Origin: Candidatus Bathyarchaeota archaeon | GTDB taxonomy: Archaea > Thermoproteota > Bathyarchaeia > Bathyarchaeales > Bathycorpusculaceae | Direction: 5' to 3' | Length of the DNA stretch: 64,000 nucleotides | Assembly: GCA_963715865.1 (NCBI GenBank) | Contig: OY970280.1 | Span: 640,001-704,000 of the forward strand | Shown: positions 1-64,000 of the stretch, piece after piece | How the letters are laid out: every line of letters begins with the position of its first letter | Position numbering within the stretch: the stretch's first letter is position 1 | The notes under the pieces: model-generated | What the model saw: only the letters and a program-made list of their open reading frames with translations | Told to the model about the DNA's origin: nothing | Database searches by the model: none | Translations under genes and position numbers: made by a program

Positions 1-1
1 T

Positions 2-1795
2 TCTCGCGAGTTTGGTTATCTTAGAAAATGGGTTCCAATCGCTATTTTGATAGGTACGATCTGCGGATTAGGAAGTATTGTTTTCTATGAAGCAATTAGA
101 CTTGTAAGCACGGTTCTGCTCGGCGATGTTGCTGGTTTTTTTGCGCCTTCACCAGTCGGAGAAGGCGGAAGCTTGGGATTACTCTCATCCCGTCTTTACT
201 TGATTCCGTTGGTAACTACTGTTGGAGGACTTTGCAGTGGTATACTCGTCTATGGCTTGGCGCCAGAAGCCGAGGGCCATGGAACTGACGCAGCAATAGA
301 TGCTTTTCACAATAAAAAGGGTGAGATTCGATCCAGAATACCTTTGGTTAAGCTTGTGGCCTCAGCATTAACGATCGGCTCTGGAGGAAGTGCAGGCAGA
401 GAGGGTCCGACAGCGCAGATAGGGGCAGGCTTCGGTTCCTTCCTGGGCAGAAGACTTCATCTCAGTTTACACGACAGAAGAATCGCAGTTGCGGTCGGTA
501 TAGGTTCAGGAATTGGCTCTATCTTCAAGGCGCCGTTTGGAGGGGCCATACTGAGCGCTGAGATTCTTTACATGGGAGACTTTGAGGTGGAAACGTTGCT
601 GCCAGCTTTCATAGCTTCAACTGTGGGATATAGTATTTTCGCGTCATATGCTGGGTGGACGCCTATATTTGGCTACATGAATCTAGGTGCTTTCAATGAC
701 CCACTTGATCTGCCCTTTTACGTTGTTTTGGGTATAGTCTGCGGTTTAGTGGGCATTGTGTACGTCAAAGGGTTCTACGGCACACGGGCTTTTTTTCAGC
801 GTCTAGGAATGCCACGTTTCTTGAAGCCGGCTCTGGGAGGATTTTTAGTGGGTATTATTGGAATGTTTCTACCGCAAGTGCTCGGCATGGGGTATGGCTG
901 GCTTCAGATAGCGATGACGGGCAACTTTGTCTTACTCCCCATAATTTTGATTCCAATAATCATCGTAGCCAAAATAGTTGCCACTTCTCTTACTGTAGGA
1001 TCAGGAGGAAGCGGAGGAGTCTTCGCACCAGCTCTGGTGATAGGCGGCTTGCTAGGAGCAGCACTCTGGATATTTCTAGATGGGCTTTTGCCAAATTTCG
1101 GTCCTGTCATTGCCGCATTTGTTATCGTGGGGATGATGGCATTTTTCGGAGGCGTAGGCAAAGTGCCTATTGCCGTCATACTTATGGTTAGTGAAATGAC
1201 TGGAGGGTTTGCTCTGCTGGTTCCCTCAATGGTAGCCACTGCCATTGCATATGTGATCACAGGAAAGTATACGATCTATAGAAGCCAGGTTCAATCAAGG
1301 GCTGATTCGCCAGCCCACAGAAGTGAATATTCCGTTCCTCTGCTGCAGAAGCTCTTCGTCAAAGACGCAATGACCAAAAAGGTCATCACAACTACTCCCA
1401 ACTCACCACTTTCAGAGGTCGCTGAGATAATGGCAAAGAACGGAATAAAAGGTATACCGGTCTTGGATGACAACGGCAGACTTGTGGGTATGGTCACACT
1501 TACAGATGTTCTTCAGCTCCATCCAGACCATAGAGCTACGACCATGGTAAGCTCCGTAATGACGAAAGAGCTGGTGACAACGATTCCTGATGAAAGTCTT
1601 TATACAGCTTTTGACAAGATGACGAGTAACCAAATCGGACGCCTGCCAGTTGTTGAGCCAGAGGACAGCACGAAGCTGATAGGCATAATCACTCGAGAAG
1701 ACATCTGGCGAGTCTACAACATAGAGATAAGGTCAAAACTGGAAGAGGTTAAACTTTCAGGAAGCGTCGAAGAGAACAGCGAGTCAAACTTCTGA
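2..1795 (+). CDS. CLC-family chloride/proton antiporter with two C-terminal CBS domains (5'-truncated by window edge)
   Basis: Frame is open from base 2. Motifs GREGP (gating Glu), GGVFAP, AEIL (proton Glu) and tandem CBS repeats (VKDAMTK..., VSSVMTK...). The GSGIP selectivity motif is replaced by GHGTD. Confidence 0.95.
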   Translation, partial: SREFGYLRKWVPIAILIGTICGLGSIVFYEAIRLVSTVLLGDVAGFFAPSPVGEGGSLGLLSSRLYLIPLVTTVGGLCSGILVYGLAPEAEGHGTDAAIDAFHNKKGEIRSRIPLVKLVASALTIGSGGSAGREGPTAQIGAGFGSFLGRRLHLSLHDRRIAVAVGIGSGIGSIFKAPFGGAILSAEILYMGDFEVETLLPAFIASTVGYSIFASYAGWTPIFGYMNLGAFNDPLDLPFYVVLGIVCGLVGIVYVKGFYGTRAFFQRLGMPRFLKPALGGFLVGIIGMFLPQVLGMGYGWLQIAMTGNFVLLPIILIPIIIVAKIVATSLTVGSGGSGGVFAPALVIGGLLGAALWIFLDGLLPNFGPVIAAFVIVGMMAFFGGVGKVPIAVILMVSEMTGGFALLVPSMVATAIAYVITGKYTIYRSQVQSRADSPAHRSEYSVPLLQKLFVKDAMTKKVITTTPNSPLSEVAEIMAKNGIKGIPVLDDNGRLVGMVTLTDVLQLHPDHRATTMVSSVMTKELVTTIPDESLYTAFDKMTSNQIGRLPVVEPEDSTKLIGIITREDIWRVYNIEIRSKLEEVKLSGSVEENSESNF

Positions 1796-1888
1796 ACAGA
1801 AAGATGCGCGCAAATGACTGCTTCCAAAATTGTCAATTGTCAAAAATGGTGCTAAATTCTTATTTTGCTCCTTCTACAGACAGACCAT

Positions 1889-4426
1889 TTAGCGGTCTTC
1901 ATTTTTAGGGCTGGAAGGCTTTTTTAATTTTTTGAAAAAGGATAATGTGATATGAGAAAATGTAGATGAAGCAACGTAAGGTTGTTGTCTGTTAGACAAA
2001 GCTTCTTCGTGCCCCATTAATCTGAAGAAGTGAATCTTTAGCTGGTCGGTTATCAGGAAACTAAGCAATGCATAACCCCATACAAAGGCGGCGAATCCCC
2101 ACCCAATCGGATTCATAAATACACCGTAGACAGCAAACAACGTACCAATAACTTGAGTCACCTCAGTGGTTACAAAGAGAATGCTGGCTGGAAGTGGACG
2201 TTTCCAGAAGTGATTCACTCCCGTGCGCGCAAGATAAATCGTGAGGTGCCCAGCAACGGCCATTTTAAGGAAAATCAGCGTCTGCAGCGTGCTAAAGCTT
2301 AAATGGAACACGTTTAACCCAATTATGAAGAGCCCGAAGCTAGAGACAACGCCCGTTGCTCCAAGCAGAGAAGCCACGATCAATACTCCACGCATGTTCC
2401 AGCGAACGGGTTTCTCTTGCACCCTCACGTTATCGTATGCAATTGTCATGATAGGCATGTCATTAAGCAAAGCAAGAATGACTATCATAACTGCCGTCAA
2501 GGGATAGAAGTTGAAGGCAAGAATTGCAAGCGACAAGAAAATTAACACTCTAGTAGTCTCGGCGATGCGGTAGACGGCGTAATTGGTCATGCGTTCGAAA
2601 ATCTTGCGGCTCTCTTTTATCGCGTCGATGATGACAGAAAGCCCCGGCTTCGTTAGCACCACGTCTGCTGCGGATTTAGCCGCGTCAGTTGCTCCCGCAA
2701 CAGCAATCCCTGCATCTGCCTTCTTTAAGGCAGGAGCATCGTTAACTCCATCGCCTGTCATGCCGACAATGTGTCCTTTTTCTTGGAGCAACTGAACAAT
2801 GCGGTACTTATGCTCAGGAAAAACTTGGGCGAAACCATCAGCGTTTTCAATAAGGCCTATTGTTTCGCTGTCGAGTTTATCCATGAAAGAAGAAGCTGGT
2901 ATTATGTTTGTGCCCAGATTAACTTCTTGAGCAATCTGCTTAGCTATAGCAATATGGTCGCCAGTGACCATCTTGACGTTTATGCCCATCTTCTGGGCTG
3001 TTTTTATTGTCTCAGCAGAGTCTTCGCGGGGTGGGTCGTAAATTGCAAGAAGACCAACAAATTGCCAGTTGCCCTCTTCGTCTCCCTTAATTACTCCTAG
3101 TGCTCGATGCCCTTTGCTTGCAAAAGTGCTTACAATTTCGTTAACTCTATCTTCGATTTCTGTCTTGTTGGAAACAAGAGACAAAACAACTTGCGGTGCA
3201 CCCTTGGACACTTTGAAGCGCCCACCATCACGGCTCTCCACCGTGGCTTCAGTCCTCTTCGAAACAGGGTCAAAGGGCTTAAAATCAACCACGCTGTATC
3301 GACCAAGAACATCGGCAAGTGCACTGACCGACCTGGCTTTGGCGATGACGGCATCATCAATGGGATCATGATTTTCTTCCCTGGAAGCCAATGTTCCATA
3401 CAAGAGAGCGTCGTCAATTTCGAATTTGCCCAAGGCTTGCGCTTCTGCAATAGTAAGTTCATTCTTCGTTATCGTGCCTGTCTTGTCCGAGCATAATACA
3501 TCAACTCCAGCCATTTCTTCAATTGAAACCAGCTTGCTCACGATAGCTTCTTTTTTGGCGAGGACGATTGCCCCAACAGCCATAGTGACTGTCAAAACGG
3601 CTGGCAACGCTACAGGTATTGAAGCTACAACCAAAACCAGCGCAAACTGCAGAATAGCTAATGGGTTGGCATGTCGAAGGAGAGCTGCAATGACAACGGC
3701 AGAAACCATTATTGCCGCGAGGATGATCAAGTAGTTTCCTATTCTTATGACTGCTTTTTGGAAGTGGCTTACTGTTCTGGCTTCCGCCACCAGTTTGGCG
3801 GTTTTGCCAAAGAAACTGCTTATTCCTGTTGCCACGACATAAGCGTCCATTTCACCTTGCCTGACGATAGCTCCTGCATAAGCAACATCGGAAACGTGTT
3901 TCTCTACGGGCAGGGATTCACCGGTTAACGCGGATTCGTCCGCGAGCAAGTAGGCGCCTTTCATAAGTTTAACATCAGCAGGAATAATGTCGCCCAAGCG
4001 GACTCGTACGATGTCTCCCGGAACGAGTTCCTTTGAGGGTATCTCATGCCATGTCCCGTCTCTTAGCACTCGGGCTTTAGGGGCAAGTCGCTTTTTTAAC
4101 AATTCTATGGCGTTGTCTGCTTTCCGTTCTTGCCAAAATCCTACTACTGCGTTCACAAATAGCAACGTGAAAATAATCGCAAAATCATCATAGTGCTGTA
4201 TGATTATAGATAGCACTGAGGCAATTTCTATCATCCAGGGAATAGGTCCCCAGAAATAGCCCATAAACTTGCGAAAAGGACTAACTTTCTTTTCAGGAAT
4301 TTCGTTAGTACCATACTGTTGAAGCTTTTTCGCTACTTCTTCTGAAGATAGTCCAGTCTTAACGTATATTGAAAATGGAGTTTCTTCTTCAGACGGGTTT
4401 TTTGACTGTTCGGATTCCACTAACAA
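1889..4426 (-). CDS. P-type ATPase, plasma-membrane proton-efflux type (P3A)
   Basis: Motifs DKTGT (phosphorylation site), TGES, KGAP, MVTGD, GDGVNDAPALK and ASIPVALPAV, as in H+-ATPases. Confidence 0.95.
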   Translation of the reverse strand: MLVESEQSKNPSEEETPFSIYVKTGLSSEEVAKKLQQYGTNEIPEKKVSPFRKFMGYFWGPIPWMIEIASVLSIIIQHYDDFAIIFTLLFVNAVVGFWQERKADNAIELLKKRLAPKARVLRDGTWHEIPSKELVPGDIVRVRLGDIIPADVKLMKGAYLLADESALTGESLPVEKHVSDVAYAGAIVRQGEMDAYVVATGISSFFGKTAKLVAEARTVSHFQKAVIRIGNYLIILAAIMVSAVVIAALLRHANPLAILQFALVLVVASIPVALPAVLTVTMAVGAIVLAKKEAIVSKLVSIEEMAGVDVLCSDKTGTITKNELTIAEAQALGKFEIDDALLYGTLASREENHDPIDDAVIAKARSVSALADVLGRYSVVDFKPFDPVSKRTEATVESRDGGRFKVSKGAPQVVLSLVSNKTEIEDRVNEIVSTFASKGHRALGVIKGDEEGNWQFVGLLAIYDPPREDSAETIKTAQKMGINVKMVTGDHIAIAKQIAQEVNLGTNIIPASSFMDKLDSETIGLIENADGFAQVFPEHKYRIVQLLQEKGHIVGMTGDGVNDAPALKKADAGIAVAGATDAAKSAADVVLTKPGLSVIIDAIKESRKIFERMTNYAVYRIAETTRVLIFLSLAILAFNFYPLTAVMIVILALLNDMPIMTIAYDNVRVQEKPVRWNMRGVLIVASLLGATGVVSSFGLFIIGLNVFHLSFSTLQTLIFLKMAVAGHLTIYLARTGVNHFWKRPLPASILFVTTEVTQVIGTLFAVYGVFMNPIGWGFAAFVWGYALLSFLITDQLKIHFFRLMGHEEALSNRQQPYVASSTFSHITLSFFKKLKKPSSPKNEDR

Positions 4427-4533
4427 GCCTTCTGTTGTACTAGGCGAATAGATTTTCTATTAACAGAATAGCCAAAGTTCATAACACCGCCGCTTTTTAA
4501 TGTTTCCAAACTATTGAGGAAAAGCCTTCAACC

Positions 4534-4767
4534 TTAGGGTATGTCCGACGATTTTCCTCTTACACAGTAGTATTCTAGTTTCAATCCGTATTTGGAGGCT
4601 ACAGGACAAAAACTACACAAGCAACCTGATTCGAGAACTGTTTCTTCGGATTTTCCCCTAGAACAGTAAAGGGCGCTGCTCAAAGGCGAGTTTTTATAGC
4701 TTGGGCACTCAGGGCAAGCGCACATCTTCAAGTTTTCACTGTTTTCCTCTACAGTATTTCCCATCAA
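4534..4767 (-). CDS. Small Cys-rich protein (DUF2769-like)
   Basis: CACPECPSY...LYCSRGKS...CLCSFCPV...YYC pattern. Confidence 0.75.
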   Translation of the reverse strand: MMGNTVEENSENLKMCACPECPSYKNSPLSSALYCSRGKSEETVLESGCLCSFCPVASKYGLKLEYYCVRGKSSDIP

Positions 4768-4869
4768 ACATCACTCATGTAATTAAGCCGTTACAAGCAC
4801 TCAGTTTCGACTGGCTCATACCACATAACTCATGCACAACCTAAAAAGCTCTAACACCTTTAAACCTTT

Positions 4870-4895
4870 TTTCCTGAAAAACTGAATTCAGGAAA
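4870..4895. promoter_or_regulatory. Perfect 9-bp inverted repeat next to a TATA-like box (candidate operator)
   Basis: TTTCCTGAA-8nt-TTCAGGAAA followed by ATATTTAAATT, about 30 nt upstream of the ATG at 4930, between divergent genes. Confidence 0.5.
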
Positions 4896-4929
4896 TATTT
4901 AAATTGAAAAAAAGAGATACATAACAGCT

Positions 4930-5208
4930 ATGCGCCCTTCAGAGTTGAATGGTAAAAAAGTTGTCGGAGCTGGAGCTAAGATAGCGGGAACAGTCTTTGA
5001 CGTTGAAATAGACCCAATAAGCTGGAAGGTGACCAGTTTGCAGATAGAATTATCTGACGAGGCAATCGAGATTCTGGGCTACAAGAAACCATTCATGGGA
5101 CGTGTAGATATTTTACTTTCAATAGAAGCCGTAGCGGTTGTAGCTGACGTAGTAAACCTCAACAAACCAATCACGGAGCTAAAAAAGTTCATCCAGCCAC
5201 CAAAGTGA
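4930..5208 (+). CDS. PRC-barrel domain protein
   Basis: SELNGKKVV...GTVFDVEID...WKVTSLQI pattern typical of archaeal PRC barrels. Confidence 0.8.
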   Translation: MRPSELNGKKVVGAGAKIAGTVFDVEIDPISWKVTSLQIELSDEAIEILGYKKPFMGRVDILLSIEAVAVVADVVNLNKPITELKKFIQPPK

Positions 5209-5255
5209 AATATTTTTTTGTTAGATTTTGCCGGGAAAAAGTTTTTTTGTTTTCC

Positions 5256-6458
5256 CTATTTTTCCTTTCTATTCTTCCTTGAAAGGAAGATAACGCCGAT
5301 TGTTGCTATGACTGCCGTGGACATGATAATTACTACAGCAAAGTTAATGAAAAGAGACGCATAGGACAAGCCATATTGTGCGGGCAAAGTCGCCAGAACG
5401 GCAGCTGCTAAGCCACGTGTAAGCACAAAGGTCAAAATAGGTCTTTCATTTTTGAGTTCACTCCTTAAGGTCGTCAGATATACTGCACCGTACCTAACAA
5501 AGAGTAAAAGAAACGATAGGGCAATTCCAAAAAAGATGAAATTCACATTAGATATGGTTGCGATTATTCCGAGGAACACGAAAAAGAAAGTTCTTATAAA
5601 AAATGCAATTTCCGATTCAAAACGCTTTAATCCATCATCTACCGCCAAGTTAGTTGTTGTTTTTCTCCGGAGGAATTTGAAAATTGCAGTTTCGTTACCT
5701 AACATTAGACCAAAAAGAAGTGCGCTTAGTGCACCGCTGCCTCCGAGGGTCTCTGAAATTGCGTAGGCGAAAAGAGCAATGGCTAATGTCAACATGTAAG
5801 AAAAAGGCAAATAAGAAATTCGCCTCAAGAGAAAGAGTCCCAGGATTCCAAGGGCTGTGCCAATTCCTGCACCAATTAGAAATTTTCCTGCAATTCCGGC
5901 GCCGATTGACATGTAATCAGCCTGGCCTGTCATTATGACTCCGATTAAGGCGAGAGAAACTACAATGCATAGAATGTCCGTTGCTGCCGATTCGAGCACT
6001 AATGTGGTTGAGCCCTTTTCGCTTATTTTGATTTTGGCAGCCAAGGAGATTACCACTATTGAACTGCTTCCTCCATAAATGCTTCCGAAGAGTAGACCGT
6101 AAGAAAGAGGCATGCCAAAAAGTAAAACCATGAAAAGCGCAACCACTAAAACACTGAAAAGGAAACCCAACAGAGCAAGCAACGCTGCCCTTGGGCTGTG
6201 AGAAAGAACCTGTTTAATACCTATGCCCATGCCGCCATCGAATAAGATGAAAACAAGTGCCAATGCTGAAATGTAAGGAGCAAATCCCTGAATTGCACTG
6301 GTGTCAAATATATGCAGTAGTGGCCCGACAATCATTCCTAAGACTATGAGAAACAGCATGTCAGGAATGCCTTTCTTTGCAAAGAGGTAGTTGCCCAAGA
6401 AACCTATCACAATAATAAGAGCGCTCGTGATCAAGGCTAACGAGACAAGGTCTACCAT
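5256..6458 (-). CDS. Cation:proton antiporter (CPA1/NhaP-like)
   Basis: About 12 hydrophobic segments, with LFDGG, LESAATD and TRGLAAAVLA motifs. Confidence 0.9.
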   Translation of the reverse strand: MVDLVSLALITSALIIVIGFLGNYLFAKKGIPDMLFLIVLGMIVGPLLHIFDTSAIQGFAPYISALALVFILFDGGMGIGIKQVLSHSPRAALLALLGFLFSVLVVALFMVLLFGMPLSYGLLFGSIYGGSSSIVVISLAAKIKISEKGSTTLVLESAATDILCIVVSLALIGVIMTGQADYMSIGAGIAGKFLIGAGIGTALGILGLFLLRRISYLPFSYMLTLAIALFAYAISETLGGSGALSALLFGLMLGNETAIFKFLRRKTTTNLAVDDGLKRFESEIAFFIRTFFFVFLGIIATISNVNFIFFGIALSFLLLFVRYGAVYLTTLRSELKNERPILTFVLTRGLAAAVLATLPAQYGLSYASLFINFAVVIIMSTAVIATIGVIFLSRKNRKEK

Positions 6459-6819
6459 TTTGAAACACGACGAAATAATTAGTCGGGAATGCTTAAAAGA
6501 TTTCTCAAAAATCCTAGCTGCAAAACGTTGCCCGAATCTTGATGCAAAAGATTATGAAATCATACAAGGCTCTTTGTCGTTTCCCAACATATTGTCCTTT
6601 GAAAACACAGGGTGCCTACGAACTGCGATGTGAGCGGATAGTATCTTTACGTTAAACTTCTTGAAGTTGTTAAGGATGTTATCGATTTTCTATTAGCTCA
6701 TGGATTTCTTTTTTCGCTTTCGCAACCCGGGCTGGAACAAGGGGACACACAATAAAAGAGATCTGGGGTCTGGGTTTGGTTCGATTTGGCAACTTTGGAG
6801 TTTGAGATTCCAAGTCAAA

Positions 6820-7164
6820 CTAGAGTTTCGTTTTTTTCAATTCTTCAGTAATTTGTTGGCACGTTTCGTACACGTCCTCGATTTGAATCGGCGGTCCTTT
6901 AACCTTGGATTGAAACACTCCAGCGGACATCAATATGATTCCAAGACTCTCGCTAATAACTGGCACTGGAACCAAAAAAACGGTTAATCCTAACTTTATT
7001 AGCGGTGAAACAGCTCCTTTGTTTTCTCCTCTCATCAGCTTCTTCGCTCCCTTTGCTTCATTCAGGGACTTGCTCAACAAGCTTACGGTTTCCTGATAGC
7101 TCATCCCCATTTCGCGCAGCACTTTAATCAGAGTGGCAGCATCCTCAATCTTGGGTGGATCCAT
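6820..7164 (-). CDS. Hypothetical protein
   Basis: 114-aa ORF with ATG start and protein-like composition. No family recognised. Confidence 0.55.
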   Translation of the reverse strand: MDPPKIEDAATLIKVLREMGMSYQETVSLLSKSLNEAKGAKKLMRGENKGAVSPLIKLGLTVFLVPVPVISESLGIILMSAGVFQSKVKGPPIQIEDVYETCQQITEELKKTKL

Positions 7165-7429
7165 CAGTTTCTCTCCGCGGAATTCAACCTATCCTTAGTG
7201 TTTGAAGAGATACAAAAACCTTCATTTGCACAACACAGTTTTAAAGCCCCCAAATAAAAGCTCTTTTGTTTCTTTTTTGGCTCGTTTTGTCATTTAATAA
7301 AGAGGCTCTTTTGGGGTAAGCATCGCCAAATATATTTCAATTTAACGTTACGGATTTTCCTCAAAAGTACGAGCTTTTGCCTTTACCTTAATAAAATGGT
7401 GAAAATACCAAGAGAAAAAATTGGGAATT

Positions 7430-7478
7430 GCGGGTGATATCTCCACTGTGGTGAGGGCTCAAGTCCCACCCCACGCCA
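7430..7478 (+). other. Degenerate tRNA 3'-half-like sequence
   Basis: GTGAGGGCTCAAGTCCCACCCCACGCCA resembles a T-arm plus acceptor 3' strand plus CCA. No D-arm or anticodon arm is present. Confidence 0.3.
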
Positions 7479-7659
7479 TGTACAAACCTCGCCTATTTTG
7501 AGAAGGGGTACTTTGCGTTTTCTGAATAGTTTTGCAAGTTTGCAGACAAATTCTTCCTCTTTGAACACAGTGAATTGCGTATAGATCGACAAATAACAAA
7601 GCAATTATCCAGAATATATTAAAGATTAATACTTTAAGACCTTTGATATTGAGTTAAGA

Positions 7660-7872
7660 GTGACGGATATGCCTGCTGCAACTAATTTGACCCCTGATAA
7701 ATTACGCCGAAGAAAGAGAACAATCGGCATAATTGCAATAGCTCTTCTGCTGCTGTTCACTGTTTTGGCTCTCTTAGGAGTTATTTCGTTTATAGTTTGG
7801 ATTTTAGCCGATTTGGCTGTGGCTTTGATAGCCAACGTACTGTTGAGAAGAGTTGGAAGAGGAAACCCCTAA
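7660..7872 (+). CDS. Small two-TM membrane protein
   Basis: Basic RRRKR followed by two hydrophobic helices. Confidence 0.65.
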   Translation: MTDMPAATNLTPDKLRRRKRTIGIIAIALLLLFTVLALLGVISFIVWILADLAVALIANVLLRRVGRGNP

Positions 7873-8033
7873 CGAGACTGGCGTAGCTGCATGTATAAAT
7901 AATAAAAAAGAATGAATATTTTACCCTCACGCGAGTCAAACAAATGCCTCCAGCATCAAAGCTATCCGAGAATCAAAAATGAAATGGATGTGAAAAACCG
8001 AGTTTTCTTTAGCCAAAAGAAAAAGAGGGAGGA

Positions 8034-8249
8034 TTGCGCGGGAGATATCGCCAGTTAGGGTATGTTCCGATAAACTGGTATCTTGAATTTAGAGCAGATA
8101 GAATAGCGGCAAAATTTGTAGGGCGAGAGTACATGAAATCTGCTCTGACAAAGCTGGCCAAAAGCAAGAACTATGACGTCAATGAGCCTTCCGAAACGCA
8201 TCCTTCAATAACTGAAAGAATCAAAGAGCTAGACAGACTGAAACTTTGA
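8034..8249 (+). pseudogene. C-terminal fragment of an M48 (HtpX-like) metalloprotease
   Basis: EFRADRIAA and ETHPSITERI motifs are present. The HEXXH motif and the N-terminal part are missing. Confidence 0.75.
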
Positions 8250-8276
8250 CGCACAAAACCAAACCTGTATTCAGTC

Positions 8277-8321
8277 TCACCCACATTCTTCATCACGTAA
8301 CATCGGGACAAGGCAGCGCGC
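8277..8321 (+). repeat. 45-bp direct repeat, copy 1
   Basis: TCACCCACattCTTCAtCACgTAAcaTCGGGACAAGGCAGCGCGC aligns without gaps to 9291-9335. The last 19 bp are identical. Confidence 0.9.
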
Positions 8322-8427
8322 AAACAGGGCGGCACCGTTATTTATCATTCATTTTTTGGATTCATAATTATTATTAAACGCGTTTTCCACAATAATAAAG
8401 GTCAACCTTTACATTGAGAGTTCCATT

Positions 8428-9243
8428 ATGATGAACGAAGCCACGACTGAAAAGACGTTTATATCTTACGCGACGATAGCGCGCGCGCACGTGCTCTCGG
8501 TTTGCACGGATAAAATAGTCCGAAGGAAGACCGTGGTTTACTCGACTCTGGTCGACCCGACCGTCATAAAGGTGACCGGAGAGAGGCTAAAACGACGGTT
8601 GTTCACTAAGTTTGGGATTCTGAAGCCTAACCCCGCATTCATCCAGTTAGTTTCCATGGAGAAATACTACGAACCCTACATAGTGATTAGCGCCAGATAC
8701 TTTCTCGATTACTACCGCATGTGCGCTTACACCATTTCAATCGATAACGACGTGCGTGAGGTCATCCTGCTTGACCAGAAATTTGATCCGGTGAAGTACC
8801 AGAATTCGACTGCGAGCATAAAGCTTGAGGGTGAAGAACGGCTTGTGATCGAGAAGAAAGCCTTCTTCATGTTAGCCAAGGATGGGCAAGAAGCGAACCT
8901 GGAAACGTTACCTTCCGCGCCTTCAGAGAAGAACCCTGAGAAGACAATCGCGAAGCACGGCATCACGGAAATCGATTCGGAAGCGGACGTTGACTTTGTT
9001 CGGAAAAGGCTTGTTCACCGACCGGAAAACCTGAGCCGCATAGTCGACGAGGTTTTTGAAGTCGGCGAAAGAGTCGTAATTTACGCTCCAAGGTTCAAGC
9101 TTACGTACGTTAACGCGTACACTTACCAAGAAAAATCAATAGAGTTTGACGGAGTCACATCAAAAAGAATCCACGACGAGAACATCCGTTCTCGAGTAGT
9201 CCGAGCCATCAAGTCCGCCTTAAACGCGATCATCAAGAAGTAG
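8428..9243 (+). CDS. Conserved-looking archaeal hypothetical protein (true start may be downstream)
   Basis: 271-aa ORF with globular composition, flanked by the 45-bp repeats. Confidence 0.75.
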   Translation: MMNEATTEKTFISYATIARAHVLSVCTDKIVRRKTVVYSTLVDPTVIKVTGERLKRRLFTKFGILKPNPAFIQLVSMEKYYEPYIVISARYFLDYYRMCAYTISIDNDVREVILLDQKFDPVKYQNSTASIKLEGEERLVIEKKAFFMLAKDGQEANLETLPSAPSEKNPEKTIAKHGITEIDSEADVDFVRKRLVHRPENLSRIVDEVFEVGERVVIYAPRFKLTYVNAYTYQEKSIEFDGVTSKRIHDENIRSRVVRAIKSALNAIIKK

Positions 9244-9290
9244 AACAAAACCCCGCTGACTTTTGTGTAGTGAACGGCTTTTCCAGCGTT

Positions 9291-9335
9291 TCACCCACCT
9301 GCTTCAACACTTAATGTCGGGACAAGGCAGCGCGC
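9291..9335 (+). repeat. 45-bp direct repeat, copy 2
   Basis: TCACCCACctgCTTCAaCACtTAAtgTCGGGACAAGGCAGCGCGC. Confidence 0.9.
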
Positions 9336-9454
9336 GGTTCGCCATAGTCATAGATAGAAGCTGTGAAATCTTTTTTAGTTTTTGGATGTTACGGTTTTGG
9401 AAATATGGCTTATATACTTTTTGGGCGTTTTGCTTGTTTTAGGAAGAGGGTTCC

Positions 9455-9718
9455 GTGCGGAAGCGTGGTTGGGGAGCTATTACTGTTGATATTTTAGAGG
9501 CAACTTTAACTCCTCAGAAAAAGACGAGAATAATGTATACGGCCAATTTGAATTATAATCGCTTTAACAAGTATTTTGTTGATTTTGTGAGAAAGGGTTT
9601 CATAGTAGAAGCGGACGATTCTGATGGGAAGCCCGAGTACAAGATTTCTGAGCGGGGTAGAACTTTTTTGGCTGCTCTTAGAAAGGCGCAGGATCTTGCT
9701 GCTGTCGAGGAATACTAA
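9455..9718 (+). CDS. Winged-HTH transcriptional regulator (archaeal HTH_45-like)
   Basis: ITVDILEA...KTRIMYTANLNY...YKISERGRTFL. Confidence 0.85.
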   Translation: MRKRGWGAITVDILEATLTPQKKTRIMYTANLNYNRFNKYFVDFVRKGFIVEADDSDGKPEYKISERGRTFLAALRKAQDLAAVEEY

Positions 9719-10080
9719 AGGTTTATGACCACCTCTTGGATTTTGTCGTTTATTCTTAGGGTTAACTCGAGGTCAATCTTGGTAGCGTTTTGGATAAGCG
9801 TGGATTGAATGTTGACTGTTGTTTCTGGCGGGATCATAACTGTGGCGACCGTGATTTTGGGTTCAGTTGCGGGTTCCTTTTCTTCTGGGATCAGTTCTTT
9901 CCATTCGGGTTTAATCTTGATTCTCTGAGTTTGGTCTTCATATTCGATTATGCCTTGTTTGGAGAGAAACTGTGAGAATTCAGTGAGTTTGTCTGCTGGA
10001 ATTTCGATTTGTTTTGCTAACTCAGGTATGTTGTGCCATTCTCCGTCTTTTAGGATGGCGAAGAAATTTTCGATGTCCAA
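9715..10080 (-). CDS. Hypothetical protein with N-terminal wHTH-like segment
   Basis: ILKDGEWHNIPELAKQIEIP...FLSKQGIIEY. Confidence 0.7.
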   Translation of the reverse strand: MDIENFFAILKDGEWHNIPELAKQIEIPADKLTEFSQFLSKQGIIEYEDQTQRIKIKPEWKELIPEEKEPATEPKITVATVMIPPETTVNIQSTLIQNATKIDLELTLRINDKIQEVVINL

Positions 10081-10396
10081 GGTTGTTCTGGATTGATGTA
10101 TTGGTTAGGGTGTATTTAAGTCAAGCAGAACCTTTGGTAGAGCTTCAATTAGTTTGTGCTTCTGTATTTTTTGGTTGATTTTTTTAGAAAATCGACGTGT
10201 ATAATCAGTATTTTTGAGCTGTATCTGAGGTGTATGCTCTTTGAGCAGTACCTTCAGAGCCTTACTTTTGGTTCTACATATTTTATAACCTTTGCAGTGT
10301 TACGTATAGATGCTATTTGAATCCGAGTCTGAGGAGAAGCGGGCCTCGGGTTCGCGGTTGCTTTTCTGCTCTGGATGGCACGGGGGGGATGACTAA

Positions 10397-10792
10397 GTGT
10401 TAACTCGTGAGGAGGGGGTTTCGCGTGTGTTGGCGGATGATATCAGAGAGGAGTGGAGGTTGCTGTGGAGCGGTCGCATCGACGATAAGGTTCGCGCTGA
10501 GGGCTTAGCGAGCAAGAGTTTCTCGTTGTTATCTGTTGAACGGGGCACCGTCATCAAGGCTACCAGGGATTTTAAGGCGCTAGACCTTAGGGAGATTCTG
10601 TGCTCACACAGAGTGCAAGACGTTGAACGGGTTTTGGGTCCTTGCCCCTCAGTGGGCGGGTGGACGAAATTCGCCAAGACAGTTTTGAACAAGCAGGGTC
10701 GCACTCGAAGGTTTGCCGAGGAGTTGCCTGAGCGGAAGTTGAAAAAGAATATGCAGCAGAAGCAGTGCGGTAGAGGCTGGCTCCACCTGTAG
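10397..10792 (+). CDS. Hypothetical protein
   Basis: 131-aa ORF, first gene of a co-oriented run. Confidence 0.65.
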   Translation: MLTREEGVSRVLADDIREEWRLLWSGRIDDKVRAEGLASKSFSLLSVERGTVIKATRDFKALDLREILCSHRVQDVERVLGPCPSVGGWTKFAKTVLNKQGRTRRFAEELPERKLKKNMQQKQCGRGWLHL

Positions 10793-10836
10793 TTAAAAGC
10801 CAATATGGGTTTTAGGAAATTTCTTCTCTGTTCTGC

Positions 10837-11241
10837 TTGGATTCTCTGGTTTTTCAAAGTAGTGTAGAGGTGTTTGTTGTGTTGTTTTCTTATGGAAATG
10901 GTAAGAACAAGAATCGGGGCAAATTGGATATTGTTCGTGAGATGCTTAGTGTTGCGTCCGTCAAGGTGCGGAAGACCAGGATCATGTATCAGGCCAACTT
11001 GAGTTTTGTCCAGGTTGAACGGTACCTTCAAAGTTTATTGGAAAGCGGCTTGGTCGAGTCTTTTGATGGTGCTTTTTATTTGATTACTCCGAAGGGAAAG
11101 GAGTTCCTTCAAATGTACACTGAATATTTGACGCGGGTACGGCGAATAGGCGAAGAAGCCGCCGAGACTGAGAAGAGCAGGCTGCAGCTTGAAAGTATGT
11201 GCGTGAACAACAAGAAACACTCTGAACAGAGCGTTAGCTAG
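10837..11241 (+). CDS. Winged-HTH transcriptional regulator (HTH_45-like); start uncertain
   Basis: RGKLDIVREML...KTRIMYQANLSF...YLITPKGKEFL. Confidence 0.85.
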   Translation: MDSLVFQSSVEVFVVLFSYGNGKNKNRGKLDIVREMLSVASVKVRKTRIMYQANLSFVQVERYLQSLLESGLVESFDGAFYLITPKGKEFLQMYTEYLTRVRRIGEEAAETEKSRLQLESMCVNNKKHSEQSVS

Positions 11242-11382
11242 GAAAAAATGTGTTTAGGGTTATCGTTTGTCGGGAATCGTCGCTGATGTGGGTTGAACAT
11301 TGAAGATAAGGTTCTAGTGGTTCTTGTTTTGAATCAGGTTCCATGCAGAAACGAACCAACCCGCGATGGGAGGGGTTTGAGA

Positions 11383-11883
11383 ATGAAAATCGGCGCTAAA
11401 ACTTGGGCTTTGTCATTTTTGTTTTTGTTGGTTGCGTCAGGTTTTGTTTCTGATCGGTGTTTTTGTGTTTCCGGTGATAGTCAAGGTTCTTCAAGATTAG
11501 CGGATGCGGAGCAAGCGGTTGGCCAGGCTTTTAACGCTGTTTTGGCAGCTGAGCATGCTGGGGCAAACGTCACCAGCTTGCTAAATCAATTAAACGGTGC
11601 AGAAGACCTTTTAGCTCAAGCAGAAAACGTATACAGAACCGGCGATGACAACACAGCCGCAAACAAGGCCGACGCCGTTCTTCTGATTGCACAACAAGTT
11701 ACAACAGCGGCACAAACTGCGAAAGAAACAGCTCCAACTTTGGCTCAAACTTTTTTTTGGTCAACTATAACAGTGATTTATGCTATTGAGTTCGTTTTGG
11801 TCTTGTTTTTGGTTTGGTGTCAGTTTAAGCGAAGATACATTAACAGTTTATCTGAAACAAAACCCGAGGTAACCAGTCAATGA
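11383..11883 (+). CDS. Exported/membrane protein with helical Ala-rich domain and C-terminal TM
   Basis: ATG at 11383 after a GGAGGGG Shine-Dalgarno (SD) site. Has a signal-like N-terminus and a C-terminal hydrophobic helix followed by KRR. Confidence 0.7.
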   Translation: MKIGAKTWALSFLFLLVASGFVSDRCFCVSGDSQGSSRLADAEQAVGQAFNAVLAAEHAGANVTSLLNQLNGAEDLLAQAENVYRTGDDNTAANKADAVLLIAQQVTTAAQTAKETAPTLAQTFFWSTITVIYAIEFVLVLFLVWCQFKRRYINSLSETKPEVTSQ

Positions 11884-12494
11884 AGCTAAATGATTACAAA
11901 CTTATTTTCGTCGCTGTAGGCTTAATTGGCATCTTGCTCATTGCGACTCCTGCTTTAGTTTCTGTTATTCGTCTTCCAGGTGGAGAGCAATTTTCCGAGC
12001 TTTATCTCTTAGGTCCAGGGCAAATGGCTGAGAACTATCCGTCCAACGTTATGACGGGTCTAAACTATTCGGTCTACGTAGGCGTGGGTAATCATTTGGG
12101 CTCTTCAGCCTATTACGTGTTATACGTGAAGTTTGGGAATCAAACCGATCAGTTGCCCGACAGCACCAGTGCAACACCCAGCCCTCTTGCGCTGTTGTAT
12201 GAATATCGGTTTTTTGTCCAAGACGGCGGGACATGGGAAAGCCCATTGACTTTTTCGGTGACTGATGCTTACGTTTTGGGCAATCAATCCATGATAAAAA
12301 CGCTAACGGTAAACGGCCTCGCGTTTGGTGTGGACAAACCTGCTGCCTGGGACGTGAACAGCACCGAGTTCACTTATCAGCTTTTCTTGGAGCTCTGGAT
12401 ATACAATGTCCAAAACAATTCTATTCAATTTAACAATCGCTTTGTCGGTCTTCACCTTAATTTGACGCAGACTGCCATTCCAAGCACATCTTAA
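11880..12494 (+). CDS. DUF1616-like membrane-anchored protein
   Basis: EQFSELYLLGP...AENYPSNV...VYVGVGNH pattern. ATGA overlap with the upstream gene. Confidence 0.75.
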   Translation: MKLNDYKLIFVAVGLIGILLIATPALVSVIRLPGGEQFSELYLLGPGQMAENYPSNVMTGLNYSVYVGVGNHLGSSAYYVLYVKFGNQTDQLPDSTSATPSPLALLYEYRFFVQDGGTWESPLTFSVTDAYVLGNQSMIKTLTVNGLAFGVDKPAAWDVNSTEFTYQLFLELWIYNVQNNSIQFNNRFVGLHLNLTQTAIPSTS

Positions 12495-12670
12495 ATGGTT
12501 GTTTACAGGGTTTTCATGATTTTTTGTAGAGATTGTTCTAGAATTTGGTTCGCGTTAATTCCATGTTTGTTTAAGTGTTGGTGAAATGAAATGAGCATTG
12601 GAATACATTCTGGTTTGCAGGCGGTGTCGCTAGTTTGAAGGGGGTAGCAGGGACGCTCTTAGTTCCTTTG

Positions 12671-13060
12671 TTGAAAATTCCCTTAGCGAAGCCTGTGTTT
12701 GATAGAGAGATGGAAGAGGCAGCAGTCGAAGCTCTTCGAAATGAGCGGTTTGTTTTGGGCGAGAGTGTTCGGAAATTCGAGGAAGAATTTGCTAAGTACT
12801 GTGGAACCGACTATGCAGTGTCCACTAATTCTGGAACAGACGTGTTGCATATTGCTCAGTTGGCTACGGATATTGGTCCAAATCGTCGTGTAGTGACTTC
12901 GCCAGCTTCGTTCATTGCCACTGCCAATGCGATCATTCACGCCAATAATTTGCCTGTCTTTTCGGACATCAATTTAGAGAATTATACGCTCGACTCTGAG
13001 ATGTTAAGCAAAGCTGTATGTGCGAAAACGAAAGCGGTCATTCCTGTGCATTTGTATGGT
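12671..13060 (+). pseudogene. N-terminal fragment of a DegT/DnrJ/EryC1/StrS aminotransferase
   Basis: MKIPLAKP...FEEEFAKYCG...NSGT...SFIATANA...VIPVHLYG. Homology stops at 13060, before the PLP-binding Asp and Lys; the frame runs on to a stop at 13171. Confidence 0.85.
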
Positions 13061-13167
13061 ACGCACTGGTTAGTGTTCTTTCATTTAAAATGGCTGAATC
13101 GCAGACTTGGCGTTTGGAATATTAACAGAAAAAAAATTGTTGATTTTTTGGAAAGGAGGGTGGTTTT

Positions 13168-14223
13168 GTGACGTTTCGGTATAACTATGTTGGAAGTCTG
13201 ATGGAACGTCTATTGCAGAATAATGGGTTCCCTCTTCAATTGGAACTTCATCCTGGTTCACATTGTGGACCTTTTGATTGCCCTTATTGCTATGGTAAAC
13301 AGCAAGTATTATGTGACGGCTCGATGGACACGACAGACTATGGCCAGTTGTTCGATGAACTGGAGGGGTATAGATTATTTGTTGAAATCTCCGGGATTCG
13401 AAGTGATCCTTTAAGTTATCCTGATTTTTGCGGCTTGCTAGATATTGTCAAAAGAAAGAAATTTAGTTACGGTATTCACACAAAAGGATACTTCTTAAAT
13501 GCACAAATAATTAAGCTTCTAAATTCGGAGTCTGACTCACCAGATTGCATCACGATAAGCGTCGATTCTGCAAACGCCAGTACTTACAATAACCTGCATG
13601 GGCTATCCCCAAACAGTAACGTATTCAATATGGTAAGGGAAAACATTATTCGACTTCACCAAGAAAAGGTAAAAAGAAAATCGTCTCTCAAAATTAAACT
13701 TGCCTATTTATTGTTTGCTGACAACTCTTCTGAAGAGCAGATCAAAGAATTCATCAGTACTTTTGGAGACCATGCTGATGTCATACGTTTCTCAATCCCA
13801 CAAGTACCTAACGCGGCGGAACCTCAAAACTATCTAAAGAGCGAGTTTATCCCTGAAACCTTTGACATGCTTAAAAAATATGAAAACGACAAAATCATAA
13901 TATTGAATTTCCGGCAGTCAAAGCACAACGAAAGTTTCCATTCCTGTTGGTCCCAGCGATTCAACGCCACAATCGACAAAGCAGGTAACGTCTTTCCATG
14001 TCCGCAAGTTGCTCTCAGAAACTATGCGAACTTGATCCTCGGAAACGTAAGAAAAGACCGATTTTTGAATATATGGAATTCTGAAAAAAGGAGCCAATTG
14101 TTAGCTATGCCCGTCAAAGAAATGAATTGCAGAGTTTGCGATCGAAAAGATGAGTCCATAAACATAGAGCTGAACAAACTGATGAACGTCAATCGATTTG
14201 TCATAAGTAGTGAAAATGGATAG
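13168..14223 (+). CDS. Radical SAM enzyme with C-terminal twitch/SPASM-like domain
   Basis: N-terminal ELHPGSHCGPFDCPYC (CX4CX2C). C-terminal CW...IDKAGNVFPC...GNV...IWNS...CRVC. Confidence 0.85.
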   Translation: MTFRYNYVGSLMERLLQNNGFPLQLELHPGSHCGPFDCPYCYGKQQVLCDGSMDTTDYGQLFDELEGYRLFVEISGIRSDPLSYPDFCGLLDIVKRKKFSYGIHTKGYFLNAQIIKLLNSESDSPDCITISVDSANASTYNNLHGLSPNSNVFNMVRENIIRLHQEKVKRKSSLKIKLAYLLFADNSSEEQIKEFISTFGDHADVIRFSIPQVPNAAEPQNYLKSEFIPETFDMLKKYENDKIIILNFRQSKHNESFHSCWSQRFNATIDKAGNVFPCPQVALRNYANLILGNVRKDRFLNIWNSEKRSQLLAMPVKEMNCRVCDRKDESINIELNKLMNVNRFVISSENG

Positions 14224-14253
14224 TGCAATTTAAAAAAATAAGGTGATAATAAA

Positions 14254-15381
14254 CTGGAAAGAATTCGAATACCAATATGCGAGCCAACTTTAACTGGAGG
14301 GCGCGAAATTGAATACCTATCAAATTGTATTAGATCAAACTGGATATCGTCAAAAGGAAATTATGTGACTGAATTTGAAAAAAGATTCAGCAGATTCTGC
14401 AATGCGGAATACGGAATTGCCACTTCGAGCGGGACAACTGCCTTGCACTTAGCGTTGGTGGCTTTGGGAGTGGGAAAAGGCGACGAGGTAATTTTGCCCA
14501 CACTCACCATGATTGCGACGGCCAATCCTGTAATTTTTGCGGGTGCGACTCCTGTTTTTGTTGATTCAGAACCAAACACGTGGAACATTGATGTTGCTGC
14601 AATTGAAGAAAAAATAACTGATAGAACTAGAGCAATACTGCCAGTTCACATATATGGTCATCCAGTGGACATGGATCCGCTCTTGAGTCTCGCCAAAAAG
14701 CACAACTTGTTTGTTGTAGAGGACGCTGCTGAAGCCCATGGAGCCGAGTACAAAGGCAGGATTGTTGGATGTTTGGGTGACATTGGATGTTTTAGTTTTT
14801 ACACAAACAAAATCATAACGACAGGAGAGGGAGGAATGACGGTAACTAAAAACAGTGAAACTGCAGAAAAGCTAAACCTGCTCAGGGATCTTGCTCATAG
14901 CAAAGAAAAAAGATATCTACACTACCAAATTGGTTTCAATTATAGAATGACGAATCTCCAAGCAGCGATCGGAGTAGCACAAATGGAACGAATTGACGAA
15001 TTTATCAGAAACAGGCGAAGAAACGCGAAATTGTACAACTCAATTCTGAGAGACATAAAAGGAATAACTTTGCCCCCTGAAGCAGATTGGGCAAAGAACA
15101 TTTATTGGTTATACTCTATATTGATACAAGACGACTTTGGAACTAGCAGAGACGAACTACTAACAAAACTAGCTGAAAGAGGAATTGAGACTAGACCCTT
15201 TTTTATTCCGATGCACAAGCAACCTGTGTTTGAAGAAATGGGATTAATTAGCGGAGATTACCCAATTGCTGATGAACTCTGTGCAAAGGGGATATGCCTA
15301 CCATCCAGTTCTTCTCTTAAAGAAAACCAAATAAACTACGTTTGCGATGCTATCAAAGAAATCCAAAAAACTGCCAAGTAA
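14254..15381 (+). CDS. DegT/DnrJ-family (perosamine-synthase-like) PLP-dependent sugar aminotransferase
   Basis: Frame extends upstream of the track start to a CTG at 14254 after an AGGTGA SD. Motifs IPICEP, WISSKG, VEDAAEAHG, SFYTNKIITTGEGG (PLP Lys) and GFNYRMTN. Confidence 0.93.
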   Translation: MERIRIPICEPTLTGGREIEYLSNCIRSNWISSKGNYVTEFEKRFSRFCNAEYGIATSSGTTALHLALVALGVGKGDEVILPTLTMIATANPVIFAGATPVFVDSEPNTWNIDVAAIEEKITDRTRAILPVHIYGHPVDMDPLLSLAKKHNLFVVEDAAEAHGAEYKGRIVGCLGDIGCFSFYTNKIITTGEGGMTVTKNSETAEKLNLLRDLAHSKEKRYLHYQIGFNYRMTNLQAAIGVAQMERIDEFIRNRRRNAKLYNSILRDIKGITLPPEADWAKNIYWLYSILIQDDFGTSRDELLTKLAERGIETRPFFIPMHKQPVFEEMGLISGDYPIADELCAKGICLPSSSSLKENQINYVCDAIKEIQKTAK

Positions 15382-15542
15382 AATGGGATTAGATTCAAAC
15401 GCGACAGTTGTCATGCTCCTTCTAAATGGCGGACTTCTCAAAGCGTTCGACGTGGCAAAAGAAGAAAGGGCAAATATTAAAAACTTTTGCCTTTCACGCT
15501 TGTTTTTTCTTGTTCTTGAATCCAGCTTATGAGTGACCTTTT

Positions 15543-16241
15543 GTGGTGAATGGTCTATCTTTGGTAATGGCAACCCGAAACGAGTCTGAGTGCATTGTGG
15601 AAATAGTCAGAAAGCTCGCTTCGGTTCTTTCCAAACTGCCATTGAATACCGAACTTATTATTGCCGATTACAGCGAGGATGATACGCTAGAATTGGCAGT
15701 AGCGGCAGGCGAAAGATACTCGCTAAAAGTGGTTCCGCTAGAAGTCAATCGTCCCGGAAGAGGATATGCCGTGCGGATGGGCCTTGCAGCTGCATGTTTT
15801 GATTTGATCTGTCTAATAGATGGTGATGGCAATCACGATCCAAAATACATTCCAAAGCTGCTTGAAGCCTACAAGCCAGGATGCATCGTATCTCCAACAC
15901 GTTTTCCTCCGCTCGGATGGAGTGAAGAGCATACTTTTTTCCATTATTTTGGAAATAGGCTTATGGTAATTTCTGTTAATTTGCTTTTCAGGTCGAGTGT
16001 ATCTGATATTACAAACGGCTTCTATCTCATGAGCCGACAGGTATGGGACTACCTTCACCCGGATTCAAACAATTGGTCGCTCGACGCTCAAATAATATGT
16101 CGAGCTATAAAGAGAGGCGTTGAAATTATTGAAATTCCATATTATGAGCCCAAACGCAAGGGAGGGCGAGCTGGTCTGAAACTTGTTACTGCCTTTTGGA
16201 GAATAGGTGGGCGAGTATTCTTAGAGAGTGTAGTACTGTAG
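15543..16241 (+). CDS. Glycosyltransferase family 2 (Dol-P-sugar synthase-like)
   Basis: ATRNESE, IIADYSEDDT, GRGYAVRMG, IDGDGNHDP, SDITNGFY. Confidence 0.88.
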   Translation: MVNGLSLVMATRNESECIVEIVRKLASVLSKLPLNTELIIADYSEDDTLELAVAAGERYSLKVVPLEVNRPGRGYAVRMGLAAACFDLICLIDGDGNHDPKYIPKLLEAYKPGCIVSPTRFPPLGWSEEHTFFHYFGNRLMVISVNLLFRSSVSDITNGFYLMSRQVWDYLHPDSNNWSLDAQIICRAIKRGVEIIEIPYYEPKRKGGRAGLKLVTAFWRIGGRVFLESVVL

Positions 16242-16380
16242 CAATTGGAGCACTATATCCTCGTATTTATAAATTAAAACGTGACCATGAATGAGCGCGT
16301 CAACCAAGTTATCCCTATCAAACTTTGGCAAGTTCGCCTTCTCCGGGCTTTAGCAATTTTATGAAAGAGATGAACAAAAC

Positions 16381-17589
16381 ATGAGAATATTAGTTTTGCC
16401 TCCAAACGACTACCTAGGTAATCCCAACCCCTGCAGATTACATCACATTTTTGAGCAATTTCCAGCCTTTGGCGACGAGATTTTTGTAATGCGTTTTTCA
16501 CTGCGGGACAAAATAATTAGAAAGAGCAACTTAAACGTACTTTCCATTGGGGATGTTAGGTCTAAATCACTTCCTGCCTACTATCTCATTAATAGTGGCA
16601 TCTTCGCAAAAGCATCAATGGAAATAATTAATAGATTTGATATAGACATTGTTCTTTTTGCAAATTTGTACCCGCCATACGTAGTTTCAAAGGTAATCCC
16701 ACCAGAACTTCTTTCCATTGTGGACCTTGTCGATCACTATCCGGCTGTAGCCGCGGAAAATGTTCCAAGAATCATCCCGAAACGATTTGTTGACTCCGTA
16801 TTCTCCCGTATAATGAAATCTGTTTTCACTAACTCCGACTCTACGATAGCCTGTTCTTTTCCTCTTGCCGAATACGCAAAAGAAAGCGGAGCAAAAGATG
16901 TTCACAGGATTCCCAACGGCGTTGAAGAGTTTTTTTTCTGGGATTACGAAAAAGAGGGTATTCAACTTCGCCATAAACTTGGTATTCAAGACTCGGACCT
17001 TTTAATGTGCTTCGTCGGAAACATAGAGTATTGGTTGGATATGGAAAACTTGCTAAAAGCAATTTACATGGTCAAGAAAAATGCTAAGAAAAGAATAAAG
17101 TTCTTGATTGTTGGAGGAAAACTTACAACAAACTACGTAAATGTTATCGAGAATCAAGCAAGAGCACTAAATCTAGAAGAAAATGTAATTCGCGTTGGTT
17201 TCATTTCTCACCATGAGGTCCCGAAATACATCGCTGCGTCCGACATCTGTGTCAGTCCTAAGAATATTCGAGATCCAGTTTCTTACTACTCATCACCGGT
17301 TAAGGTCTGGGAATATTTAGCCCAGGGAAAACCAGTCATATCTACTCCCATACCTGAAGTAGTCGTTACTGCGAGTGAATGCGTGTCAATGGCGAACACG
17401 AGTGCGGAATACTTCTCCTGTATCATGTCCTTCTTAGATGATCCAAGCGTTCTACTCGGGAAAGCGAAGAAGGGAAAAGCGCTTGCCAGTGCCTATTCTT
17501 GGTCAAAGATTGCCAAGTCCTATAGGACCATGCTCTCAGGTCTTCTGAACCAAAAGAACAGACTATGTAGCTCGCCAGTAGCGCATTAA
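16381..17589 (+). CDS. Glycosyltransferase family 4
   Basis: IPNGV, FVGNI and SPVKVWEYLAQGKPVIST motifs. Confidence 0.92.
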   Translation: MRILVLPPNDYLGNPNPCRLHHIFEQFPAFGDEIFVMRFSLRDKIIRKSNLNVLSIGDVRSKSLPAYYLINSGIFAKASMEIINRFDIDIVLFANLYPPYVVSKVIPPELLSIVDLVDHYPAVAAENVPRIIPKRFVDSVFSRIMKSVFTNSDSTIACSFPLAEYAKESGAKDVHRIPNGVEEFFFWDYEKEGIQLRHKLGIQDSDLLMCFVGNIEYWLDMENLLKAIYMVKKNAKKRIKFLIVGGKLTTNYVNVIENQARALNLEENVIRVGFISHHEVPKYIAASDICVSPKNIRDPVSYYSSPVKVWEYLAQGKPVISTPIPEVVVTASECVSMANTSAEYFSCIMSFLDDPSVLLGKAKKGKALASAYSWSKIAKSYRTMLSGLLNQKNRLCSSPVAH

Positions 17590-17747
17590 TTAATGTGATC
17601 GAACTCAGTCCAAAGGGCGATTATTTAAGCATATTCCTCTTTTTGTTTCAGCGTACAATTGATTTTGTAAGAAATCAAGCGCAGGTTTTTTTGACCAATC
17701 GAAAAGTGGTTTGAGGAGACATAGGTCTAATTGAGATCTACGAATAT

Positions 17748-18938
17748 TTGGGTGGTCATGTGAAAGTAGCTTTGATTAGCGAGGAGGGAGGAGGCCTCTC
17801 AACAGTTTCCAAGGGTATCGGCAAAGGTCTCTCGGAAAAAAAAATCTATACCACAATATTCACTGGCGCTATCAAATCTGCTCCTCGAACTGAAAGACTT
17901 AATGAGTATTTTGAAATCGTGTATCTGCCTAATCTTGATTTCCCTCCGAGACCCATTTGGTTTCAGGCTCAAAACATAGCAAGGCTATTGAGAACATTAG
18001 ATCACTCAATAATCCATGGGGTGAGCCCAAATGCCTCGCTTGGTTTGGCTCTCTTTAAGAAACAACTCGCAAGTCCATATGTCGCAACGATTCAGGATCC
18101 CATCAGAACACGTCAAAGAGAATTTGTTAATCAACCTTTCAATTCATGGAATTTGCAGGAATTTGGGTACTTCATCTTGGAGTACCCCCTAAACTATTAT
18201 ACTATCGAAAAAGCCCTGCACTGTTCTGACCATACAACTTTCTGTAGCTACGCAGTTTTGAGAGACATAAACGCCTGCATGAACATAGATCACAGCAAAA
18301 CTTCGGTGATCTACAATGGCGTGGATTTTGAGGAAATTGAAAATGTTAAGGTTGTGCAATCTGAGAACGGAAGTGATATCTCGATAGTCTATGCCGGACG
18401 ATTGTACTCATCGAAAGGAGCGATGTTTCTGCTGGAAGCATTTGACAGAATAAAGAATGATGTTAAGAATATTCGTCTTCAGATTTTTGGAAAAGGACCA
18501 TTAGAGTCAAATATTGACAGTTTTATTTCAAATTCCGGTCTAACGAATAGGGTAAGTCGCGTGGGTTGCGTTTCACATGAGAGGTTAATTTCTGAAATCA
18601 AGAAGTCGGATATCGTTGTCTTTCCAAGTTTGAGCGAGGCCCAGTCAATGTTTATGCTTGAAGCGTGTGCGTGCAAAAAACCACTGATTGCTTTTGATTT
18701 ACCATTTGCACGCGAAGTTATCTCGAACCTGAAAACTGGTCTATTAACTAAACCTGGCGATATATTGGACCTTTCCGAAGGGATCAAAATGCTTGTCCAC
18801 GATGAAAAACTGCGCCGTAGACTCGGAGAGGCCGCTTATCAACATGTTAAGAAAAACCACAATTGGGACAAACTGGTCGAACTGTATCTAGAAGTTTACG
18901 AAAAAGCGAGCGCTCGTGCCCTACATTGCGCACCTTGA
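17748..18938 (+). CDS. Glycosyltransferase family 4
   Basis: IYNGVD, YAGRLYSSKG and FPSLSEAQSMFMLEA motifs. Confidence 0.92.
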   Translation: MGGHVKVALISEEGGGLSTVSKGIGKGLSEKKIYTTIFTGAIKSAPRTERLNEYFEIVYLPNLDFPPRPIWFQAQNIARLLRTLDHSIIHGVSPNASLGLALFKKQLASPYVATIQDPIRTRQREFVNQPFNSWNLQEFGYFILEYPLNYYTIEKALHCSDHTTFCSYAVLRDINACMNIDHSKTSVIYNGVDFEEIENVKVVQSENGSDISIVYAGRLYSSKGAMFLLEAFDRIKNDVKNIRLQIFGKGPLESNIDSFISNSGLTNRVSRVGCVSHERLISEIKKSDIVVFPSLSEAQSMFMLEACACKKPLIAFDLPFAREVISNLKTGLLTKPGDILDLSEGIKMLVHDEKLRRRLGEAAYQHVKKNHNWDKLVELYLEVYEKASARALHCAP

Positions 18939-18963
18939 TGTAGCCGTTAGTTAAGGTTTAAAT

Positions 18964-19307
18964 ATGAAATCGACTGGAAAAAAGATTGTGTGGGCAAGTC
19001 CACTCATTTTAGATTCTCACCTTCACAAGACGACACAACTAGAAATCTTGAAAAACCTATCCAAAAGGGGACACAATGTTCTTTTAATTGGGATGAGATC
19101 AAAAGGCACTTTCAAAATCCGCGACAATTGTTTCAATTCCCAAAAATGCTTCTGTTTCCGATAAGATACTTCCCGATTATCACCCCTGAAATGTACGCGT
19201 TCGTACTGTCGTTTTTTCTTCAGTTATATATTGCTCGTTTCGATCCTGATTTCATTATCATTGCAGCCTATTTTTTTGGTCGTGACAAAACCACTAGTTG
19301 GACGTGA
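18964..19307 (+). pseudogene. Frameshifted N-terminal fragment, probably of a GT4 glycosyltransferase
   Basis: KIVW...LHKTTQLEILKNLSKRGHNV in one frame continues as LFPIRYFPII...PDFIII in another frame, then terminates. Confidence 0.55.
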
Positions 19308-19416
19308 CACTTTGATTGCATCTAGCACCCAGGAGTATATTCTACCTACATCGTAGCGCGAGCACATGCAAAGAACTATAAAGATTTGCTTATGCTGAAT
19401 TGTGAGAGTTGCCAAA

Positions 19417-20325
19417 ATGGGTAACATGTTGATTACAGGGGGTGCGGGGTTTATCGGAAGCCATTTGGCAACGCGCCTGCTAACCGAGGGTCACAACATA
19501 ATTGTTGTCGATAATCTATCCCGTGGAAACCTGCGAAATTTGCCTAATGTCTCCGATAAACTGCGATTTGTCAAAGGAAGTATTACTGATTATGATCTAA
19601 TCGATAAGTTGGTCAAAGACATAGAGGTTGTTTTTCACCTAGCTTCATTATCGAGGGTCATGCCCAGCATCGAAAATCCTGAGAAATGTTTTAAAGAAAA
19701 CGTATATGGTGTCGAGATTATTGCAAGGTTATGCTCAAAATACAATAAGAAACTTGTTTTTTCCTCTTCACGAGAAGTCTATGGGACTGCCACCTACATC
19801 CCTGTTGATGAAAGTCATCCATTAAATCCTGAAAATCCATATGGGGCTTCAAAAATTTGCGGAGAAAAAATCATAGTCGCTTATTCGAGATGCTACGGCT
19901 TAAACTACGCAATTTTAAGGTTAGCAAATGTCTACGGTCAAAAAGACTTTGAAAGAGTAATACCTACTTTTATAGAAAAAACCTTGAGAAATGAACCGTT
20001 GATTATTTATGGTGGAAAGCAGATTATAGATTTTGTTCACGTGTCTGATATCGTGGATGTACTTCTAAAAGCTTCAAATTATGATAAAAACGTCATTGCC
20101 AATGCAGGCAGCGGAAAAGGCACGACTATAATAGATTTAGCAAAACTAATCCAAGAAATTAGTCATGGCACAAACAAAATTATCATGTGCGAAAAAAGGC
20201 AGGGCGAAGTTGAAAGTTTTGTCGCGAAAATTGACTGCGCCAAAAAACTGTTGAAATGGGAACCAAAAACAGGGCTCAAAGAAGGAATAGCATCCCTATT
20301 GGCAAGCGCGCTGAACTATCCTTGA
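19417..20325 (+). CDS. NAD-dependent epimerase/dehydratase (extended SDR)
   Basis: ITGGAGFIGSHL, SSSREVYG, YGASK and RLANVYG motifs. Confidence 0.95.
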   Translation: MGNMLITGGAGFIGSHLATRLLTEGHNIIVVDNLSRGNLRNLPNVSDKLRFVKGSITDYDLIDKLVKDIEVVFHLASLSRVMPSIENPEKCFKENVYGVEIIARLCSKYNKKLVFSSSREVYGTATYIPVDESHPLNPENPYGASKICGEKIIVAYSRCYGLNYAILRLANVYGQKDFERVIPTFIEKTLRNEPLIIYGGKQIIDFVHVSDIVDVLLKASNYDKNVIANAGSGKGTTIIDLAKLIQEISHGTNKIIMCEKRQGEVESFVAKIDCAKKLLKWEPKTGLKEGIASLLASALNYP

Positions 20326-20448
20326 AAGGTATAACTTCAAAATCTTGGTTAAGAAGATGATTAACTTAGTGTGTGAAGATAATATTCGATAGACAAAGGT
20401 TTCTGTTCGATTATCAACAATTTTGACTTTAGGTTGGAGGTCTAAGAA

Positions 20449-21546
20449 ATAAGGGTCTCAATAGTCTCGGGTACTGAAGTCTTTACAACCGGCGCTGGAA
20501 CAAGCTATACTGTGCTAAAAATAGCCAGATACTTAAAGACCAAGGGTCTAAACACATCCGTGTTGTCAATTTCGGAAAAAGAAACGGGGTATTCCATTGA
20601 TGGTATTGAATTTGTATTTTTCAGAAAAGGCAGGTTGCCAAACTTCTCATGCTCTCTTCTACGATACCTATTGACAAGTAACTCTGATAGATTTGTTTTT
20701 GTTGGGTCTACCTCTGTTGCTATGTTGCTACCATGGCTTAGGTTCAAGAAAATGATATTGATTCCTCAATGGCATCACTCTTATTTATTCAAGAACAAAT
20801 TTTCGTCGTTGTTATACCACATTTATCGGTTCCTTTTTGACTATTCTTTAACGTGTATTGCGCAGCCCGATGTTGTATGTTACACTGAGACGGAGTATTC
20901 TCACATTAGGAAGTTTGCCAAAAACGTAACAAGGGTGCCCCTTGGATTAGACTTTGATCGGTCTCTGTGGAAAGTCTACGACAAATTAGGGCCAGCCCAA
21001 AAGACCAATTGCCCCAATCTCCTTTTTGTAGGTCGTGTAGTAGATCACAAGTTTCCAATCTTCGTACTTGAAGTCATAAGACGTTGCATGAAGAAATTTG
21101 AAAATAGTTTTGTTTTCAATGTTGTAGGTCCGATTGATCAAGCTTATTTTTCGGAGCTTAGAAAAAGACTTGAAAACACATCTTTTGGCGATCGCATCAT
21201 TTTCACAGGTCAAATCAGTGAGGCAGAATTGGCGAGATACTATAGGGACGCCGATGTTTTCGTTTTTCCATCTTTTTCAGAATCTTTTGGTTATAGCATC
21301 GTTGAAGCATTGTATGCTGGATTACCCGTTGTTGCGACTAGGACTGGGATCGTACCATACTTGGAGAAACAAGGGCTAGTGTCGGGAGTCACTTATGGTG
21401 ATGCAGAAGATATGGCGAACAAAATACTTGATTCGGTTAGAAACTCGGACGTAATAAAAAGAAAACTTGTTGAGCGAAGAATGTTTTTGACGAAAGAATT
21501 TGACATGAACAACTTTCTCGAGTCCCTCTTCAATATCGTGAGTTAA
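20449..21546 (+). CDS. Glycosyltransferase family 4
   Basis: FVGRVVDHK and FPSFSESFGYSIVEALYAGLPVVAT. Probable ATA start at 20449 after a GGAGGT SD gives the N-terminus MRVSIVS. Confidence 0.9.
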   Translation: MRVSIVSGTEVFTTGAGTSYTVLKIARYLKTKGLNTSVLSISEKETGYSIDGIEFVFFRKGRLPNFSCSLLRYLLTSNSDRFVFVGSTSVAMLLPWLRFKKMILIPQWHHSYLFKNKFSSLLYHIYRFLFDYSLTCIAQPDVVCYTETEYSHIRKFAKNVTRVPLGLDFDRSLWKVYDKLGPAQKTNCPNLLFVGRVVDHKFPIFVLEVIRRCMKKFENSFVFNVVGPIDQAYFSELRKRLENTSFGDRIIFTGQISEAELARYYRDADVFVFPSFSESFGYSIVEALYAGLPVVATRTGIVPYLEKQGLVSGVTYGDAEDMANKILDSVRNSDVIKRKLVERRMFLTKEFDMNNFLESLFNIVS

Positions 21547-21571
21547 AATAAATTTTCTGAGAGTTTTAGAT

Positions 21572-23278
21572 TTGTTCGAAAAACGGAGTATCGCCAATAT
21601 TGCAGTCTTAGGGGCAATTTGCTTCCTTTTGGCAATTTACCCTTTCTTCTTTAGGATGGACTTCGCTGCGGCAACAACGTTCGATGCAACCGATTTTCTG
21701 CACTTGATTTCCCCTGCTGCGATTGCTTATTTGTTGATTCTGTGTGCCCTTTTAGGTCTTTACATTTGGACACTATCCAATAAGAATACAACATTTCTGC
21801 TCTCCTTGGTCATTGTTCTAGTTTTTTTCGCGCTTTTCACAGTTTCGCAGTATCCAGCTCTCTCTGACGCTGACTACTTCCTTCATGGCAGACTTGCGGT
21901 AGAAATAATCAATACTGGGCACTTCCCATCAGCCTCGATACCAGGAAATTACTATATTGAGTGGCCAGGCGCCTTCACTATGCGTGCTGTATTCAGTTTG
22001 GTTTTGGGTTTACCTGAGATAGAATCAGTTCGTGTGTTATCATTTGTGTTTCAAATTCTAATTGCGCTATTCTTTTACGTGTTTGCCAAACAAAAACTTG
22101 GAAGGTTTCTTGCTGGTCTAGTTCCAGCAGTGTTCTTGTTATCCAATCTAGTTTATACGTTATCTCAAACAGACTTTTTTTGTCCTCAACTATTTTCACT
22201 TTCGCTCTTCTTGTTGATTCTTTATTGCTGCACTAAGACTGTATCTCGAGATATTGCCACTAAGATGCGAGTTGTAATAATCCTGCTTAGCTTTACAATA
22301 TTCATTTCGCATCCGACTACTTCTTTGTTCTTACTTTCGGCGATAGCTGGAATATGGCTATTGAATACATACATGTCGCGTCATGGAAAAAAAACGTTCT
22401 CACTGATAAATTTTCGCTTAGTATTTTTGCTATTTATTCTATTTTTGGCTTGGTCGATTTTCTCAGCCTGGGGAGAATTTAGCATAGGGATTTCACAAAT
22501 TGTCATACTTGTAAATCCGAGGGCAGTTGCGGAAGTGCAACCCCTCCAGTATGAGGGTATATTACTTAATAGTCTTAGTTATTACTGGAAAATACTTGAT
22601 CTGATAATTGTAATAGCCGCTTTCTATTTGGTTAGTCGCTTTTTCCGGGGAAGGGTGAAAGAAAGAGAAAATCTCGTAGCTCTTTCCGGAATTTTTTTAG
22701 GGATTGCCTTGGGCGGTTTTCTTTTTTCTTTTACAGGATTCTTTACTCTTACTCGAACGATAATGTTCATTTTGATTCCAGCAAGTTTTCTGGCCGTACT
22801 TTTTGCGAAAAGATATGTAGGACAAAAAGTCTTGGCGTTTATTCTGATCCTTCTCCTTATTCCATCCTTTTTGTCAATCTACAGTTTCGTAAGTGTAAAT
22901 CAATCCTTCCAACATACTTGGGAAATCAGTGCCTGCCAGTGGCTCGCCAGAGAGAACATAAATAGAAAGTTAGTATCAAGCGATTATTACACAATGATGA
23001 TCTACAGTTACTACGATCCTAATTCTTGGCCCGGCGGTATCGTTCCTAACGATCAAATAACTAATTATACTATTCCTGTAGCCTCCAATCCTTTTTTCAC
23101 AGGAGATTTTATGATCAGGTCTATCCGTCAGGACTTGTTCAAAACAAACATATTTCAGGAAGGAAACAATCAAGGTCTTGAGTACTGGACCCAGATAGAT
23201 TCATATGCGAATAACTGTTCAACATTAGATAAGATATTCGATAACAATTACGTGAAGGTTTATGCCAGAAATGGGTAG
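21572..23278 (+). CDS. Polytopic membrane protein, GT-C-like (glycan transfer or polymerisation candidate)
   Basis: More than 10 TM segments, an acidic DADYFLHG loop, YYIEWPG, ISHPTT and a soluble C-terminal tail. Confidence 0.6.
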   Translation: MFEKRSIANIAVLGAICFLLAIYPFFFRMDFAAATTFDATDFLHLISPAAIAYLLILCALLGLYIWTLSNKNTTFLLSLVIVLVFFALFTVSQYPALSDADYFLHGRLAVEIINTGHFPSASIPGNYYIEWPGAFTMRAVFSLVLGLPEIESVRVLSFVFQILIALFFYVFAKQKLGRFLAGLVPAVFLLSNLVYTLSQTDFFCPQLFSLSLFLLILYCCTKTVSRDIATKMRVVIILLSFTIFISHPTTSLFLLSAIAGIWLLNTYMSRHGKKTFSLINFRLVFLLFILFLAWSIFSAWGEFSIGISQIVILVNPRAVAEVQPLQYEGILLNSLSYYWKILDLIIVIAAFYLVSRFFRGRVKERENLVALSGIFLGIALGGFLFSFTGFFTLTRTIMFILIPASFLAVLFAKRYVGQKVLAFILILLLIPSFLSIYSFVSVNQSFQHTWEISACQWLARENINRKLVSSDYYTMMIYSYYDPNSWPGGIVPNDQITNYTIPVASNPFFTGDFMIRSIRQDLFKTNIFQEGNNQGLEYWTQIDSYANNCSTLDKIFDNNYVKVYARNG

Positions 23279-23305
23279 TGCGCTTTTGAAAGTGTCAATT
23301 GAGTC

Positions 23306-24142
23306 TCAATTGTTGGCTTGCTCAAAGGTGTTAGCGGCAATAAATCTGTCAAATACTACCCAGTTTCCAGGTGGATTTCCAGCATCTTGGTATAGACCAA
23401 ACTCAGGCCATGCAGCGGGGGGCTCCCCCATAGCGGTTGTGTCATAGTGAATATCTGCTTTCAAAACCCCGTTCTGCCAGAGCATGACTGTCCCATTCAC
23501 TGATATGTTGATATAAATAACGTAATCAATCCATTGTCCTAGAGGGATGGGGTTTGGGTCCATCCATAACGCATCTGTAGGGGCTATCTCTGATTTCACA
23601 ATATACAAGTGGTCTTTTCCATCGGTTGAATTGCAGATCTGCAATTGGGCAATGTGAGGCCAATTCGCCACTTTAGATACGTACTGGTCCTCTTCAAATA
23701 TCTGCAACCAATTTGGTGCATCTAAGGTTGGTGAAAGAAAAACACTGAACCCATAATAGCATTCGTTTAAGTGCAAATTACCTAATTCAGACAAAACTAC
23801 TTTCGCCCTGTTGCTTGTGCCTGGGATGGCGCTTGGGTCTGTTTGAATGCACCGCATGGAGTAGTTGCCTTCGCGTACTATGTCGGTCACTATGGTGCAA
23901 TTAGAGATTGGTGGATCGTCAGCAATACCGCCGAGTTCTCCAACTTGACTAAAGTCCCCTGTCTCAAAATTTACGTCTGCGTAAATCAGTGGTGTGGGTG
24001 TTATTGGGTTGCTTATCATGCCACTGCTGCTTATGTTGACACTATAAGTAAGAATTGCGCTTCCATGGTTCATACTCATGAGCACAATCGAAACCAAAAC
24101 TGCTATGGCGAATGGTTTTTTGCTCAAGACTTTTTCCACCAC
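23306..24142 (-). CDS. Secreted polysaccharide-lyase-like (ConA/beta-jelly-roll) protein
   Basis: Signal peptide, then NFETGDFSQ...VREGNYSMR...YYGFSVFL...GQWIDYVI...VMLWQNG...FGLY...VFD. Confidence 0.65.
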   Translation of the reverse strand: MVEKVLSKKPFAIAVLVSIVLMSMNHGSAILTYSVNISSSGMISNPITPTPLIYADVNFETGDFSQVGELGGIADDPPISNCTIVTDIVREGNYSMRCIQTDPSAIPGTSNRAKVVLSELGNLHLNECYYGFSVFLSPTLDAPNWLQIFEEDQYVSKVANWPHIAQLQICNSTDGKDHLYIVKSEIAPTDALWMDPNPIPLGQWIDYVIYINISVNGTVMLWQNGVLKADIHYDTTAMGEPPAAWPEFGLYQDAGNPPGNWVVFDRFIAANTFEQANN

Positions 24143-24270
24143 TCCGTATTCTGCTTTCTTTTGTATGGCAAATTGACGGGACTATTGTATAGTAATACTC
24201 AATACTCGTTTATTAAAGTATTGTTCAATTTTCATCATCTTTAATTATTTAGAGAGTCAAGGAACTGAAC

Positions 24271-25050
24271 GTGATTACAATGCCCCCAAAGAAACCAATC
24301 AAAAATTTGTTTGGTAGAATGAAAGTCTTCTCCAACTGGTATAGTGTGGAGCTGATGCATTCTGGATTGCGAGAGCCAGCCACTTGCAGAGTGAACACTT
24401 GGAAGGGATTGAAAATTCACGTTAGAGACCAACACGAACTCTCTGTTCTGGACGAGGTTTTCATATCAAAAGTTTATGACCCAAACCGAAAAGTCCCTTC
24501 AAATGGTGTTATCGTAGATGTCGGAGCGCATATAGGTTCGTTTTCTCTTTATGCCGCTTCTGTTCGCAAAGCAAGAAGAGTATTCAGTTACGAACCTTGC
24601 CCAGATAACTTCACTCTCTTAAAGGAGAATATAGAGCGCAATGGTTTAGGCAAGGTCATAACCCCTATCGCCAAGGCCGTAGCTGCAACAAATGAAAATC
24701 GTACTCTTCATCTTTCTTCGAAAACCAGTGGGAGCCACTCCTTATTCGGTAAGGGCAGACCGATTCAAGTTCAATGTGTGACTCTGAAACAGATTTTGGA
24801 TGACAACAACATTGATCATGTTGATTTTCTCAAACTAGACTGCGAGGGAGCTGAGGTCGGAATTTTGCAAAATATTGATAAATTAACTTTGGATAGTGTC
24901 GATAGAATAGGTATGGAGTTTCATGATTACCCGAGGCAATGGTTTGTCTCACGACTGCTGGATTTAGGGTTTTCAGTGGTTGAGTCAAAGGAAGCATGGA
25001 GAAATGAACTCTATATTATTGCGGACAAGTCTGATGTATCTCGCAGATAA
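24271..25050 (+). CDS. FkbM-family methyltransferase
   Basis: VDVGAHIGSFS, YEPCPDNF and LKLDCEGAE motifs. Confidence 0.93.
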   Translation: MITMPPKKPIKNLFGRMKVFSNWYSVELMHSGLREPATCRVNTWKGLKIHVRDQHELSVLDEVFISKVYDPNRKVPSNGVIVDVGAHIGSFSLYAASVRKARRVFSYEPCPDNFTLLKENIERNGLGKVITPIAKAVAATNENRTLHLSSKTSGSHSLFGKGRPIQVQCVTLKQILDDNNIDHVDFLKLDCEGAEVGILQNIDKLTLDSVDRIGMEFHDYPRQWFVSRLLDLGFSVVESKEAWRNELYIIADKSDVSRR

Positions 25051-25144
25051 GATTTTTGCCACATTATGACAGAGCACTTCTTTCATTTCACCACGTCATA
25101 TTAAATCGGAATCCGATAGCGCGCCAGTCCGTTGTTAATCGAAT

Positions 25145-25348
25145 GTGAAGAAGAGAGATAATATTGAACCGGATGATAACATGCGTATGTTCGTCGGGTT
25201 AGATGTTCATAAAAAGTATACTGAATATTCCATTGTCGGAGATGGAGTCGTAACAGAACAAGAAAGAATAGAGAATGAGTACGCGCGTGCTAAACATCAA
25301 CCTTTTTCTCGTGTTTGTAGGAAAACTCCTATCTCACAAAACAAATAG
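25145..25348 (+). pseudogene. IS110-family transposase N-terminal fragment
   Basis: MFVGLDVHKK...RIENE (first DEDD Asp motif). Homology is lost at about 25285. Confidence 0.75.
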
Positions 25349-25498
25349 ATACTCAAATTCAAACAATGGTGCATATCCACAATGCAAAAATCGCGCAAAA
25401 TAAGCCTGACCCAGACCAGGACAGCATTGTACTCAATGCTGACCCAGTCGTCATCAAAATAATTAACATAATCACCGGCTCCTAAACAAATTAAATGG

Positions 25499-26155
25499 AT
25501 GACCATTAAAGTGACAAGAAACCTGAGTCAAGCCGCAAAAAACCAGGTCAAAGACCTCATCATCCAAACGGCAAAGCAGGAAAAACCCGAAACCGCAAAA
25601 CAACTAATCGCCCTAATGCAAGAACACCACGACATACCGCCCGAACAATCAACCGACCTGATTGGTGAACTGGAAAACGAAGATCGCCTACACTTCACAA
25701 GGCAGGGACCGTCAACACCCGCATCCGCACCCGCATCTGCAAAAGAATATGTTTTCTCAAAACAAGCCACATGGTACTGGACAACAATAGCCCTCGCCAT
25801 AGCCACAGCAATAGCCGTGTTCACCATTCCCGAAAACGCCGTCCCATTAGTTTACCTGCGCTCTGCGCTCGGCATCATTTTCGTCCTGTTCTTGCCCGGC
25901 TTCGCATTCATAAAAGCCATGTTTCCTACTAAAGTGCCACTCAAAACATCTTCAGAAAACACGGACACAACAGAACGGATGGCACTGAGCCTCGGAATGA
26001 GTCTGGTCCTTACTCCTATAGTGGGATTGATATTGAATTACACGCCCTGGGGCATTAGATTAACACCCATAGTCCTCAGCCTTCTCGCACTAACAGTCGT
26101 CTTCGCAACAGCGGCAATAATCCGAGAATACCAAACAAAACAGAATCCAACCTAA
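25499..26155 (+). CDS. DUF1616-like membrane protein
   Basis: LRSALGIIFVLFLPG...ERMALSLGMS...GLILNYTPWGI. Confidence 0.85.
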   Translation: MTIKVTRNLSQAAKNQVKDLIIQTAKQEKPETAKQLIALMQEHHDIPPEQSTDLIGELENEDRLHFTRQGPSTPASAPASAKEYVFSKQATWYWTTIALAIATAIAVFTIPENAVPLVYLRSALGIIFVLFLPGFAFIKAMFPTKVPLKTSSENTDTTERMALSLGMSLVLTPIVGLILNYTPWGIRLTPIVLSLLALTVVFATAAIIREYQTKQNPT

Positions 26156-26247
26156 CCAACACGCTTGACCAAGGCTCAAAGAAAAGAAACAACGACGAAA
26201 CATGTTAAATCTCGATGAATTAATTCCTGAAGGTGGTGAGAAACAGA

Positions 26248-26544
26248 ATGAGTAAAGACCAAACAATAGGCGCGCTAATCCTTGTGGTCTGCATCGTCGT
26301 CGCTGTCGGCTACGTCGTCGGACTTTTCCTCTACGGACCCCTCGTTAAACCCTGGCTTAATATCGGCGCCGCAAGCAACGTTCAATTTTGGCTGATCGCC
26401 ATACCCGTTTTCATAGGCTTCGTCGCCATACTCGCCATCGGCGCCTGGATCGGCTACACCATGGCCTCAACGCCGCCACCAAAACCCATAGAAGAAATCA
26501 CAATCGAAACCAAACAAGAAACAGAACAAAAATCCGAAAAATAA
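26248..26544 (+). CDS. Conserved small two-TM archaeal protein
   Basis: MSKDQTIG...WIGYTMASTPPPKPIEE. Confidence 0.8.
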   Translation: MSKDQTIGALILVVCIVVAVGYVVGLFLYGPLVKPWLNIGAASNVQFWLIAIPVFIGFVAILAIGAWIGYTMASTPPPKPIEEITIETKQETEQKSEK

Positions 26545-26799
26545 CATTCTTGTGAATGCTACGGCTGCAATGAAAGTATCGACAGCCATTCTGCCAGAAA
26601 CTTGTACTGGCAGCTGCTCGATACCTACACGAGAGCATAAAAATTTATTAGCTCAGCCCGTGCGTTTTTCTCTCCTACAAAAGCTGCCGGACATAGACAG
26701 AGAGAAACTTGAAAATGAGAAAAGAGAAGGAACTTCGTGATACATTGCTCACGTGTAATATTATCGTAGTGTAGTCTTATCGTGATAATGAGGCAATGG

Positions 26800-26973
26800 A
26801 TTAAATTTTAGTCCCCCTCCTCCTCCTCACTACGACGACGGTGACCTGCCTGAGTAACAGTGGCTTGAGAAGACGGCAGGGCATCAGTATATCCTTTTCA
26901 GGATAGGGATATACAGATTAGAGAATCAAAGGTAAAAATTACGCGTATATCCCTAAGGGTAAAAGGATATACT
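26800..26973. repeat. Hairpin unit U1 (~175 bp)
   Basis: ATTAAATTTTAGTCC at offset 0, TGACCT at +42, then a 29-bp imperfect inverted repeat (26886-26914 / 26945-26973). Confidence 0.8.
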
Positions 26974-27202
26974 CGCAATTTGACTCCCGAAAAATCGAAC
27001 GTGTGCGCGCTAATCTATTTTTTGATTCATATTTTTGATTCATAAGGCTTATTTTCTTTGAACCTCAAAAACTTAACGAAGACACGTAGAAACTGGAACG
27101 CGAAGGCATGTTTTACAAGCTCCCACCGAGAGAGAACTAAATGAAAAACCAAAAGAAACGCCAAAAGGAACGGCGAAAGCAAATTTTAGAAAGTTATTAA
27201 AA

Positions 27203-27325
27203 ATGAAAGCTAATGATAAATGTCCTTCTTGCAGTTCAACTGAGACCGAAACCGTCTATGAAGGCGAATTGGTATTAAGTGTTTGCAAAGTTTGCCGAGT
27301 AATGCGGTCAAAAAGCTGGTTTTGA
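27203..27325 (+). CDS. 40-aa zinc-ribbon microprotein (below the ORF-track cutoff)
   Basis: MKANDKCPSCSSTETETVYEGELVLSVCKVCRVMRSKSWF contains two CxxC pairs. Confidence 0.55.
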   Translation: MKANDKCPSCSSTETETVYEGELVLSVCKVCRVMRSKSWF

Positions 27326-27357
27326 AAAATACCCCTACCCTAAAACAATGCGTGTGA

Positions 27358-27534
27358 ATTAAAATTTAGTCCAACCAACCAACGGAAAACTACTCAGAAT
27401 GACCTTCTGAAAGGACTTCGCAGGACAGTATACTCGATTCAGGCCATATAGTCTATGAATGTACTCAGAAGAGACAGGGTAGTAATAGAAATCAAGTCAT
27501 TATAGGATATGGTATAGTCGGAATCGAGTATACT
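27358..27534. repeat. Hairpin unit U2 (~177 bp), homologue of U1
   Basis: ATTAAAATTTAGTCC at offset 0, TGACCT at +42, and a perfect 14-bp inverted repeat AGTATACTCGATTC (27427-27440) / GAATCGAGTATACT (27521-27534) with imperfect inward extension. Confidence 0.8.
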
Positions 27535-27591
27535 CTATTTAAACAAGAAAGCCCCACTTCCCCTTCTCTCAGCCAAGAGTCGGAGTTTCTC

Positions 27592-27798
27592 CTACTCCAA
27601 AGGCTCGACCTTGCGCTTGTGATAAAGCTTGCATTCTTTCACAACGGCGTTTCTGTATTGCGACGTATATGCTATGCCCATACTGGTCATCGAAATCAAC
27701 GGCAAAGCCGAATCATAACGCCTTTCTCTGTACTCGGGGCAGCCTTCGCACTGATCTGGAAAGTCTCTGAAGCAGGATTCATGCCTTTGCATTCCCAC
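27592..27798 (-). CDS. Small Cys-containing hypothetical protein
   Basis: 68 aa with an ATG start preceded by GGGGAGT. Contains C...CEGC...C. Confidence 0.5.
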   Translation of the reverse strand: MGMQRHESCFRDFPDQCEGCPEYRERRYDSALPLISMTSMGIAYTSQYRNAVVKECKLYHKRKVEPLE

Positions 27799-28069
27799 TC
27801 CCCTAATAAACTATTTGACGACCCAAATATTTAAGCCAATCTAAATCCCGCCATACAGTATTGCTCTATCAAGGCATCGGTGCCGTTTTTGTATAACAAC
27901 TAACTAAGAAATTTTCCACCCTTTCAAGGCAAAGAGCGAAATCCAAAATGAAAGTCCGCGAAGAATTGGGTGCCCGCTTTAACATCATAAAAGCATACTC
28001 AAAGTCAAAACTTTGCAATTATGTCGCTCCATCTCCACCAAATTGGGCTTGCAGACAAAACTAGTCTTA

Positions 28070-28171
28070 CGTTAATTCAGGTTCTGTTAAGTTGGTGTGG
28101 GATTTTTCTCGGTGTTAAGTTTCGTGGGATACGGATTTTTGCGAGAATGCCACTGTTAACTTTCGTGGGAT
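28070..28171 (+). repeat. Left 102-bp end with three TGTTAAGTTTCGTGGGAT-like repeats
   Basis: Copies at 28085-28103, 28113-28130 and 28154-28171. Inverted homologue of 32928-33029. Confidence 0.9.
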
Positions 28172-28281
28172 AACTAAGTTTAGTAGCCAAAAGCGTAAAT
28201 TCACAATATATGATTCTATGCAAAGTTTTATGAAGGAAAAGAGAAGATTAATTTCTTGGTGTAGTAAATTGATAAGTTGTC

Positions 28282-28614
28282 CTAATTTTCTTCCCCGCCT
28301 TTTTCTGATTCCTTAGTCTCTTTGCCCTCAGAATCTGCAGTGGCATTTTGTTCACCTTCGGCACTTTCGCCCGCACCCGCATTTTCGTCTTTTCTCTTTT
28401 CCTCGTCTTCGTCCTCTTTCTCTTCGTCCTCATCTTTCTCTTTGCCCGATTCTTCGTCCTCTTTGTCATCTGATTTCTTGGGTTGCTGCTGGGGCTGTTT
28501 TTGCTGTTTTTGCTGTGAAGGCTGTGGTTGTGCTGTTTCATCACTGCCTTTCGGCTTTATTTCAGTCACTTTTGGGGGCTCTTCTTTCGATTCGTTTGGT
28601 GGGTACGAAAGCAT
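28282..28614 (-). CDS. Acidic/Gln-rich low-complexity (likely disordered) protein
   Basis: QPQPSQQKQQKQPQQQ followed by DDKEDEESGKEKDEDEEKEDEDEE. Confidence 0.55.
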   Translation of the reverse strand: MLSYPPNESKEEPPKVTEIKPKGSDETAQPQPSQQKQQKQPQQQPKKSDDKEDEESGKEKDEDEEKEDEDEEKRKDENAGAGESAEGEQNATADSEGKETKESEKGGEEN

Positions 28615-28735
28615 GTACCGCTGGGATGCGCTTAATTATTTAAGCGAATCCGAGTAGTTGATTTAGGAAAGTTTTAAATTAGTTGGGTGCCAATCTTACT
28701 GTGTAAGATATTTAAGTCTTACTGGATGGGAAAAC

Positions 28736-29197
28736 ATGACCTTAAGCTTGGGATACTTGACTGCTAAACAAAAAATGATCTGGGACCTAAAAAGCAGAGG
28801 ACAACAAGAAGCCAGCATCGCAAGAAAACTCAACGTCACCCGCCAAACAATTCACAGTGTCCTCGACACCGCCAACCTCAAAATCGGCGAAGCCCTACAA
28901 GAAGTAGCAGAAATCAACAAAATCGAAGTCGAAACCCTCGACCCAAACAGAGGATTCCTCAAAGGATACAGCAACCACTTCAAAACCCAAGCCTTCGTCA
29001 CCTTCTCAGCCAAAAACGGCATCCAACTCTGGTACAAACACGAAGGCGACTGCGAAAAATGCCAAAAACTCCAAACCTGCCGAGAAACCCTGCTCTCCGA
29101 GGCAAAAGACCGCAACTTCCTACTGTTAGATGATACGAGCAAGATTTTGCCATCCAAATTAGCAGAAGCCCTATTCACAAAAATCACCGGTGAATAA
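28736..29197 (+). CDS. HTH transcriptional regulator with C-terminal Cys cluster
   Basis: LTAKQKMIWDL...EASIARKLNVTRQTIH (HTH), then HEGDCEKCQKLQTC. Confidence 0.8.
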   Translation: MTLSLGYLTAKQKMIWDLKSRGQQEASIARKLNVTRQTIHSVLDTANLKIGEALQEVAEINKIEVETLDPNRGFLKGYSNHFKTQAFVTFSAKNGIQLWYKHEGDCEKCQKLQTCRETLLSEAKDRNFLLLDDTSKILPSKLAEALFTKITGE

Positions 29198-29199
29198 AA

Positions 29200-31473
29200 A
29201 TGGGTATGCGTAAAAGATTTAGGGATTTTAGAGATTGGTGTCCCCAGCCGCCAGATCGTCTGCCTACAAAACTGAAACATTATTCTGCTCCAATTGCCGT
29301 TGTTCTCTCTGTCACGCTTTTCTTGGTTTCATTCTCTGTGTTTTTCTCAAGCTACGTTTTCCATCCTTCTATGCCACAAGTACCCCTGCCAATAGTTAAC
29401 GTAATATCTTCATCGACTGAGCCTCCAGCGTTGAACTGGGTCTCGACGTTTGGAACGGGTCTTAGCGATTCAGCTTCAAAAGTGATTCAAACCAGCGACG
29501 GCGGATACGCAGTGATAGGTACATTAGGAAACGGCTATGCACCGAGCACCGCGATGCTTGTCAAGACCGATTCCTCTGGAAAAATGCTTTGGAACCAAAC
29601 CTACGATTACTTATACAGTGGCATTGCTGTGGTGCAAACAAGCGATGGAGGATACACTATAGCGGGTAATGGCAACGATGGCGGCTTCATGCTTGTCAAA
29701 ACTGATTCAAAGGGCAATGCAATATGGAACCAAACTTACACGGTTTCTTACCAAGGAAACAAAGGTGGAGACGCCTTAACTATGACTCAGACTAGCGATG
29801 GCGGCTACGTTATAGCTGGCGCTTGCACGCCATATCTTTTAGGTGAAGGGTCAAATAACGCGTTTGTTCTCAAGACGGATTCGTCGGGGAAGATGCAGTG
29901 GAGCAAGACCTATGGAGGGTCAGGAATCGACTTTTTCCGTTCAGTGGTTCAAGTCAGTAATGGAGACTATGTTTTGGCAGGTTGCACAACCTCATTTGGG
30001 GCAGGAGGTTTTGATGCTTGGCTAGTAGAACTTAACTCATCTGGTAATCAACTCTGGAGCAAAACGTATGGAGCAGGACCCACGTCCAATCCAACACAAC
30101 CACAAACGGGAACAGTGGGCGATGATGAGGCAAACTCGGTAGTGAAAACGAGCGATGGATTCGCTTTAGCGGGATATACCTATTCCTTTGGTTTAGTCGG
30201 CGCTAAAAACGCTTGGCTTATAAAAACCGACGCTTCAGGCATCATGCAATGGAACAAAACATACGGTGGGCAAGAGCAATCTGCGGCAAATTCACTTATT
30301 AAAACAAGTGATGATGGATTGGCGTTTGCTGGTTCAACGTTAGTTAATACAAACTGGGGTCTTATTGATGATATGTGGCTTGTTAAAACTGATTCATTTG
30401 GAAATAAGCAGTGGAACCAAACCTTTGGCGGAATGACGGCTACTCCAGACACTGACATTGCGAATTCGCTTATCCAGACAAGCGATGGCAGCTTCGTTCT
30501 TGCAGGGTCAACAAACCCAGGAAGCACAAGCCATGGCGGATACTACTATGTAGTGAAAACAATGTCAGTTGAACCAAGTCCGCTTCCCACACCACAGACA
30601 GCTGGCAATGCAGTAATCAATACTGACGGTTCAGTAACGGGCACCAATGTTATTGAGCAAATCGGTAGTACCTACGTTTTAACCGCTAACATTCCCAACG
30701 GTATCGATGTCCAGAAAAGCAACATCATAATAGACGGAGCAGGCTACACGCTTGACGGAAACGGCACTGGAGGAATAGACTTAACAAACGGGGTAGGACA
30801 AGACCCAACAAGGTCAACAATTAGCAACGTAACAATCGAGAACTTGCATATTCTAAATTGTGGCAACGGAATAACTACTAATGGCGGTGGCAACGATACT
30901 TTCTACGACGATTACATATCAAATTGTACTTGGGACGCATGTATCATGCTAATAGGCGACTGTGATTACAATAACATTACGTTTTGCACCCTTAACGGTT
31001 CAAATGGCACAGAAGCAATAGGAATGGTTTATGGAGCGAATTATAATGGTACAATAACAGAAAATAACATCATGGGTGGCGTTATGCTATGGTTAAGTGT
31101 GGGCGGAAACGTTGACAGAAACTATTGGAGCGACTACTTAACAAGGTATCCAAACGCTACAGAGGTCGGTTCTTCAGGAATAGGAAACACACCATATGTA
31201 TATGCAACAGGTTATCAAGATAGTCATCCGCTAATGAAACCCGTCGCAATTCCGTTAAAAGGCTCAAGCCCTGAGTCTATACCTACGTCGTCTTCTTCAT
31301 CTGCGTCGTTTAACACTTTGTTCATTATAATTGGGGTGGTAGTTGCATTTGTTATTGTTGCCGCAGTGGTTTTCTTAATGTTTCAAAAGAGACTGAAAAC
31401 TAAAACGAAAAATCCACCAACTACACCGCAGAACTCTACCTCAGTTTCCTCTGTTCAAATATTCCAAAGATAG
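29200..31473 (+). CDS. Membrane-anchored surface protein: N-terminal WCPQP peptide, TM, ~7-blade beta-propeller, right-handed beta-helix, C-terminal TM
   Basis: Seven TSDGGY..AG...LVKTDS.G...WNQTYG repeats, Asn-rich NVTIENL/NITFC/TITENNI coils with a NYWSDY motif, and a C-terminal TM followed by KRLK. Confidence 0.85.
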   Translation: MGMRKRFRDFRDWCPQPPDRLPTKLKHYSAPIAVVLSVTLFLVSFSVFFSSYVFHPSMPQVPLPIVNVISSSTEPPALNWVSTFGTGLSDSASKVIQTSDGGYAVIGTLGNGYAPSTAMLVKTDSSGKMLWNQTYDYLYSGIAVVQTSDGGYTIAGNGNDGGFMLVKTDSKGNAIWNQTYTVSYQGNKGGDALTMTQTSDGGYVIAGACTPYLLGEGSNNAFVLKTDSSGKMQWSKTYGGSGIDFFRSVVQVSNGDYVLAGCTTSFGAGGFDAWLVELNSSGNQLWSKTYGAGPTSNPTQPQTGTVGDDEANSVVKTSDGFALAGYTYSFGLVGAKNAWLIKTDASGIMQWNKTYGGQEQSAANSLIKTSDDGLAFAGSTLVNTNWGLIDDMWLVKTDSFGNKQWNQTFGGMTATPDTDIANSLIQTSDGSFVLAGSTNPGSTSHGGYYYVVKTMSVEPSPLPTPQTAGNAVINTDGSVTGTNVIEQIGSTYVLTANIPNGIDVQKSNIIIDGAGYTLDGNGTGGIDLTNGVGQDPTRSTISNVTIENLHILNCGNGITTNGGGNDTFYDDYISNCTWDACIMLIGDCDYNNITFCTLNGSNGTEAIGMVYGANYNGTITENNIMGGVMLWLSVGGNVDRNYWSDYLTRYPNATEVGSSGIGNTPYVYATGYQDSHPLMKPVAIPLKGSSPESIPTSSSSSASFNTLFIIIGVVVAFVIVAAVVFLMFQKRLKTKTKNPPTTPQNSTSVSSVQIFQR

Positions 31474-31600
31474 TTTTTGCACTTAGGAATCAAGATTGTA
31501 GCAGCTGGTACTGGAGCAACCTCGAAAGCGCGGTTGAACGTATGATAAAAAACAATAAAAAGAAAAAACGCAACTTAAACGATGATACAAATCAGTCAAC

Positions 31601-32015
31601 AAGCATCTTGCAGACAAGGATTTTGAAAGATTGAAATGGAGAATCGGCTGGGCGCTTTCGGAACTGGATGAGCTTAGCAGGAAGCTGCTTGAGGACGGCT
31701 TGGATACGGTTGCCCGCTTTATCAGGAACTCAGCTAACTACATGGTTACGTTTGCGAAGCTAGCTGTGAAAGAGGTTTGCATTCCCATCACGAATAATCT
31801 CGTTGAGCGTTTGATGGGTGAGATAGCTAAGCGCATTAAGCATAAGTGGATGCATTGGAGCACGAGGGGGCTGGAGAATCTGCTGAACATTCTTTTGGCG
31901 AGATACTGCAGTAGACGCGTCTACGATGAAATGAAAGAAAGATACTTAAGCCCAAACACCACACAAATCCAAATAGCGATAACGTAGGAAAGCTAGCCGA
32001 TTAGGAGACACAACC
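31601..32015 (+). mobile_element. ISH6-like transposase C-terminal fragment with possible right end
   Basis: ITNNLVERLMGEIAKRIK...WSTRGLENLL. The 5' portion is absent. TTAGGAGACACAACC after the stop may be the terminal repeat. Confidence 0.7.
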
Positions 32016-32077
32016 AAAAAAAGTTAAATCAGCATTGAAATAAAGAGTATAAATGAGGAAATAGAGGAAACTGTTAA

Positions 32078-32584
32078 GTGCAGAAAAGAAGAATCATATT
32101 GGTTTCTTTGGTGGTGGCAATCGTTGTCATAGCCACCGTCAGCTATGAATTCTTTGTAGCTAATTCGCTCTCAGGTTATACCAAAATCACCTTATCCCCT
32201 TGGTGTTACCCGCCGTGCACTGTAAAATTTGGCAATACTTCTTACTATATAGTCTTCTTTTATATTGGAAAGTCGATGGAGGAGTATCCCTCAATAAATA
32301 CCCCTCCTAATCCTTTTTTTCAAGTCACAACGGAACAGACGCTCATTATTAACTCAAACGAAAGTTTCGGAGCAATTCAAGGAGCTAGATACAGTTTTGA
32401 GGGGCTTCAAATTGTGGTAGGCAGCGTAAATGTAAATTCTAACCAATTAATCCTGTACGTCAAGTCTACCATCTCAAGCTCTGAGCCAATAATTTCTCTT
32501 ACGGCTACACCAGCTATTTCGCCTACGCCTTACCAATCATCGCCTGTTCTTGTACCTACGACGCCGCCCTACATAGTTAAGTAA
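32078..32584 (+). CDS. Exported/membrane-anchored hypothetical protein
   Basis: KRR plus a hydrophobic N-terminus and a Pro/Thr-rich tail. Confidence 0.65.
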
Positions 32585-32609
32585 TGACCCTACGTTATCC
32601 TATTCTCGG

Positions 32610-32909
32610 TTGCCATTCTTTCTTTTCGCCTTTGCCTACGCCCTAATAACTCCTATATTGGGCGTCGTGAAAGCTGATATTGGCATTAGAAACGGCGTAA
32701 TCGTTGGAATTGGAAAATCTGGAAACCCAAGCATAATGGACAATGTAACTGAAAACATGGTTGTTAGCAACTCTACAGAAGTAACGGCTGGAGAAGGATT
32801 AATCGCCACTGCTGGTTTCTTCGACACTCATGTACACTTGCCAAAAGAACAGAGAAGAGAAATTGCAATCTCTGTTCTCGTCATATCAAGTCATCGCTGT
32901 GTTTATTGA
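32610..32909 (+). pseudogene. ureC: Internal fragment of urease alpha subunit
   Basis: [29 protein letters not shown]...[22 protein letters not shown] matches the UreC N-terminal region including the first Ni-binding HxH. Confidence 0.85.
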
Positions 32910-32927
32910 CTAACAACTTAATGAATT

Positions 32928-33029
32928 ATCCCACGACACTTAACATGGAGAAAAACACCGAGCAAAACATCCCACTAAACTTAACGGAAAAACCCATCCC
33001 TTAAGAACTTAACAGAACCTTAATTCACA
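32928..33029 (-). repeat. Right 102-bp end (inverted copy) with three repeats
   Basis: Copies at 32928-32945, 32969-32986 and 32996-33014. The reverse complement begins TGTGAATTAAGGTTCTGTTAAGTT. Confidence 0.9.
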
Positions 33030-33038
33030 AACCCTATA

Positions 33039-33078
33039 TACTACTAATTCTAACTTTGTACTACTAATTCTAAGTTTG
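33039..33078 (+). promoter_or_regulatory. Tandem 20-bp direct repeat overlapping a TATA-like box
   Basis: TACTACTAATTCTAACTTTG / TACTACTAATTCTAAGTTTG, lying between TATATA (33035-33040) and the ATG at 33093. Confidence 0.65.
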
Positions 33079-33092
33079 CTGAGCGATTCGCT

Positions 33093-33398
33093 ATGAGACG
33101 ATCTAAGCTCGAAATGTATGTAGATATCCTGAAGGTCTTGGCTCACAGGGGTCCGTTGAAGCTGACGCACGTCATGTACAAGGCTAACGTCAACTGCAGC
33201 GTGCTGAAAGAGTACCTTGACTTCTTAGCTAAGCAGGGGCTGGTTGAAGAGAAAATCATTGGAAAAGAAAGAATAGTCTACATGATCACGCAACGCGGCG
33301 TGACAGTGCTCAAGCAGTTCAGAGAACTCAAAGAAGTGCTTCCCATAGTTGAAGAAACAGGAAACGAAGCAAGAAACCAAGGACCCTATTTGTTCTAA
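33093..33398 (+). CDS. Winged-HTH transcriptional regulator (HTH_45-like)
   Basis: MRRSKLEMYVDIL...THVMYKANVN...TQRG. Close paralogue of 43109-43402. Confidence 0.9.
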   Translation: MRRSKLEMYVDILKVLAHRGPLKLTHVMYKANVNCSVLKEYLDFLAKQGLVEEKIIGKERIVYMITQRGVTVLKQFRELKEVLPIVEETGNEARNQGPYLF

Positions 33399-33832
33399 AG
33401 CGCAAATTCTTTAGCGCGCCGCGCACCCACATCTAGTTTCTTTTCAAGTTTGTTTATGCGTTCCTCGATTATTCTGGTGAGGTTGTCTTCTCCAACTTTG
33501 CGGATAAACCTGCTGAGAACGCTTCTGGGATATCCTGCTTCACCAGGTTTGATGAGGCACAGTCTTCTAAGCCGCAGATCAGCATCAAGCAGCCGGGTCA
33601 TTTCTCTTAGGCTACGGACAGCTTTCATGCGCATGACGATGAAGGTTCTGAACAGCCCTATCGGGTTTCTTGGAGGCCTACCCCAGTTCAGAAGCGTGAA
33701 AGCAACCTTTCAGTACGTGTTTAGCAAAGCTTAAGTCGATGTTTCTGAAGAGGGTTTCAAGGGTCTCATGTTCATCTTGTCCCGCTGGGATTCACCTCCT
33801 AAGCTTGGACGCAACTCATTTGATACGAGGCC
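33395..33832 (-). mobile_element. IS5/IS1182-like transposase N-terminal remnant (frameshifted, truncated) with probable left end
   Basis: GRPPRNPIGLFRTF...SLREMTRLL...PRSVLSRF, with a frameshift upstream of GRPP. SD AGGAGGTG; candidate end GGCCTCGTATCAAA at 33832. Confidence 0.7.
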
Positions 33833-34113
33833 GGATTGTGGATTTGAACCCGTTTGGGTCTGCGTCTCGGCGACCGCACCAAAATTACTCACACTAAGTT
33901 TGTAATACATTGTTAATTAAATAATATCAATCGTGTTAAGACGCTTTTTTGTAGAATAGCCGTTACGCAACTGCACGAATTTTGCAGGTTTATATTAATT
34001 ATGTGAAGTATCTACATTAATTTGTTTCAAAAGCAATTCTGGCATGGGCACTCTGTTAAAAATGATGTATGCTCTAAAGCTTCTGCCTGCACTTTTTTAC
34101 TTAAGTTTGAGAG

Positions 34114-34137
34114 TAATTCTATTAAGCTTAAGAATTA
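34114..34137. promoter_or_regulatory. Near-perfect palindrome upstream of a small gene
   Basis: TAATTCTATTAAGCTTAAGAATTA. Confidence 0.4.
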
Positions 34138-34164
34138 TTAAATAGAAATTTGCGTGGTTGCGTC

Positions 34165-34428
34165 ATGCAAAGGCGCGAAGCAGTCCGACTTTTCAGAGAG
34201 ATAAGTGAGTGCATACCAGGCGCGTTTATAAGCGGCGTGTCGCTAACGCAAAGCAACCGTTTCAAAAAAGAATTTGAACTTCATATAAACGTGTCTCTTG
34301 ATGACAAAAGTCTCAAGAATGTACAGTCCCTCGTGAATAAACATGGAATGATTTTGAAAGAAGACAAAGGTTCTTTATTGATTTATGCATCTGAAACAAA
34401 ACCAATTGAAATGGAAATCATCGCATAA
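34165..34428 (+). CDS. Hypothetical protein
   Basis: MQRREAVRLFREI..., with an ATG in frame with the track ORF. Confidence 0.6.
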   Translation: MQRREAVRLFREISECIPGAFISGVSLTQSNRFKKEFELHINVSLDDKSLKNVQSLVNKHGMILKEDKGSLLIYASETKPIEMEIIA

Positions 34429-34603
34429 GATTAAATTCCGAAGAAAGTTGTCTTCTCCGTGAGCGAATAGCTGGGATACACCCGAAAAAGCAGTGAAACT
34501 TTTGCTTAAATAACCCATTAAATTCCAGATGTTAGAATGATGAACATGCTTTTAAGCAAGGTAAACAATTCTTTTTTTTCAAGTCGAAACGAGGGTTTAC
34601 TGT

Positions 34604-34909
34604 TTGGGAAAGAAAAAAGTGTTAAGCGAAGGCGCAATCGGCGAGTTAGTTTATCCTAGAGAAGGCGAAGTCTTAGGCGTAGTTGTGAAACTGCTTGGTT
34701 TTGACCGCATCTTAGTCAAGTGCCAGGATGGCGCTGAACGTTTATGCCGAATCCGAGGCAAAATGAAAAGGCGCGTTTGGATTCGTGAAAGCGACATCGT
34801 TATTGTTTCACCGTGGGAGTTCCAAAGTGACAAGCGCGGCGACGTGGTTTGGCGTTACACACATTCGCAAGCTGATACGCTTAGACGCAAAGGCATTTTG
34901 ACACTTTAA
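34604..34909 (+). CDS. eif1A: Translation initiation factor aIF-1A
   Basis: GVVVKLLG...CQDG..RLCRIRGKMKRRVWIRESDIVIVSPW. Confidence 0.97.
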   Translation: MGKKKVLSEGAIGELVYPREGEVLGVVVKLLGFDRILVKCQDGAERLCRIRGKMKRRVWIRESDIVIVSPWEFQSDKRGDVVWRYTHSQADTLRRKGILTL

Positions 34910-35057
34910 TTTTCAAATTTTAACCATTCTTCTTCATTAGCCCGTCAATAGCGACGCACCTTATTGGTTTTGCAAAATTTTTTAGTCAAGCATAACATTG
35001 GGCTCTCTTGTTCGAGTGGTTTTAAATACCCTGAAACGATTAGCATGGTTGAATATT

Positions 35058-35840
35058 ATGTCTAGAAAAGCTCAAGAACGCCTTGCTCATAACGAAAGAA
35101 GAGTGGAACGACGAGACAAAATGCTAATACATGACATGTCAAAGGAACGCGCTACAGTGGAAGAGGTTTTTGACCAGAAGACACGCATGATTGTTTTTGA
35201 CTTGTTGAATAGCGGTGTGCTCTATGAGGTCAATGGCGTTGTAAGTTCTGGCAAGGAAGCGCGAGTTTACTGGGGCAAAAACAAGGAAGGCACTGACTTG
35301 GCAGTGAAAATTTACTTAACCTCATCCGCCGAGTTCAAGAAGGGCATGCTCAAATACATCGAAGGCGACCCACGCTTCAAAGCAGTTAAACGTGACACAC
35401 GAGCGCTGATTGCCGTTTGGGCACAGAAGGAGTTCCGCAATTTAAAGGAAGCTTCGGAGGCTAATGTGCGTGTGCCAAAACCCATCGCCGTCAAAAGTAA
35501 CGTTGTAGTTATGGAGTTCATTGGGAAGGATGGCGTTAGTGCCCCTTCGCTGAAGGAGCAGCCACCAACTGATCCAGAGCGAATCTACCGCATACTGGTT
35601 ACTTATTTGAAGCGGCTCTACCAAAAAGCAAAACTTGTCCACGGCGACTTAAGCGAATACAACATTATGCTATGGAAGGGCAGACCAGTGATTTTTGATG
35701 TATCCCAATCCGTTTCCATTGTGCATCCTATGGCTGATTTCATGTTGCGAAGGGATTTGACGAACTTGAATAGGTTCTTTAGTCGGTTAAATGTTAAGGT
35801 TTATCCCGTTGAAAAACTGTATAAAATGGTTGTTGGTTAA
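35058..35840 (+). CDS. rio1: RIO1-family Ser/Thr kinase
   Basis: SSGKEARVY, AVKIY, WAQKEFRNL, VHGDLSEYNI and IFDVSQSV motifs. Confidence 0.96.
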   Translation: MSRKAQERLAHNERRVERRDKMLIHDMSKERATVEEVFDQKTRMIVFDLLNSGVLYEVNGVVSSGKEARVYWGKNKEGTDLAVKIYLTSSAEFKKGMLKYIEGDPRFKAVKRDTRALIAVWAQKEFRNLKEASEANVRVPKPIAVKSNVVVMEFIGKDGVSAPSLKEQPPTDPERIYRILVTYLKRLYQKAKLVHGDLSEYNIMLWKGRPVIFDVSQSVSIVHPMADFMLRRDLTNLNRFFSRLNVKVYPVEKLYKMVVG

Positions 35841-35842
35841 AA

Positions 35843-36421
35843 ATGGCTGGTCCAGACACATTTGTTAGGATTCCGAAAGAACGCGTTGGCATTTTAATAG
35901 GTCCCGAAGGCAGAGTGAAGCAGCATATTGAAGAGAAGCTTCAGGTTAAGCTTGAAGTTGACAGCGAAGGAAGCGTTACTATTGTGCTTTCAGAAAAAGC
36001 GTCTGATCCATCCTTACTGTTAAAAGCTAAAGATGTGGTTACAGCTATTGGCAGAGGATTCTCGCCTGAAGTTGCCTTCCGCCTGATACGCAATGAGGAT
36101 GACATTTTTGACCTGATAGATTTACGCTTGATATTTGGGCGTTCGGAATCCGATATTAAGCGCATTAAAGGCAGAATAATCGGCGCCGACGGCAAAACAA
36201 GAAGGCTAATTGAAGAGTTAACTGAGGCTGACGTGGTTGTTTATGGTCACACGGTTGGGCTTATCGGCAGTTTTGAGCAAGTGGATGCTGCACACAACGC
36301 GGCGCAAATGATAATTGAAGGCTGCCAGCACCACACAGTGTACAATTATTTGCAGAAGAAGAGGACGGAGCTTAAGAAGCAGAAGCTTGAGCTATGGGAA
36401 AAGCCGCCAGAAAAAGGATAG
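35843..36421 (+). CDS. KH-domain rRNA-processing protein (Dim2/Pno1/Krr1-like)
   Basis: RVGILIGPEG, AIGRGFSPE, GRIIGADGKTR; occupies the conserved position after aIF-1A and RIO1. Confidence 0.95.
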   Translation: MAGPDTFVRIPKERVGILIGPEGRVKQHIEEKLQVKLEVDSEGSVTIVLSEKASDPSLLLKAKDVVTAIGRGFSPEVAFRLIRNEDDIFDLIDLRLIFGRSESDIKRIKGRIIGADGKTRRLIEELTEADVVVYGHTVGLIGSFEQVDAAHNAAQMIIEGCQHHTVYNYLQKKRTELKKQKLELWEKPPEKG

Positions 36422-36585
36422 CAGATATATTTTTAGGTGGGCTCTTAGGCGTGCACTTGAAAATCAAATGCAAGCAACGCACTCAAGATCCACATCATCC
36501 TTAACGTCTACGGGGCCAGAGTCGTCATCGCCCACCCAACAAAAAAACAGCCCAGTCAAACATTAAAACGTTAAGGTTAAAGTTC

Positions 36586-37209
36586 TCAATGGAGCCCGAT
36601 CATTGCGCCATACTTTGAATATACTTCCGCTACTAATTCGCCAGCCTTGGGATTATTCCAGTCATGCATCCACTCGGAAACCAAAGCCTCAAGAGTAAGC
36701 GGGACCACTCCCACCTGCAACATCCTTTTAACCCCATACTTATGCGCATCTATAGTGGAGTCTCCTGCAGCATCAATTAATCCATAAACTTCGTACTCTT
36801 CCCTGATGGCATGGATGGCGCTGTACGCAAAGCACATGCTTGTCCAAAGCCCTGAAATAACCATCTTATTTTTCCCTGTCCGCTTGAATGCTTCCCAAGT
36901 TTTCTCGTCTTCAAAAGCGTCAAAGCTTGGTACTTTCCTTGCATAAACCTCTTGGTTTGGGAAAATCTGAGTAATTTCTGGGATAAATTCGCCGTTAAGT
37001 TTAGGATTAATCGATGACAAAACAACAGGAACCCCCAGTATTTTAGCGGCTTTGGCAGCGCAAACCGCGGCGCTCTTAATTATAGTTTTATCTCCAGAAC
37101 TAATACTCCTAAACATTGAAGGCTGATAATCAACCAAAACCAGAGCACTGTTTTTGTCTGTTAAAAATTCTAATTTTCCATTTTTTGACAACATTTGAAA
37201 AATCACCAT
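36586..37209 (-). CDS. Isochorismatase-family (YcaC-like) hydrolase
   Basis: LVLVDYQ...ISGLWTSMC...DAAG motifs. Confidence 0.9.
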   Translation of the reverse strand: MVIFQMLSKNGKLEFLTDKNSALVLVDYQPSMFRSISSGDKTIIKSAAVCAAKAAKILGVPVVLSSINPKLNGEFIPEITQIFPNQEVYARKVPSFDAFEDEKTWEAFKRTGKNKMVISGLWTSMCFAYSAIHAIREEYEVYGLIDAAGDSTIDAHKYGVKRMLQVGVVPLTLEALVSEWMHDWNNPKAGELVAEVYSKYGAMIGLH

Positions 37210-37260
37210 TTATGGTAAATTAAAATTAAAAATATAAAACTTTCTGCCAACCGCTAAACT

Positions 37261-37833
37261 TTAAAGTTTAACGCTAATTTCCAGCCCGTCGCCGCCCACT
37301 TGCACGTATCTGCTTTGATACTTTCCAGAGTTCCTAACGTAATCCAAATAATCCCGCATTTGATCGGCGAAGATTCCAGTGTTATCCGCAACGATAATGG
37401 CGCCCTTATGCAGTTTGTCTTCCGCTAGGCGCAGGTACTGGAAGTACTCGCTTTTCTCAGCGTCAATGAAAGCGAAGTCAAAAGAGCCATTCAAAGTAGG
37501 GATTACTTCTATGGCATCACCAGTGATAATTTTAATTTTGGGCGGTATGTTTGCCTTAAGAATGTTGTCTCCTGCAATTTCTGCCTCGTCTCGGTGAATT
37601 TCTATCGTTACTATCTCAGCGCTTTCATCGAGCGCCTTGCCCATGAGAATTGCTGAGTAACCAATTAAAGTGCCAACCTCCAAAACATGCCGTGACTTAG
37701 CCTTCCGAACTTCCTCAGCCAAAATTTTCCCCTTATGTGGTCCAACGATTGGGAGAAATTCCTTTTCTGCTACCTTCTCAATTTGCCTTAAAACTTGGTC
37801 GGCGCTACTTGAGACGAGCTTTTCGGTAATCAT
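37261..37833 (-). CDS. O-methyltransferase (family 3)
   Basis: VLEVGTLIGYSAI, FDFAFIDAEK and IVADN motifs. Confidence 0.92.
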   Translation of the reverse strand: MITEKLVSSSADQVLRQIEKVAEKEFLPIVGPHKGKILAEEVRKAKSRHVLEVGTLIGYSAILMGKALDESAEIVTIEIHRDEAEIAGDNILKANIPPKIKIITGDAIEVIPTLNGSFDFAFIDAEKSEYFQYLRLAEDKLHKGAIIVADNTGIFADQMRDYLDYVRNSGKYQSRYVQVGGDGLEISVKL

Positions 37834-38396
37834 AGGGGCACCTTGATTTTATCCAAAAAACGTTGCTGTAACTTGGCAATTTTCGGGGCAATGACGGCTT
37901 GGCAGTATTGTTCTTTCGGGTGTTTCTTGTAGTAGTCTTTATGGTAGGTTTCAGCTTTATAAAACACTTTCAGGGGCTCAAGCGTTGTAACGATTGGTTT
38001 ATTCCAAATGCCTTCTTTGTTGAGTTCATCAATCAGTTTTTCAGCCGTGGCTTTTTGCTCTTGGTTATGGTAGAAAATTGCTGATCTGTACTGCGTTCCG
38101 ATGTCTTCTCCTTGGTGATTCAGCGATGTTGGGTCGTGCATGGTGAAGAATATTTCCAAGATTTCTTTGTAACTGATTATTTTTGGGTCGAAAAATATCT
38201 GTGCAGCTTCAGCATGCCCAGTCGTGCCCGTAGAAACCTGCTCGTATGATGGATTGGGTACTGTGCCGCCTGTGTAGCCAGGCTCAATTTTTTCTACGCC
38301 TTTTATTATGCTGAAGGCGGCTTCGGTGCACCAGAAGCAGCCACCGGCAAGCGTTGCAGCTTCCAAATTCTTGTTATCGATATGCTCTTGACTCAT
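37830..38396 (-). CDS. msrA: Peptide-methionine (S)-S-oxide reductase
   Basis: GGCFWC, GYTGG, GTTGHAE, GTQYRSAIFY and AETYHKDYY motifs. Confidence 0.97.
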   Translation of the reverse strand: MSQEHIDNKNLEAATLAGGCFWCTEAAFSIIKGVEKIEPGYTGGTVPNPSYEQVSTGTTGHAEAAQIFFDPKIISYKEILEIFFTMHDPTSLNHQGEDIGTQYRSAIFYHNQEQKATAEKLIDELNKEGIWNKPIVTTLEPLKVFYKAETYHKDYYKKHPKEQYCQAVIAPKIAKLQQRFLDKIKVPL

Positions 38397-38557
38397 ACTT
38401 CATCTTCCTTGAAATTAGGTTAATGCCTCTTGTAATGCTGAGTAGCTTTGAACTTAATTGTTTGTGGCTGTCATGATACAGCAACTAATAAGCGGTCTTA
38501 AACAGCGGAATCCATTTTACTATCTATGACCTTAGGCTTTTAGCAAGATTTCTTTGC

Positions 38558-39574
38558 GTGACTGCTAACATGGAAAAAGAAAAAGCGAATAATCCGTTAA
38601 GCAAGATTAAGATTACTCCGTTAGCAGCAGAAAGCTTCGGCGTCCGCTCCATGTGCACATTAATAGAAACGCCCGATGTAACGGTGCTTTTGGATGCTGG
38701 AATATCGCTTTGCCCATACCGTTTCAGTTTGCCGCCGCATCCAATTGAGTTTCAAACAATCAATAAGCTTCGCAAGCGCATAGCAGAAGCCGCAGACAAG
38801 ACTGATTTGGTGACGATTAGCCATTACCACTTTGACCATCACACGCCTTCCTATGAGGACTGGGTTGTAAACTGGACGGAAGCAAACGAAACCGCACGCC
38901 AAATCTACCAAGACAAAACAGTTCTAATGAAAAATCCTAAAGAAAAAATCAACGCAAGCCAAAGGCAAAGAGCTTGGCTCTTCCAAAAAACAGGCGGCAA
39001 ATACGCCAAAAATCTGGAAGTAGCCGACGGAAAAACATTCACTTATGGGAAGACTGTGTTGCGTTTTTCTGAACCTGTCGCTCACGGCTCTGAAGATACA
39101 ATGCTCGGCTGGGTGATAATGGCAGTTGTGGAGCATGAGGGTGAGCGGTTCATGTTTGCGCCTGATGTTCAAGGACCAATGTCTACCCATACGCTTGAGC
39201 TGATTAAGAAGGCAGAGCCAACCGTGATTATGCTGGGTGGACCACCGCTTTATCTAGGCGGCTTCAGAGTTGACATGGCTCAGTTAGAGCAGGGATTGAG
39301 GAACTTGGAGAGCATTGTTCAAGCGGTGCCGTTGGTTATTCTTGAGCATCATGCGTTAAGAGACGAATCGTGGAAGCAAAAAATAGACAAAGTATACCAG
39401 CAAGCTTCCAAGGCTGAGCATAGCATTGTGACGGCTGCAGAGTACTTGGGCAACGAGAACGTGTTACTAGAATCCAAGCGTAAGCAGCTTTACCGCGACT
39501 TTCCGCCGTCCCCAGAGTTTAAGCAGTGGATAAAAACCCTGAACAACAAAAAAATCGCTAAACCCCCAATATAA
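38558..39574 (+). CDS. UPF0282-like metallo-beta-lactamase-fold protein
   Basis: PLAAESFGVRSM, ISHYHFDHH, PDVQGP and LEHHALRD motifs. Confidence 0.88.
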   Translation: MTANMEKEKANNPLSKIKITPLAAESFGVRSMCTLIETPDVTVLLDAGISLCPYRFSLPPHPIEFQTINKLRKRIAEAADKTDLVTISHYHFDHHTPSYEDWVVNWTEANETARQIYQDKTVLMKNPKEKINASQRQRAWLFQKTGGKYAKNLEVADGKTFTYGKTVLRFSEPVAHGSEDTMLGWVIMAVVEHEGERFMFAPDVQGPMSTHTLELIKKAEPTVIMLGGPPLYLGGFRVDMAQLEQGLRNLESIVQAVPLVILEHHALRDESWKQKIDKVYQQASKAEHSIVTAAEYLGNENVLLESKRKQLYRDFPPSPEFKQWIKTLNNKKIAKPPI

Positions 39575-39592
39575 CGCGTAACTGTTCATGAT

Positions 39593-39701
39593 GGCTTAAC
39601 AGTCATAACTTTGGCATTGGATTTGACTTTGACTATACTACCGTAGACCTGCCGGCTGGATTGTTGAACAAAACTTTTAAGCGACCGAACAAATCTAGCC
39701 T
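39593..39701 (-). repeat. Decayed copy of a short sequence also found at 44540-44704
   Basis: Reverse complement AGGCTAG..TGTTCGGTCGCTTAAAAGTTTTGTTCAACAATCCAGCCGGCA, then AATGCCAAAGTTATGACTGTTAAGCC. Confidence 0.75.
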
Positions 39702-39946
39702 ACTCCTCAATTGTCTCGACAAAAGCTTTCTGCCCCGACACCGCAAATTTAGTTCAAGCTGCTTGTTTACAGCATAAACCATTCTCTGGAAACTACACTA
39801 TCATTTAGTTGATAATTCTGGCTAGAAAGCAAAGACCAAGCGAAAAATTTAACGAAGATGAAACATGCAAACGCAAACCCGCATAATCCTGGTTAAGAAA
39901 CTTTAATATGTCAAAAGTGAAATAGTTCAATTCTGAGGTTTTTGTT

Positions 39947-40273
39947 TTGGATAAAAATCATTCAGTTATAGCCGAATTTAGCATAATACCCATCGGTCAA
40001 GCAGGAAGCAGCGTCAGCCGTTACGTGGCAGCAGCCATCAACGCCTTAAAGAACGTAAAAGGACTAGACTTTGAAGTGACACCCATGGGAACCATTCTCG
40101 CAGCAAAAAATCTCGACACGATATTTGAAGCTGTCCGCCAAGCGCATGAAGCCATCATCGCCACGGGAGTCAAAAGAGTGGAATCCACTCTCAGAATAGA
40201 TGATCGAAGAGATAAGCCACGCACAATGGACGATAAGGTAAAAGCAGTTAAAAAATACATGAAACATGCTTAA
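39947..40273 (+). CDS. MTH1187/thiamine-binding family protein
   Basis: AEFSIIPIG...SVSRYVAA...TPMGT...RIDDRRDK. Confidence 0.92.
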   Translation: MDKNHSVIAEFSIIPIGQAGSSVSRYVAAAINALKNVKGLDFEVTPMGTILAAKNLDTIFEAVRQAHEAIIATGVKRVESTLRIDDRRDKPRTMDDKVKAVKKYMKHA

Positions 40274-40480
40274 ACAGATACCAGCCAATTAATAGGCAAG
40301 CCAACACGCCATACCTCATGAACAACATTGTCCCGACAATTGCTGCTATTTTTGTTTGGACAAAAGAAAATACTCCAAAAACCGATCAAAAAGCCCCCAA
40401 TAAAAAAGCTATATTTTCCGACTAATTCAATATGTCGAAAAAAATTCAGCGAAAGAAAAGGAAGGAAAATTCTTTTCCAT

Positions 40481-40690
40481 TTAAGCTATTGTTAGTTTTT
40501 TGGTTTCCTTAGGTTCCTTCTTAGGTAAGGTAATCTCCAGTATGCCGTTGTTTAAACTTGCTTTTGCATCGTCTGACCGCACCTTTTCAGGCAGCTGAAT
40601 TCTTCTGTAGAAGATTTGTGCAGTTCTCTCGCGGCAAACATAATTTTTTTTCTTTTCTTCCTCTGCTTCACTTCTTTTTGCATAAACCAT
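40481..40690 (-). pseudogene. C-terminal fragment of Hsp20/alpha-crystallin small heat-shock protein
   Basis: RER...FYRRIQLPEKV...AKASLNNGILEITLPK. The N-terminal half is missing. Confidence 0.8.
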
Positions 40691-41003
40691 TACAGAATCG
40701 CATTTACGGCTCGAAGAAATTGAGTTGAAGATTCGCTGGCAAATGACGGATTAACTTGGCGCAAGCTAAAAAGATTCTTTCGGAAGAGAGAGAGGGGACT
40801 TTGTCGCTTGCGTTTCAGTTAACCGTTGATTTGCCAAACGCTTTTGGATTTACTAAATCCTATGCGTTTATTACTCATAGTGCAGGTTGAATCTTAAATA
40901 ATGATGTGACTGCTATAGCACTACAACAAATCAACTTCATGATGTGGCCCTGAAATCACAAACATACATTTCCAAGATTTTCTAAGCAAAAGAGCCTAAA
41001 AAC

Positions 41004-41705
41004 TTAGTGTTTTCTAGGCTTTATCATTGTCATGGCTTTCTTTAAGTCTAGTGGTGTGTTTATGTTGAAGAAAGTTCGCAAATCTGGGTCTAACTGTTCT
41101 ATTACTAAGGTGGAAATATAGCGTACTCCTTGCATTTTACTTATCATTGCATTCATGTCAAGTTCATTATTTGCTAGCGCTTTTTTAGCTGCTTCCAACG
41201 CTTGCTTTGTATGGTAAACTGCATGCAAGGGTTCAATTTGGTTGTTGGGCCACCTTGGAATAACCGCTGACTTGTCAATACATAACTCAAAAAGCAAAGA
41301 CACAACATCTCTAGAAACAAACGGAACATCAAACGGCAAAAGCAACGAATATTTACCCTGAGCAGCCTCAAAACCAGTTAAAGCGCCAACTAAAGGTCCC
41401 CTTGACTCGCAAATATCAATGACAAACCGAACATTAAACGAAACCATTTTAGAGTACAAGTTTGCCCGTTCCTTAGAACTGGTCACAACAATTACTTCAC
41501 TAACAATGCCTTTAACAGCGTCAACTACATGGTTTAACAAGGGTTTATTATCCAGTTTCAAAACGCCCTTGTCTTCCCCGAACCTGCTCGAGGAACCCCC
41601 GACTAGAATAATGGCTGATCTATCCAAACAGTTGGCACTCCACTTTGCGAATTCTAAACACATGGAGTATTCTTTAAGGTTTGCATCTTTTAAGCTACAA
41701 AACAA
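41004..41705 (-). CDS. mobA: Molybdenum cofactor guanylyltransferase
   Basis: ILVGGSSSRFGEDKG, GPLVG, DVPF, EPLHAVY and FFNINTP motifs. Confidence 0.92.
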   Translation of the reverse strand: MFCSLKDANLKEYSMCLEFAKWSANCLDRSAIILVGGSSSRFGEDKGVLKLDNKPLLNHVVDAVKGIVSEVIVVTSSKERANLYSKMVSFNVRFVIDICESRGPLVGALTGFEAAQGKYSLLLPFDVPFVSRDVVSLLFELCIDKSAVIPRWPNNQIEPLHAVYHTKQALEAAKKALANNELDMNAMISKMQGVRYISTLVIEQLDPDLRTFFNINTPLDLKKAMTMIKPRKH

Positions 41706-41731
41706 AGATAAAAAAAAATAAAAAAGGCTGA

Positions 41732-42520
41732 TTAGTTTACTTCATTATTATCTATCTTTCTTGCCATTTCAGCAATTATCTTACTGAACGGATGATCAGG
41801 TTTGTCCTGAACAAAAATCAAGTTGCCTTCAGCCCTCAAAATCTCACAAAAACAAGGCACAATCCCCAACATAGGCACCTGATAAACCGTTTTAACTTTA
41901 GCGCTCATTTCAGATTTCTTAGCCGTGGCAGATGAATCAAGCACTTTGTTTAGCACCAAACCCGTTTTCTTCTCAAACAAGTTGTACAACTCCTGCAGCA
42001 TGCGTTTTGTTCCATCTACATCTGACCTATCAGCTGTTGTTGCTACAACTACGAAGTCGGCAGCCACAATAGCATTTATCGAGGAATACTGTAATCCTGG
42101 GCTTGTGTCAAAGAACAAGTAATCAAACTTTTGGTCCCTGAGCAATGATTCTTTAAGAGCAAGAAGTCTACCTAAAGCACGCATTTCCCATTTTCTATCC
42201 TTCGATGACATGTCCCGGATTGCTTCAGTTGCAGGGTTTGCAAAGCTAACGAAAAACTTGCCGTTTCCAGGAATCCTACTGCTTAAATCAACAAGAACCT
42301 TATTGATGTCACAGGTATTGTTCAAGTAATCGTTAAACCAGAATTCAACATTTTCAGCTTTAAGAGTGGCGAACAAGCTTGGCGCTCGAAAATCAAGGTC
42401 GAAAACGCAAACTTTCTTACCGTTTTTAGCCAAGATAGCTGCTAAATTCACTGAAAGAAGCGTTTTTCCAGTACCGCCTTTATAGGAATGTACAGCGATT
42501 ATCTTACTCACAGTTTTCAC
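41732..42520 (-). CDS. MinD/ParA-family ATPase
   Basis: Deviant Walker A SYKGGTGKT, plus DLDFRAPSL and FDTSPG. Confidence 0.92.
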   Translation of the reverse strand: MKTVSKIIAVHSYKGGTGKTLLSVNLAAILAKNGKKVCVFDLDFRAPSLFATLKAENVEFWFNDYLNNTCDINKVLVDLSSRIPGNGKFFVSFANPATEAIRDMSSKDRKWEMRALGRLLALKESLLRDQKFDYLFFDTSPGLQYSSINAIVAADFVVVATTADRSDVDGTKRMLQELYNLFEKKTGLVLNKVLDSSATAKKSEMSAKVKTVYQVPMLGIVPCFCEILRAEGNLIFVQDKPDHPFSKIIAEMARKIDNNEVN

Positions 42521-42900
42521 CCTTGCGTTTCCCTGTCAACGTAAAAGTAGGCTTTTCTTCCCTTTCGCTCTTTCTTAAGGTAACCCATAATTACAAGCTG
42601 ATTAAGATATGCACTTTCCACCGCTCTGGCTCGCCTTGTTTGCTCAGCAATTTCTTCAGCCGTTGCTCTTCCACATCGACAAATCGCCATGGCTGTTTTC
42701 CGTAGATGATCCGGCATGGAAAGAAGCGTCATAACATCCAATGGCGCATCGGGCAATGTTGGAGCAGATCTTTGGTTGCCATTACCGTTCTTCTGAATTT
42801 CAATCATTACCTCCATTTTCTCGTTTAGCTTCTCGAGGTTTTCTTCAATTTTTTCAAGAATGCTTATCGGTTTTTTAGTTAATATTTCGTCTTTAATCAC
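42517..42900 (-). CDS. Coiled-coil plus winged-HTH protein, translationally coupled to the ATPase
   Basis: LEKIEENLEKLNEKME coil, then ATAEEIAEQTRRARAVESAYLNQL...ERKGRKAYF. The 4-nt overlap with the next gene implies coupling. Confidence 0.85.
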   Translation of the reverse strand: MIKDEILTKKPISILEKIEENLEKLNEKMEVMIEIQKNGNGNQRSAPTLPDAPLDVMTLLSMPDHLRKTAMAICRCGRATAEEIAEQTRRARAVESAYLNQLVIMGYLKKERKGRKAYFYVDRETQG

Positions 42901-42947
42901 GAGTTATCCCCGAGTTGTTTTGCATGGGTACAGTTGGTTAGTTTAAG

Positions 42948-42964
42948 TAATAAACTGTTTATTA
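42948..42964. promoter_or_regulatory. Perfect 8-bp inverted repeat upstream of the wHTH/ATPase operon
   Basis: TAATAAAC-T-GTTTATTA, about 50 nt upstream of the start at 42900. Confidence 0.5.
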
Positions 42965-43108
42965 AGTCTTGCGAAACTACAGTATTTATTTCAAACAACC
43001 GAAATTATAACATATCAACCTGTTTTAATAACAGAGTTTAGCGAGTAAAATGATTAATTTTAGAAATTAGTTTTGTCTAGAAATTTGATGTTGGGAAAAG
43101 TGGGGTTT

Positions 43109-43402
43109 TTAGTAGGGGATTAGCGCTTGGTTTCTTGCTTCCTCTACTATAGGTAAGACTTGTTTCAGTTCTCTGAAGTATTTTAGAACTGTTATGCCGC
43201 GTTGTGTAACGGCGTAAACTACACGTCGTTTTCCAACGGTGCGCTCTTCAACCAAGCCTTGTTTGATTAGGAAGTCAAGGTACTCTTTGAGAACGCTACA
43301 GTTAACGTTTGCTTTGTACATGACATGGGTTAGCTTCAGCGGTCCTCGATGTGCCAGAACCGTAATGATGTCAACATACATTTCTAGTTTTGAACGCCGC
43401 AC
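43109..43402 (-). CDS. Winged-HTH transcriptional regulator (HTH_45-like)
   Basis: MRRSKLEMYVDII...; paralogue of 33093-33398. Confidence 0.9.
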   Translation of the reverse strand: MRRSKLEMYVDIITVLAHRGPLKLTHVMYKANVNCSVLKEYLDFLIKQGLVEERTVGKRRVVYAVTQRGITVLKYFRELKQVLPIVEEARNQALIPY

Positions 43403-43489
43403 TTTATACTCCTCTTTTTTTGTTTAATTCCATTTTTTATTATAAAACATTTATGTATTAGTACTCAGTATTTTTGTCCATGTTTGCAG

Positions 43490-43669
43490 CTAATTATCGG
43501 TTTTTTGGCTTGCACGGTTTAACACGTTTAATCTATTTTCGAATGCAGTAACCATGTCATCTAGCAATATTTCACGCAATTCGGTAGACAATCCGTTGAT
43601 TTTCTCTTGGAAAACGTTCGCTAACTTAGCTTCTAATTCTTTTCTGTCTTTATCTGCAAGTTGTTTCAT
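43490..43669 (-). CDS. 59-aa helical microprotein (below the ORF-track cutoff)
   Basis: MKQLADKDRKELEAKLANVFQEKINGLSTELREILLDDMVTAFENRLNVLNRASQKTDN. Confidence 0.65.
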   Translation of the reverse strand: MKQLADKDRKELEAKLANVFQEKINGLSTELREILLDDMVTAFENRLNVLNRASQKTDN

Positions 43670-44539
43670 ACACTTTTCTCCAGACTCTAATACAACCCAA
43701 AATAGCTAAAGCTATTTAACTAACTTATGAAAGCAACCTATGAATCCGAAATAAATAGCTAAAAACAGAACTTTTCTTGTGCTCTGCGCTGTTTACACCC
43801 TCGAAATAAAGAATCGATAGTTACCTTGTTCATTGCCCCTTTATTTTTGGAGCATCTTGGTTTTCTTGATGAACCCAGTACACCTGAGTTTTCTCAAGTT
43901 AACCGAACTTTGGGCTATTAGTATGCCAATTTTAGGCTTAGGTTTTATTGCAAAATCTAACGAATAAGCGCAAAATAAATTGTCCTATACAATTAGTTGT
44001 AGCGCGTATATGTTTTGAAAAAAGTTGCTGTTGTTCTGCAATCACAAATCAATTTAAATCCCATTGACAATTCATCATGCGGCAAAGTTGTCATTGACCG
44101 TGACATAATTGATTGTTTTATTAGGAAGTAATTTTTTTTAATGTTAAACTCTGTTAAGGAGAAATCTTGGAGTGTATTACTCATCAAAGGGCATGTTTTG
44201 AATAATCAGGTCAGGGCTGAACGCTGTGAAAACTGCAAGTCAACAAGTAAAGTTTTAACAACTAACTTTAGCAATCCTAACCTATTGCTGTACGGTTGCA
44301 AAGACAGTAAATGTAGACACAGGCTTTTGCGCTTGGATTTTAACGACGAGATAACCCCAAAACTGAGCAATTCTAGCGTTGACAAAAAAAAGCGTGGCTT
44401 AAAGCGAACTACTCGGCGCTTACGCGGCGAGCATCTAAAAGCAAAACCTATGAAGCATTAGAAGGCAGCTTGGTGTAGATTTTTTAGTCGCAACTAATCG
44501 CAGTGCAATAGTCGCAACTATTGAGCCTGTTGAATAGTC

Positions 44540-44704
44540 TATTGTAGTGATAGTGAAGCCCGACGCCAAAGTGATGACTATTGAGCCTGCTTTGGCGCAT
44601 TTATGATAAAGGCAGTTTTCCTAAGTGAATGGTTGGTGGAGATTAAAAGGCTAGTGACATATGTTCGGTCGCGTAAAAGTTTTGTTCAAACAATCCAGCC
44701 CGCA
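44540..44704 (+). repeat. Second copy of the 39.6-kb sequence, with its two blocks in reversed order
   Basis: GACGCCAAAGTGATGACTATTGAGCC (44562-44587), then AGGCTAG...TGTTCGGTCGCGTAAAAGTTTTGTTCAAACAATCCAGCCCGCA (44648-44704). Confidence 0.75.
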
Positions 44705-45005
44705 AAGACTTGAGCATAAAAAAGCGCGTTCATTCTGCCGCTAACGTGGCAGGTTTTCTGCTAGGTTTTTTACAAAAACAACTTGCAAGTTAACGTTCTT
44801 TCACTATAAAGTCCAATCAACATATTGGAAGAGACCAGATGCTTGAAAGTACCAGGCCCTTCTCAACTTTCCAATTCAACTAATGGACTAATGGTTCGCT
44901 CTTTGAATAGGGAGGCGCAATTTATTCGAGCAGCTAGCTCCAGAAGGTTTAATGTAAGCTTAAATCTCTACCCTTGAATAATCATTAACATGGAGAATCA
45001 GCTAA

Positions 45006-45809
45006 GTGTCCTACGTCTTTAACATACCCTACCGAAACAACATCAAACTCAAGCAGGCAATGGAAAAAATAAAAGAAGACAAGAAACTGCAAACCTACTG
45101 GAAATGCGCCAACGTTATGGCAATAGAACGCATGGGCTACACCGATCATGGTCCAACACACGTTAAAATCGTAGCCAACCTTGCGCTGAAGCTTCTACGC
45201 ATTCTTGTCGAGAAAAAACTCATCAAGCCCAGCATAGTGGAAAATTACGGTATGAAAAATGAAGACGCGGAAGTGGTTGTTGTTCTAGGCGCAATCTTTC
45301 ATGATTTAGGCATGATTGTACAAAGAAGCAACCATGAAGAGTACAGTGCATTCTTGGCTTTAGAATTCATCGAAAAATGTTTAACGCCAGCCTACAATGA
45401 AGAAGAAAAAGCAATAATCACCTCAGAAGTTCTACATGCCATCGTAGCCCACGAGCAACCATACAGCATTGAACCATCAAAAAAGATATTAACCAAAGAA
45501 GCAGGCATAGTCGGCATCGCTGACGCGTTGGACATGGAAGCGGGAAGAGCGCGAATTCCCTTCCAAGCAGGCAAAGTGGACATTCACGCTATTTCAGCAT
45601 TATCTATCGAAAAAGTAGAAGTAGAAGTAGCTGAGACAGGCAAACCCATCATCATAAAAATTAAAATGTCCAATTCAGCAGGCGTATTCCAAATAGACGA
45701 ACTACTAAAGCCGAGAATCGTCAACTCAGGACTTGAACAATTCTTCCATGTAATCGCCGAAATCACAGGCGAAAAAGAAAGAAAAATCATCGAAAAATTC
45801 GAAATCTAA
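45006..45809 (+). CDS. HD-superfamily phosphohydrolase
   Basis: DHGPTHV, GAIFHDLGM, AIVAHE, ADALD motifs. Confidence 0.9.
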   Translation: MSYVFNIPYRNNIKLKQAMEKIKEDKKLQTYWKCANVMAIERMGYTDHGPTHVKIVANLALKLLRILVEKKLIKPSIVENYGMKNEDAEVVVVLGAIFHDLGMIVQRSNHEEYSAFLALEFIEKCLTPAYNEEEKAIITSEVLHAIVAHEQPYSIEPSKKILTKEAGIVGIADALDMEAGRARIPFQAGKVDIHAISALSIEKVEVEVAETGKPIIIKIKMSNSAGVFQIDELLKPRIVNSGLEQFFHVIAEITGEKERKIIEKFEI

Positions 45810-45835
45810 ATTAAAGTTTTGAGGCAACCAAACAA

Positions 45836-47560
45836 TTGATCCACGAATATGATGTTGTGGTTGTTGGCGGCGGAATTGCAGGATTATACACAGCACTAAC
45901 AGCGGCGGAACAATGCCGAGTCGCTGTCGTCAGCAAAGTGCATGTTACACGTTCCCACTCTGTTGCTGCGCAGGGTGGAATTGCGGCAAGCCTTGGAAAC
46001 GAGGAAGAAGACCATTGGGAATGGCACATGTACGACACCGTTAAAGGCAGCGATTACCTAGCAGACCAAGACGCAACAGAAATCCTAGCTAAAGAAGCGC
46101 CAAACGCTATAATCGCACTTGAGCACATGGGCGTACCATTCACCCGCAATGCACAAGGGAAAATTGAGCAACGCCGATTCGGAGGACACACAAGAAATTA
46201 CGGGGAAGCACCAGCTAAACGGGCATGTTACGTTTCTGACCGCACAGGCAGAGCAATAATGGATACACTCTACGACCGCTGCATAGCGAAAGGAGTAGAT
46301 ATGTACAATGAAGTTTTCATCTTGAAATTGTTGTTTTCAAGCAACCACTGCTGCGGCATAGCCGGCTATGATATTGCAACATGCGAGCCTCAAGTTTTTC
46401 ACGCAAAAGCAATCGTATTAGCTACGGGCGGATGCGGCAAAATCTACAAAACCACATCCAACGGGTTCGCTTCAACAGGCGACGGCTTCGCATTAGCCCT
46501 TGATTCGCTTATTCCTCTTGAGGACATGGAGTTTGTCCAGTTTCATCCTACTGGCATCTACGGGCTCGGAATTCTCATTAGTGAAGCTGCCCGTGGTGAA
46601 GGCGGCGTATTACACAATGGCCTCGGTGAACGATTTATGGAGCGTTATGCGCCTAATTTGAAGGATTTGGCTCCACGAGACATTATTTCAAGGGCAATAC
46701 TAACCGAGATAGAGGAAGGCAGAGGCGTGGAAGGCAAAGACTACGTTCACTTAGACCTCCGCGAAATAGGCAAAGAAAGATTGACGCAAAAATTGCCCGA
46801 AATCTCATCCTTCATAAAAACTTACTTAGGCATTGATCCAAGTGAAACGCCTGTCCCTGTGGCTCCCACATGCCACTACATGATGGGCGGAATACCCACT
46901 GACACTGAAGGACGCGTTTTGATTGATGAAACAGGCACAGTCCTGCCGGGGGTTTTCGCGGTTGGTGAATGCGCATGCGTCAGCGTTCATGGAGCAAACC
47001 GCTTAGGATGTAACTCGCTCATTGACCTGGTTGTTTTCGGATGTAGGACAGGCATCAACGTTGCAAAACATGCAAAGGAAAAAGATTTACCTCCGATTCC
47101 TCAACAAGCCGAAAGCATTGTAGTCGATAAAGTTAACAGTTTACTGAACTGTTCGGGAAACGAGCGCGTGCCAGTTTTGCGTGAGGCAATGCAGCGTTTG
47201 ATGACTGAGAAATGCAGCGTTTTCAGAAACGGTGACGGACTTGGTCAAGCGCTGGAGGAGATTCGCCAACTTGAAAAGCGATGCCTAAATGTTGGTTTAG
47301 CCAATAAGAGCAAAATATTCAATTATGAGCTAGAAGAAGCACTCGAGCTCGGAAACATGCTAAAAACCGCAGAAGCCATAGTTTTTTCAGCCCTCCAACG
47401 AAATGAAAGCCGCGGTGCCCATTACCGAAGCGATTACCCGGAAAGAAACGATGAAGAATGGCTAAAACACACCTTGGTCTATATGGCACCACAAGGGCTA
47501 AAGACCGCTTACAAACCCATATCGATCACACGGTTCCCACCTGAAAAACGGAGATACTAA
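45836..47560 (+). CDS. sdhA: Succinate dehydrogenase/fumarate reductase flavoprotein subunit
   Basis: VVGGGIAG, RSHSVAAQGG (covalent FAD His), QFHPTG, SEAARGEGG, HYMMGG, HGANRLG and ESRGAH motifs. Confidence 0.96.
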   Translation: MIHEYDVVVVGGGIAGLYTALTAAEQCRVAVVSKVHVTRSHSVAAQGGIAASLGNEEEDHWEWHMYDTVKGSDYLADQDATEILAKEAPNAIIALEHMGVPFTRNAQGKIEQRRFGGHTRNYGEAPAKRACYVSDRTGRAIMDTLYDRCIAKGVDMYNEVFILKLLFSSNHCCGIAGYDIATCEPQVFHAKAIVLATGGCGKIYKTTSNGFASTGDGFALALDSLIPLEDMEFVQFHPTGIYGLGILISEAARGEGGVLHNGLGERFMERYAPNLKDLAPRDIISRAILTEIEEGRGVEGKDYVHLDLREIGKERLTQKLPEISSFIKTYLGIDPSETPVPVAPTCHYMMGGIPTDTEGRVLIDETGTVLPGVFAVGECACVSVHGANRLGCNSLIDLVVFGCRTGINVAKHAKEKDLPPIPQQAESIVVDKVNSLLNCSGNERVPVLREAMQRLMTEKCSVFRNGDGLGQALEEIRQLEKRCLNVGLANKSKIFNYELEEALELGNMLKTAEAIVFSALQRNESRGAHYRSDYPERNDEEWLKHTLVYMAPQGLKTAYKPISITRFPPEKRRY

Positions 47561-47562
47561 AC

Positions 47563-48288
47563 ATGAAGGTAAAATTGAAAATTTACCGCTTCAACCCTGA
47601 AACCGACAAGGAACCGCATTACGACACGTTCACCGTTGAAGCAAACCCAAATGACCGAATCCTTGATTGCCTAAACAAAATACGATGGGAACAAGACAGC
47701 AGCTTAGCCTACAGGATGTCTTGCGCTCATGGAATCTGCGGTTCTGACGCGGTAACCATCAATGGGATGCCCGCTCTAGCCTGCCAAAAACTAATCAAAG
47801 ACTACGATTACACGCGGGAACTGCTGATTGAACCGTTAAAATATTTTCCCATAATAAAAGACTTAACCGTTGATATGACGCCTTTCTTCAAAAGAATAGA
47901 GGCAATAAACCCGAACATGCCTGAAAAACCGCTCAATGCTCCCATGGACAAGGAGCGTGTGCAAAGTATTGAAGAGCGAGGCAGAATCGATGATGCCATC
48001 AAATGTGTATTATGCGGTTGCTGTGTTGCTGCTTGCCCAGTTATTCTTGAGCAGGAACCAAAATTCATCGGTCCAGCCGCCATACTTCGAGCGCAAAAAT
48101 ACATTTTTGATTCTCGGACAACCGATAAAATTGAGCGCATGCAAGTTATGGAGAAACCTTATGGGATTTGGGGTTGCAAAAGCTACTACATGTGCACAAT
48201 GGTCTGTCCAAAGAACATTAAAGTCACTGAAGCAATACTAAAGACTAAGAAAAAAATAATTCAGGAACTTCACCCTAAAAGCGAGTAG
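47563..48288 (+). CDS. sdhB: Succinate dehydrogenase/fumarate reductase iron-sulfur subunit
   Basis: SCAHGICGSD..AC (2Fe-2S), CVLCGCCVAACP (4Fe-4S) and CKSYYMCTMVCP (3Fe-4S). Confidence 0.96.
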   Translation: MKVKLKIYRFNPETDKEPHYDTFTVEANPNDRILDCLNKIRWEQDSSLAYRMSCAHGICGSDAVTINGMPALACQKLIKDYDYTRELLIEPLKYFPIIKDLTVDMTPFFKRIEAINPNMPEKPLNAPMDKERVQSIEERGRIDDAIKCVLCGCCVAACPVILEQEPKFIGPAAILRAQKYIFDSRTTDKIERMQVMEKPYGIWGCKSYYMCTMVCPKNIKVTEAILKTKKKIIQELHPKSE

Positions 48289-48301
48289 GAGACCAATTTA
48301 A

Positions 48302-49687
48302 ATGGAAACAAGAAAAGAAATCGATCCGTTAGGAAAGAGATTAATTCCGAAAGATGCTTATTATGGCATTCAAACGTTGAGGGCAACAGAGAATTTTCTC
48401 GTAAGCGGAATCAAAGCGCCCTTGCCGTTCATCAGGGCTTATGTTCTCATAAAAAAATCAGCAGCCATCGCAAACGCCCAAGTAGGCTGGCTTGAAGAGA
48501 AAACTGCTAAAGCAATCATCCAAGCATGCGACGAAGTATTAGCTGGCAAACTTCTGGACCAGTTCATGGTTGACGTTTTCCAGGCTGGCGCAGGCACTTC
48601 CTTTAACATGAATGTTAACGAGGCTTTAGCTAACAGAGCACTGGAAATTTTGGGCAAAGCGAAAGGCAACTACAAAACTGTGAACCCGAACGACCACGTA
48701 AACATGGGGCAATCCACCAATGACACGTTTCCCACGGCACTTCACGTTTCAGTTCTCATGGCTTTGCAGCCATTGCTTTCTGCGCTGGATGAACTAGCAG
48801 ACGCCTTTAACAAGTTAGGCAAAAAATACGCTAATGTATTGAAGTCAGGCAGAACTCACTTGCAAGATGCTGTGCCAGTAACTATTGGGCAAGAGTTTAA
48901 CGCTTATGGTTCAGCAATCGCTAACGCTTGCGCTGAGCTTAGGAAAAGGCAGGAAAGCCTGTATTCTGTAGCTTTAGGCGGCACAGCAACGGGAACAGGA
49001 GCCAACACTCACCCAGAATACAAACGGATTGCAATAGCAGAGTTAGCAAAGATGACTGGTTTTCCCTTAAAGCCTGCATCAAACAATTTCGAAGCGCTCC
49101 AAAGCCACAGAGCAGCGCAAACGGTTTCAAGCGGTCTTAAAGAGTTAGCCTTGGAGCTTATCAGGATAGCAAATGACCTGCGCCTTCTCGCATCTGGTCC
49201 CACGACTGGATTAAATGAGATTACGCTTCCGCCTGTGCAGCCTGGCTCGTCCATTATGCCTGGAAAAGTCAATCCGGTCATGGCTGAATGCTTAGACATG
49301 GTAGCTTTCCAAGTGGTTGGGAACGATTTGGCGGTTTCCTTAGCAGTTCAGGCAGGTCAGTTGGAACTCAATGTCATGACGCCAGTCATCATGTATAACA
49401 TGCTCTTTTCCATTCAAATCTTAAACAACTACATTCCAGTATTCACAAAGAAATGCGTTCAAGGAATAACCGTCAACGAAAAACAATGCAGCCAATACTT
49501 GGAAAAGAATCCCTCCTTAGCCACACTCCTATCACCATACATCGGCTACTTGGAAGCAGCTAAAATCGCCAAACAGGCCCAAGCAGAAAACCGTTCAGTA
49601 AAAGAGATTGCCTTGGAAAAGAAATTGCTTAAGCCAGAGGAAATAGAAAAAATATTCAGCCGCAAACGATTGCTTAACGAACAATAA
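48302..49687 (+). CDS. Aspartate ammonia-lyase / class II fumarate hydratase
   Basis: GAGTSFNMN, QSTND, GRTHLQDAVP and GSSIMPGKVNP. AspA cannot be separated from FumC by eye. Confidence 0.9.
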   Translation: METRKEIDPLGKRLIPKDAYYGIQTLRATENFLVSGIKAPLPFIRAYVLIKKSAAIANAQVGWLEEKTAKAIIQACDEVLAGKLLDQFMVDVFQAGAGTSFNMNVNEALANRALEILGKAKGNYKTVNPNDHVNMGQSTNDTFPTALHVSVLMALQPLLSALDELADAFNKLGKKYANVLKSGRTHLQDAVPVTIGQEFNAYGSAIANACAELRKRQESLYSVALGGTATGTGANTHPEYKRIAIAELAKMTGFPLKPASNNFEALQSHRAAQTVSSGLKELALELIRIANDLRLLASGPTTGLNEITLPPVQPGSSIMPGKVNPVMAECLDMVAFQVVGNDLAVSLAVQAGQLELNVMTPVIMYNMLFSIQILNNYIPVFTKKCVQGITVNEKQCSQYLEKNPSLATLLSPYIGYLEAAKIAKQAQAENRSVKEIALEKKLLKPEEIEKIFSRKRLLNEQ

Positions 49688-49688
49688 T

Positions 49689-51032
49689 TTATCCTGCTGT
49701 GCCATAACCGCTAACTGTAACAACTGCGTTTGTAGAGCTAGAGCTTGATTTAGCATCAACTAAAACAGCCCAAATTACGCTCTGTGAAGGATACAGCTGC
49801 ATCATTTCGTCATCAGTCAACCATACTGCCCCGCTACTGGTAAAGGTTTTAACAACGCTGTTTGAAATTACATTGTCTGCAAATTCCAAGCGAATCCTAA
49901 CAGTAACAGTCTCGTTATTTGTGAAGCTGCCGGCAACTTGAATTTTAGGTTTGAAATTGAAAATTTTAAGCGGAAGCGTTTGGATACTCACGTTAGCGCC
50001 ATACTGGTTGTTTAAGCCTACAGGAACATTGACGTTTTCTCGCTCAAAAGCGCTGCCGACTCCAGAAATCCACACGCTATAGGGGTTGTGAATTCTAGCT
50101 GTCCAATTGCCTAGAAAGCTGACGCCGCCGTCCAATATCGGCGCTGGATTAGCAGTTTGTCCAATGTCCATTGCAAACATGTTGTTGGGTTGGTCAGTGA
50201 AGGATTCGAACACTACACCAAAGAGCAAAGTCTGGTACATTGAACCGTCAACTAAAAGTCCTGTTTGATTAGTTTTCCCATCTTCACCCATCCACATTCT
50301 TACATCTTGCAATTGGCTATCTGAAAACTCAGCCAATGGTTCAACGTTGATGCCGACGGAATTGTCCCTAATGTTGAAGAAGCAACGGTTGATTTCTGAG
50401 CTATCGTAAGAACCTGTAGCATTGCCAACAGGTGTTCGGAAAGCTATGCCTTCAGTTGCATTAATAAAATGGCAATCTTCGATTTTTGTGTTTTCGCTCC
50501 AAGATTTAGTATTTGCCAGCTCGATGGCGGTTGATGTGTTTTCGAAGATTATGTTGGATATGGTTGTTCCAAACGAGTTTTCAATTCTAATTGTTGCATT
50601 TATTATTGTTAAGCCTGAAATGGTTGCGTATTGTGAAGTGGTGAAGTTGTCGCCGCTTATGATTATTTTTTTACCGTTGCCAATTATGGTTGCGCCATCG
50701 CTGACGATTTTAGCGTTCATTTTATTGGAAACCAAAATGTCTTCATCTAAAGTGTAGGTTCCAGGGTTAAGGTAGACCGATTTTCCCTGAGCTAAGGCCG
50801 CATTAATAGTGGAAGACGCACCTTCGGATATGGTCTTTGTACTTGTTGTATAACCAGTTAACATGTTTTTCAACTGATAGTAACCGCCAACTTGAGAAAC
50901 AACAAAATCATAACTGACAGCGCTTGTATCAACTGGACCGCTGGTTCGTTCAAAAATCAGGTAAGTATTAAATGCGGAAAAAGCAAGCAAAGCTACAAGG
51001 AAAAGAACGATAACGCGGTTAGAGATAGTTAT
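49689..51032 (-). CDS. Secreted right-handed beta-helix (pectin-lyase-like) protein
   Basis: Signal peptide is complete only from the ATA at 51032 (MTISNRVIVLFLVALL). Contains VYLNPGTY and Asn/Ile-rich coils. Confidence 0.75.
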   Translation of the reverse strand: MTISNRVIVLFLVALLAFSAFNTYLIFERTSGPVDTSAVSYDFVVSQVGGYYQLKNMLTGYTTSTKTISEGASSTINAALAQGKSVYLNPGTYTLDEDILVSNKMNAKIVSDGATIIGNGKKIIISGDNFTTSQYATISGLTIINATIRIENSFGTTISNIIFENTSTAIELANTKSWSENTKIEDCHFINATEGIAFRTPVGNATGSYDSSEINRCFFNIRDNSVGINVEPLAEFSDSQLQDVRMWMGEDGKTNQTGLLVDGSMYQTLLFGVVFESFTDQPNNMFAMDIGQTANPAPILDGGVSFLGNWTARIHNPYSVWISGVGSAFERENVNVPVGLNNQYGANVSIQTLPLKIFNFKPKIQVAGSFTNNETVTVRIRLEFADNVISNSVVKTFTSSGAVWLTDDEMMQLYPSQSVIWAVLVDAKSSSSSTNAVVTVSGYGTAG

Positions 51033-51216
51033 TTAAGTTAGCTTTCATCTTGAAGAGCTCGGGCAATTTTGAAGTACATGTAAAGAACCATTGTTAATTA
51101 AATTTTATGATAATACGCCCCTTATGAGCAAGCATGCAGCCAAAAGAAAATGGTTGCCTATAGACTACCATAAACGTATTAATTATATCCATTCTCTAGT
51201 TCAATTTGGTGCCCAA

Positions 51217-52365
51217 GTGGAATACCGTTCTTTTGGAAAACTCGATTGGAAAGCTTCAGCGCTGGGATTCGGTACCATGCGTTTACCAATCATCGGTGAA
51301 GACCAAGCAAAAGTCAACGAGCCTGAAGCCATAAAATTGATCAGATACGCGATAGATCAAGGCGTAAACTACGTTGACTCAGCCTTCACCTACCACGACG
51401 GCAACAGCGAAGTAACCTTGGGCAAAGCGCTCGCAGGAAAATACCGCAAAAAAGCAAAAATAGCTACGAAAATGCCAGTTTTCTCAGTGAAACGCAAAGA
51501 AGACTTGGATAGAATTCTGAACATGCAGATGACACGACTAAACACAAGCTACATCGATTTTTACCTGTTCCACAGCCTAAACAAAACATTATGGAACAAA
51601 GTTAAAAAACTGAACATGCTAAAGTGGGCTGAAAAACAAGTTGCAAAAGGAAGACTTGGCTACTTAGGTTTCAGCTTCCATGATGAATTGGAAGTGTTCA
51701 AGGAAATAGTCGATAGCTATGACGGGTGGACTCTTAGCCAAATACAATACAACTACTTGGACGAAAATTACCAAGCGGGAAAAACCGGTTTAAAATACGC
51801 AGCATCAAAAGGATTAGCCGTTGTAATAATGGAACCTCTCGCAGGCGGGCTTTTAGCAGTTAATCCACCAGTCGAAATCCGAAAAGAATTGGAAAAGGCA
51901 GAGGTTAGAAGAACACCGCCTGAGTGGGCTCTTCAATGGGTTTGGAGCCAGCCTGAAGTGTCAGTTGCCCTAAGCGGCATGAACTCCATGCAACAGGTCA
52001 AAGAAAACATAGAAAGCGCAAAAAAATCTGGCGCAAACACATTAAACAGTAAGGAACTTGAGCTGATTTCTAGAGCAAGTGAACTTTACCTTAAACGCGG
52101 ATATATAGGCTGTACACAATGCCGCTACTGCAGTCATTGCCCTCAAGGCATCGACATTCCTGTAATTTTGGCATTGCTCAATAAGTACGCAACCAAGTGT
52201 AGAGAGCTAAAAACTCAATTAAAATTAAAAGAAGCTTATGCTAAAGCGGTGCCTTCTGCTAAAAGGGCAAGTAACTGTATTCATTGTGGACAATGTGAAG
52301 CAGTTTGCCCCCAGCATCTCCCAGTACGCAAACTACTATCAGAAGCAAGGGCTAATTTTGAATAA
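51217..52365 (+). CDS. Aldo/keto reductase with C-terminal 4Fe-4S domain
   Basis: LGFGTMRLP, NYVDSAFTY, GFSFHD, IMEPLAGG, CTQCRYCSHCP and CIHCGQCEAVCP. Confidence 0.93.
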   Translation: MEYRSFGKLDWKASALGFGTMRLPIIGEDQAKVNEPEAIKLIRYAIDQGVNYVDSAFTYHDGNSEVTLGKALAGKYRKKAKIATKMPVFSVKRKEDLDRILNMQMTRLNTSYIDFYLFHSLNKTLWNKVKKLNMLKWAEKQVAKGRLGYLGFSFHDELEVFKEIVDSYDGWTLSQIQYNYLDENYQAGKTGLKYAASKGLAVVIMEPLAGGLLAVNPPVEIRKELEKAEVRRTPPEWALQWVWSQPEVSVALSGMNSMQQVKENIESAKKSGANTLNSKELELISRASELYLKRGYIGCTQCRYCSHCPQGIDIPVILALLNKYATKCRELKTQLKLKEAYAKAVPSAKRASNCIHCGQCEAVCPQHLPVRKLLSEARANFE

Positions 52366-52386
52366 TTCAGGCAAAAGTTAACTTTG

Positions 52387-52408
52387 TAGTTACAAGAAGT
52401 TGTAACTA
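52387..52408. promoter_or_regulatory. Perfect 9-bp inverted repeat directly upstream of a TATA-like box
   Basis: TAGTTACAA-GAAG-TTGTAACTA followed by CTTATATAG. Confidence 0.5.
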
Positions 52409-52608
52409 GTTCTTATATAGCATTGTTTTCATCGTTATTAATGGAGAGCCCTTTGCTTTACTAAACAAACAGCTGTTTACATTGCTTCTGAAATACTGAA
52501 TCCTATCAGCATTCGGCCAATTAGCAAGGCAGGTTTAACAAAAAAGGATCTTTCAAAACCATTCAATGAACCTTGAAAGAGGTAGCCTTCTACCTAAAGG
52601 AGATATAA

Positions 52609-53436
52609 ATGATAATATTTGTTCACCAGCCAGAATATATGTCATGGCTTGGTTTCTTTGATAAACTTGCAAGATGCGATACTTTTGTCATCTATGATGA
52701 TGCACAATTTCAACACGGCGGATTTCACAATAGAAACAAAATTAGAACGGCGCAGGGTTGGGAATGGCTAACTGTACCCATTACTCATGGGCACCCACAA
52801 ACTATTAAGGATGTAAAAATAGCAGGAACCCAATGGAAAAATAAACATTTAAGTGCAATAACGAACAATTACGAAAAGACACCTTATTTTAAAGAATATT
52901 TTCCTTTAATTAAAGAAGCCATAGATTTCGACCATGAACTACTAATAAGCTTAAACCTGCACCTCATAAGAACATTTGCCGAAATCTTATCCATAAAAGT
53001 AAATATTGTCCGTTCATCCGAATTTCCTTATTGCGGAAAAGAAAAAAACGAAAAACTAGTATCCATGTGTAGATCTATGGGGGCTGACACGTATCTGTCA
53101 GGTTCTGGAGGAAAAGCCTACGTTAATGAAAGTTTGTTCTCACAAGCCAACATTAAGATTCAATGGCACTACTACGAGCACCCAATTTACAAACAAAGAT
53201 ACGAAGGCTTTCAACCTAACATGTCAATCATAGACTTGCTATTCAATACTGGCCCCCAAGCCAAAGAAATAATCCTAAAGGGCGGCACCATAAACACAAG
53301 CAACCTTTTAGATAACTTAGCACTTCCTAAAACTTTAATCATTGAACCAATAAAAAAAGCAACAAACAAATTTAGAATTTTACTATTTGGGCGTATTAAC
53401 AAAAAAGGGCGACTAACTGAGCATCTCCCTCAATAA
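52609..53436 (+). CDS. WbqC-like protein
   Basis: HQPEYMSWLGFFDK...YDDAQF...NRNKI...WLTVP...YLSGSGG..Y...MSIIDLLFN. Confidence 0.92.
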   Translation: MIIFVHQPEYMSWLGFFDKLARCDTFVIYDDAQFQHGGFHNRNKIRTAQGWEWLTVPITHGHPQTIKDVKIAGTQWKNKHLSAITNNYEKTPYFKEYFPLIKEAIDFDHELLISLNLHLIRTFAEILSIKVNIVRSSEFPYCGKEKNEKLVSMCRSMGADTYLSGSGGKAYVNESLFSQANIKIQWHYYEHPIYKQRYEGFQPNMSIIDLLFNTGPQAKEIILKGGTINTSNLLDNLALPKTLIIEPIKKATNKFRILLFGRINKKGRLTEHLPQ

Positions 53437-53512
53437 AGGTTCTCCTTCAATGCGCGAATATTGGAAATTTAAAAAACGCGAAGAGCGTAAAAAGAAGGCT
53501 AAAAAATGAAAG

Positions 53513-53641
53513 ATGAGGAACCCAGTGATAAATGAACTAGTAGAAAAAATCAACGCAATTCCAGCGGGACTTAAAGTTTTAGCAATCATAGTTTTCTCAA
53601 TTGACGCTGTAATTGTTCTGATTACTTTAGGAATCATTTAA
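53513..53641 (+). CDS. 42-aa single-TM microprotein
   Basis: MRNPVINELVEKINAIPAGLKVLAIIVFSIDAVIVLITLGII, which stops just before the SD of the next gene. Confidence 0.5.
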   Translation: MRNPVINELVEKINAIPAGLKVLAIIVFSIDAVIVLITLGII

Positions 53642-53655
53642 GGAGTTTACCCTTA

Positions 53656-53913
53656 ATGAAGCACCAAAAAACTTTAACTAATAACATGCGTTTAAACTTG
53701 AAATATGTATTCCATATCGTAGGGCTTTCAGGCTTGTTTGGCGCTGTTTCATTAATGTGCTTGACCTTCTACGGTATATCTACACAAGGCTATTTTCTTG
53801 GTGTTGAATCTAGATTGTGGATTCGTTACCCTGAAATTGGCTTAACCATCTTCAGCATGATCTACATTCTGTATTTGATTGCCGTTTATATTAAAGTGGT
53901 GCTTAAACTATGA
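53656..53913 (+). CDS. Small two-TM membrane protein
   Basis: AGGAG SD and two hydrophobic segments. Confidence 0.65.
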   Translation: MKHQKTLTNNMRLNLKYVFHIVGLSGLFGAVSLMCLTFYGISTQGYFLGVESRLWIRYPEIGLTIFSMIYILYLIAVYIKVVLKL

Positions 53914-53917
53914 AGGC

Positions 53918-54088
53918 AAAAACACTTTAGTGTACATTGACCTGGAAAGACTTGCTTATCCTAACGGTGGTGACGACTACACTTCTAAAGCAGCAAGAAC
54001 CGAAGCTGAAGCTTTAAGCCTAATCGAAGCTGGATTTGACTATGTTTGCGATTTTCAAGACGTTAAACTGTTTAGGAAAAGGAAATGA
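53918..54088 (+). pseudogene. C-terminal remnant of an archaeal tyrosine integrase
   Basis: KNTLVYID (catalytic Tyr region)...ARTEAEALSLIEAGFDYVCDFQDVKLFRKRK, a tail recalled from Bathyarchaeia integrases. Confidence 0.7.
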
Positions 54089-54127
54089 CAATGACAGCAA
54101 AAGTTTACTATTTATCCATAAGCATGG

Positions 54128-54424
54128 TTAAAACTTCACGATTTGGGCGTGAGGTATGCCCTCTATTTTCAAAACCGCTTCAGGATGCACATAACCCTTC
54201 GCTATAGCTTTTTCAACACAGCACTTGCCTACAAGGTTCACTATGGTTGAATTATCAATCATTCCAATAGCTTCTTCAACACTCGCCTTTCGACCATTAT
54301 AAAACTCGTCTCTAACATGAAAGACAATTTTGCCTTCCCGAAGCGTCCTGCCGAGCAATTCACAGTCGCAGATAGCTAAAAGCACATTTCTGCCGTCCTT
54401 CTTGAGGTTTACATAGACTTCCAA
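54128..54424 (-). CDS. DUF424-family protein
   Basis: LLAICDCELLG...FY.G...IVNLVG pattern, downstream of aIF-2beta. Confidence 0.9.
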   Translation of the reverse strand: MEVYVNLKKDGRNVLLAICDCELLGRTLREGKIVFHVRDEFYNGRKASVEEAIGMIDNSTIVNLVGKCCVEKAIAKGYVHPEAVLKIEGIPHAQIVKF

Positions 54425-54436
54425 TTTTTAGCTCTC

Positions 54437-54853
54437 TCACAACTGTTTAATAGATGATTTTGCACCGCAAGCGTTGCATACTAGAAAAGACAAGCGTTTT
54501 TCCTTAACAACTCTGGTGTCAGGGCGCTTGCAAACTGGGCAAATTACATAGTTCTCTAAATACCTCTGCAATAACCGTTCGAAACTATCGGAGCGAAATT
54601 TTCCTTGAAATATTGCTCTTGAATCTTGAAAAGTTGCGGCTGTAGCCATTTCCCGCGTCAAAAACTTCAAAATATGCTGAGGATCACGATCCAAGGCATC
54701 CGCTACTTCCTTAAAATTAGAAATTATCGTTCGCATACCAACCGTGTTAACAAACAATCTTGGTAATTCTAAGCGCTCACGCTTTGTGGAAACTTCTGGC
54801 ATCTGAGCGCACGCCCTCTTTAGCAGTTCATCATAATTAAAGGTCATGTCCAC
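54437..54853 (-). CDS. eif2b: Translation initiation factor aIF-2 beta
   Basis: YDELLKRA...RLELP...RTIISNF...YVICPVCKRPDT...CNACGA. Confidence 0.96.
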   Translation of the reverse strand: MDMTFNYDELLKRACAQMPEVSTKRERLELPRLFVNTVGMRTIISNFKEVADALDRDPQHILKFLTREMATAATFQDSRAIFQGKFRSDSFERLLQRYLENYVICPVCKRPDTRVVKEKRLSFLVCNACGAKSSIKQL

Positions 54854-55005
54854 ATCTCACCAAATCATGGTGCCAGCATATATTTAAAATTATAATTTAA
54901 AAACTATGCTTTTGCATGAACGAAAGAACGGATTTTTACATACAAATCAATATAAATTTGAAATAACAATCAACATTATCTTTAGTTTACATCAGAGGCC
55001 CGCTC

Positions 55006-55893
55006 ATGACAGAGCACCAGAAAACCAGCCAAATAGAAGACATTACCCAGCAAATTGAAAAGCTAAGAGAACAAACTAGCTTAGCGAACGCTCAAATCAA
55101 AAACTATGTTGAAAAAAGAAACCAGTTGAACGACCAAGTCAGGAAAGCCCATCAGGAAATCACTGAAATAAAAACTGAACGCGACAGCATAAATGAAAAA
55201 GTTAAGCTGCTAAAACAGCAAAGAGACTCTATCAGAGCAAAATCCACGCCGATCATCGATGAAGTAAACGCCATAAAACAAAAAATCTCTGAACTCAAAA
55301 AGAAAGTACCACGCGAAAGACAGCGAGACTTGCAAGAAGAGCTTGAAGCAATTGAATGGAAAATACAGACAAACTCTCTTGATTTGCAAGAAGAAAAAAG
55401 GCTAATAGAGAACGTCAAACAACTTGAAATCCAACTTAGCAGCTACAAAAAAATCGACCTGCGAAACAGAAAAATCAAGGACTTACTGACCCAACGGAGA
55501 ACCTTTGAGGCTCAAGCCGACGCGTGGCATAAGGAATTGACTGATTTAGCTACGAAAAGCCAAGAGTTACACTCAAATATGATGGAAAAAGTAAATAGTG
55601 TGAAAATTAACAAAGGTGAAGCTGATAGCTTACACCAAGCTTACATTAAAACAAAAGAACAAATTGCTCCCTTATATGAGAAAATCCGGGAATTGACTGA
55701 GCAATTAAAAAACTTGAAAGCTTCAGTTAAAGAGGAAGATAAAGTGAAGAAAATGGCGACTGAGCAAGCTATTAAAGAAAAGCTTGGGGCTGAAGCTAGG
55801 GATAAGCTTCAAAGGGGCGAAGAATTAAGTTGGAATGAGTTTCAACTTGTTATGGGTGACGGCGCTCAGGATGATTCAGAAACACAAGATTAA
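55006..55893 (+). CDS. Archaeal long coiled-coil protein
   Basis: Heptad-rich throughout, with EWKIQT..L.L.EEK and a C-terminal GEELSWNEF. Confidence 0.85.
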   Translation: MTEHQKTSQIEDITQQIEKLREQTSLANAQIKNYVEKRNQLNDQVRKAHQEITEIKTERDSINEKVKLLKQQRDSIRAKSTPIIDEVNAIKQKISELKKKVPRERQRDLQEELEAIEWKIQTNSLDLQEEKRLIENVKQLEIQLSSYKKIDLRNRKIKDLLTQRRTFEAQADAWHKELTDLATKSQELHSNMMEKVNSVKINKGEADSLHQAYIKTKEQIAPLYEKIRELTEQLKNLKASVKEEDKVKKMATEQAIKEKLGAEARDKLQRGEELSWNEFQLVMGDGAQDDSETQD

Positions 55894-55926
55894 AGTTAAA
55901 TAGCAATATTATGGGAATAGAGATAG

Positions 55927-57156
55927 ATGGCGAAAAAGGAAACGCAAGAACAAACGCAAAAGCGAATCCTAATTTTATGTGTGGATAGAGATGGCGATAT
56001 AGAAACAAAAGCAGGAATAAAAACGCCTCTTCTAGGAAGGACCGCAAACTTAGACGGCGCAGTTGCCTTAGCCCTAAAAGACCCCGAAGAACCTGACGCA
56101 AACGCTATGTTTGAAGCCGTCCGCCTTCATGACAGGTTACAAAACGAAAAGCAGCCAGAAGAAATGTTTGAAGTCGCTACCATATCGGGTTCTGAGTTGG
56201 GTGGCGTTAGCGCGGATAGAAAATTGGTTGCTGAATTAAGTAATTTGCTGGATTCTTTTAGTGCAAACGAGGTAATTTTGGTTACAGATGGCTATTCTGA
56301 CGAAGCAGTTTTACCTCTTATTGAATCCAGAGTGCCCGTTTCATCCGTCAGACGGATAGTAATAAAGCATAGCGAATCAATCGAAGAAACTGCTGCCCTC
56401 TTCACAAAATACGTTCGACTATTAGTGGATAATCCTAGGTACGCTCGCATGGCGTTAGGTTTGCCTGGATTACTGGTTTTTATTTTTGGTATTCTTTGGG
56501 CTATTAACAATTTCGTTTATCCAGGCGCTATTTACTTTTACGGAATTACCATTGTAATTGTTGTAGGCGGTTACTTGCTTATCAAAGGCTTCGGCGTTGA
56601 CAAATCAGCTAAAGACTTCTATAAGTGGATAAAAGAATATTCGCCGCCGCCCCTACCAATGCAAATCTCAAATTACACAATTTTCGCCGGAATCTTATGT
56701 GTAGCCGTCAGCGTCTACCTGGGAATAGCAAACGTCACTATCAACGTGGCACCGTTTCCCAGCAATTTTGCCGGATGGCTTGCTATCACTCCAAGAATTG
56801 CTACATTCTTTATCAAAGGTATCATGGACCTTTTAGTGGTAGGGTTAATCATTGTTCTTCTTGGACGAAGCGTACGTTTATACATTGAAAGAGACTCAAA
56901 ATTGCTACGCAATGTTGCTTTGATAGTTTCAGTTGCGTGGTTTCGTTGGATCCTCGACGCAACAGCAAACATAATTTACAACCCAAGTAGCACGGGAGCG
57001 CCAATAGGTTTAAATGACCCGTTTTTTTCAAATTTCCTTTTCACAATAATAGTAGGCATTCTAATCGGCGTTGCTTCTGTACTATTAATTTTTATTGTTA
57101 ACAGGTCAGCTAAAGACTTCTTCCAAAAACCAGAAAAGACCCAAGCGACAAAATGA
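55927..57156 (+). CDS. DUF373-family membrane protein
   Basis: ILCVDRDGDI...DPEEPDAN...VTDGYSDE...VSSVRRIVIKHSESIEET. Confidence 0.92.
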   Translation: MAKKETQEQTQKRILILCVDRDGDIETKAGIKTPLLGRTANLDGAVALALKDPEEPDANAMFEAVRLHDRLQNEKQPEEMFEVATISGSELGGVSADRKLVAELSNLLDSFSANEVILVTDGYSDEAVLPLIESRVPVSSVRRIVIKHSESIEETAALFTKYVRLLVDNPRYARMALGLPGLLVFIFGILWAINNFVYPGAIYFYGITIVIVVGGYLLIKGFGVDKSAKDFYKWIKEYSPPPLPMQISNYTIFAGILCVAVSVYLGIANVTINVAPFPSNFAGWLAITPRIATFFIKGIMDLLVVGLIIVLLGRSVRLYIERDSKLLRNVALIVSVAWFRWILDATANIIYNPSSTGAPIGLNDPFFSNFLFTIIVGILIGVASVLLIFIVNRSAKDFFQKPEKTQATK

Positions 57157-57280
57157 ATTTTTCCTTGCATTTTATTCTCGAATTAGAGCAAGACTTAATT
57201 GAAACTATCAAGGTTTTAACTATAATGCATAGTTGCATAGAAACCCTTGAAGAAACGTTTAACATGCGAGGTTACGCTTA

Positions 57281-58063
57281 GTGCTTAAAAAAGTTCTTTC
57301 TGTCATTGGCGCATACAAGATGTATGAGAAGTGGCTGTGGGAACAGGTTAAGAGCGGAGTAAAGCCTGAACACATTGCCATAATTTTAGATGGGAATAGG
57401 CGTTGGGCTTCAGAAAATGAGCTTAACCCATGGCTGGGGCATAAGCAGGGTGCGGAAACGGTTGAACATCTTTTAGATTGGTGTTTGAAACTTAACGTAA
57501 AGTTCATAACGCTATACGCGTTTTCAACTGAGAATTTTAGGCGTTCTCCTCAAGAAATAGAGGAGATAATGAGGATTTCTGAGGAAAAATTCCGTAAACT
57601 ATTAACTGACGAGCGCATTCATAGAAACAAGGTTCATGTTAAAGTCATCGGCAGAATTAATCTTCTTCCAGAAAGCCTACAGCAGCTAATTGGTGAAATG
57701 GAGAGCGCCACAGCAAATTATGATAATCAATTTTTGAATTTTGCTTTTGCTTATGGTGGAAGAGCAGAAATTGTTGATGCTGCCAAAATCATTGCTGAGC
57801 AGGTTAAGGATGGCAAGTTGGAACTGGATGATATTAACGAGAGCATGTTTGAGAAATATCTGTATACATCGCACATGACTAAACAGGAGCCAGATTTGAT
57901 TATTCGAACTTCAGGCGAAGAAAGACTGAGTGGTTTTCTGCTTTGGCAATCTGCGTATAGTGAGCTGGTGTTTTTGGATGTTTATTGGCCTGATTTCCGC
58001 TTTATTGACCTTCTCCGTGTCATTCGAACTTACCAGCTACGTAAGCGCCGTTATGGCGCCTAA
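57281..58063 (+). CDS. uppS: cis-prenyltransferase (polyprenyl diphosphate synthase)
   Basis: HIAIILDGNRRWA, YAFSTENF, YGGRAEI, RTSGEERLSGFLLWQ and RRYG motifs. Confidence 0.97.
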   Translation: MLKKVLSVIGAYKMYEKWLWEQVKSGVKPEHIAIILDGNRRWASENELNPWLGHKQGAETVEHLLDWCLKLNVKFITLYAFSTENFRRSPQEIEEIMRISEEKFRKLLTDERIHRNKVHVKVIGRINLLPESLQQLIGEMESATANYDNQFLNFAFAYGGRAEIVDAAKIIAEQVKDGKLELDDINESMFEKYLYTSHMTKQEPDLIIRTSGEERLSGFLLWQSAYSELVFLDVYWPDFRFIDLLRVIRTYQLRKRRYGA

Positions 58064-58071
58064 CCAAGCGG

Positions 58072-59304
58072 TCAGGCACGTTTTTTCGCGCTAACTATTG
58101 AGATAACATCTCTGTCCTTTAAGATGGCGTCTTCGCCGATTCTTCTTTTGTCTCGAGCATCGATAGCGTAGATGAAGCTTTCTCCAAGTTCTGTGTGAAT
58201 TAAGTAGGCGAACTGGCGCGCAGTCGTTCCTTTAGGTATAAGATAAGCATCTGGCAAAACTCTCCCATTATGGTCAGATAGGTGCTCCAAATCTTCCACG
58301 GGGTAAACGGTTATCATGTTTAGAAGTTTAAAGTAAGCCATGTTTATGGCGTTTTGGATACCTGTTGAACCTTTTTTTTGGAGCACTTTTTCACGTACAG
58401 CTTCCAGTGCTTTAATTTGGTTTGGGGAAAGTTTTTCTGGCTGCGTTACCTTAAAGTTACAGTCACCTGGCTTGTAATCGATTAATTGTTTTTCGGCTGC
58501 GCGTCTAAGTGCAAGTTCAGCTTCTGCAGAACATGGAATAACCATGTAATCAAGCTCCTTCATCCTCTCCAAGTTCGCCTCAGCAGTTGGCAGATCGATT
58601 TTATTGGCAACTATCAGCATGGGTTTTGATATTCGTCTTAAAGTGTCAACAAACCGGTAAAAGTCTTCGTCAGACCATGTGGTGGGTTTATCTACGTTTA
58701 AGTTCGCCCTTTTGATGGCCTCAGCGACATGTTGACGTCTTATGCCTAAACCTGTTAAACGCTCTTCAAGGGGTACGGCAACGCCCTTTTTATCTGCTTC
58801 CGCTGTCCTGGCGATTTTCGGCCAATCTTTCTTAAGTATGGTTACCATCCACATTGTTATTTCATGTTCAAGAAACTTAACATCCTCAAGCGGGTCATGC
58901 TCGCCCGGTTTACAAACACGCCCTTCGCAGTCTGTTCCGCCTGAAGCGTCAACTATGTGGATAAGCGCGTCTGCTCTGCGTATTTCGTCTAGAAACTGGT
59001 TGCCTAAGCCGCGTCCTTCCCATGCGCCTGGAACAAGCCCAGCAATGTCGATTAATTCTACGGGAACAAGCCTTACACCATCTAGGCAAAGTGAATTTTT
59101 CGGGTTATCTTTTACTTTGAATTCCTCATGGACGCAGGGTGTGCGTACGTAGCCGACTCCCCTATTCGGCTTAATCGTCGTGAACGGGTAATTGGCTATT
59201 TCTGCTGCTACCAAGGTTGCGGCGCTGAAGAATGTGGATTTTCCCGTGTTAGGCTTTCCAATTACTCCAAGTAATCGCGAATAAGACCTTTGCATGAAAG
59301 ACAC
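58072..59304 (-). CDS. ychF: YchF/OLA1-family ATPase (Obg family) with TGS domain
   Basis: GKPNTGKST, NYPFTTIKPN, DIAGLVPGA..G.GLGNQFLD and NKID motifs. Confidence 0.94.
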   Translation of the reverse strand: MSFMQRSYSRLLGVIGKPNTGKSTFFSAATLVAAEIANYPFTTIKPNRGVGYVRTPCVHEEFKVKDNPKNSLCLDGVRLVPVELIDIAGLVPGAWEGRGLGNQFLDEIRRADALIHIVDASGGTDCEGRVCKPGEHDPLEDVKFLEHEITMWMVTILKKDWPKIARTAEADKKGVAVPLEERLTGLGIRRQHVAEAIKRANLNVDKPTTWSDEDFYRFVDTLRRISKPMLIVANKIDLPTAEANLERMKELDYMVIPCSAEAELALRRAAEKQLIDYKPGDCNFKVTQPEKLSPNQIKALEAVREKVLQKKGSTGIQNAINMAYFKLLNMITVYPVEDLEHLSDHNGRVLPDAYLIPKGTTARQFAYLIHTELGESFIYAIDARDKRRIGEDAILKDRDVISIVSAKKRA

Positions 59305-59481
59305 TTCACTGTTAGATACTGTTGCTGCTTGTAGTGCTATATTATTTACGCTTCAAAAAGGGAAAGTGGTGTTGTTTTGTTGTTCAGGCGCATGAAAAAA
59401 AGCAGACACCGACATTATAATAAACAAGTTATCCATAACTTTAACACAGTTCCATGAACTAAAAAAGGGAACTGAGACAAA

Positions 59482-61920
59482 GTGAATCGAATACGCTTAT
59501 CAAAATTTTTCGTATTCCTTGTTGTTTCTTTATTTATTTTAAGCTACTTTGCACAGGTTAAAATAACAACTTCGGCTGCGCAGCCAGAGGATGAATGGGT
59601 AGCTTATCCCATGCATATTACTCAACTATCTGGCTCTTCAGATCCAACAGGTTATTCCCCAGCCCAAATAAGAGTAGCGTATGGACTACCATCTTCAGGA
59701 GGCGCAGGAACCACAATCGCGATAATTGATGCTTATTACACACAAACTATTTGGAACGATTTAGGCAACTTTTCCGCCCAATTCAATCTGCCACTTCCGA
59801 CAAGCAGCAATTTTGAGGTACACAACATGTCAACAACTCTTCGTATAGCAGACAGCAATTGGACAATGGAAACTTGTCTCGATGTTGAATGGGCTCATGC
59901 TATCGCTCCAAATGCAACAATACTGTTAGTGGAAGCTACGAATGCTTATGATAATAGCCTTTTATTAGCTATTGATTATGCTAGAAATCGACCAGATGTG
60001 GTTGCTATTTCTATGAGTTGGGGCAGTGATGAATTCTTTTGGGAGACTAACCTTGATTCACATTTTACCAGTAGTTATGGGGCAGTTTTCTTTGCGTCCT
60101 CAGGGGACAGCGGGGCAGGAGTTTGGTGGCCTTCTAGTTCACCAAATGTGGTCGCTGTTGGAGGAACTACACTTTACTTTAATCCTGATGGAACCGTAAG
60201 TTCTGAGACTGCTTGGAGCGGAAGCGGCGGCGGACCAAGCATCTATGAAGCAATACCTAACTACCAAACAAGTTATGGTCTCAACTACTCCAAACGAGCT
60301 GTCCCTGACGTTTCTTACGACGCGAATCCTTCAACAGGGTTCGCTGTGTATTGCAATTCTTTATGGTATAAGGTCGGAGGCACCAGCGCGGGAGCACCTC
60401 AATGGGCAGCAATTCACGCTCTCGGTCTCTCAGCAACAAACGCTAACCTGTATCAGAAAGCGAAATTAGCTTACTCTTCTTACTTTCGAGATATCATTTC
60501 AGGATCGAACGGAGGCTTCAATGCAACCTCAGATTACGATTACGTTACGGGGTTAGGTAGCCCATTGACATGCGATTTTAGTTCACTTACAGTTTCCCCA
60601 ACTTCAGGCCCACCCGGTGGCTTAATTACGCTTAGTGGAATAGGCTTCACAGCAGGCAGTTCCGTAAACATTTCATACTTGAATCCCTCGAATTCCACTT
60701 GGGTTCCAATAGTTAATAACTGGGCAACTGATTCTCCACGTTTCACTTACAATATGACCGCTCCAGACCTTCTACGGAACAATCCAGCAAACGACAGCCA
60801 GCCCATCTTTGACACCATCGTTTTTCGAGCCCAAGATAACAGCACCGGCAATTCATACAACACAACAATTCCATACACGGAATGGCGTAGAGGCTTAACC
60901 CGAATAGGCAACGCAGCCGCAACAGGATTGTTTGGCAACAACACAAACCTTGCTACATCGGCTTTCGTTCAAAATGGTCAATCAATAGTTGTTGCGGGTA
61001 AATGGTTTAGCCCTGGCACTGCATCTTTGCTGTGGGACGGCACAATAGACTTGGGTACAGTGACAACAGACGGAACTGGACTCTTAAACGCAACAGTTGT
61101 AGTGCCAACCACGTCTGCAGGGCAGCATACGCTTACTATAAACGATGGAGTCTCAAACTTTTGCGTAAACCTAACTCGTTTGCCAACAGTAACCAATGAT
61201 TACGATGGTTTATGGCATGTAACAGATTTTCTCATAAATTTAACCCCGGACTACAACGTTAACGAAACATTTTACTCAATAAACAATGGATCCGTCTGCA
61301 ACGTTACCGTTAATGGGCAGCCAGTCATTACTACTGAAGGTAGCAATAACACGCTCGAATGCTGGAGCACATGGGACATTTACGGAACAGGCACCATGGA
61401 GCTTCCACATGTGACCTTAACGGGAATTGAACTGGACAAAACAGCTCCAACAGGTTCTATAACAACGAGCAGCAATCATGTTGACACGACTATAATCACG
61501 CTCAGTTTATATGCAACCGACAGCGTTTCAGGGGTTGCACAGATGCGTTTCTCTAACGGTAACGATGAATGGTCAAGTTGGGAGCCATACGCTACTTCAA
61601 AAACTTGGACCTTACAAAACGGTGATGGCCAAAAAACCGTAACCGTTCAATACATGGATAACGCAGGCTTAATCTCCTCGCAATATAGTTGCACAGTAAT
61701 TCTTGACACTTCGGAAACTTCAAACCCATCACTAGCAACCTCAAGTCCTTCGTCTACTCCAACTCCTTCGCCTGCTCCAAGCAATTCACCATCTCCTGAG
61801 CCTTCGGCAACACCTGAAATTCCAGAGTTAAGCGTTCAAATGATTCTTGTCCTGCTTGCTGTGTCAACCCTTTCGCTCGCGGTTGCATACAAAAGAAAAG
61901 CGCCAAAAAATCAATGCTAA
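59482..61920 (+). CDS. S53 (sedolisin-like) serine protease, surface-anchored
   Basis: ETCLDVE (Glu/Asp), SSGDSG (oxyanion Asp) and GGTSAGAP (Ser), then Ig-like domains, a Ser/Pro linker and IPEL-TM-KRK. Confidence 0.92.
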   Translation: MNRIRLSKFFVFLVVSLFILSYFAQVKITTSAAQPEDEWVAYPMHITQLSGSSDPTGYSPAQIRVAYGLPSSGGAGTTIAIIDAYYTQTIWNDLGNFSAQFNLPLPTSSNFEVHNMSTTLRIADSNWTMETCLDVEWAHAIAPNATILLVEATNAYDNSLLLAIDYARNRPDVVAISMSWGSDEFFWETNLDSHFTSSYGAVFFASSGDSGAGVWWPSSSPNVVAVGGTTLYFNPDGTVSSETAWSGSGGGPSIYEAIPNYQTSYGLNYSKRAVPDVSYDANPSTGFAVYCNSLWYKVGGTSAGAPQWAAIHALGLSATNANLYQKAKLAYSSYFRDIISGSNGGFNATSDYDYVTGLGSPLTCDFSSLTVSPTSGPPGGLITLSGIGFTAGSSVNISYLNPSNSTWVPIVNNWATDSPRFTYNMTAPDLLRNNPANDSQPIFDTIVFRAQDNSTGNSYNTTIPYTEWRRGLTRIGNAAATGLFGNNTNLATSAFVQNGQSIVVAGKWFSPGTASLLWDGTIDLGTVTTDGTGLLNATVVVPTTSAGQHTLTINDGVSNFCVNLTRLPTVTNDYDGLWHVTDFLINLTPDYNVNETFYSINNGSVCNVTVNGQPVITTEGSNNTLECWSTWDIYGTGTMELPHVTLTGIELDKTAPTGSITTSSNHVDTTIITLSLYATDSVSGVAQMRFSNGNDEWSSWEPYATSKTWTLQNGDGQKTVTVQYMDNAGLISSQYSCTVILDTSETSNPSLATSSPSSTPTPSPAPSNSPSPEPSATPEIPELSVQMILVLLAVSTLSLAVAYKRKAPKNQC

Positions 61921-62001
61921 CTCGCCATCCCTGATTGAAAAAACCTCAAGGTTTTGTTGCTGATAGGTTTTTAAGGCTGAGCAATTTAGTTTTTCTGATA
62001 G

Positions 62002-62676
62002 GTGTTTCGCATGAAAATTGTCGATGGAATTTATCAAGTAGACGGAATCAACGGCAACGTGTACCTTCTTGAGGATGGAGAGAAGCTTATTTTAATTGAT
62101 ACTGGCTTGCCTCGGAGCCACAAGAAAATAGTAAAGTATATCGAAAGTCTAGGTCGCAAGCCAACAGACGTTTCCATAATCGTGTTAACTCACTTTCACA
62201 TTGACCATGTTGGAAGCGCCAAGAAAATGAAGGAACTCACCGATGCCAAGGTAGCTGTTCACGAGTTTGATGCAGATATTGTTGCTGGAAAGAAGGCGCC
62301 GCCTAAACCTAAGAATTTGATGTTTAGAGCATTTAGTTCAGTTGTTAAACCTGCACCAGTTGAGCCTGACTTACTTCTGAAAGAATACGATAAAGTTGGA
62401 AGGTTAAATGTTATTCTAACAAGTGGGCATTCTGAAGGAAGCATTTCACTTTTAGATACTGAAAGAAAAGTCATGTTTGTCGGCGATGCCCTTAGGTTTG
62501 TAGATGGCAAGATTACGGCTCCACCTGAGCAGTTTACGTTAGATGCCGATAAAGCAAGGGACTCTATAGGAAAAATTTCAACTTTTGATTTTGATGTTAT
62601 GCTTAGTGGGCATGGCCAACCGTTGATGCCTGACGCGTCGCAAAAAGTGAAGGATTTTTATGCTAGTTTGAAGTAG
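62002..62676 (+). CDS. MBL-fold metallo-hydrolase
   Basis: LIDTG, THFHIDHVG, GHSEG, VGDA and GHG motifs. Confidence 0.92.
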   Translation: MFRMKIVDGIYQVDGINGNVYLLEDGEKLILIDTGLPRSHKKIVKYIESLGRKPTDVSIIVLTHFHIDHVGSAKKMKELTDAKVAVHEFDADIVAGKKAPPKPKNLMFRAFSSVVKPAPVEPDLLLKEYDKVGRLNVILTSGHSEGSISLLDTERKVMFVGDALRFVDGKITAPPEQFTLDADKARDSIGKISTFDFDVMLSGHGQPLMPDASQKVKDFYASLK

Positions 62677-64000
62677 CAGTCTTTGCTGAACCGTTTTCTA
62701 AGCACCCGTTTTCAGAATAAACGTATTTTTTACCTCTAAGCGCTGAGAATACTGCTGCGGCGAAACATAGTATTGCTGCAATTATGAAGGCTTGTGTTAG
62801 CGCTGTCATGAATGGCGAAGCAATAGCATTCGGGAAGAAGGTTTGACCCTCCAAAACAGTTAGCGTGTGCTGTGGCAAGCTTGCAGCTACAGTTGGACCC
62901 ATACCTTGAAGTAACGTGCCTATAGGATTGTAGCCGAGGAAAGCAGCGAAAAGTGCGCCTGAAGCAGGCGTATGACTGAATGCTGCTGCAATTTGCGTTG
63001 GAGCACCTGCGCTGGCTACTGATGTTGCAAGTGCTGCTGGTAGGGTGGCATTTAATGATATTATGATTATGGCGAAGAATATTGCTTGGCTGATGGTTTG
63101 TCCACAGTTCTGAAGTGTTGCCCGCATGCCTGATGCAGCGCCTCTGTGTTCTGACGGACAAGAATTCATTACTGAAGCCATGTTTGGTGACATGAAAATG
63201 CCGTTGCCTATGCCCATGACTAAAAGTATTATTGCAAAGGGCAAATAATCAAAGTTAGCAGGCAACAGAGTGAACGCTAAGAATGTGATGCCTGTAATTA
63301 TCATGCCAGCCGTCGCCAGCACTCTTGCGCCATGCTTGTCAGATAGCCAACCGCTCAAGGGGCCAGTGAGGGCTATGCCTATTGACATTGGAATCATGAA
63401 TATTCCAGCCCAGAACGGTGCTGAGTCGTAGCTGAAACCGTGAAGAGGAAGCCATATGCCCTGCAAGAGCACTATGAGCATTATCATTATTCCGCCTCTT
63501 GAAATCGCACTTAGAAAAGTGGCGATGTTGGCTGTGGCGAACATTCGGTTTTTGAAAAGGTCAAGCTTAAACATTGGGTCAGGCACATGGCGTTCAATGA
63601 ATGGAAACGCTACCAGCAGTGCCGCTCCGGATACAAATGAAGCTATTACCCATGGGTTGCTCCAGCCCATCGGTGAATTACCGTATGGTATTAACCCGTA
63701 AGTTATGCCTAGCAAAATCAGGGTTAAGCCTGCACCGAAGGAAATGTTGCCCCAAACATCTAATTTCTGCTTTTTCCTTACGATATGTTGTTCTTTCAGT
63801 TTCCAGTATGACCATATTGTTCCGATGACTCCTACTGGAACGCTGACTAAAAAGACTAAGCGCCAATCAAAAACAGCCAGGATGCCGCCTAAAACTAGGC
63901 CAATAAGTGAACCTGCCAAGAAAGCTAACTGGTTTATTCCTAATGCTTTGCCACGTTCGTTTTCTGGGAAAGCGTCAGTTATTATTGCAGCGCTGTTTGA
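62663..64000 (-). CDS. MFS transporter, DHA2-like (5'-truncated by window edge)
   Basis: Frame is open to base 64000. AIITDAFPENERGKALG, WRLVFLV, GWLSDKHGAR and many TM segments. Confidence 0.93.
   Translation of the reverse strand, partial: SNSAAIITDAFPENERGKALGINQLAFLAGSLIGLVLGGILAVFDWRLVFLVSVPVGVIGTIWSYWKLKEQHIVRKKQKLDVWGNISFGAGLTLILLGITYGLIPYGNSPMGWSNPWVIASFVSGAALLVAFPFIERHVPDPMFKLDLFKNRMFATANIATFLSAISRGGIMIMLIVLLQGIWLPLHGFSYDSAPFWAGIFMIPMSIGIALTGPLSGWLSDKHGARVLATAGMIITGITFLAFTLLPANFDYLPFAIILLVMGIGNGIFMSPNMASVMNSCPSEHRGAASGMRATLQNCGQTISQAIFFAIIIISLNATLPAALATSVASAGAPTQIAAAFSHTPASGALFAAFLGYNPIGTLLQGMGPTVAASLPQHTLTVLEGQTFFPNAIASPFMTALTQAFIIAAILCFAAAVFSALRGKKYVYSENGCLENGSAKTATSN

Follow-up and report, generated by a model that had tools for sequence, protein, structure and literature searches.

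The two hairpin-bearing units U1 and U2 in the window (the whole 64,000-nt stretch of the Candidatus Bathyarchaeota archaeon contig OY970280.1 that was analysed) are probably diverged paralogous genes of a lineage-specific family of small hairpin non-coding RNAs (ncRNAs), each standing alone and each presumably transcribed from a promoter of its own. We found a family of common architecture and traceable distribution, whose members keep the complementarity of their hairpin arms and have no protein gene linked to them, and we infer the transcription, start site, RNA ends and function of the units. The initial annotation had offered three options, namely attC-like folded sites, replication-origin hairpins and a structured ncRNA family. 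The last of these is now favoured by the homologues found, by some covariation, by a promoter-like 5′ end and by sharp unit boundaries together with conservation across species that involves no conserved frame, whereas the other two are not supported.

The description of the two units in the initial annotation was borne out in all details. The 15-mers with which they were said to begin are present at 26800 (ATTAAATTTTAGTCC) and 27358 (ATTAAAATTTAGTCC), 558 bp apart, and each is followed by a simple repeat (CCCTCCTCCTCCTC in U1 and AACCAACCAAC in U2). TGACCT stands at +42 in both (positions 26842 in U1 and 27400 in U2) with GCAGG..CAGTATA downstream of it, and the hairpins end at 26973 (+173) and 27534 (+176). 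A repeat search also returned the inverted-repeat arms, which are 29 nt long and 83% complementary in U1 and 22 nt long and 86% complementary in U2. Within the window the 15-mer has 3 matches at up to 2 mismatches, where 0.75 are expected, and in the whole genome (a single 2.35-Mb contig, 97.9% complete) 12 matches at up to 1 mismatch, while the reversed control has 0. The true core is a near-palindromic 17-mer, GGAYTAAAWTTTARTCC, which extends the 15-mer by 2 nt leftward. In each unit it is followed by a simple repeat free of G, then by a short 5′ domain and finally by the long hairpin.

In U1 the 17-mer (GGATTAAATTTTAGTCC, 26798-26814, assigned to neither strand) is a near-palindrome and contains TTTTA[A/G]T as in the SRP RNA promoter GAAAGTTTTAATG; the remaining parts are all on the forward strand. 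A G-poor spacer of (CCT)n and then ACTACGACGAC occupies 26815-26839, and the spacing of the SRP promoter and the TATA-to-start distance of P. furiosus (PMC6640164) place the predicted transcription start at about 26834-26841. The 5′ domain (26840-26885, with TGACCT at 26842) is predicted to fold into a hairpin CCUGCC...GGCAGG, and this CCTGCC/GGCAGG stem is kept in the U1-type orthologues. The long hairpin lies at 26886-26973 with arms at 26886-26914 and 26945-26973 (folding z-score -5.3). Further downstream a T-rich tract (27018-27057, forward strand) is a candidate oligo-T terminator; it contains two exact tandem copies of the 13-mer TTTTTGATTCATA (27019-27044), about 45 nt past U1. In U2, also on the forward strand, the 17-mer and putative promoter element (GAATTAAAATTTAGTCC, 27356-27372, without strand) is followed by a spacer of (AACC)n and then GGAAAACTACTCAG (27373-27397), a predicted start at about 27392-27398, a 5′ domain (27398-27426, TGACCT at 27400) and the long hairpin (27427-27534, arms at 27427-27448 and 27513-27534), whose 3′ arm is the nearly invariant family module TATAGTCGGAATCGAGTATAC. 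Folding z-scores are weak for U2 (-1.7) and also for U3 (-1.5), a third copy described below.

To search for further members we used a covariance model, R1, built from 20 U2-type hairpins of relatives (alignment A2). In the own genome it scored U3 at 114.7 bits, U2 at 97.7 bits (27425-27536, E = 3e-20) and U1 at 23.9 bits (26884-26975, E = 0.002 in the window), with no further matches genome-wide. U3 (1791146-1791261, minus strand) lies 1.12 Mb from the window units and is a full homologue of U2 including the hairpin, with its 17-mer at genome position 1791313 on the minus strand. It may be noted that U1 and U2 align poorly outside the 17-mer, TGACCT, GCAGG and the hairpin ends; their homology rests on the common architecture and on the match of the model to U1. 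A search of this kind had been suggested in the initial annotation, and it did return homologues: R1 matches 35 of 121 genomes, in 28 of the 70 genera of the host's taxonomic family. Each of these genomes has between 1 and 7 matches, some few of which are one copy scored on both strands. In a class-wide sample the matches are confined to the host's own order, and the exact 21-nt 3′ arm is carried by more than 120 JGI metagenome contigs. The subfamily of U1 is rarer: among 119 genomes of the genus, 6 have an orthologue. The matching records are Bathyarchaeia of peat, soil and sediment. Two contigs labelled as bacterial, VGDJ01000002.1 (Alphaproteobacteria) and JAOUKO010000497.1 (Aminicenantes), contain the Bathyarchaeia promoter with the AACC motif and are probably mis-binned archaeal contigs. 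Among paralogues and orthologues the homology begins at the 17-mer and ends directly past the 3′ arm, and the sequence downstream is different at every locus examined.

A scan of the window with Rfam 15 gave 0 matches at gathering thresholds (including C/D box, H/ACA, SRP, RNase P, HEARO and ribozymes), and the best sub-threshold matches at permissive thresholds were noise (MicA at 20 bits and snoZ247 at 14 bits). There are no tRNAs in the window, and C/D box, H/ACA, K-turn and BHB motifs were absent on inspection of the window units and the family hairpins. The family, its 3′ module and the promoter made of a palindrome and a microsatellite appear undescribed, as judged from Rfam 15 and a limited full-text literature search, while small ncRNA genes that carry a promoter, and archaeal promoters that work in both directions, are known as kinds. 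Bathyarchaeia are abundant uncultured archaea of sediment and peat, and the family is a concrete and widespread ncRNA candidate in them.

The long hairpin can pair in two ways, either as one long-range stem between its arms or as local palindromes. RNAalifold predicted the long-range stem from 96 non-redundant long-class members and preferred an alternative local 3′ hairpin on a small seed. In an alignment of 79 distinct metagenome members (A4, fitted to the model), 83.5% of the cells are paired, compared with 17-55% when the partners are slid. In the same alignment 6 pairs have changed on both sides, a number reached by only 2 of 500 shuffles, and the covariation score was reached by 0 of 500, again with the alignment being fitted to the model. 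Compensatory changes, for which the initial annotation had proposed to test, are found in a few pairs of A4, but none rise above shuffles in the 20-sequence seed; the extreme conservation of the arms leaves only modest covariation. Also a compensatory change separates the short-hairpin subclass, which has GTTTAC/GTAAAC, from the rest of the family with GTATAC/GTATAC, and arms of U1 type and U2 type differ at about 6 positions per arm with complementarity kept in both. On the sense strand of the outer stem, G·U exceeds A·C by 53 to 7 and 42 to 20 in two sets (95 to 27 overall), which is expected for an RNA made from the sense strand; a site that acts as double-stranded DNA, or an RNA of the opposite strand, would not be expected to show it. 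Complementarity in two diverged subfamilies, the few compensatory pairs and the G·U excess support the predicted long-range stem. Extension of the stem beyond position -1/+1 was not above shuffles, and no consistent oligo-T terminator was found after the unit across the loci compared.

The main rival explanation, which we hold to be unlikely, is that the hairpin has no role as RNA and that the units are a reusable promoter cassette with double-stranded binding sites of a dimeric regulator (an operator or roadblock), or else MITE-like termini. The arms consist of one 9-11-nt word that occurs four times in alternating orientation and gives two local palindromes, the 3′ module of U2 type is itself a 9-4-9 palindrome, and the antisense strands of the units fold as well as the sense strands, all of which counts in favour of a DNA-level role. 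Two central stem positions point in the same direction, as they are mostly mismatched and uncompensated (A·A in 44 of 70 and G·G in 25 of 70), and so does the occurrence of the 17-mer before unrelated sequences, comparable to promoter reuse (PMC3575422). Nor is there compensation for a T-to-A change in the 3′ arm, which would sit in the loop of the alternative local 3′ hairpin. Yet the G·U excess is seen on one strand only, and in U1 the long-range pairing of the arms is perfect (22 of 22, 11 of 11 each) where the local 11-6-11 palindromes are not (18 of 22, 9 of 11 each). Besides, the complementarity of GATTC with GAATC reaches past the local palindrome, many of the short-class members break the local 3′ hairpin and still keep the long stem, the hairpin always stands in one polarity and at a set distance from the promoter, and no transposase or regulator gene is linked to the units. 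A MITE or other palindrome-associated element was considered separately and is not supported, as most hairpins carry the 17-mer or its variant upstream and U1, U2 and U3 have no flanking direct repeats.

Coming back to the reading as ncRNA genes, the 5′ end of the units has the appearance of a promoter. About 13 copies of the 17-mer occur in the own genome, often clustered, and they are flanked on one or both sides by a G-free repeat, which may be (AACC)n, (CCCAAA)n, (CA)n, (CCT)n or (CT)n. A strict pattern of its core is found upstream of 58 of 70 and 53 of 70 hairpins (at least 76-83%) at a median distance of 53 nt, and most of the 13 remaining hairpins that were inspected have a variant palindrome, GGGATAAAACTTTACCCC, with (AACC)n. 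In some lineages (loci L178, L188, L229, L290 and L167) this variant with (AACC)n replaces the 17-mer. The commonest start of the spacer in the family is AACCAACC (37 of the 58 and 25 of the 53 cases). Upstream of the SRP RNA gene of the own genome, GAAAGTTTTAATG is located 33 nt before the SRP 5′ end; the TTTTAAT in it is shared with one strand of the 17-mer, and a near mirror of it is on the other strand. The tRNA-gene and ordinary promoters of this genome read AAAGCTYTAAAT, unlike the 17-mer. Divergent units flank one 17-mer at genome position 1791313 and at loci L010, L201 and L196, with a U1-type and a U2-type unit sharing it at L201 and a U1-type unit and a third class at L196. The TTTTAAT in common with the SRP promoter and the frequent divergent units lead us to read the 17-mer as a symmetric BRE-TATA-BRE promoter, with transcription and its start site as predictions from the sequence.

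Symmetric BRE-TATA-BRE elements of P. furiosus fire in both directions with starts about 50 bp apart, and dRNA-seq in this species gives a distance of 23 bp from the last A of the TATA box to the start (PMC6640164). The 17-mer resembles them in its symmetric A/T-rich TATA-like core, in BRE-like flanks on both strands and in having units on both sides, whose transcription would be divergent. Applying the P. furiosus spacing, we predict a start 20-25 nt past the 17-mer, at the end of the G-free spacer and before TGACCT; the fixed offset of TGACCT would then follow from a start that falls just before this block. A TATA-to-start distance of about 23-27 bp likewise fits the position of the first conserved block that is predicted to be transcribed. 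As opposed to the P. furiosus elements, the one in Bathyarchaeia is a nearly perfect 17-bp palindrome, repeated almost identically about 13 times per genome and across the order, and behind it there is always a microsatellite free of G, for example (AACC)n, (CCCAAA)n, (CA)n or (CCT)n. The stereotyped combination of a palindromic TATA/BRE and a G-free microsatellite could inform on TFB orientation and promoter melting in archaea. The 17-mer is also found in front of a few protein genes and of long low-complexity stretches poor in G, and is therefore likely to be a reused expression element and not a part of the RNA itself. Reuse of promoters, or putative mobile promoters, has been described in prokaryotes as near-identical promoter sequences before unrelated downstream sequences (PMC3575422), to which the location of the 17-mer upstream of unrelated sequences is similar. 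It differs from these mobile promoters in being archaeal, palindromic, bidirectional (as predicted) and coupled to non-coding units, with no mobility mechanism evident. The 17-mer promoter could also serve as a genetic part.

A possible course of events for the proposed ncRNA genes is as follows. The 17-mer would recruit TBP and TFB in either orientation, the G-free simple-repeat spacer would span the ~20-25 bp between TATA box and start, and transcription would begin directly before the TGACCT block. The resulting RNA of ~135-150 nt would form a short hairpin at its 5′ end and a long one at its terminus, and the conserved terminal hairpin may define and protect the 3′ end and/or bind a conserved protein. 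Specificity of the paralogues could come from the variable 5′ and apical parts, with the RNA acting as a trans regulator or a guide.

Other units are found behind the same promoter. A second non-coding class at L208:2807-3080 (own genome 222807-223080, minus strand) consists of the 17-mer, a (CA)n spacer and three GAGGGGTAA...TTACCCCTC hairpins, and it ends in the 3′ module of the family (TATAGTCGGAAACGAGTATGC); hairpins of this class are also seen at L031, L033 and L086. Tandem 3′ modules are present at L199 (G215:C1, ~1941400-1941520), where the remnant of a U2-type module stands 12 nt behind a U1-type module, and L020, L031, L083 and L099 have two U2-type modules each at 46-60 nt from one another. 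Further, the 17-mer is followed in places by G-poor C/A-rich stretches of 100-200 nt with about 10% G and repeats of the ACTACGAC, ACACGC or CTCTC type (own genome ~223100(+), 986050(-), 1059264(+/-), 1789711(+) and 1993750(-), in loci L208, L207, L205, L003 and L206), some of which precede protein genes. That the 3′ arm also ends the GAGGGGTAA..TTACCCCTC class and stands in tandem at some loci would fit a general module for protecting the 3′ end or for binding a protein. If this is true, it would be a new archaeal RNA-processing element. In eukaryotes, snRNA-type genes combine a dedicated promoter element with a 3′ box. The units here similarly have a stereotyped promoter and a 3′ end module that are common to more than one non-coding class (the long hairpin and the GAGGGGTAA..TTACCCCTC hairpins), but the analogy is purely architectural, with no homology and no known processing machinery. 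One may speculate, and we regard it as rather improbable, that the order has a dedicated ncRNA expression system made of palindromic promoter, G-free spacer and 3′ hairpin box, whose RNAs are scaffold-plus-variable guides or regulators for an RNP encoded elsewhere.

In order to see what accompanies the units, we clustered the ORFs that neighbour the units at about 150 loci from genomes and 120 from metagenomes (~270 in all). No protein family recurs consistently beside them: the top clusters at the ~150 genome loci are beta-helix/Big surface proteins (11), ABC ATPases (11), PQQ-repeat proteins (8) and histidine kinases (5), and the top cluster among the metagenome loci accounts for 5 of 120. 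Across the ~270 loci no integrase or other recombinase, Rep, RT, TnpB or Cas gene is linked to the units, and no recombinase, Rep, Orc, HUH, RT, TnpB or Cas gene lies in their neighbourhood in the window either; the association with integrase or Rep genes envisaged in the initial annotation was thus not found. As for systems in which an RNA works with a protein encoded beside it (IS110 bridge RNA, TnpB or IscB omega RNA, retron), no partner gene recurs near the units. Cas1 was found near the promoter motif in 3 loci only, and CRISPR arrays were absent from the genome and from the 163 loci scanned for them. The small ORFs that had been reported between U1 and U2 do exist, but they are not conserved beside other units. 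With no recurrent neighbour, recombinase or CRISPR array and with these ORFs unconserved, a mobile element is not supported.

We also considered whether the units could be cis-acting 5′ leaders or micro-protein genes, which seems very improbable. Short ORFs do start near TGACCT (with ATG in U2 and U3 and GTG in U1), and some copies of the promoter precede protein genes. However, the ORF of U2 stops after 3 codons, the peptides of U1, U2 and U3 are unrelated, the indels between copies are not multiples of three and we found no conserved reading frame inside the units. A leader is further at odds with downstream sequences that differ at every locus and with U2 facing a convergent gene.

A mini-cassette of 558 bp between attC-like folded sites, or between core sites of a tyrosine recombinase, is hardly credible as an explanation of the units, and this option of the initial annotation is largely refuted. 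The likeness to attC consists in inverted repeats with imperfect matches, which are able to fold when single-stranded and differ in sequence between copies such as U1 and U2; the 11-6-11 geometry of the U1 arms may be added. Against this, no integrase or recombinase is found near the window units or recurs in the ~270 loci, and instead of forming arrays the copies are scattered, with a putative promoter before each. Unlike attC, moreover, the units have strong sequence conservation (the 3′ arm is nearly invariant over 28 genera), no IntI and no R′ consensus, a GTTRRRY-type site being absent from the 3′ boundary, and the 558-bp interval is not a conserved cassette, its ORFs being unconserved. 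As a U1-type and a U2-type unit diverge from one 17-mer in relatives, the tandem arrangement in the window is likely to be incidental. The long-range pairing of the U1 arms, which is better than the local one, argues against a recombinase core; a dif-type 11-6-11 core was rejected with a local match of 9/11 against a long-range match of 11/11 in U1, a centre of 4 bp in U2-type modules and no linked recombinase. Least credible of all is an origin from a decayed plasmid or virus, with the units as its iterons or replication-origin hairpins, a reading that is also largely refuted, since apart from the palindromes, a 13-bp tandem repeat close by and a promoter motif on 3 IMG/VR contigs (only one of which has a unit, and that truncated) there is no Rep, Orc or HUH gene nearby and no shift in GC or skew, and the family is chromosomal, multi-copy, dispersed and conserved over 28 genera with a fixed polarity to the promoter.

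If the units are ncRNA genes, their RNAs may have targets or partners. Sibling sRNA families have several paralogues per genome with their own promoters, a conserved terminal hairpin, variable parts and no linked protein gene. The units are likewise multi-paralogue, with putative promoters of their own, a conserved terminal hairpin and variable 5′ and apical regions. They differ from sibling sRNAs in that the host is archaeal (Bathyarchaeia), in that no oligo-T terminator follows the hairpin and in that no target, seed region or chaperone was identified. A genome search with 14-mers returned one perfect antisense match of 19 nt, between the apical region of U1 (window 26902-26920) and the promoter region of purB (genome 2056027-2056045, L209:727-745). 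We rejected purB as a conserved target, as the match falls within promoter sequence that is itself conserved and 5 relatives do not keep the complementarity. An ACGCA-rich tract of about 350 nt is present upstream of purB (L209:350-690, own genome 2055650-2055990). Complementarity of the units to the rRNA operon was not above shuffles, pairing of the hairpin RNAs with the G-poor transcripts of the same promoter gave z-scores of -1.4 to +2.5 and no signal, and overall we found no conserved targets in the genome, the rRNA or the G-poor transcripts. On the analogy of Y RNA we looked for Ro/TROVE, which was not found in the own genome at its 97.9% completeness.

Some small genes and repeats around the units may finally be mentioned. 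The ORFs at 25145-25506 have no Pfam match. Between U1 and U2 a 40-aa ORF of zinc-ribbon type (CPSC...CKVC, 27203-27325, forward strand) is present, for which no homologue was found in the genome or in ~220 loci. Of the 3 IMG/VR contigs with the promoter motif, two have the motif only and one holds the truncated unit beside a small zinc-ribbon ORF. A small zinc-ribbon ORF that differs from the 40-aa ORF of the window is divergent from the 17-mer promoter on the IMG/VR contig L042. The gene convergent with U2 is a 68-aa Cys-rich ORF (27592-27798, minus strand) with no Pfam match; it has a paralogue in the genome (1731874-1732071, 54% identity) and is therefore probably a real small gene. Beyond it, the 19-mer TGTTAASTTTCGTGGGATA occurs in two copies at 28113-28172, 41 bp apart, as part of the inverted ends of a neighbouring 5-kb segment.

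Follow-up and report, generated by a model that had tools for sequence, protein, structure and literature searches.

A probable mobile insertion cassette-like cargo transposon on IS6-type ends in a soil Bathyarchaeia genome

The IS6/IS26 family of insertion sequences includes IS26, IS257/IS431, IS6100 and the long clostridial clades of the ISCpe7 group, in which the N-terminus bears a zinc finger (PMC7986276, PMC6807381). The hallmarks of IS6 are tips in GG, the motif cTGTt and target duplications of 8 bp; published members have inverted repeats of 15-20 bp and, with one exception, no cargo, and the review of the family lists one cargo-carrying member and two MITEs (PMC7986276). A separate family has been argued for the archaeal 'IS6' elements (PMC6807381). 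The term mobile insertion cassette (MIC) is used for IS ends placed around passenger genes without a transposase, for example MIC231 of the Bacillus cereus group (PMC3129680, PMC6542083). When the literature was searched for IS6 ends with several sites or for cargo-bearing IS6 elements of archaea, no specific description was found. A recent census, which deals with IS605 and not IS6, reported no detectable CRISPR-cas loci in Bathyarchaeota (PMC12669027).

In this work, a window of 64,000 nucleotides (the whole stretch of DNA that was analysed, in which all positions are counted) from a Candidatus Bathyarchaeota archaeon was investigated. The segment at 28080-33019 (4,940 bp) is very probably a non-autonomous, MIC-like cargo transposon, whose two ends are those of an archaeal IS6-type transposon. 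This reading was built on what was established directly: the two ends with their target-site duplication, the existence of empty sites, the family of the cognate transposase and the cargo of the relatives, which varies. The first-pass annotation of this DNA had proposed a mobile non-autonomous cargo element, which was borne out by the duplication, the empty sites, the cargo genes and the lack of an internal transposase gene.

Ends, duplication and empty sites

The features at the two boundaries of the element were as follows.

28072..28079, no strand: target-site duplication copy 1, TTAATTCA, an identical 8-mer on either side of the element
28080..28172, + strand: left end (IRL, 'L-type'), GG tip and three direct repeats
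32927..33019, - strand: right end (IRR, 'R-type'), GG tip and three direct repeats
33020..33027, no strand: target-site duplication copy 2, TTAATTCA, a perfect 8-bp direct repeat of copy 1

Both tips read GGTTCTGTTAAG, that is, GG...CC and not TG...CA. The repeats were located at 28085-28103, 28113-28130 and 28154-28171 in the left end, and at 33014-32996, 32986-32969 and 32945-32928 on the minus strand in the right end. As had been described before, each end carries three repeats of 18/19 nt with starts 28 and 41 bp apart, equally at left and right, and the outermost repeat is 19 nt at both ends. The boundaries, formerly drawn at 28070-33029, were moved 10 bp inward, since the conserved ends begin at the GG of 28080 and of 33019 and cross-species homology starts and stops at these two positions.

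Across species, conservation was confined to ends of about 95 bp (80-95% identity), while interiors and flanks differed. The left end was 80-95% identical to the left ends of other species, in which interior and flanks were unrelated, and the right end was 91% identical to that of an intact element in genome G066. The interior and flanks were also searched for homology in the arrays of other genomes, and the ends alone matched. With at most one mismatch, the motif GTTAANTNNNNTGGGAT gave 4 matches in the window compared to a shuffle mean of 0.52, and none of 100 shuffles reached 4. It was present in 34 of 120 genomes of the genus, with a reversed control near zero. In draft genomes, the arrays were often found at contig ends, as multi-copy repeats are.

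The element is flanked by a perfect 8-bp duplication, although none had been reported in the first-pass annotation; TTAATTCA is nearly palindromic, so the outer 8 bp had been scored as inverted repeat. The left and right flanks were contiguous in two congeneric genomes, with 82% identity over 574 bp in G075:C8 and 79% over 442 bp in G072:C23, and the target site was single-copy in both of these empty-site alleles, with one TTAATTCA in G072:C23.

Contents of the element and its insertion point

The element holds five or more ORFs. Its genes and fragments, and the neighbour to the right, are given below.

28282..28614, - strand: 110-aa acidic low-complexity ORF from the ORF list, gene status uncertain, no Pfam/NCBIfam match
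28736..29197, + strand: cargo, HTH regulator of 153 aa with a Cys cluster at the C-terminus (weak HTH matches)
29200..31473, + strand: cargo, 757-aa membrane-anchored surface protein (translation, internal repeats, profile match)
31631..31987, + strand: ISH6-family transposase, C-terminal fragment (match to positions 312-413 of the 414-position profile NCBIfam NF041731, E 6.9e-34)
32078..32584, + strand: 168-aa ORF with an N-terminal hydrophobic segment and no known family (translation; Pfam/NCBIfam searches)
32637..32873, + strand: urease alpha-subunit gene fragment, residues ~73-150 of ~568 (Pfam Urease_alpha, E 1.1e-16; TIGR01792, E 2.7e-24)
33028..33398, + strand: neighbour outside the element, CAAACCC and TATATA (33035-33040), then a 101-aa winged-helix gene from 33093 (sequence; Pfam HTH_45, E 1.8e-18)

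The profile matches of the HTH regulator were weak (CENP-B_N, E 0.0027; Tfx, E 2e-4), and its gene family is multi-copy in the genus with 82-89% nucleotide identity. The surface protein has a TM segment at either terminus, as well as beta-propeller repeats of ~50 aa and a beta-helix-like region. Its gene carries the internal DNA repeat families D1-D3, and its match to SBBP beta-propeller (E 3.7e-9) was under the family cut-off. The ISH6-family fragment is debris of an unrelated IS. The urease fragment was 82-84% identical to sequences of congeners and merely 81% identical to a ureC-like sequence at ~208.6 kb of the same genome, so it was probably not acquired here recently. Rfam and tRNA scans (24-36 kb and 20-40 kb) returned nothing relevant and no tRNA; one sub-threshold antisense match over the ureC fragment was given by Rfam.

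The insertion point lies just upstream of a TATA-like box, and the BRE/TATA-like sequence is a putative promoter of the 101-aa winged-helix gene. Insertions of the family tend to be found just upstream of such a box, which suggests promoter-side targeting.

Relatives, cognate transposase and alternative readings

A total of 19 relatives with exact 8-bp duplications (0.7-6.1 kb) were collected, namely the G066 element and 18 further ones of 684-6,126 bp with GG tips and exact 8-bp duplications. They were hosted by Bathyarchaeia, Nitrososphaeria and Methanoperedens and shared multi-site ends, with varied cargo that often included restriction-modification genes. All 18 further relatives had 2-3 site copies per end, and the second copy started at position 33-35 in 31 of 36 ends. 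An ungapped test of the repeats against the termini was significant over shuffles in none of 38 ends, because the register is shifted by the one additional nucleotide of the outer copy. A repeat-tail test was used in its place, in which the tail of repeat 2 matched its own terminus in 25 of 36 ends, compared to 18% for the termini of other elements. Conservation and this co-variation suggested that the repeats are transposase-binding sites, which had been proposed before and is still their best reading.

Intact relatives were 2.0-6.1 kb long; in these, the cargo follows the left end and is itself followed by the transposase gene, which extends into the right end. The element of G066 shares its ends with the window element, is flanked by an 8-bp duplication of its own and encodes a transposase of 396 aa, with the stop codon inside the right end. 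This protein matched Pfam DDE_Tnp_IS240 (E 5.6e-19) and SWIM, and scored 135.4 bits against NCBIfam NF033587 'IS6 family transposase' (cut-off 125 bits). The cognate enzyme is an IS6-family DDE transposase with SWIM and zinc-ribbon N-terminal modules. The first-pass annotation had recommended a search for copies around an intact DDE transposase, for empty-site alleles and for duplications at other copies; the first was found in relatives, the second in the two congeners, and the third was found as well. Its 'undescribed archaeal family' stood in part: the branch is distinctive and archaeal, but it belongs to the IS6 family in the broad sense.

No transposase gene was detected within the window element in the ORF list or by Pfam and NCBIfam profile searches. 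On the + strand, its right end still encodes the last 26 transposase codons and the stop (32924-33004), and the translated tail matches that of G066. A tblastn match at 32816-33001 was considered as a 60-aa transposase remnant and rejected, since translation confines the homology to the right end, from 32924. No intact cognate transposase was found in this genome, where one of the two matches to the G066 protein was N-terminally truncated and the other frameshifted. The missing transposase gene and the broken cognate copies count against the cargo-transposon reading; they also mean that the element is now immobile and stranded. In the annotation of this soil Bathyarchaeia genome, 28080-33019 counts as inserted foreign DNA that can no longer move and lies upstream of a small regulator gene.

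Within the cassette reading, a complete transposon with cargo and transposase could have inserted here and then lost its transposase gene in place, as opposed to mobilisation of a transposase-less cassette in trans. Such a loss is possible, though we lean against it. Junk (the ISH6 fragment, the ureC fragment and a small ORF) now occupies the position of the transposase gene of intact relatives, and a 5.2-kb element in G120 likewise holds nothing but fragments of transposase. However, the inner edge of the right end is precisely where the transposase homology breaks off, which fits better with a cassette made up of ends only. The identity level of the ureC fragment argues against a recent local pick-up, and transposase-less relatives with perfect duplications are known, one of them the 684-bp element of G086.

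The ends of IS21, Tn7 and Mu contain several direct transposase-binding repeats and have non-identical left and right versions with TG...CA tips; their transposases are IstA/IstB, TnsB and MuA, and the duplications of Tn7 and Mu are 5 bp. Kinship with these elements had been claimed together with TG...CA termini, and the several direct repeats per end and the distinct left and right ends of the window element do resemble theirs. It is nevertheless very improbable that the element is of IS21, Tn7 or Mu type, or that it represents an entirely new family of transposons with several binding sites and TG...CA tips: the tips are GG...CC, the duplication is 8 bp, the sole transposase found between such ends is IS6-type, and no IstB-, TnsB- or MuA-like gene or helper ATPase was detected among the profile-searched subset of ORFs of the duplication-verified elements.

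The first-pass annotation had also considered an invertible segment, and inverted arrays do enclose a stretch with a surface-protein gene. Inversion, or other site-specific recombination between recombinase-binding arrays, retains almost no probability: the flanks are direct 8-bp repeats, empty-site alleles exist, no recombinase was matched among the scanned ORFs inside or the larger ORFs within ~6 kb either side, and in other genomes the stretches between the same ends (0.7-6 kb) are unrelated. Transcription-factor operator arrays, duplicated in inverted orientation around fixed genes, would account for short conserved direct repeats at fixed spacing near an HTH gene, but are just as improbable, since the arrays are paired, come with duplications, are tied to no gene family and adjoin IS6-type transposase genes at no fewer than 15 loci, and since two congeners lack them at the orthologous site. 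A replication origin with ORB-like repeats was dropped: no Orc1/Cdc6 gene was seen, the arrays are 4.8 kb apart, and the duplication and the empty site are present.

Proposed mechanism and comparison with known systems

Each ~93-bp end comprises a GG-tipped terminal site and two further copies of the 18-nt site at fixed distances. Judged from conservation and co-variation only, these sites may bind several transposase subunits into a synaptic complex, probably through the zinc-finger and HTH N-terminus of the enzyme. In the preferred cassette reading, the IS6-type DDE transposase would have been supplied in trans, or formerly encoded inside and since lost. By its presumed chemistry, it would have cut TTAATTCA with an 8-bp stagger and joined both tips there, and the 8 bp were duplicated; the cut lies directly ahead of the putative BRE/TATA-like promoter of the small winged-helix gene. 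The element imported the pair of HTH regulator and surface-protein genes, plus junk in the form of the ISH6 and urease-gene fragments.

A broader proposal is put forward tentatively, as one that may hold almost as easily as fail. The elements would form an archaeal IS6-related group, undescribed in the literature searched, with long asymmetric three-site ends and routine cargo, mostly restriction-modification or other defence genes and here a regulator and surface pair. Cargo would move between species, including as transposase-less cassettes, and the group would insert within a few bases of BRE/TATA promoters, on their upstream side, perhaps guided by the promoter itself or by factors bound to it. 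If true, choosing sites upstream of promoters would make the group a low-damage insertion system.

IS6 elements have been described as tiny, cargo-free and short-ended, and the archaeal branch breaks all three rules. Among uncultured archaea of soil (Bathyarchaeia, Methanoperedens and ammonia oxidisers), it seems to be a common vehicle for defence genes and, in the present case, for surface or regulatory ones. The fixed three-site architecture and the apparent promoter-side landing are testable features of transpososome assembly and target choice in archaea.

Compared to IS21, Tn7 and Mu, the likeness lies in multi-repeat, asymmetric ends and is a functional analogy; the tips, the transposases and the duplication lengths (Tn7, Mu) differ, and no sequence or protein kinship was found. 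The likeness to IS6 is as follows. The tips have GG and the cTGTt motif (GGTTCTGTTAAG, compared with the family consensus given in PMC7986276), the direct duplication is 8 bp, and the autonomous relatives encode a single DDE transposase that matches DDE_Tnp_IS240, passes NF033587 and has an extra N-terminal zinc module, as do the long clostridial members. Differently from IS6, the transposase of the relatives has a SWIM finger, and the ends are ~93 bp with three site copies and distinct left and right versions, in place of 15-20-bp inverted repeats. The typical IS6 length is ~0.7-0.9 kb (at most 1.76 kb) without passengers, whereas the window element is 4,940 bp with cargo; the family here is 2-6 kb and routinely carries cargo, and the window copy is without a transposase gene. 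A further IS6 criterion is replicative cointegrate transposition, the mechanism of IS26. In structure, the element resembles an MIC, with two IS ends, passenger genes, a target duplication, no transposase and dependence on a transposase in trans. MIC231 has IS231 (IS4-family) ends and occurs in bacteria, whereas the present element has IS6-type multi-site ends, occurs in an archaeon and is larger (4.9 kb), with several genes and IS debris.

Boundaries and insertion of the element

Three TGTTAAGTTTCGTGGGAT-like units were located in the left end, starting at 28085, 28113 and 28154, and three on the minus strand in the right end, starting at 33014, 32986 and 32945. The start-to-start distances were 28 and 41 bp in both ends and the outermost copy was 19 nt at each, which agreed with the paired ends, each with three identically spaced repeats, that the first-pass annotation had read from the window sequence. 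With at most one mismatch, the core motif occurred 4 times in the window compared with a mean of 0.52 in dinucleotide shuffles, and 0 of 100 shuffles reached 4. Across the 2.35-Mb genome such arrays were detected at only four places: two are the window pair, the others being a solo end (601.8 kb) and a further end (622.2 kb).

The homology of ends between species started precisely with GGTTCTGTTAAG, which lies at 28080 on the left and at 33019, read on the minus strand, on the right. These are the true tips (GG...CC, not the TG...CA claimed earlier); the inverted ends are real, and the outermost bases once assigned to them belong to a target duplication. The same 8 plus-strand bases, TTAATTCA, lie outside both tips (28072-28079 and 33020-33027) as a perfect duplication. 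Because this 8-mer is almost palindromic, it had been counted as inverted repeat and the duplication had been reported as absent.

The left flank of the element was used to search 120 congeneric genomes; two of them, G072 and G075, carry the empty-site alleles whose search had been recommended. When the left flank, one 8-mer and the right flank were joined in silico, the reconstruction aligned without a break to G075:C8 (82% over 574 bp) and to G072:C23 (79% over 442 bp); the G072 site reads ...CTTACGTTAATTCATAAAC..., with the target in single copy. The window element was inserted by both of its ends into a target cut with an 8-bp stagger. Its left flank (26740-28070) is gene-poor, and 27024-27382 is 83-87% identical to several congener sequences.

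An operator array was rejected, as the repeats show no link with a particular gene, come in pairs with duplications and are missing at the orthologous site. The invertible segment suggested earlier is contradicted by the direct duplication and the empty site, and profile search gave no recombinase match among the ORFs scanned inside the element and the larger ORFs up to about 6 kb away on either side. The duplication and empty site also speak against a replication origin, for which no Orc1/Cdc6 gene was seen.

Contents of the element and its cognate transposase

Contents of the window element (28080-33019), from left to right
Left end, 28080-28172
Minus strand, acidic ORF, gene status uncertain
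HTH protein, 153 aa
Surface protein, 757 aa, membrane-anchored, with beta-propeller repeats
ISH6 transposase, C-terminal quarter only
ORF, 168 aa, without known family
Urease alpha-subunit (ureC) fragment, residues ~73-150
Right end, 32927-33019

By ORF and profile searches the element contains no transposase gene. The sole homology to the cognate transposase is the last 26 codons and stop, within the right end itself. Close relatives of the HTH and surface-protein pair were present in several congeners (72-89% nucleotide identity), and the same nucleotide search listed no second match in the own genome. The ureC fragment was 81% identical to a ureC-like sequence of the own genome at ~208.6 kb and 82-84% to congeners. 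Given the relatives of the pair in congeners and the only 81% identity of ureC within the genome, these sequence comparisons suggested that the content was put together in another host. Outside the element, a 79-aa piece of an IS5-type (DUF772) transposase (33395-33634, minus strand) lies directly downstream of the winged-helix HTH_45 gene; counting the ISH6 piece, the region has debris from three IS families.

The repeat motif was found in 34 of the 120 genus genomes, with a reversed control close to zero, and frequently at contig ends, like multi-copy repeats. Between genomes only the ends were conserved (~95 bp, 80-95%), and the interiors and flanks were unrelated. Copies around an intact DDE transposase, which the first-pass annotation had advised looking for, were found in G066. 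This element has matching ends and its own 8-bp duplication, TCTTTTGT. The enclosed sequence comprises a methyltransferase gene of restriction-modification type and, at L054:9633-10823, an ORF of 396 aa that has its stop inside the right end. The ORF matched Pfam DDE_Tnp_IS240 (5.6e-19) and a SWIM finger, carried an IS1/IS1595-type zinc ribbon, and reached 135.4 bits with NCBIfam NF033587 'IS6 family transposase' (cut-off 125). A 68-aa C-terminal transposase fragment used as query matched in 61 of the 120 genomes, at a few kb or less from arrays at at least 15 loci; when the result tables for motif and transposase are read together, about 27 of the 34 genomes with the motif have a transposase match too.

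Another congener, G086, has a 684-bp transposase-less element (L058:7325-8008; duplication TGTCTTAG), in which the left tip is joined to roughly the last 68 codons of a transposase and these to an AlaE-like fragment. The element ends 33 nt upstream of a 223-aa ORF, which by eye we take to be a proteasome beta-subunit gene.

Related transposases and ends elsewhere in the own genome (contig C1)
C1:623568-624302, minus strand, IS6-type transposase gene, truncated (aa 127-371), 84% identical to the G066 enzyme
1,430.1-1,431.1 kb, frameshifted related transposase
C1:622228-622279, plus strand, end with two repeats
C1:601822, minus strand, solo three-repeat end

C1:622228-624302, which precedes the start of the window by about 16-18 kb, is a second, decayed element. 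A second subgroup of ends (GGTTCTGTTACCTCT..., in which the site TGTTAC...GTCTG is repeated) was located on the minus strand at C1:547016, 547173, 612772 and 1432665; one of these ends is 1.5 kb downstream of the frameshifted transposase and suggests a further copy with cargo. Since the window element has no transposase of its own and the other related copies in the genome are broken, it is stranded now. Its transposase would have worked in trans, or would have vanished after insertion; loss by decay in place after insertion is possible, at somewhat below an even chance.

Wider family, site architecture and target choice

One genome per species was scanned, and the best 80 of 416 stretches coding transposase relatives were taken. 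Most were from Bathyarchaeia; others, at 57-75% identity, were from Nitrososphaeria, Methanoperedens and Asgard archaea; by database records the window's genus comprises soil and peat Bathyarchaeia. At 16 of 79 loci the inverted ends were GG-tipped and flanked by an exact 8-bp duplication (element size 1,983-6,126 bp); one of these loci, L103, is the G066 element again. Adding the window element and two more from the genus gave 19 distinct verified elements of 684-6,126 bp. The duplications to be sought at other copies were exact in the 18 relatives.

Examples of cargo in the relatives
N6_Mtase, Methylase_S and HSDR_N sets, in four elements
GmrSD-HNH enzyme
DprA and ParB-N protein
AAA_14/DUF4143 ATPase and N6_N4 methylase
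NYN protein

The terminal site was present 2-3 times per end in all 19 elements, and in 31 of 36 ends the second copy began at position 33-35. The 3' half of this copy agreed with the terminus of the same element in 25 of 36, compared with 18% for the termini of other elements; therefore the site varies along with its element, as expected of a predicted binding site for the element's own transposase. Variation in the Bathyarchaeia subgroup lay in the spacers, with the terminal 14 nt and repeats 2 and 3 almost invariant, and the distinction between left-type and right-type ends was kept across species.

To the right of the window element lie the second duplication copy, CAAACCC, TATATA (33035-33040) and the winged-helix gene start at 33093. 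Most of the 19 elements had a TATA-like box on one side, 3-8 nt past the duplication. Under a strict definition (7 of 7 bases A/T in a window at offsets 3-16 from the duplication), it was found in 9 of 19, compared with 13% for sites drawn at random from the same loci (binomial p = 3e-4, the elements being related). An outward-reading ORF, predicted only, started 28-93 nt away on the TATA side in 13 of 19. Insertion beside promoters is suggested by these sequences and not proven, because the elements share ancestry and the ORFs are unvalidated as genes.

The stretch from the insertion site to the HTH_45 start contains two 20-bp units in tandem, CTATATACTACTAATTCTAA and CTTTGTACTACTAATTCTAA (33034-33078), which overlap the TATA-like box; both are present in G072 and one in G075, and they may be an autoregulatory operator. 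At two other loci the element adjoined the end of another IS6-type element: the G066 duplication is directly followed by such an end, GGTTCCGTTACC... (L054:10847-10860), and the L145 duplication is directly preceded in the left flank by ...CAACAGAACC. These neighbouring ends fit end-adjacent insertion.

Proposed mechanism and comparison with the IS6 family

The three sites at each end would recruit several transposase subunits, by analogy with IS21, Tn7 and Mu and their multi-site ends. The chemistry may resemble the replicative cointegration of IS26 (PMC7986276), followed by resolution; for archaeal IS6 members cointegration is untested in the literature (PMC6807381).

The likeness to IS21, Tn7 and Mu, which likewise have multi-site ends, is a functional analogy without kinship: the affiliation proposed at first does not stand, as the tips are GG...CC and the cognate enzyme is IS6-type. 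Three traits define the IS6 family (PMC7986276), namely GG tips with cTGTt, 8-bp duplications and a DDE enzyme of IS240 type, and the window element shares them all, the enzyme through its G066 relative. However, described members have 15-20-bp inverted repeats and are mostly 0.7-0.9 kb, with only two MITEs and one cargo carrier (PMC7986276), and the window element departs from this short repeat length, small size and near-absence of cargo. No paper describing a multi-site-ended archaeal IS6 branch was found in the literature searched. The earlier idea of a non-autonomous cargo element was right, and its undescribed archaeal family was half right, the group being a distinctive archaeal branch of IS6 in the broad sense. 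Since the defining traits are shared while size, repeat length and cargo differ, the window element is classed as a transposase-less cargo cassette of an archaeal IS6 branch with multi-site ends.

Follow-up and report, generated by a model that had tools for sequence, protein, structure and literature searches.

A candidate archaeal signaling module that pairs a cysteine-triad HTH regulator with membrane proteins carrying a conserved cytoplasmic W-C-P peptide

Why should a small DNA-binding protein be encoded two nucleotides ahead of a large surface protein whose short, basic N-terminus carries a tryptophan-cysteine-proline motif? The question is raised by a locus in the 64,000-nucleotide stretch of Bathyarchaeal DNA analyzed here (the window). 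By open reading frame, ORF A (28736..29197, +) encodes a 153-aa HTH protein with a CxxCx5C motif, and ORF B (29200..31473, +) encodes a 757-aa surface protein with two TM spans and the start MGMRKRFRDFRDWCPQP. The original prediction that the regulator gene stops 2 nt ahead of the membrane-protein gene was confirmed, with the TAA of ORF A at 29195-29197 and the ATG of ORF B at 29200; a GGTGA Shine-Dalgarno-like site for the partner gene can be read within the end of the regulator gene (29189..29193, +). In relatives, the distance between the two genes ranges from -32 to +10 nt, an ATGA overlap being the commonest arrangement. Taking the evidence as a whole, we lean toward reading the pair as a conserved archaeal two-gene signaling module in which the regulator is latched by a peptide of its membrane partner.

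The regulator gene (28736..29197, +; 153 aa) was characterized by profile matches, by the AF2 secondary structure of two relatives, and by a structural match. Its product comprises a sigma70-region-4/LuxR-type HTH (residues ~8-45), a stem helix (36-60), a four-stranded beta meander (63-102), a Cys knuckle, and two helices. The HTH gave weak LuxR, sigma70-r4, and Tfx profile matches; its best structural match was EnfR (8hno; Z 8.8, rmsd 1.3 over 51 residues), and it superposes with Z 7-8 on many sigma-4 domains, including those of sigma-4/anti-sigma complexes. EnfR was also the best profile match of the regulator (8hno, E 3.2e-6) and the top Foldseek match (probability 0.84), where 146 columns were aligned with a TM of 0.30-0.40 and an rmsd of 13.9; Foldseek returned nothing at E <= 0.001. 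We propose that the regulator is a small dimer-type DNA-binding protein with an architecture like that of Tfx/EnfR. The family, collected as 358 close and 151 representative relatives, belongs to no Pfam family.

Alignments of these relatives revealed the most characteristic feature of the regulator, the Cys triad C106-x2-C109-x5-C115 (29051..29080, +), which in ORF A occurs in the context ...WYKHEGDCEKCQKLQTC... The triad is invariant in alignment A3 and at least 90% conserved in the broader alignment A1, and all three cysteines are lost together, in one clade only. A ZAS-like HxxxCxxC reading of this region (H-EGD-C-EK-C in the window regulator) was rejected because His103 is replaced in many relatives.

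The partner starts with MGMRKRFRDFRDWCPQPPDRLPTKLKHYS, and a ~25-residue hydrophobic span comes next. Residues 1-28, with a net charge of +5 (29200..29283, +), are read from the translation and from positive-inside statistics as a cytoplasmic N-terminal peptide, in which W13-C14-P15 is encoded at 29236-29244. Across 163 pairs, the anchor Cys is present in 149, the preceding Trp in 134, and the following Pro in 140; in 17 diverse partner N-termini, where the mean column identity is 30%, W-C-P is invariant. Conservation of W-C-P is far above chance expectation. The first TM span, approximately residues 30-54 (29287..29361, +), was recognized by its hydrophobicity and is read as an uncleaved signal-anchor, with the topology deduced from charge. 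The part that follows (29362..31290, +), predicted to be extracellular, was assigned from profiles and DNA repeats to an SBBP/CylK-like beta-propeller and then a NosD-like right-handed beta-helix region. Both domains had been predicted originally: the propeller is upheld by its profiles (SBBP NF047494, 3.7e-9; CylK beta-propeller, 3e-12) and by five DNA repeat units (29482-30560), while support for the beta-helix comes solely via L004 and L026, two relatives whose ectodomains belong to the class of the window partner and in which NosD/Beta_helix scores above the Pfam cut-off. In the translation, the last part of the protein (31291..31473, +) consists of a second TM span (residues ~698-722) and a basic cytoplasmic tail rich in Pro, Ser, and Thr. 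This C-terminal span had gone unmentioned in the original prediction, and many relatives end similarly.

The pair is undescribed, and it is widespread in Bathyarchaeia and methanogens. Of 401 Bathyarchaeia genomes sampled, 129 (about one third) encode the regulator family, with a maximum of 7 copies in one genome. Between 2 and 7 paralogous pairs coexist in several genomes, and the window's own genome has a single pair. As originally expected, genes of this regulator family are consistently followed by WCP-peptide proteins whose ectodomains vary. Such a protein adjoins the regulator in all 29 of the 29 close loci, and 73 of 109 unique regulators combine the triad with a downstream membrane protein that bears a basic N-terminal [W/F]-C-[P/R/Q] peptide; another 12 of the 109 have no triad and are coupled to a partner with GW[ILVF]P. 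Among close relatives, identity is 79.5% for the regulators and 57.7% for peptide residues 1-30, and 275 of 378 ectodomain pairs show no BLASTP similarity, with differing ectodomain classes. One clade of 8 regulators (NLGRCKICPDKKQC) lacks an adjacent partner, three further regulators have other genes downstream (L076, L080, and L101), and two Cys-less regulators (L120 and L121) have partners without the motif. Beyond Bathyarchaeia, the module extends to more than 1200 Methanoregula/Methanomicrobiales-type proteins, and Asgard MAGs contain homologues of the regulator. The pair has been retained in many contexts and in two phyla, and its coupling spans Bathyarchaeia and Methanomicrobiales.

The methanogen loci connect the module to a known family of membrane proteins. 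An MGWCP motif has been associated with DUF1673 (PMC4158269), which bears out the original pointer to a GWCP N-terminal motif in DUF1673 proteins. Methanoregula-type relatives of the regulator sit ahead of [L/M]GWCP proteins, with an exact GWCP in 58 and a partner start at -4 in 53 of 68 unique loci. When ten of these partners were tested against PF07895, four (L134, L136, L150, and L155) passed the cut-off of 30.4 bits, with scores of 57.4, 50.3, 45.8, and 41.8. The link was reached via the Methanoregula-type regulators and not via the profile of partner N-termini, which retrieved Bathyarchaeial proteins only, and no DUF1673, when searched against longer proteins. PF07895 had no match in the window partner up to E 10 and none in its own genome. 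DUF1673 proteins and the window partner have in common an N-terminal motif before a TM span, which in the window partner is D-W-C-P at residues 12-15, without Gly; their bodies are wholly different, and the short motif alone is shared. The literature searched contained no link of DUF1673 to a regulator.

The region upstream of ORF A contains a BRE/TATA-like promoter element of the two-gene operon, GGAAAG TTTTAAAT (28666..28679, +), whose AA..TT..AT block is kept in an alignment of 26 upstream regions with otherwise unconserved flanks. An operator-like palindrome, CTTAC-TGT-GTAAG (28695..28707, no strand assigned), was recognized by its conservation across the 26 loci, CTTACnnTGTAAG being conserved in at least 90% of them. 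Its center lies ~25 nt downstream of the TATA center, the expected position of an archaeal transcription start. An extra half-site, CTTAC, found 11 nt past the palindrome (28718..28722, +), is at least 90% conserved in the same aligned regions. The 2.35-Mb genome contains 6 CTTACNNNGTAAG sites where 2.7 are expected; only the operon's own site is accompanied by the TATA element and the extra half-site, and one other site is intergenic. The combination of the TATA element with the CTTACnnTGTAAG palindrome suggests autoregulation, with the palindrome as the regulator's own putative operator.

Does the peptide contact the regulator, and does its cysteine join the triad? In two natural in-frame read-throughs of the gene pair, AF2 modeled N-W-C(-P) as a beta-strand (L027, pLDDT 86 overall and 76 around the motif; L034, 81 overall and 63 around the motif), in constructs whose linker of 1-3 residues may bias docking and for which only 6 alignment rows were paired. 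We infer that the peptide physically binds the regulator, and hold this to be likely. The original prediction went further, proposing that the peptide might supply a fourth Cys to a shared metal site. In the Cys-less regulator clade, the partners carry GW[ILVF]P, with a hydrophobic residue at the peptide Cys position, and, of ~2700 APC-corrected inter-protein MI pairs, the three that rank highest join the peptide Cys to C106, C109, and C115, a signal that stems from this clade. Since the co-loss of cysteines is a single evolutionary event, it is suggestive and not statistically supported; an independent-event test counted 2 triad changes, 5 partner-Cys changes, and 2 independent pairs, numbers with which a sign test cannot reach significance. 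A further clade (L054, L068, L069, and L070) retains the triad while its partners (..VIRPP..) have no Cys, and His103 is unconserved. The fourth-Cys idea draws suggestive support from the clade co-loss, the top MI pairs, and the AF2 strand, and is weakened by the single event, the VIRPP clade, and the variable His103. A metal site shared by the triad and the peptide Cys is possible, although we are somewhat inclined against it.

In the signaling module that we favor, the regulator would probably act on the CTTACnnTGTAAG palindrome at the transcription start and so control its own operon. The second gene would be translationally coupled to the first, and the first 25-30 residues of the partner would stay in the cytoplasm. 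The [G]-W-C-[P/R] motif, ~15 residues from the membrane, would dock as an added beta-strand on the regulator head, where the peptide Cys would adjoin the three-Cys knuckle and might complete a Zn or Fe-S site with four Cys ligands. In this way the partner would tether the regulator at the membrane as an anti-factor or as a co-factor, acting through sequestration or activation; in the original proposal, the peptide would sequester the regulator until an extracellular ligand or proteolysis freed it. The interchangeable domain (propeller and beta-helix in the window partner; a PQQ propeller or DUF1673, among others, at other loci) would set the signal of each pair.

Other explanations of the same loci have to be weighed against this module. 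The Cys3+Cys1 site could itself be the sensor, a cytoplasmic switch whose latch is broken by an oxidant or by metal or Fe-S availability, with the partner a mere anchor and its outer domains irrelevant. A CxxCx5C spacing equal to that of the last three ligands in WhiB-like Fe-S proteins, the anaerobic hosts, the conservation of the peptide regardless of ectodomain, and the small, polytopic form of some DUF1673 partners, which have little outside, would all fit such a switch. The Cys-less clade, however, keeps both a well-conserved GW[ILVF]PxEP peptide and the gene coupling, and the module therefore works without thiol chemistry; distinct external inputs would also account more readily for a genome that holds several paralogous pairs whose large ectodomains differ. 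We judge the redox or metal switch unlikely. Slightly less likely to us is a feedback or assembly checkpoint in which the regulator gauges the amount or insertion of its own surface protein through free peptide, with no external signal. The tight translational coupling, the single pair in the window's genome, and an apparent operator that the genome sequence scan placed only at the module's own promoter agree with such a checkpoint, but it leaves unexplained both a dedicated regulator for many unrelated surface proteins and the existence of orphan regulators. Less probable again is an operon in which regulator and cargo are co-transcribed and never touch, W-C-P being a signal for targeting, membrane insertion, or modification, or a Cys-Pro haem motif. 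Elsewhere, Cys-Pro dipeptides act as haem regulatory motifs, and the fixed distance of ~15 residues between motif and TM span is topogenic-like. Yet a scan of the window's own genome for further W[C/h][P/R/Q/H]+TM proteins found only the window partner, and because there is just one such protein, WCP does not serve protein targeting in general. The peptide has variants without Pro (CR and CQ), it tracks the regulator clades, its Cys being gone where the triad is gone, and the two AF2 models dock it on the regulator.

Two further readings would deny the pair a signaling role altogether. The pair could be the cargo of a mobile cassette, with the HTH protein serving the element and not the cell: inverted ends of ~100 bp with repeated 18/19-bp units (28071-28173 and 32926-33028) enclose the two genes, and positions 31631-31987 hold a transposase-like fragment. 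The repeat unit was nevertheless absent from the 131 related loci scanned, plasmid and phage collections gave no match, and the conservation of the pair in many contexts across two phyla also speaks against a cassette, which we find very improbable. An ordinary cleaved signal peptide or a wrong start codon, which would leave the motif without function in the mature protein, is scarcely credible. A basic N-terminus followed by a hydrophobic span is Sec-like, but partners have a median of 27 residues (minimum 18) ahead of the hydrophobic core, with a net charge of +4 before it and 0 after it, and this region is better conserved than the rest of the protein; the N-terminus looks unlike an ordinary signal peptide. 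The ~25-residue span fits a TM helix, and DUF1673-type partners have at least 40 cytoplasmic residues ahead of their first TM span. Between M3 and the hydrophobic span there is no ATG, GTG, or TTG, only CTG; the long N-terminus is therefore not a start-codon artefact.

Few archaeal routes for coupling membrane events to transcription are known. A peptide-latched regulator would bring together, in one tightly coupled module, two families without a described function: a Pfam-less HTH family and the MGWCP/DUF1673 membrane proteins. DUF1673 would gain a concrete, testable role, the predicted ligand peptide of 15 residues and the predicted DNA operator would lend themselves to biochemistry, and genetically tractable methanogens would become an entry point for signaling in uncultured Bathyarchaeia.

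Set beside known systems, the pair has the appearance of an archaeal equivalent to the sigma/anti-sigma signaling of bacteria. ECF sigma factors and their TM anti-sigma factors (including the ZAS proteins RsrA, RslA, and ChrR, and SigI/RsgI) resemble it in the adjacent, co-transcribed regulator and single-pass membrane partner, in the cytoplasmic N-terminus of the partner as the proposed binding element, in the variable outer domains, and in the several paralogous pairs per genome; the HTH superposes on sigma region 4, and Cys residues lie at the presumed interface. In contrast to ECF sigma factors, the regulator lacks sigma-2 and has an alpha/beta head as its second domain, and in place of the anti-sigma helical domain of ~90 aa there is a peptide of ~15-30 residues (a cytoplasmic part of ~28 in the window partner). 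ZAS anti-sigmas carry the Cys on the anti-factor, whereas here it is the regulator that bears the three Cys, with an unconserved ZAS-like His. No sequence homology was found between the partner and anti-sigma families, and neither protein matched the SigI-type sigma or the RsgI N-terminal domain in Pfam or NCBIfam. The original sigma/anti-sigma analogy holds for adjacency, membrane partner, and variable ectodomain, and fails for the sigma-2 domain, the ~90-aa anti-sigma domain, and SigI/RsgI. Archaea are not known to have sigma factors.

Within archaea, the regulator is closest to the transcription factors Tfx and EnfR (TIGR00721, PF14601; 8hno, 1nr3), which share its size of ~150 aa, its N-terminal sigma70-r4-like HTH with the long helix behind it, and apparently the alpha+beta character of the C-terminal domain, and which bind promoters (PMC10570040). 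The sequence match is confined to the HTH: TIGR00721 scored 21.3 bits on the window regulator against a cut-off of 60.25, over residues 7-61 alone, eight relatives also fell below the cut-off, and TFX_C (PF14601) had no match in the regulator at E up to 0.1. Canonical Tfx genes of other Thermoproteota have neither the Cys triad nor a downstream membrane partner. The operon logic resembles that of the LytTR systems (HdrRM/BrsRM), two-gene operons of a transcription factor and a TM inhibitor that are autoregulated via repeats in their own promoter and have been proposed as a separate prokaryotic sensory class, found in some archaea too (PMC6193735). Their DNA-binding domain and membrane proteins are unrelated to those of the window pair, their repeats are direct and not palindromic, and they have no Cys motif; the regulator, with its sigma-4/LuxR-type HTH fold, had no match to the LytTR domain.

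The Cys chemistry has its own precedents. WhiB-like proteins hold a [4Fe-4S] cluster with C-Xn-C-X2-C-X5-C and bind sigma region 4, and we take the C-x2-C-x5-C spacing of the regulator to correspond to their last three ligands. The regulator lacks the upstream fourth Cys, and gave no match to the Whib Pfam family; the equivalent of the first WhiB-like ligand would come in trans from the membrane protein. Metal sites common to two chains occur in the CD4/CD8-Lck zinc clasp and in HIV Tat-cyclin T1, the latter with a 3+1 division of ligands. That three Cys of the regulator and one of the peptide form an intermolecular metal latch, and that this latch is a general, previously unrecognized archaeal route from membrane to transcription, seems to us doubtful as yet; if true, it would account for the unexplained DUF1673/MGWCP expansions in methanogens and would constitute a third class beside the ECF sigma/anti-sigma and LytTR systems.

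A regulator gene, ORF A (28736..29197, + strand; 153 aa, containing ...WYKHEGDCEKCQKLQTC...), is followed after its TAA and 2 nt by a partner gene, ORF B (29200..31473, + strand; 757 aa), whose product begins with the peptide MGMRKRFRDFRDWCPQPPDRLPTKLKHYS and a hydrophobic span of ~25 residues; the pair is as described in the original prediction. The sequence reads as a GGTGA ribosome-binding site 6 nt ahead of the ORF B ATG, and a search for alternative start codons between M3 and the hydrophobic span found none. The outer part of ORF B is an SBBP/CylK-like beta-propeller, a NosD-type beta-helix scores above Pfam cut-offs in its closest ectodomain relatives, and its C-terminal end, a feature absent from the original prediction, consists of a second TM helix and a basic tail. 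The genome, a complete 2.35-Mb Bathyarchaeia sequence, carries one copy of the regulator.

The regulator matched no Pfam or NCBIfam model at cut-off; weak LuxR, sigma70-r4 and Tfx matches were confined to its N-terminal HTH. Searched exhaustively with HMMER, 1.84 billion representatives gave 151 regulator clusters in total. In AF2 models of two relatives, the HTH leads into a long helix, after which come a beta meander of four strands, a short knuckle with the cysteines and two helices. By structure and by profile, the closest matches are EnfR (8hno), a Tfx-family factor of solved structure (PMC10570040), and many sigma region-4 domains, but canonical Tfx genes from other Thermoproteota have neither the Cys triad nor a membrane partner; the regulators are therefore treated as a family of their own, Tfx-like in architecture. 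The triad (CxxCx5C; C106, C109 and C115) is invariant or nearly so among relatives. A ZAS-like HxxxCxxC reading was dropped, as His103 is not conserved.

The adjacency of WCP-peptide membrane proteins to the regulator, which the original prediction had singled out for checking, recurs widely. In all 29 close loci that extend past the regulator, the following gene begins at −23 to +6 nt relative to its stop, and the encoded protein opens with M-x-[IL]-R-K-...-[WY]-C-P-[QE]-P...LK[RQ][YH]S-x-P-I-A, followed by a TM helix. By profile search, 129 of the 401 Bathyarchaeia genomes sampled encode full-length regulators, at most 7 each, as do genomes assigned to other classes of the phylum. About 100 further loci were retrieved, and 109 unique regulators were tabulated with their downstream gene. 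Seventy-three triad regulators precede a membrane protein whose peptide ahead of the TM contains [W/F/A]-C-[P/R/Q], and 12 regulators without the triad precede a partner with GW[ILVF]P[KQE]xP. Seven triad regulators are followed by a protein without the Cys (4 in a '..VIRPP..' clade, 3 before different genes), 8, forming one clade (NLGRCKICPDKKQC), have no adjacent partner, and 1 with two of the three Cys (CCW) has a Cys partner. The last 8 either are Cys-less and have no partner with the motif, or sit at loci whose downstream DNA was too short; at one locus (L044), a Cys-less regulator has its partner close by but on the opposite strand.

In one MAG locus, a Cys-type pair with an RRFCPEPP partner (L026:5967-8650) is directly followed by a Cys-less pair with an RGWVPNEY partner (from L026:8796 onward); both module types thus coexist in tandem. 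Another genome carries two near-identical Cys-less regulators (L120 and L121; G709:C1:1604474-1608123 and 2151060-2154709), whose downstream genes at −4 encode proteins, secreted or anchored, that lack the GW[h]P motif and have just a short MTAQANVLGRLRK head; this may be a further divergence step of the module.

Behind the conserved head of the partners the body is exchanged, as had been anticipated. Among close relatives, identity is 79.5% for regulators versus 57.7% for partner residues 1-30, and BLASTP detects no similarity between ectodomains for 275 of 378 pairs; the ectodomains fall into at least six classes, among them a PQQ propeller, an SBBP propeller with beta-helix and several unknown ones. 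The likeness that the original prediction drew to the GWCP motif of DUF1673 proteins (PF07895; PMC4158269) also held. P0152, a remote branch of the regulators, is 37% identical to the window protein; it has 1217 relatives, and those named are Methanoregula or Methanomicrobiales. Among 68 unique loci of this branch, taken from metagenomes, the next gene encodes an exact GWCP in 58 and starts at −4 in 53. Four of 10 tested partners scored above the PF07895 cut-off, with almost the full model aligned; others have the head alone in common and different membrane bodies. MAGs of Hodarchaeales and Njordarchaeia likewise contain homologues of the regulator.

The proposal that the peptide supplies a fourth Cys to a shared metal site gained suggestive support, within limits. 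With the motif columns left out of the tree, all Cys-less regulators group in a single well-supported clade, whose partners have I, L, V or F in place of the peptide Cys, with W, P and gene coupling kept. The top three of ~2700 APC-corrected mutual-information pairs (163 paired rows) are C106, C109 and C115 against the peptide Cys. On the other side, loss of the triad together with the peptide Cys is a single evolutionary event, and the triad is kept without a partner cysteine in the VIRPP clade and in the orphan clade. Over the tree the triad changes twice and the partner Cys five times, leaving two independent contrasts, with which significance is out of reach for any test of co-loss. Secondary mutual-information pairs (residues 74-79 and 98-101) are weakly consistent with docking of the peptide on the sheet beside the Cys knuckle.

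Docking was modeled on two natural in-frame regulator-partner pairs, L027 and L034, folded as single chains with the stop codon read as Gly. In both AF2 models N-W-C(-P) is predicted as a beta-strand (residues 168-171 and 164-166), with local pLDDT of 76 and 63, respectively, and the remaining strands are only the regulator's own four. At L064 (G081:C25:1275-1730, − strand), regulator and partner share one frame with a single TAG between them, so that read-through would yield an open frame of 416 aa; L041 is arranged likewise, with TAA as the stop. Two single database proteins, P0174 and P0234 (247 and 231 aa), comprise the regulator up to the Cys knuckle, an apparently frame-shifted stretch and a partner head (GLCRKPP or MGWCPNSP), and probably reflect errors of assembly or gene calling, not genuine fusions.

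A BRE/TATA block is common to 26 upstream regions, with a conserved CTTACnnTGTAAG palindrome ~25 nt downstream and then a CTTAC half-site; outside these elements the flanks are not conserved. In the window these lie at 28695-28707 (palindrome) and 28718-22 (half-site), and the genome holds 6 palindromes of this type versus 2.7 expected. The arrangement suggests an operator over the transcription start, through which the operon would be autoregulated. Elsewhere in the same genome, a second CTTACTATGTAAG palindrome (G000:C1:1348423), intergenic between divergent genes, is a candidate additional target.

The best-supported reading of mechanism is a module in which a transcription factor is paired with an anti-factor or co-factor anchored in the membrane. 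The cytoplasmic peptide of the partner would bind the head domain of the regulator beside the Cys knuckle, and we consider such binding likely. It might also complete a Cys4 metal site, although a site shared by the two proteins seems to us somewhat less probable than its absence. The exchangeable outer domain would be the source of each pair's input. What the sequences show directly is the gene coupling, the constant head on a variable body, the triad, the palindrome and the phyletic spread; for the direction (sign) of control and the signal, we infer rather than observe. Less probably, the same genes could encode a purely cytoplasmic redox or metal switch or a feedback or assembly checkpoint, or the motif could act without contact, as a targeting signal or haem motif. 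An ordinary, cleaved signal peptide, which the original prediction had named as contrary to its scheme, is a further, unlikely alternative; across 84 pairs, however, the pre-hydrophobic region is long (median 27 residues, minimum 18), net charge is +4 before the TM versus 0 past it, and the motif lies ~15 residues ahead of the TM, statistics that fit an N-in signal-anchor instead.

The pair might also, though improbably, be cargo of a mobile cassette. Inverted ends of ~100 bp (28071-28173 and 32926-33028), each with three TGTTAA[GC]TT-N3/4-[TG]GGGAT units, bound a 5-kb segment holding an acidic ORF, the pair, a transposase-like fragment and two small ORFs. The acidic ORF (28282-28614, − strand; 110 aa), divergent from the regulator, is extremely acidic and of low complexity (KEDEESGKEKDEDEEKEDEDEE...), and its DNA consists of degenerate tandem repeats of 18/27 nt (family D4). 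Directly past the partner gene, a 118-aa ORF (31631-31987, + strand; …NNLVERLMGEIAKRIKHKWMHWSTRGLENLL…) resembles a C-terminal IS transposase fragment. The unit of the inverted ends was found in none of the related loci; a mobile cassette and a group of binding sites are two possible readings. Upstream of the module lies a DUF1616 membrane protein (25499-26155, + strand; PF07760, 4e-31) with a soluble N-terminal extension.

The transcription factor with its membrane-anchored partner shares its logic with ECF sigma/anti-sigma pairs, including SigI/RsgI, to which the original prediction had likened it, and with LytTR regulatory systems (PMC6193735). That likeness stands for the logic but not for the proteins, both of which lack the defining domains of these families; the module's proposed binding element is a short peptide, and its regulator carries the cysteines. 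The literature searched held no link of DUF1673/MGWCP proteins to a regulator.
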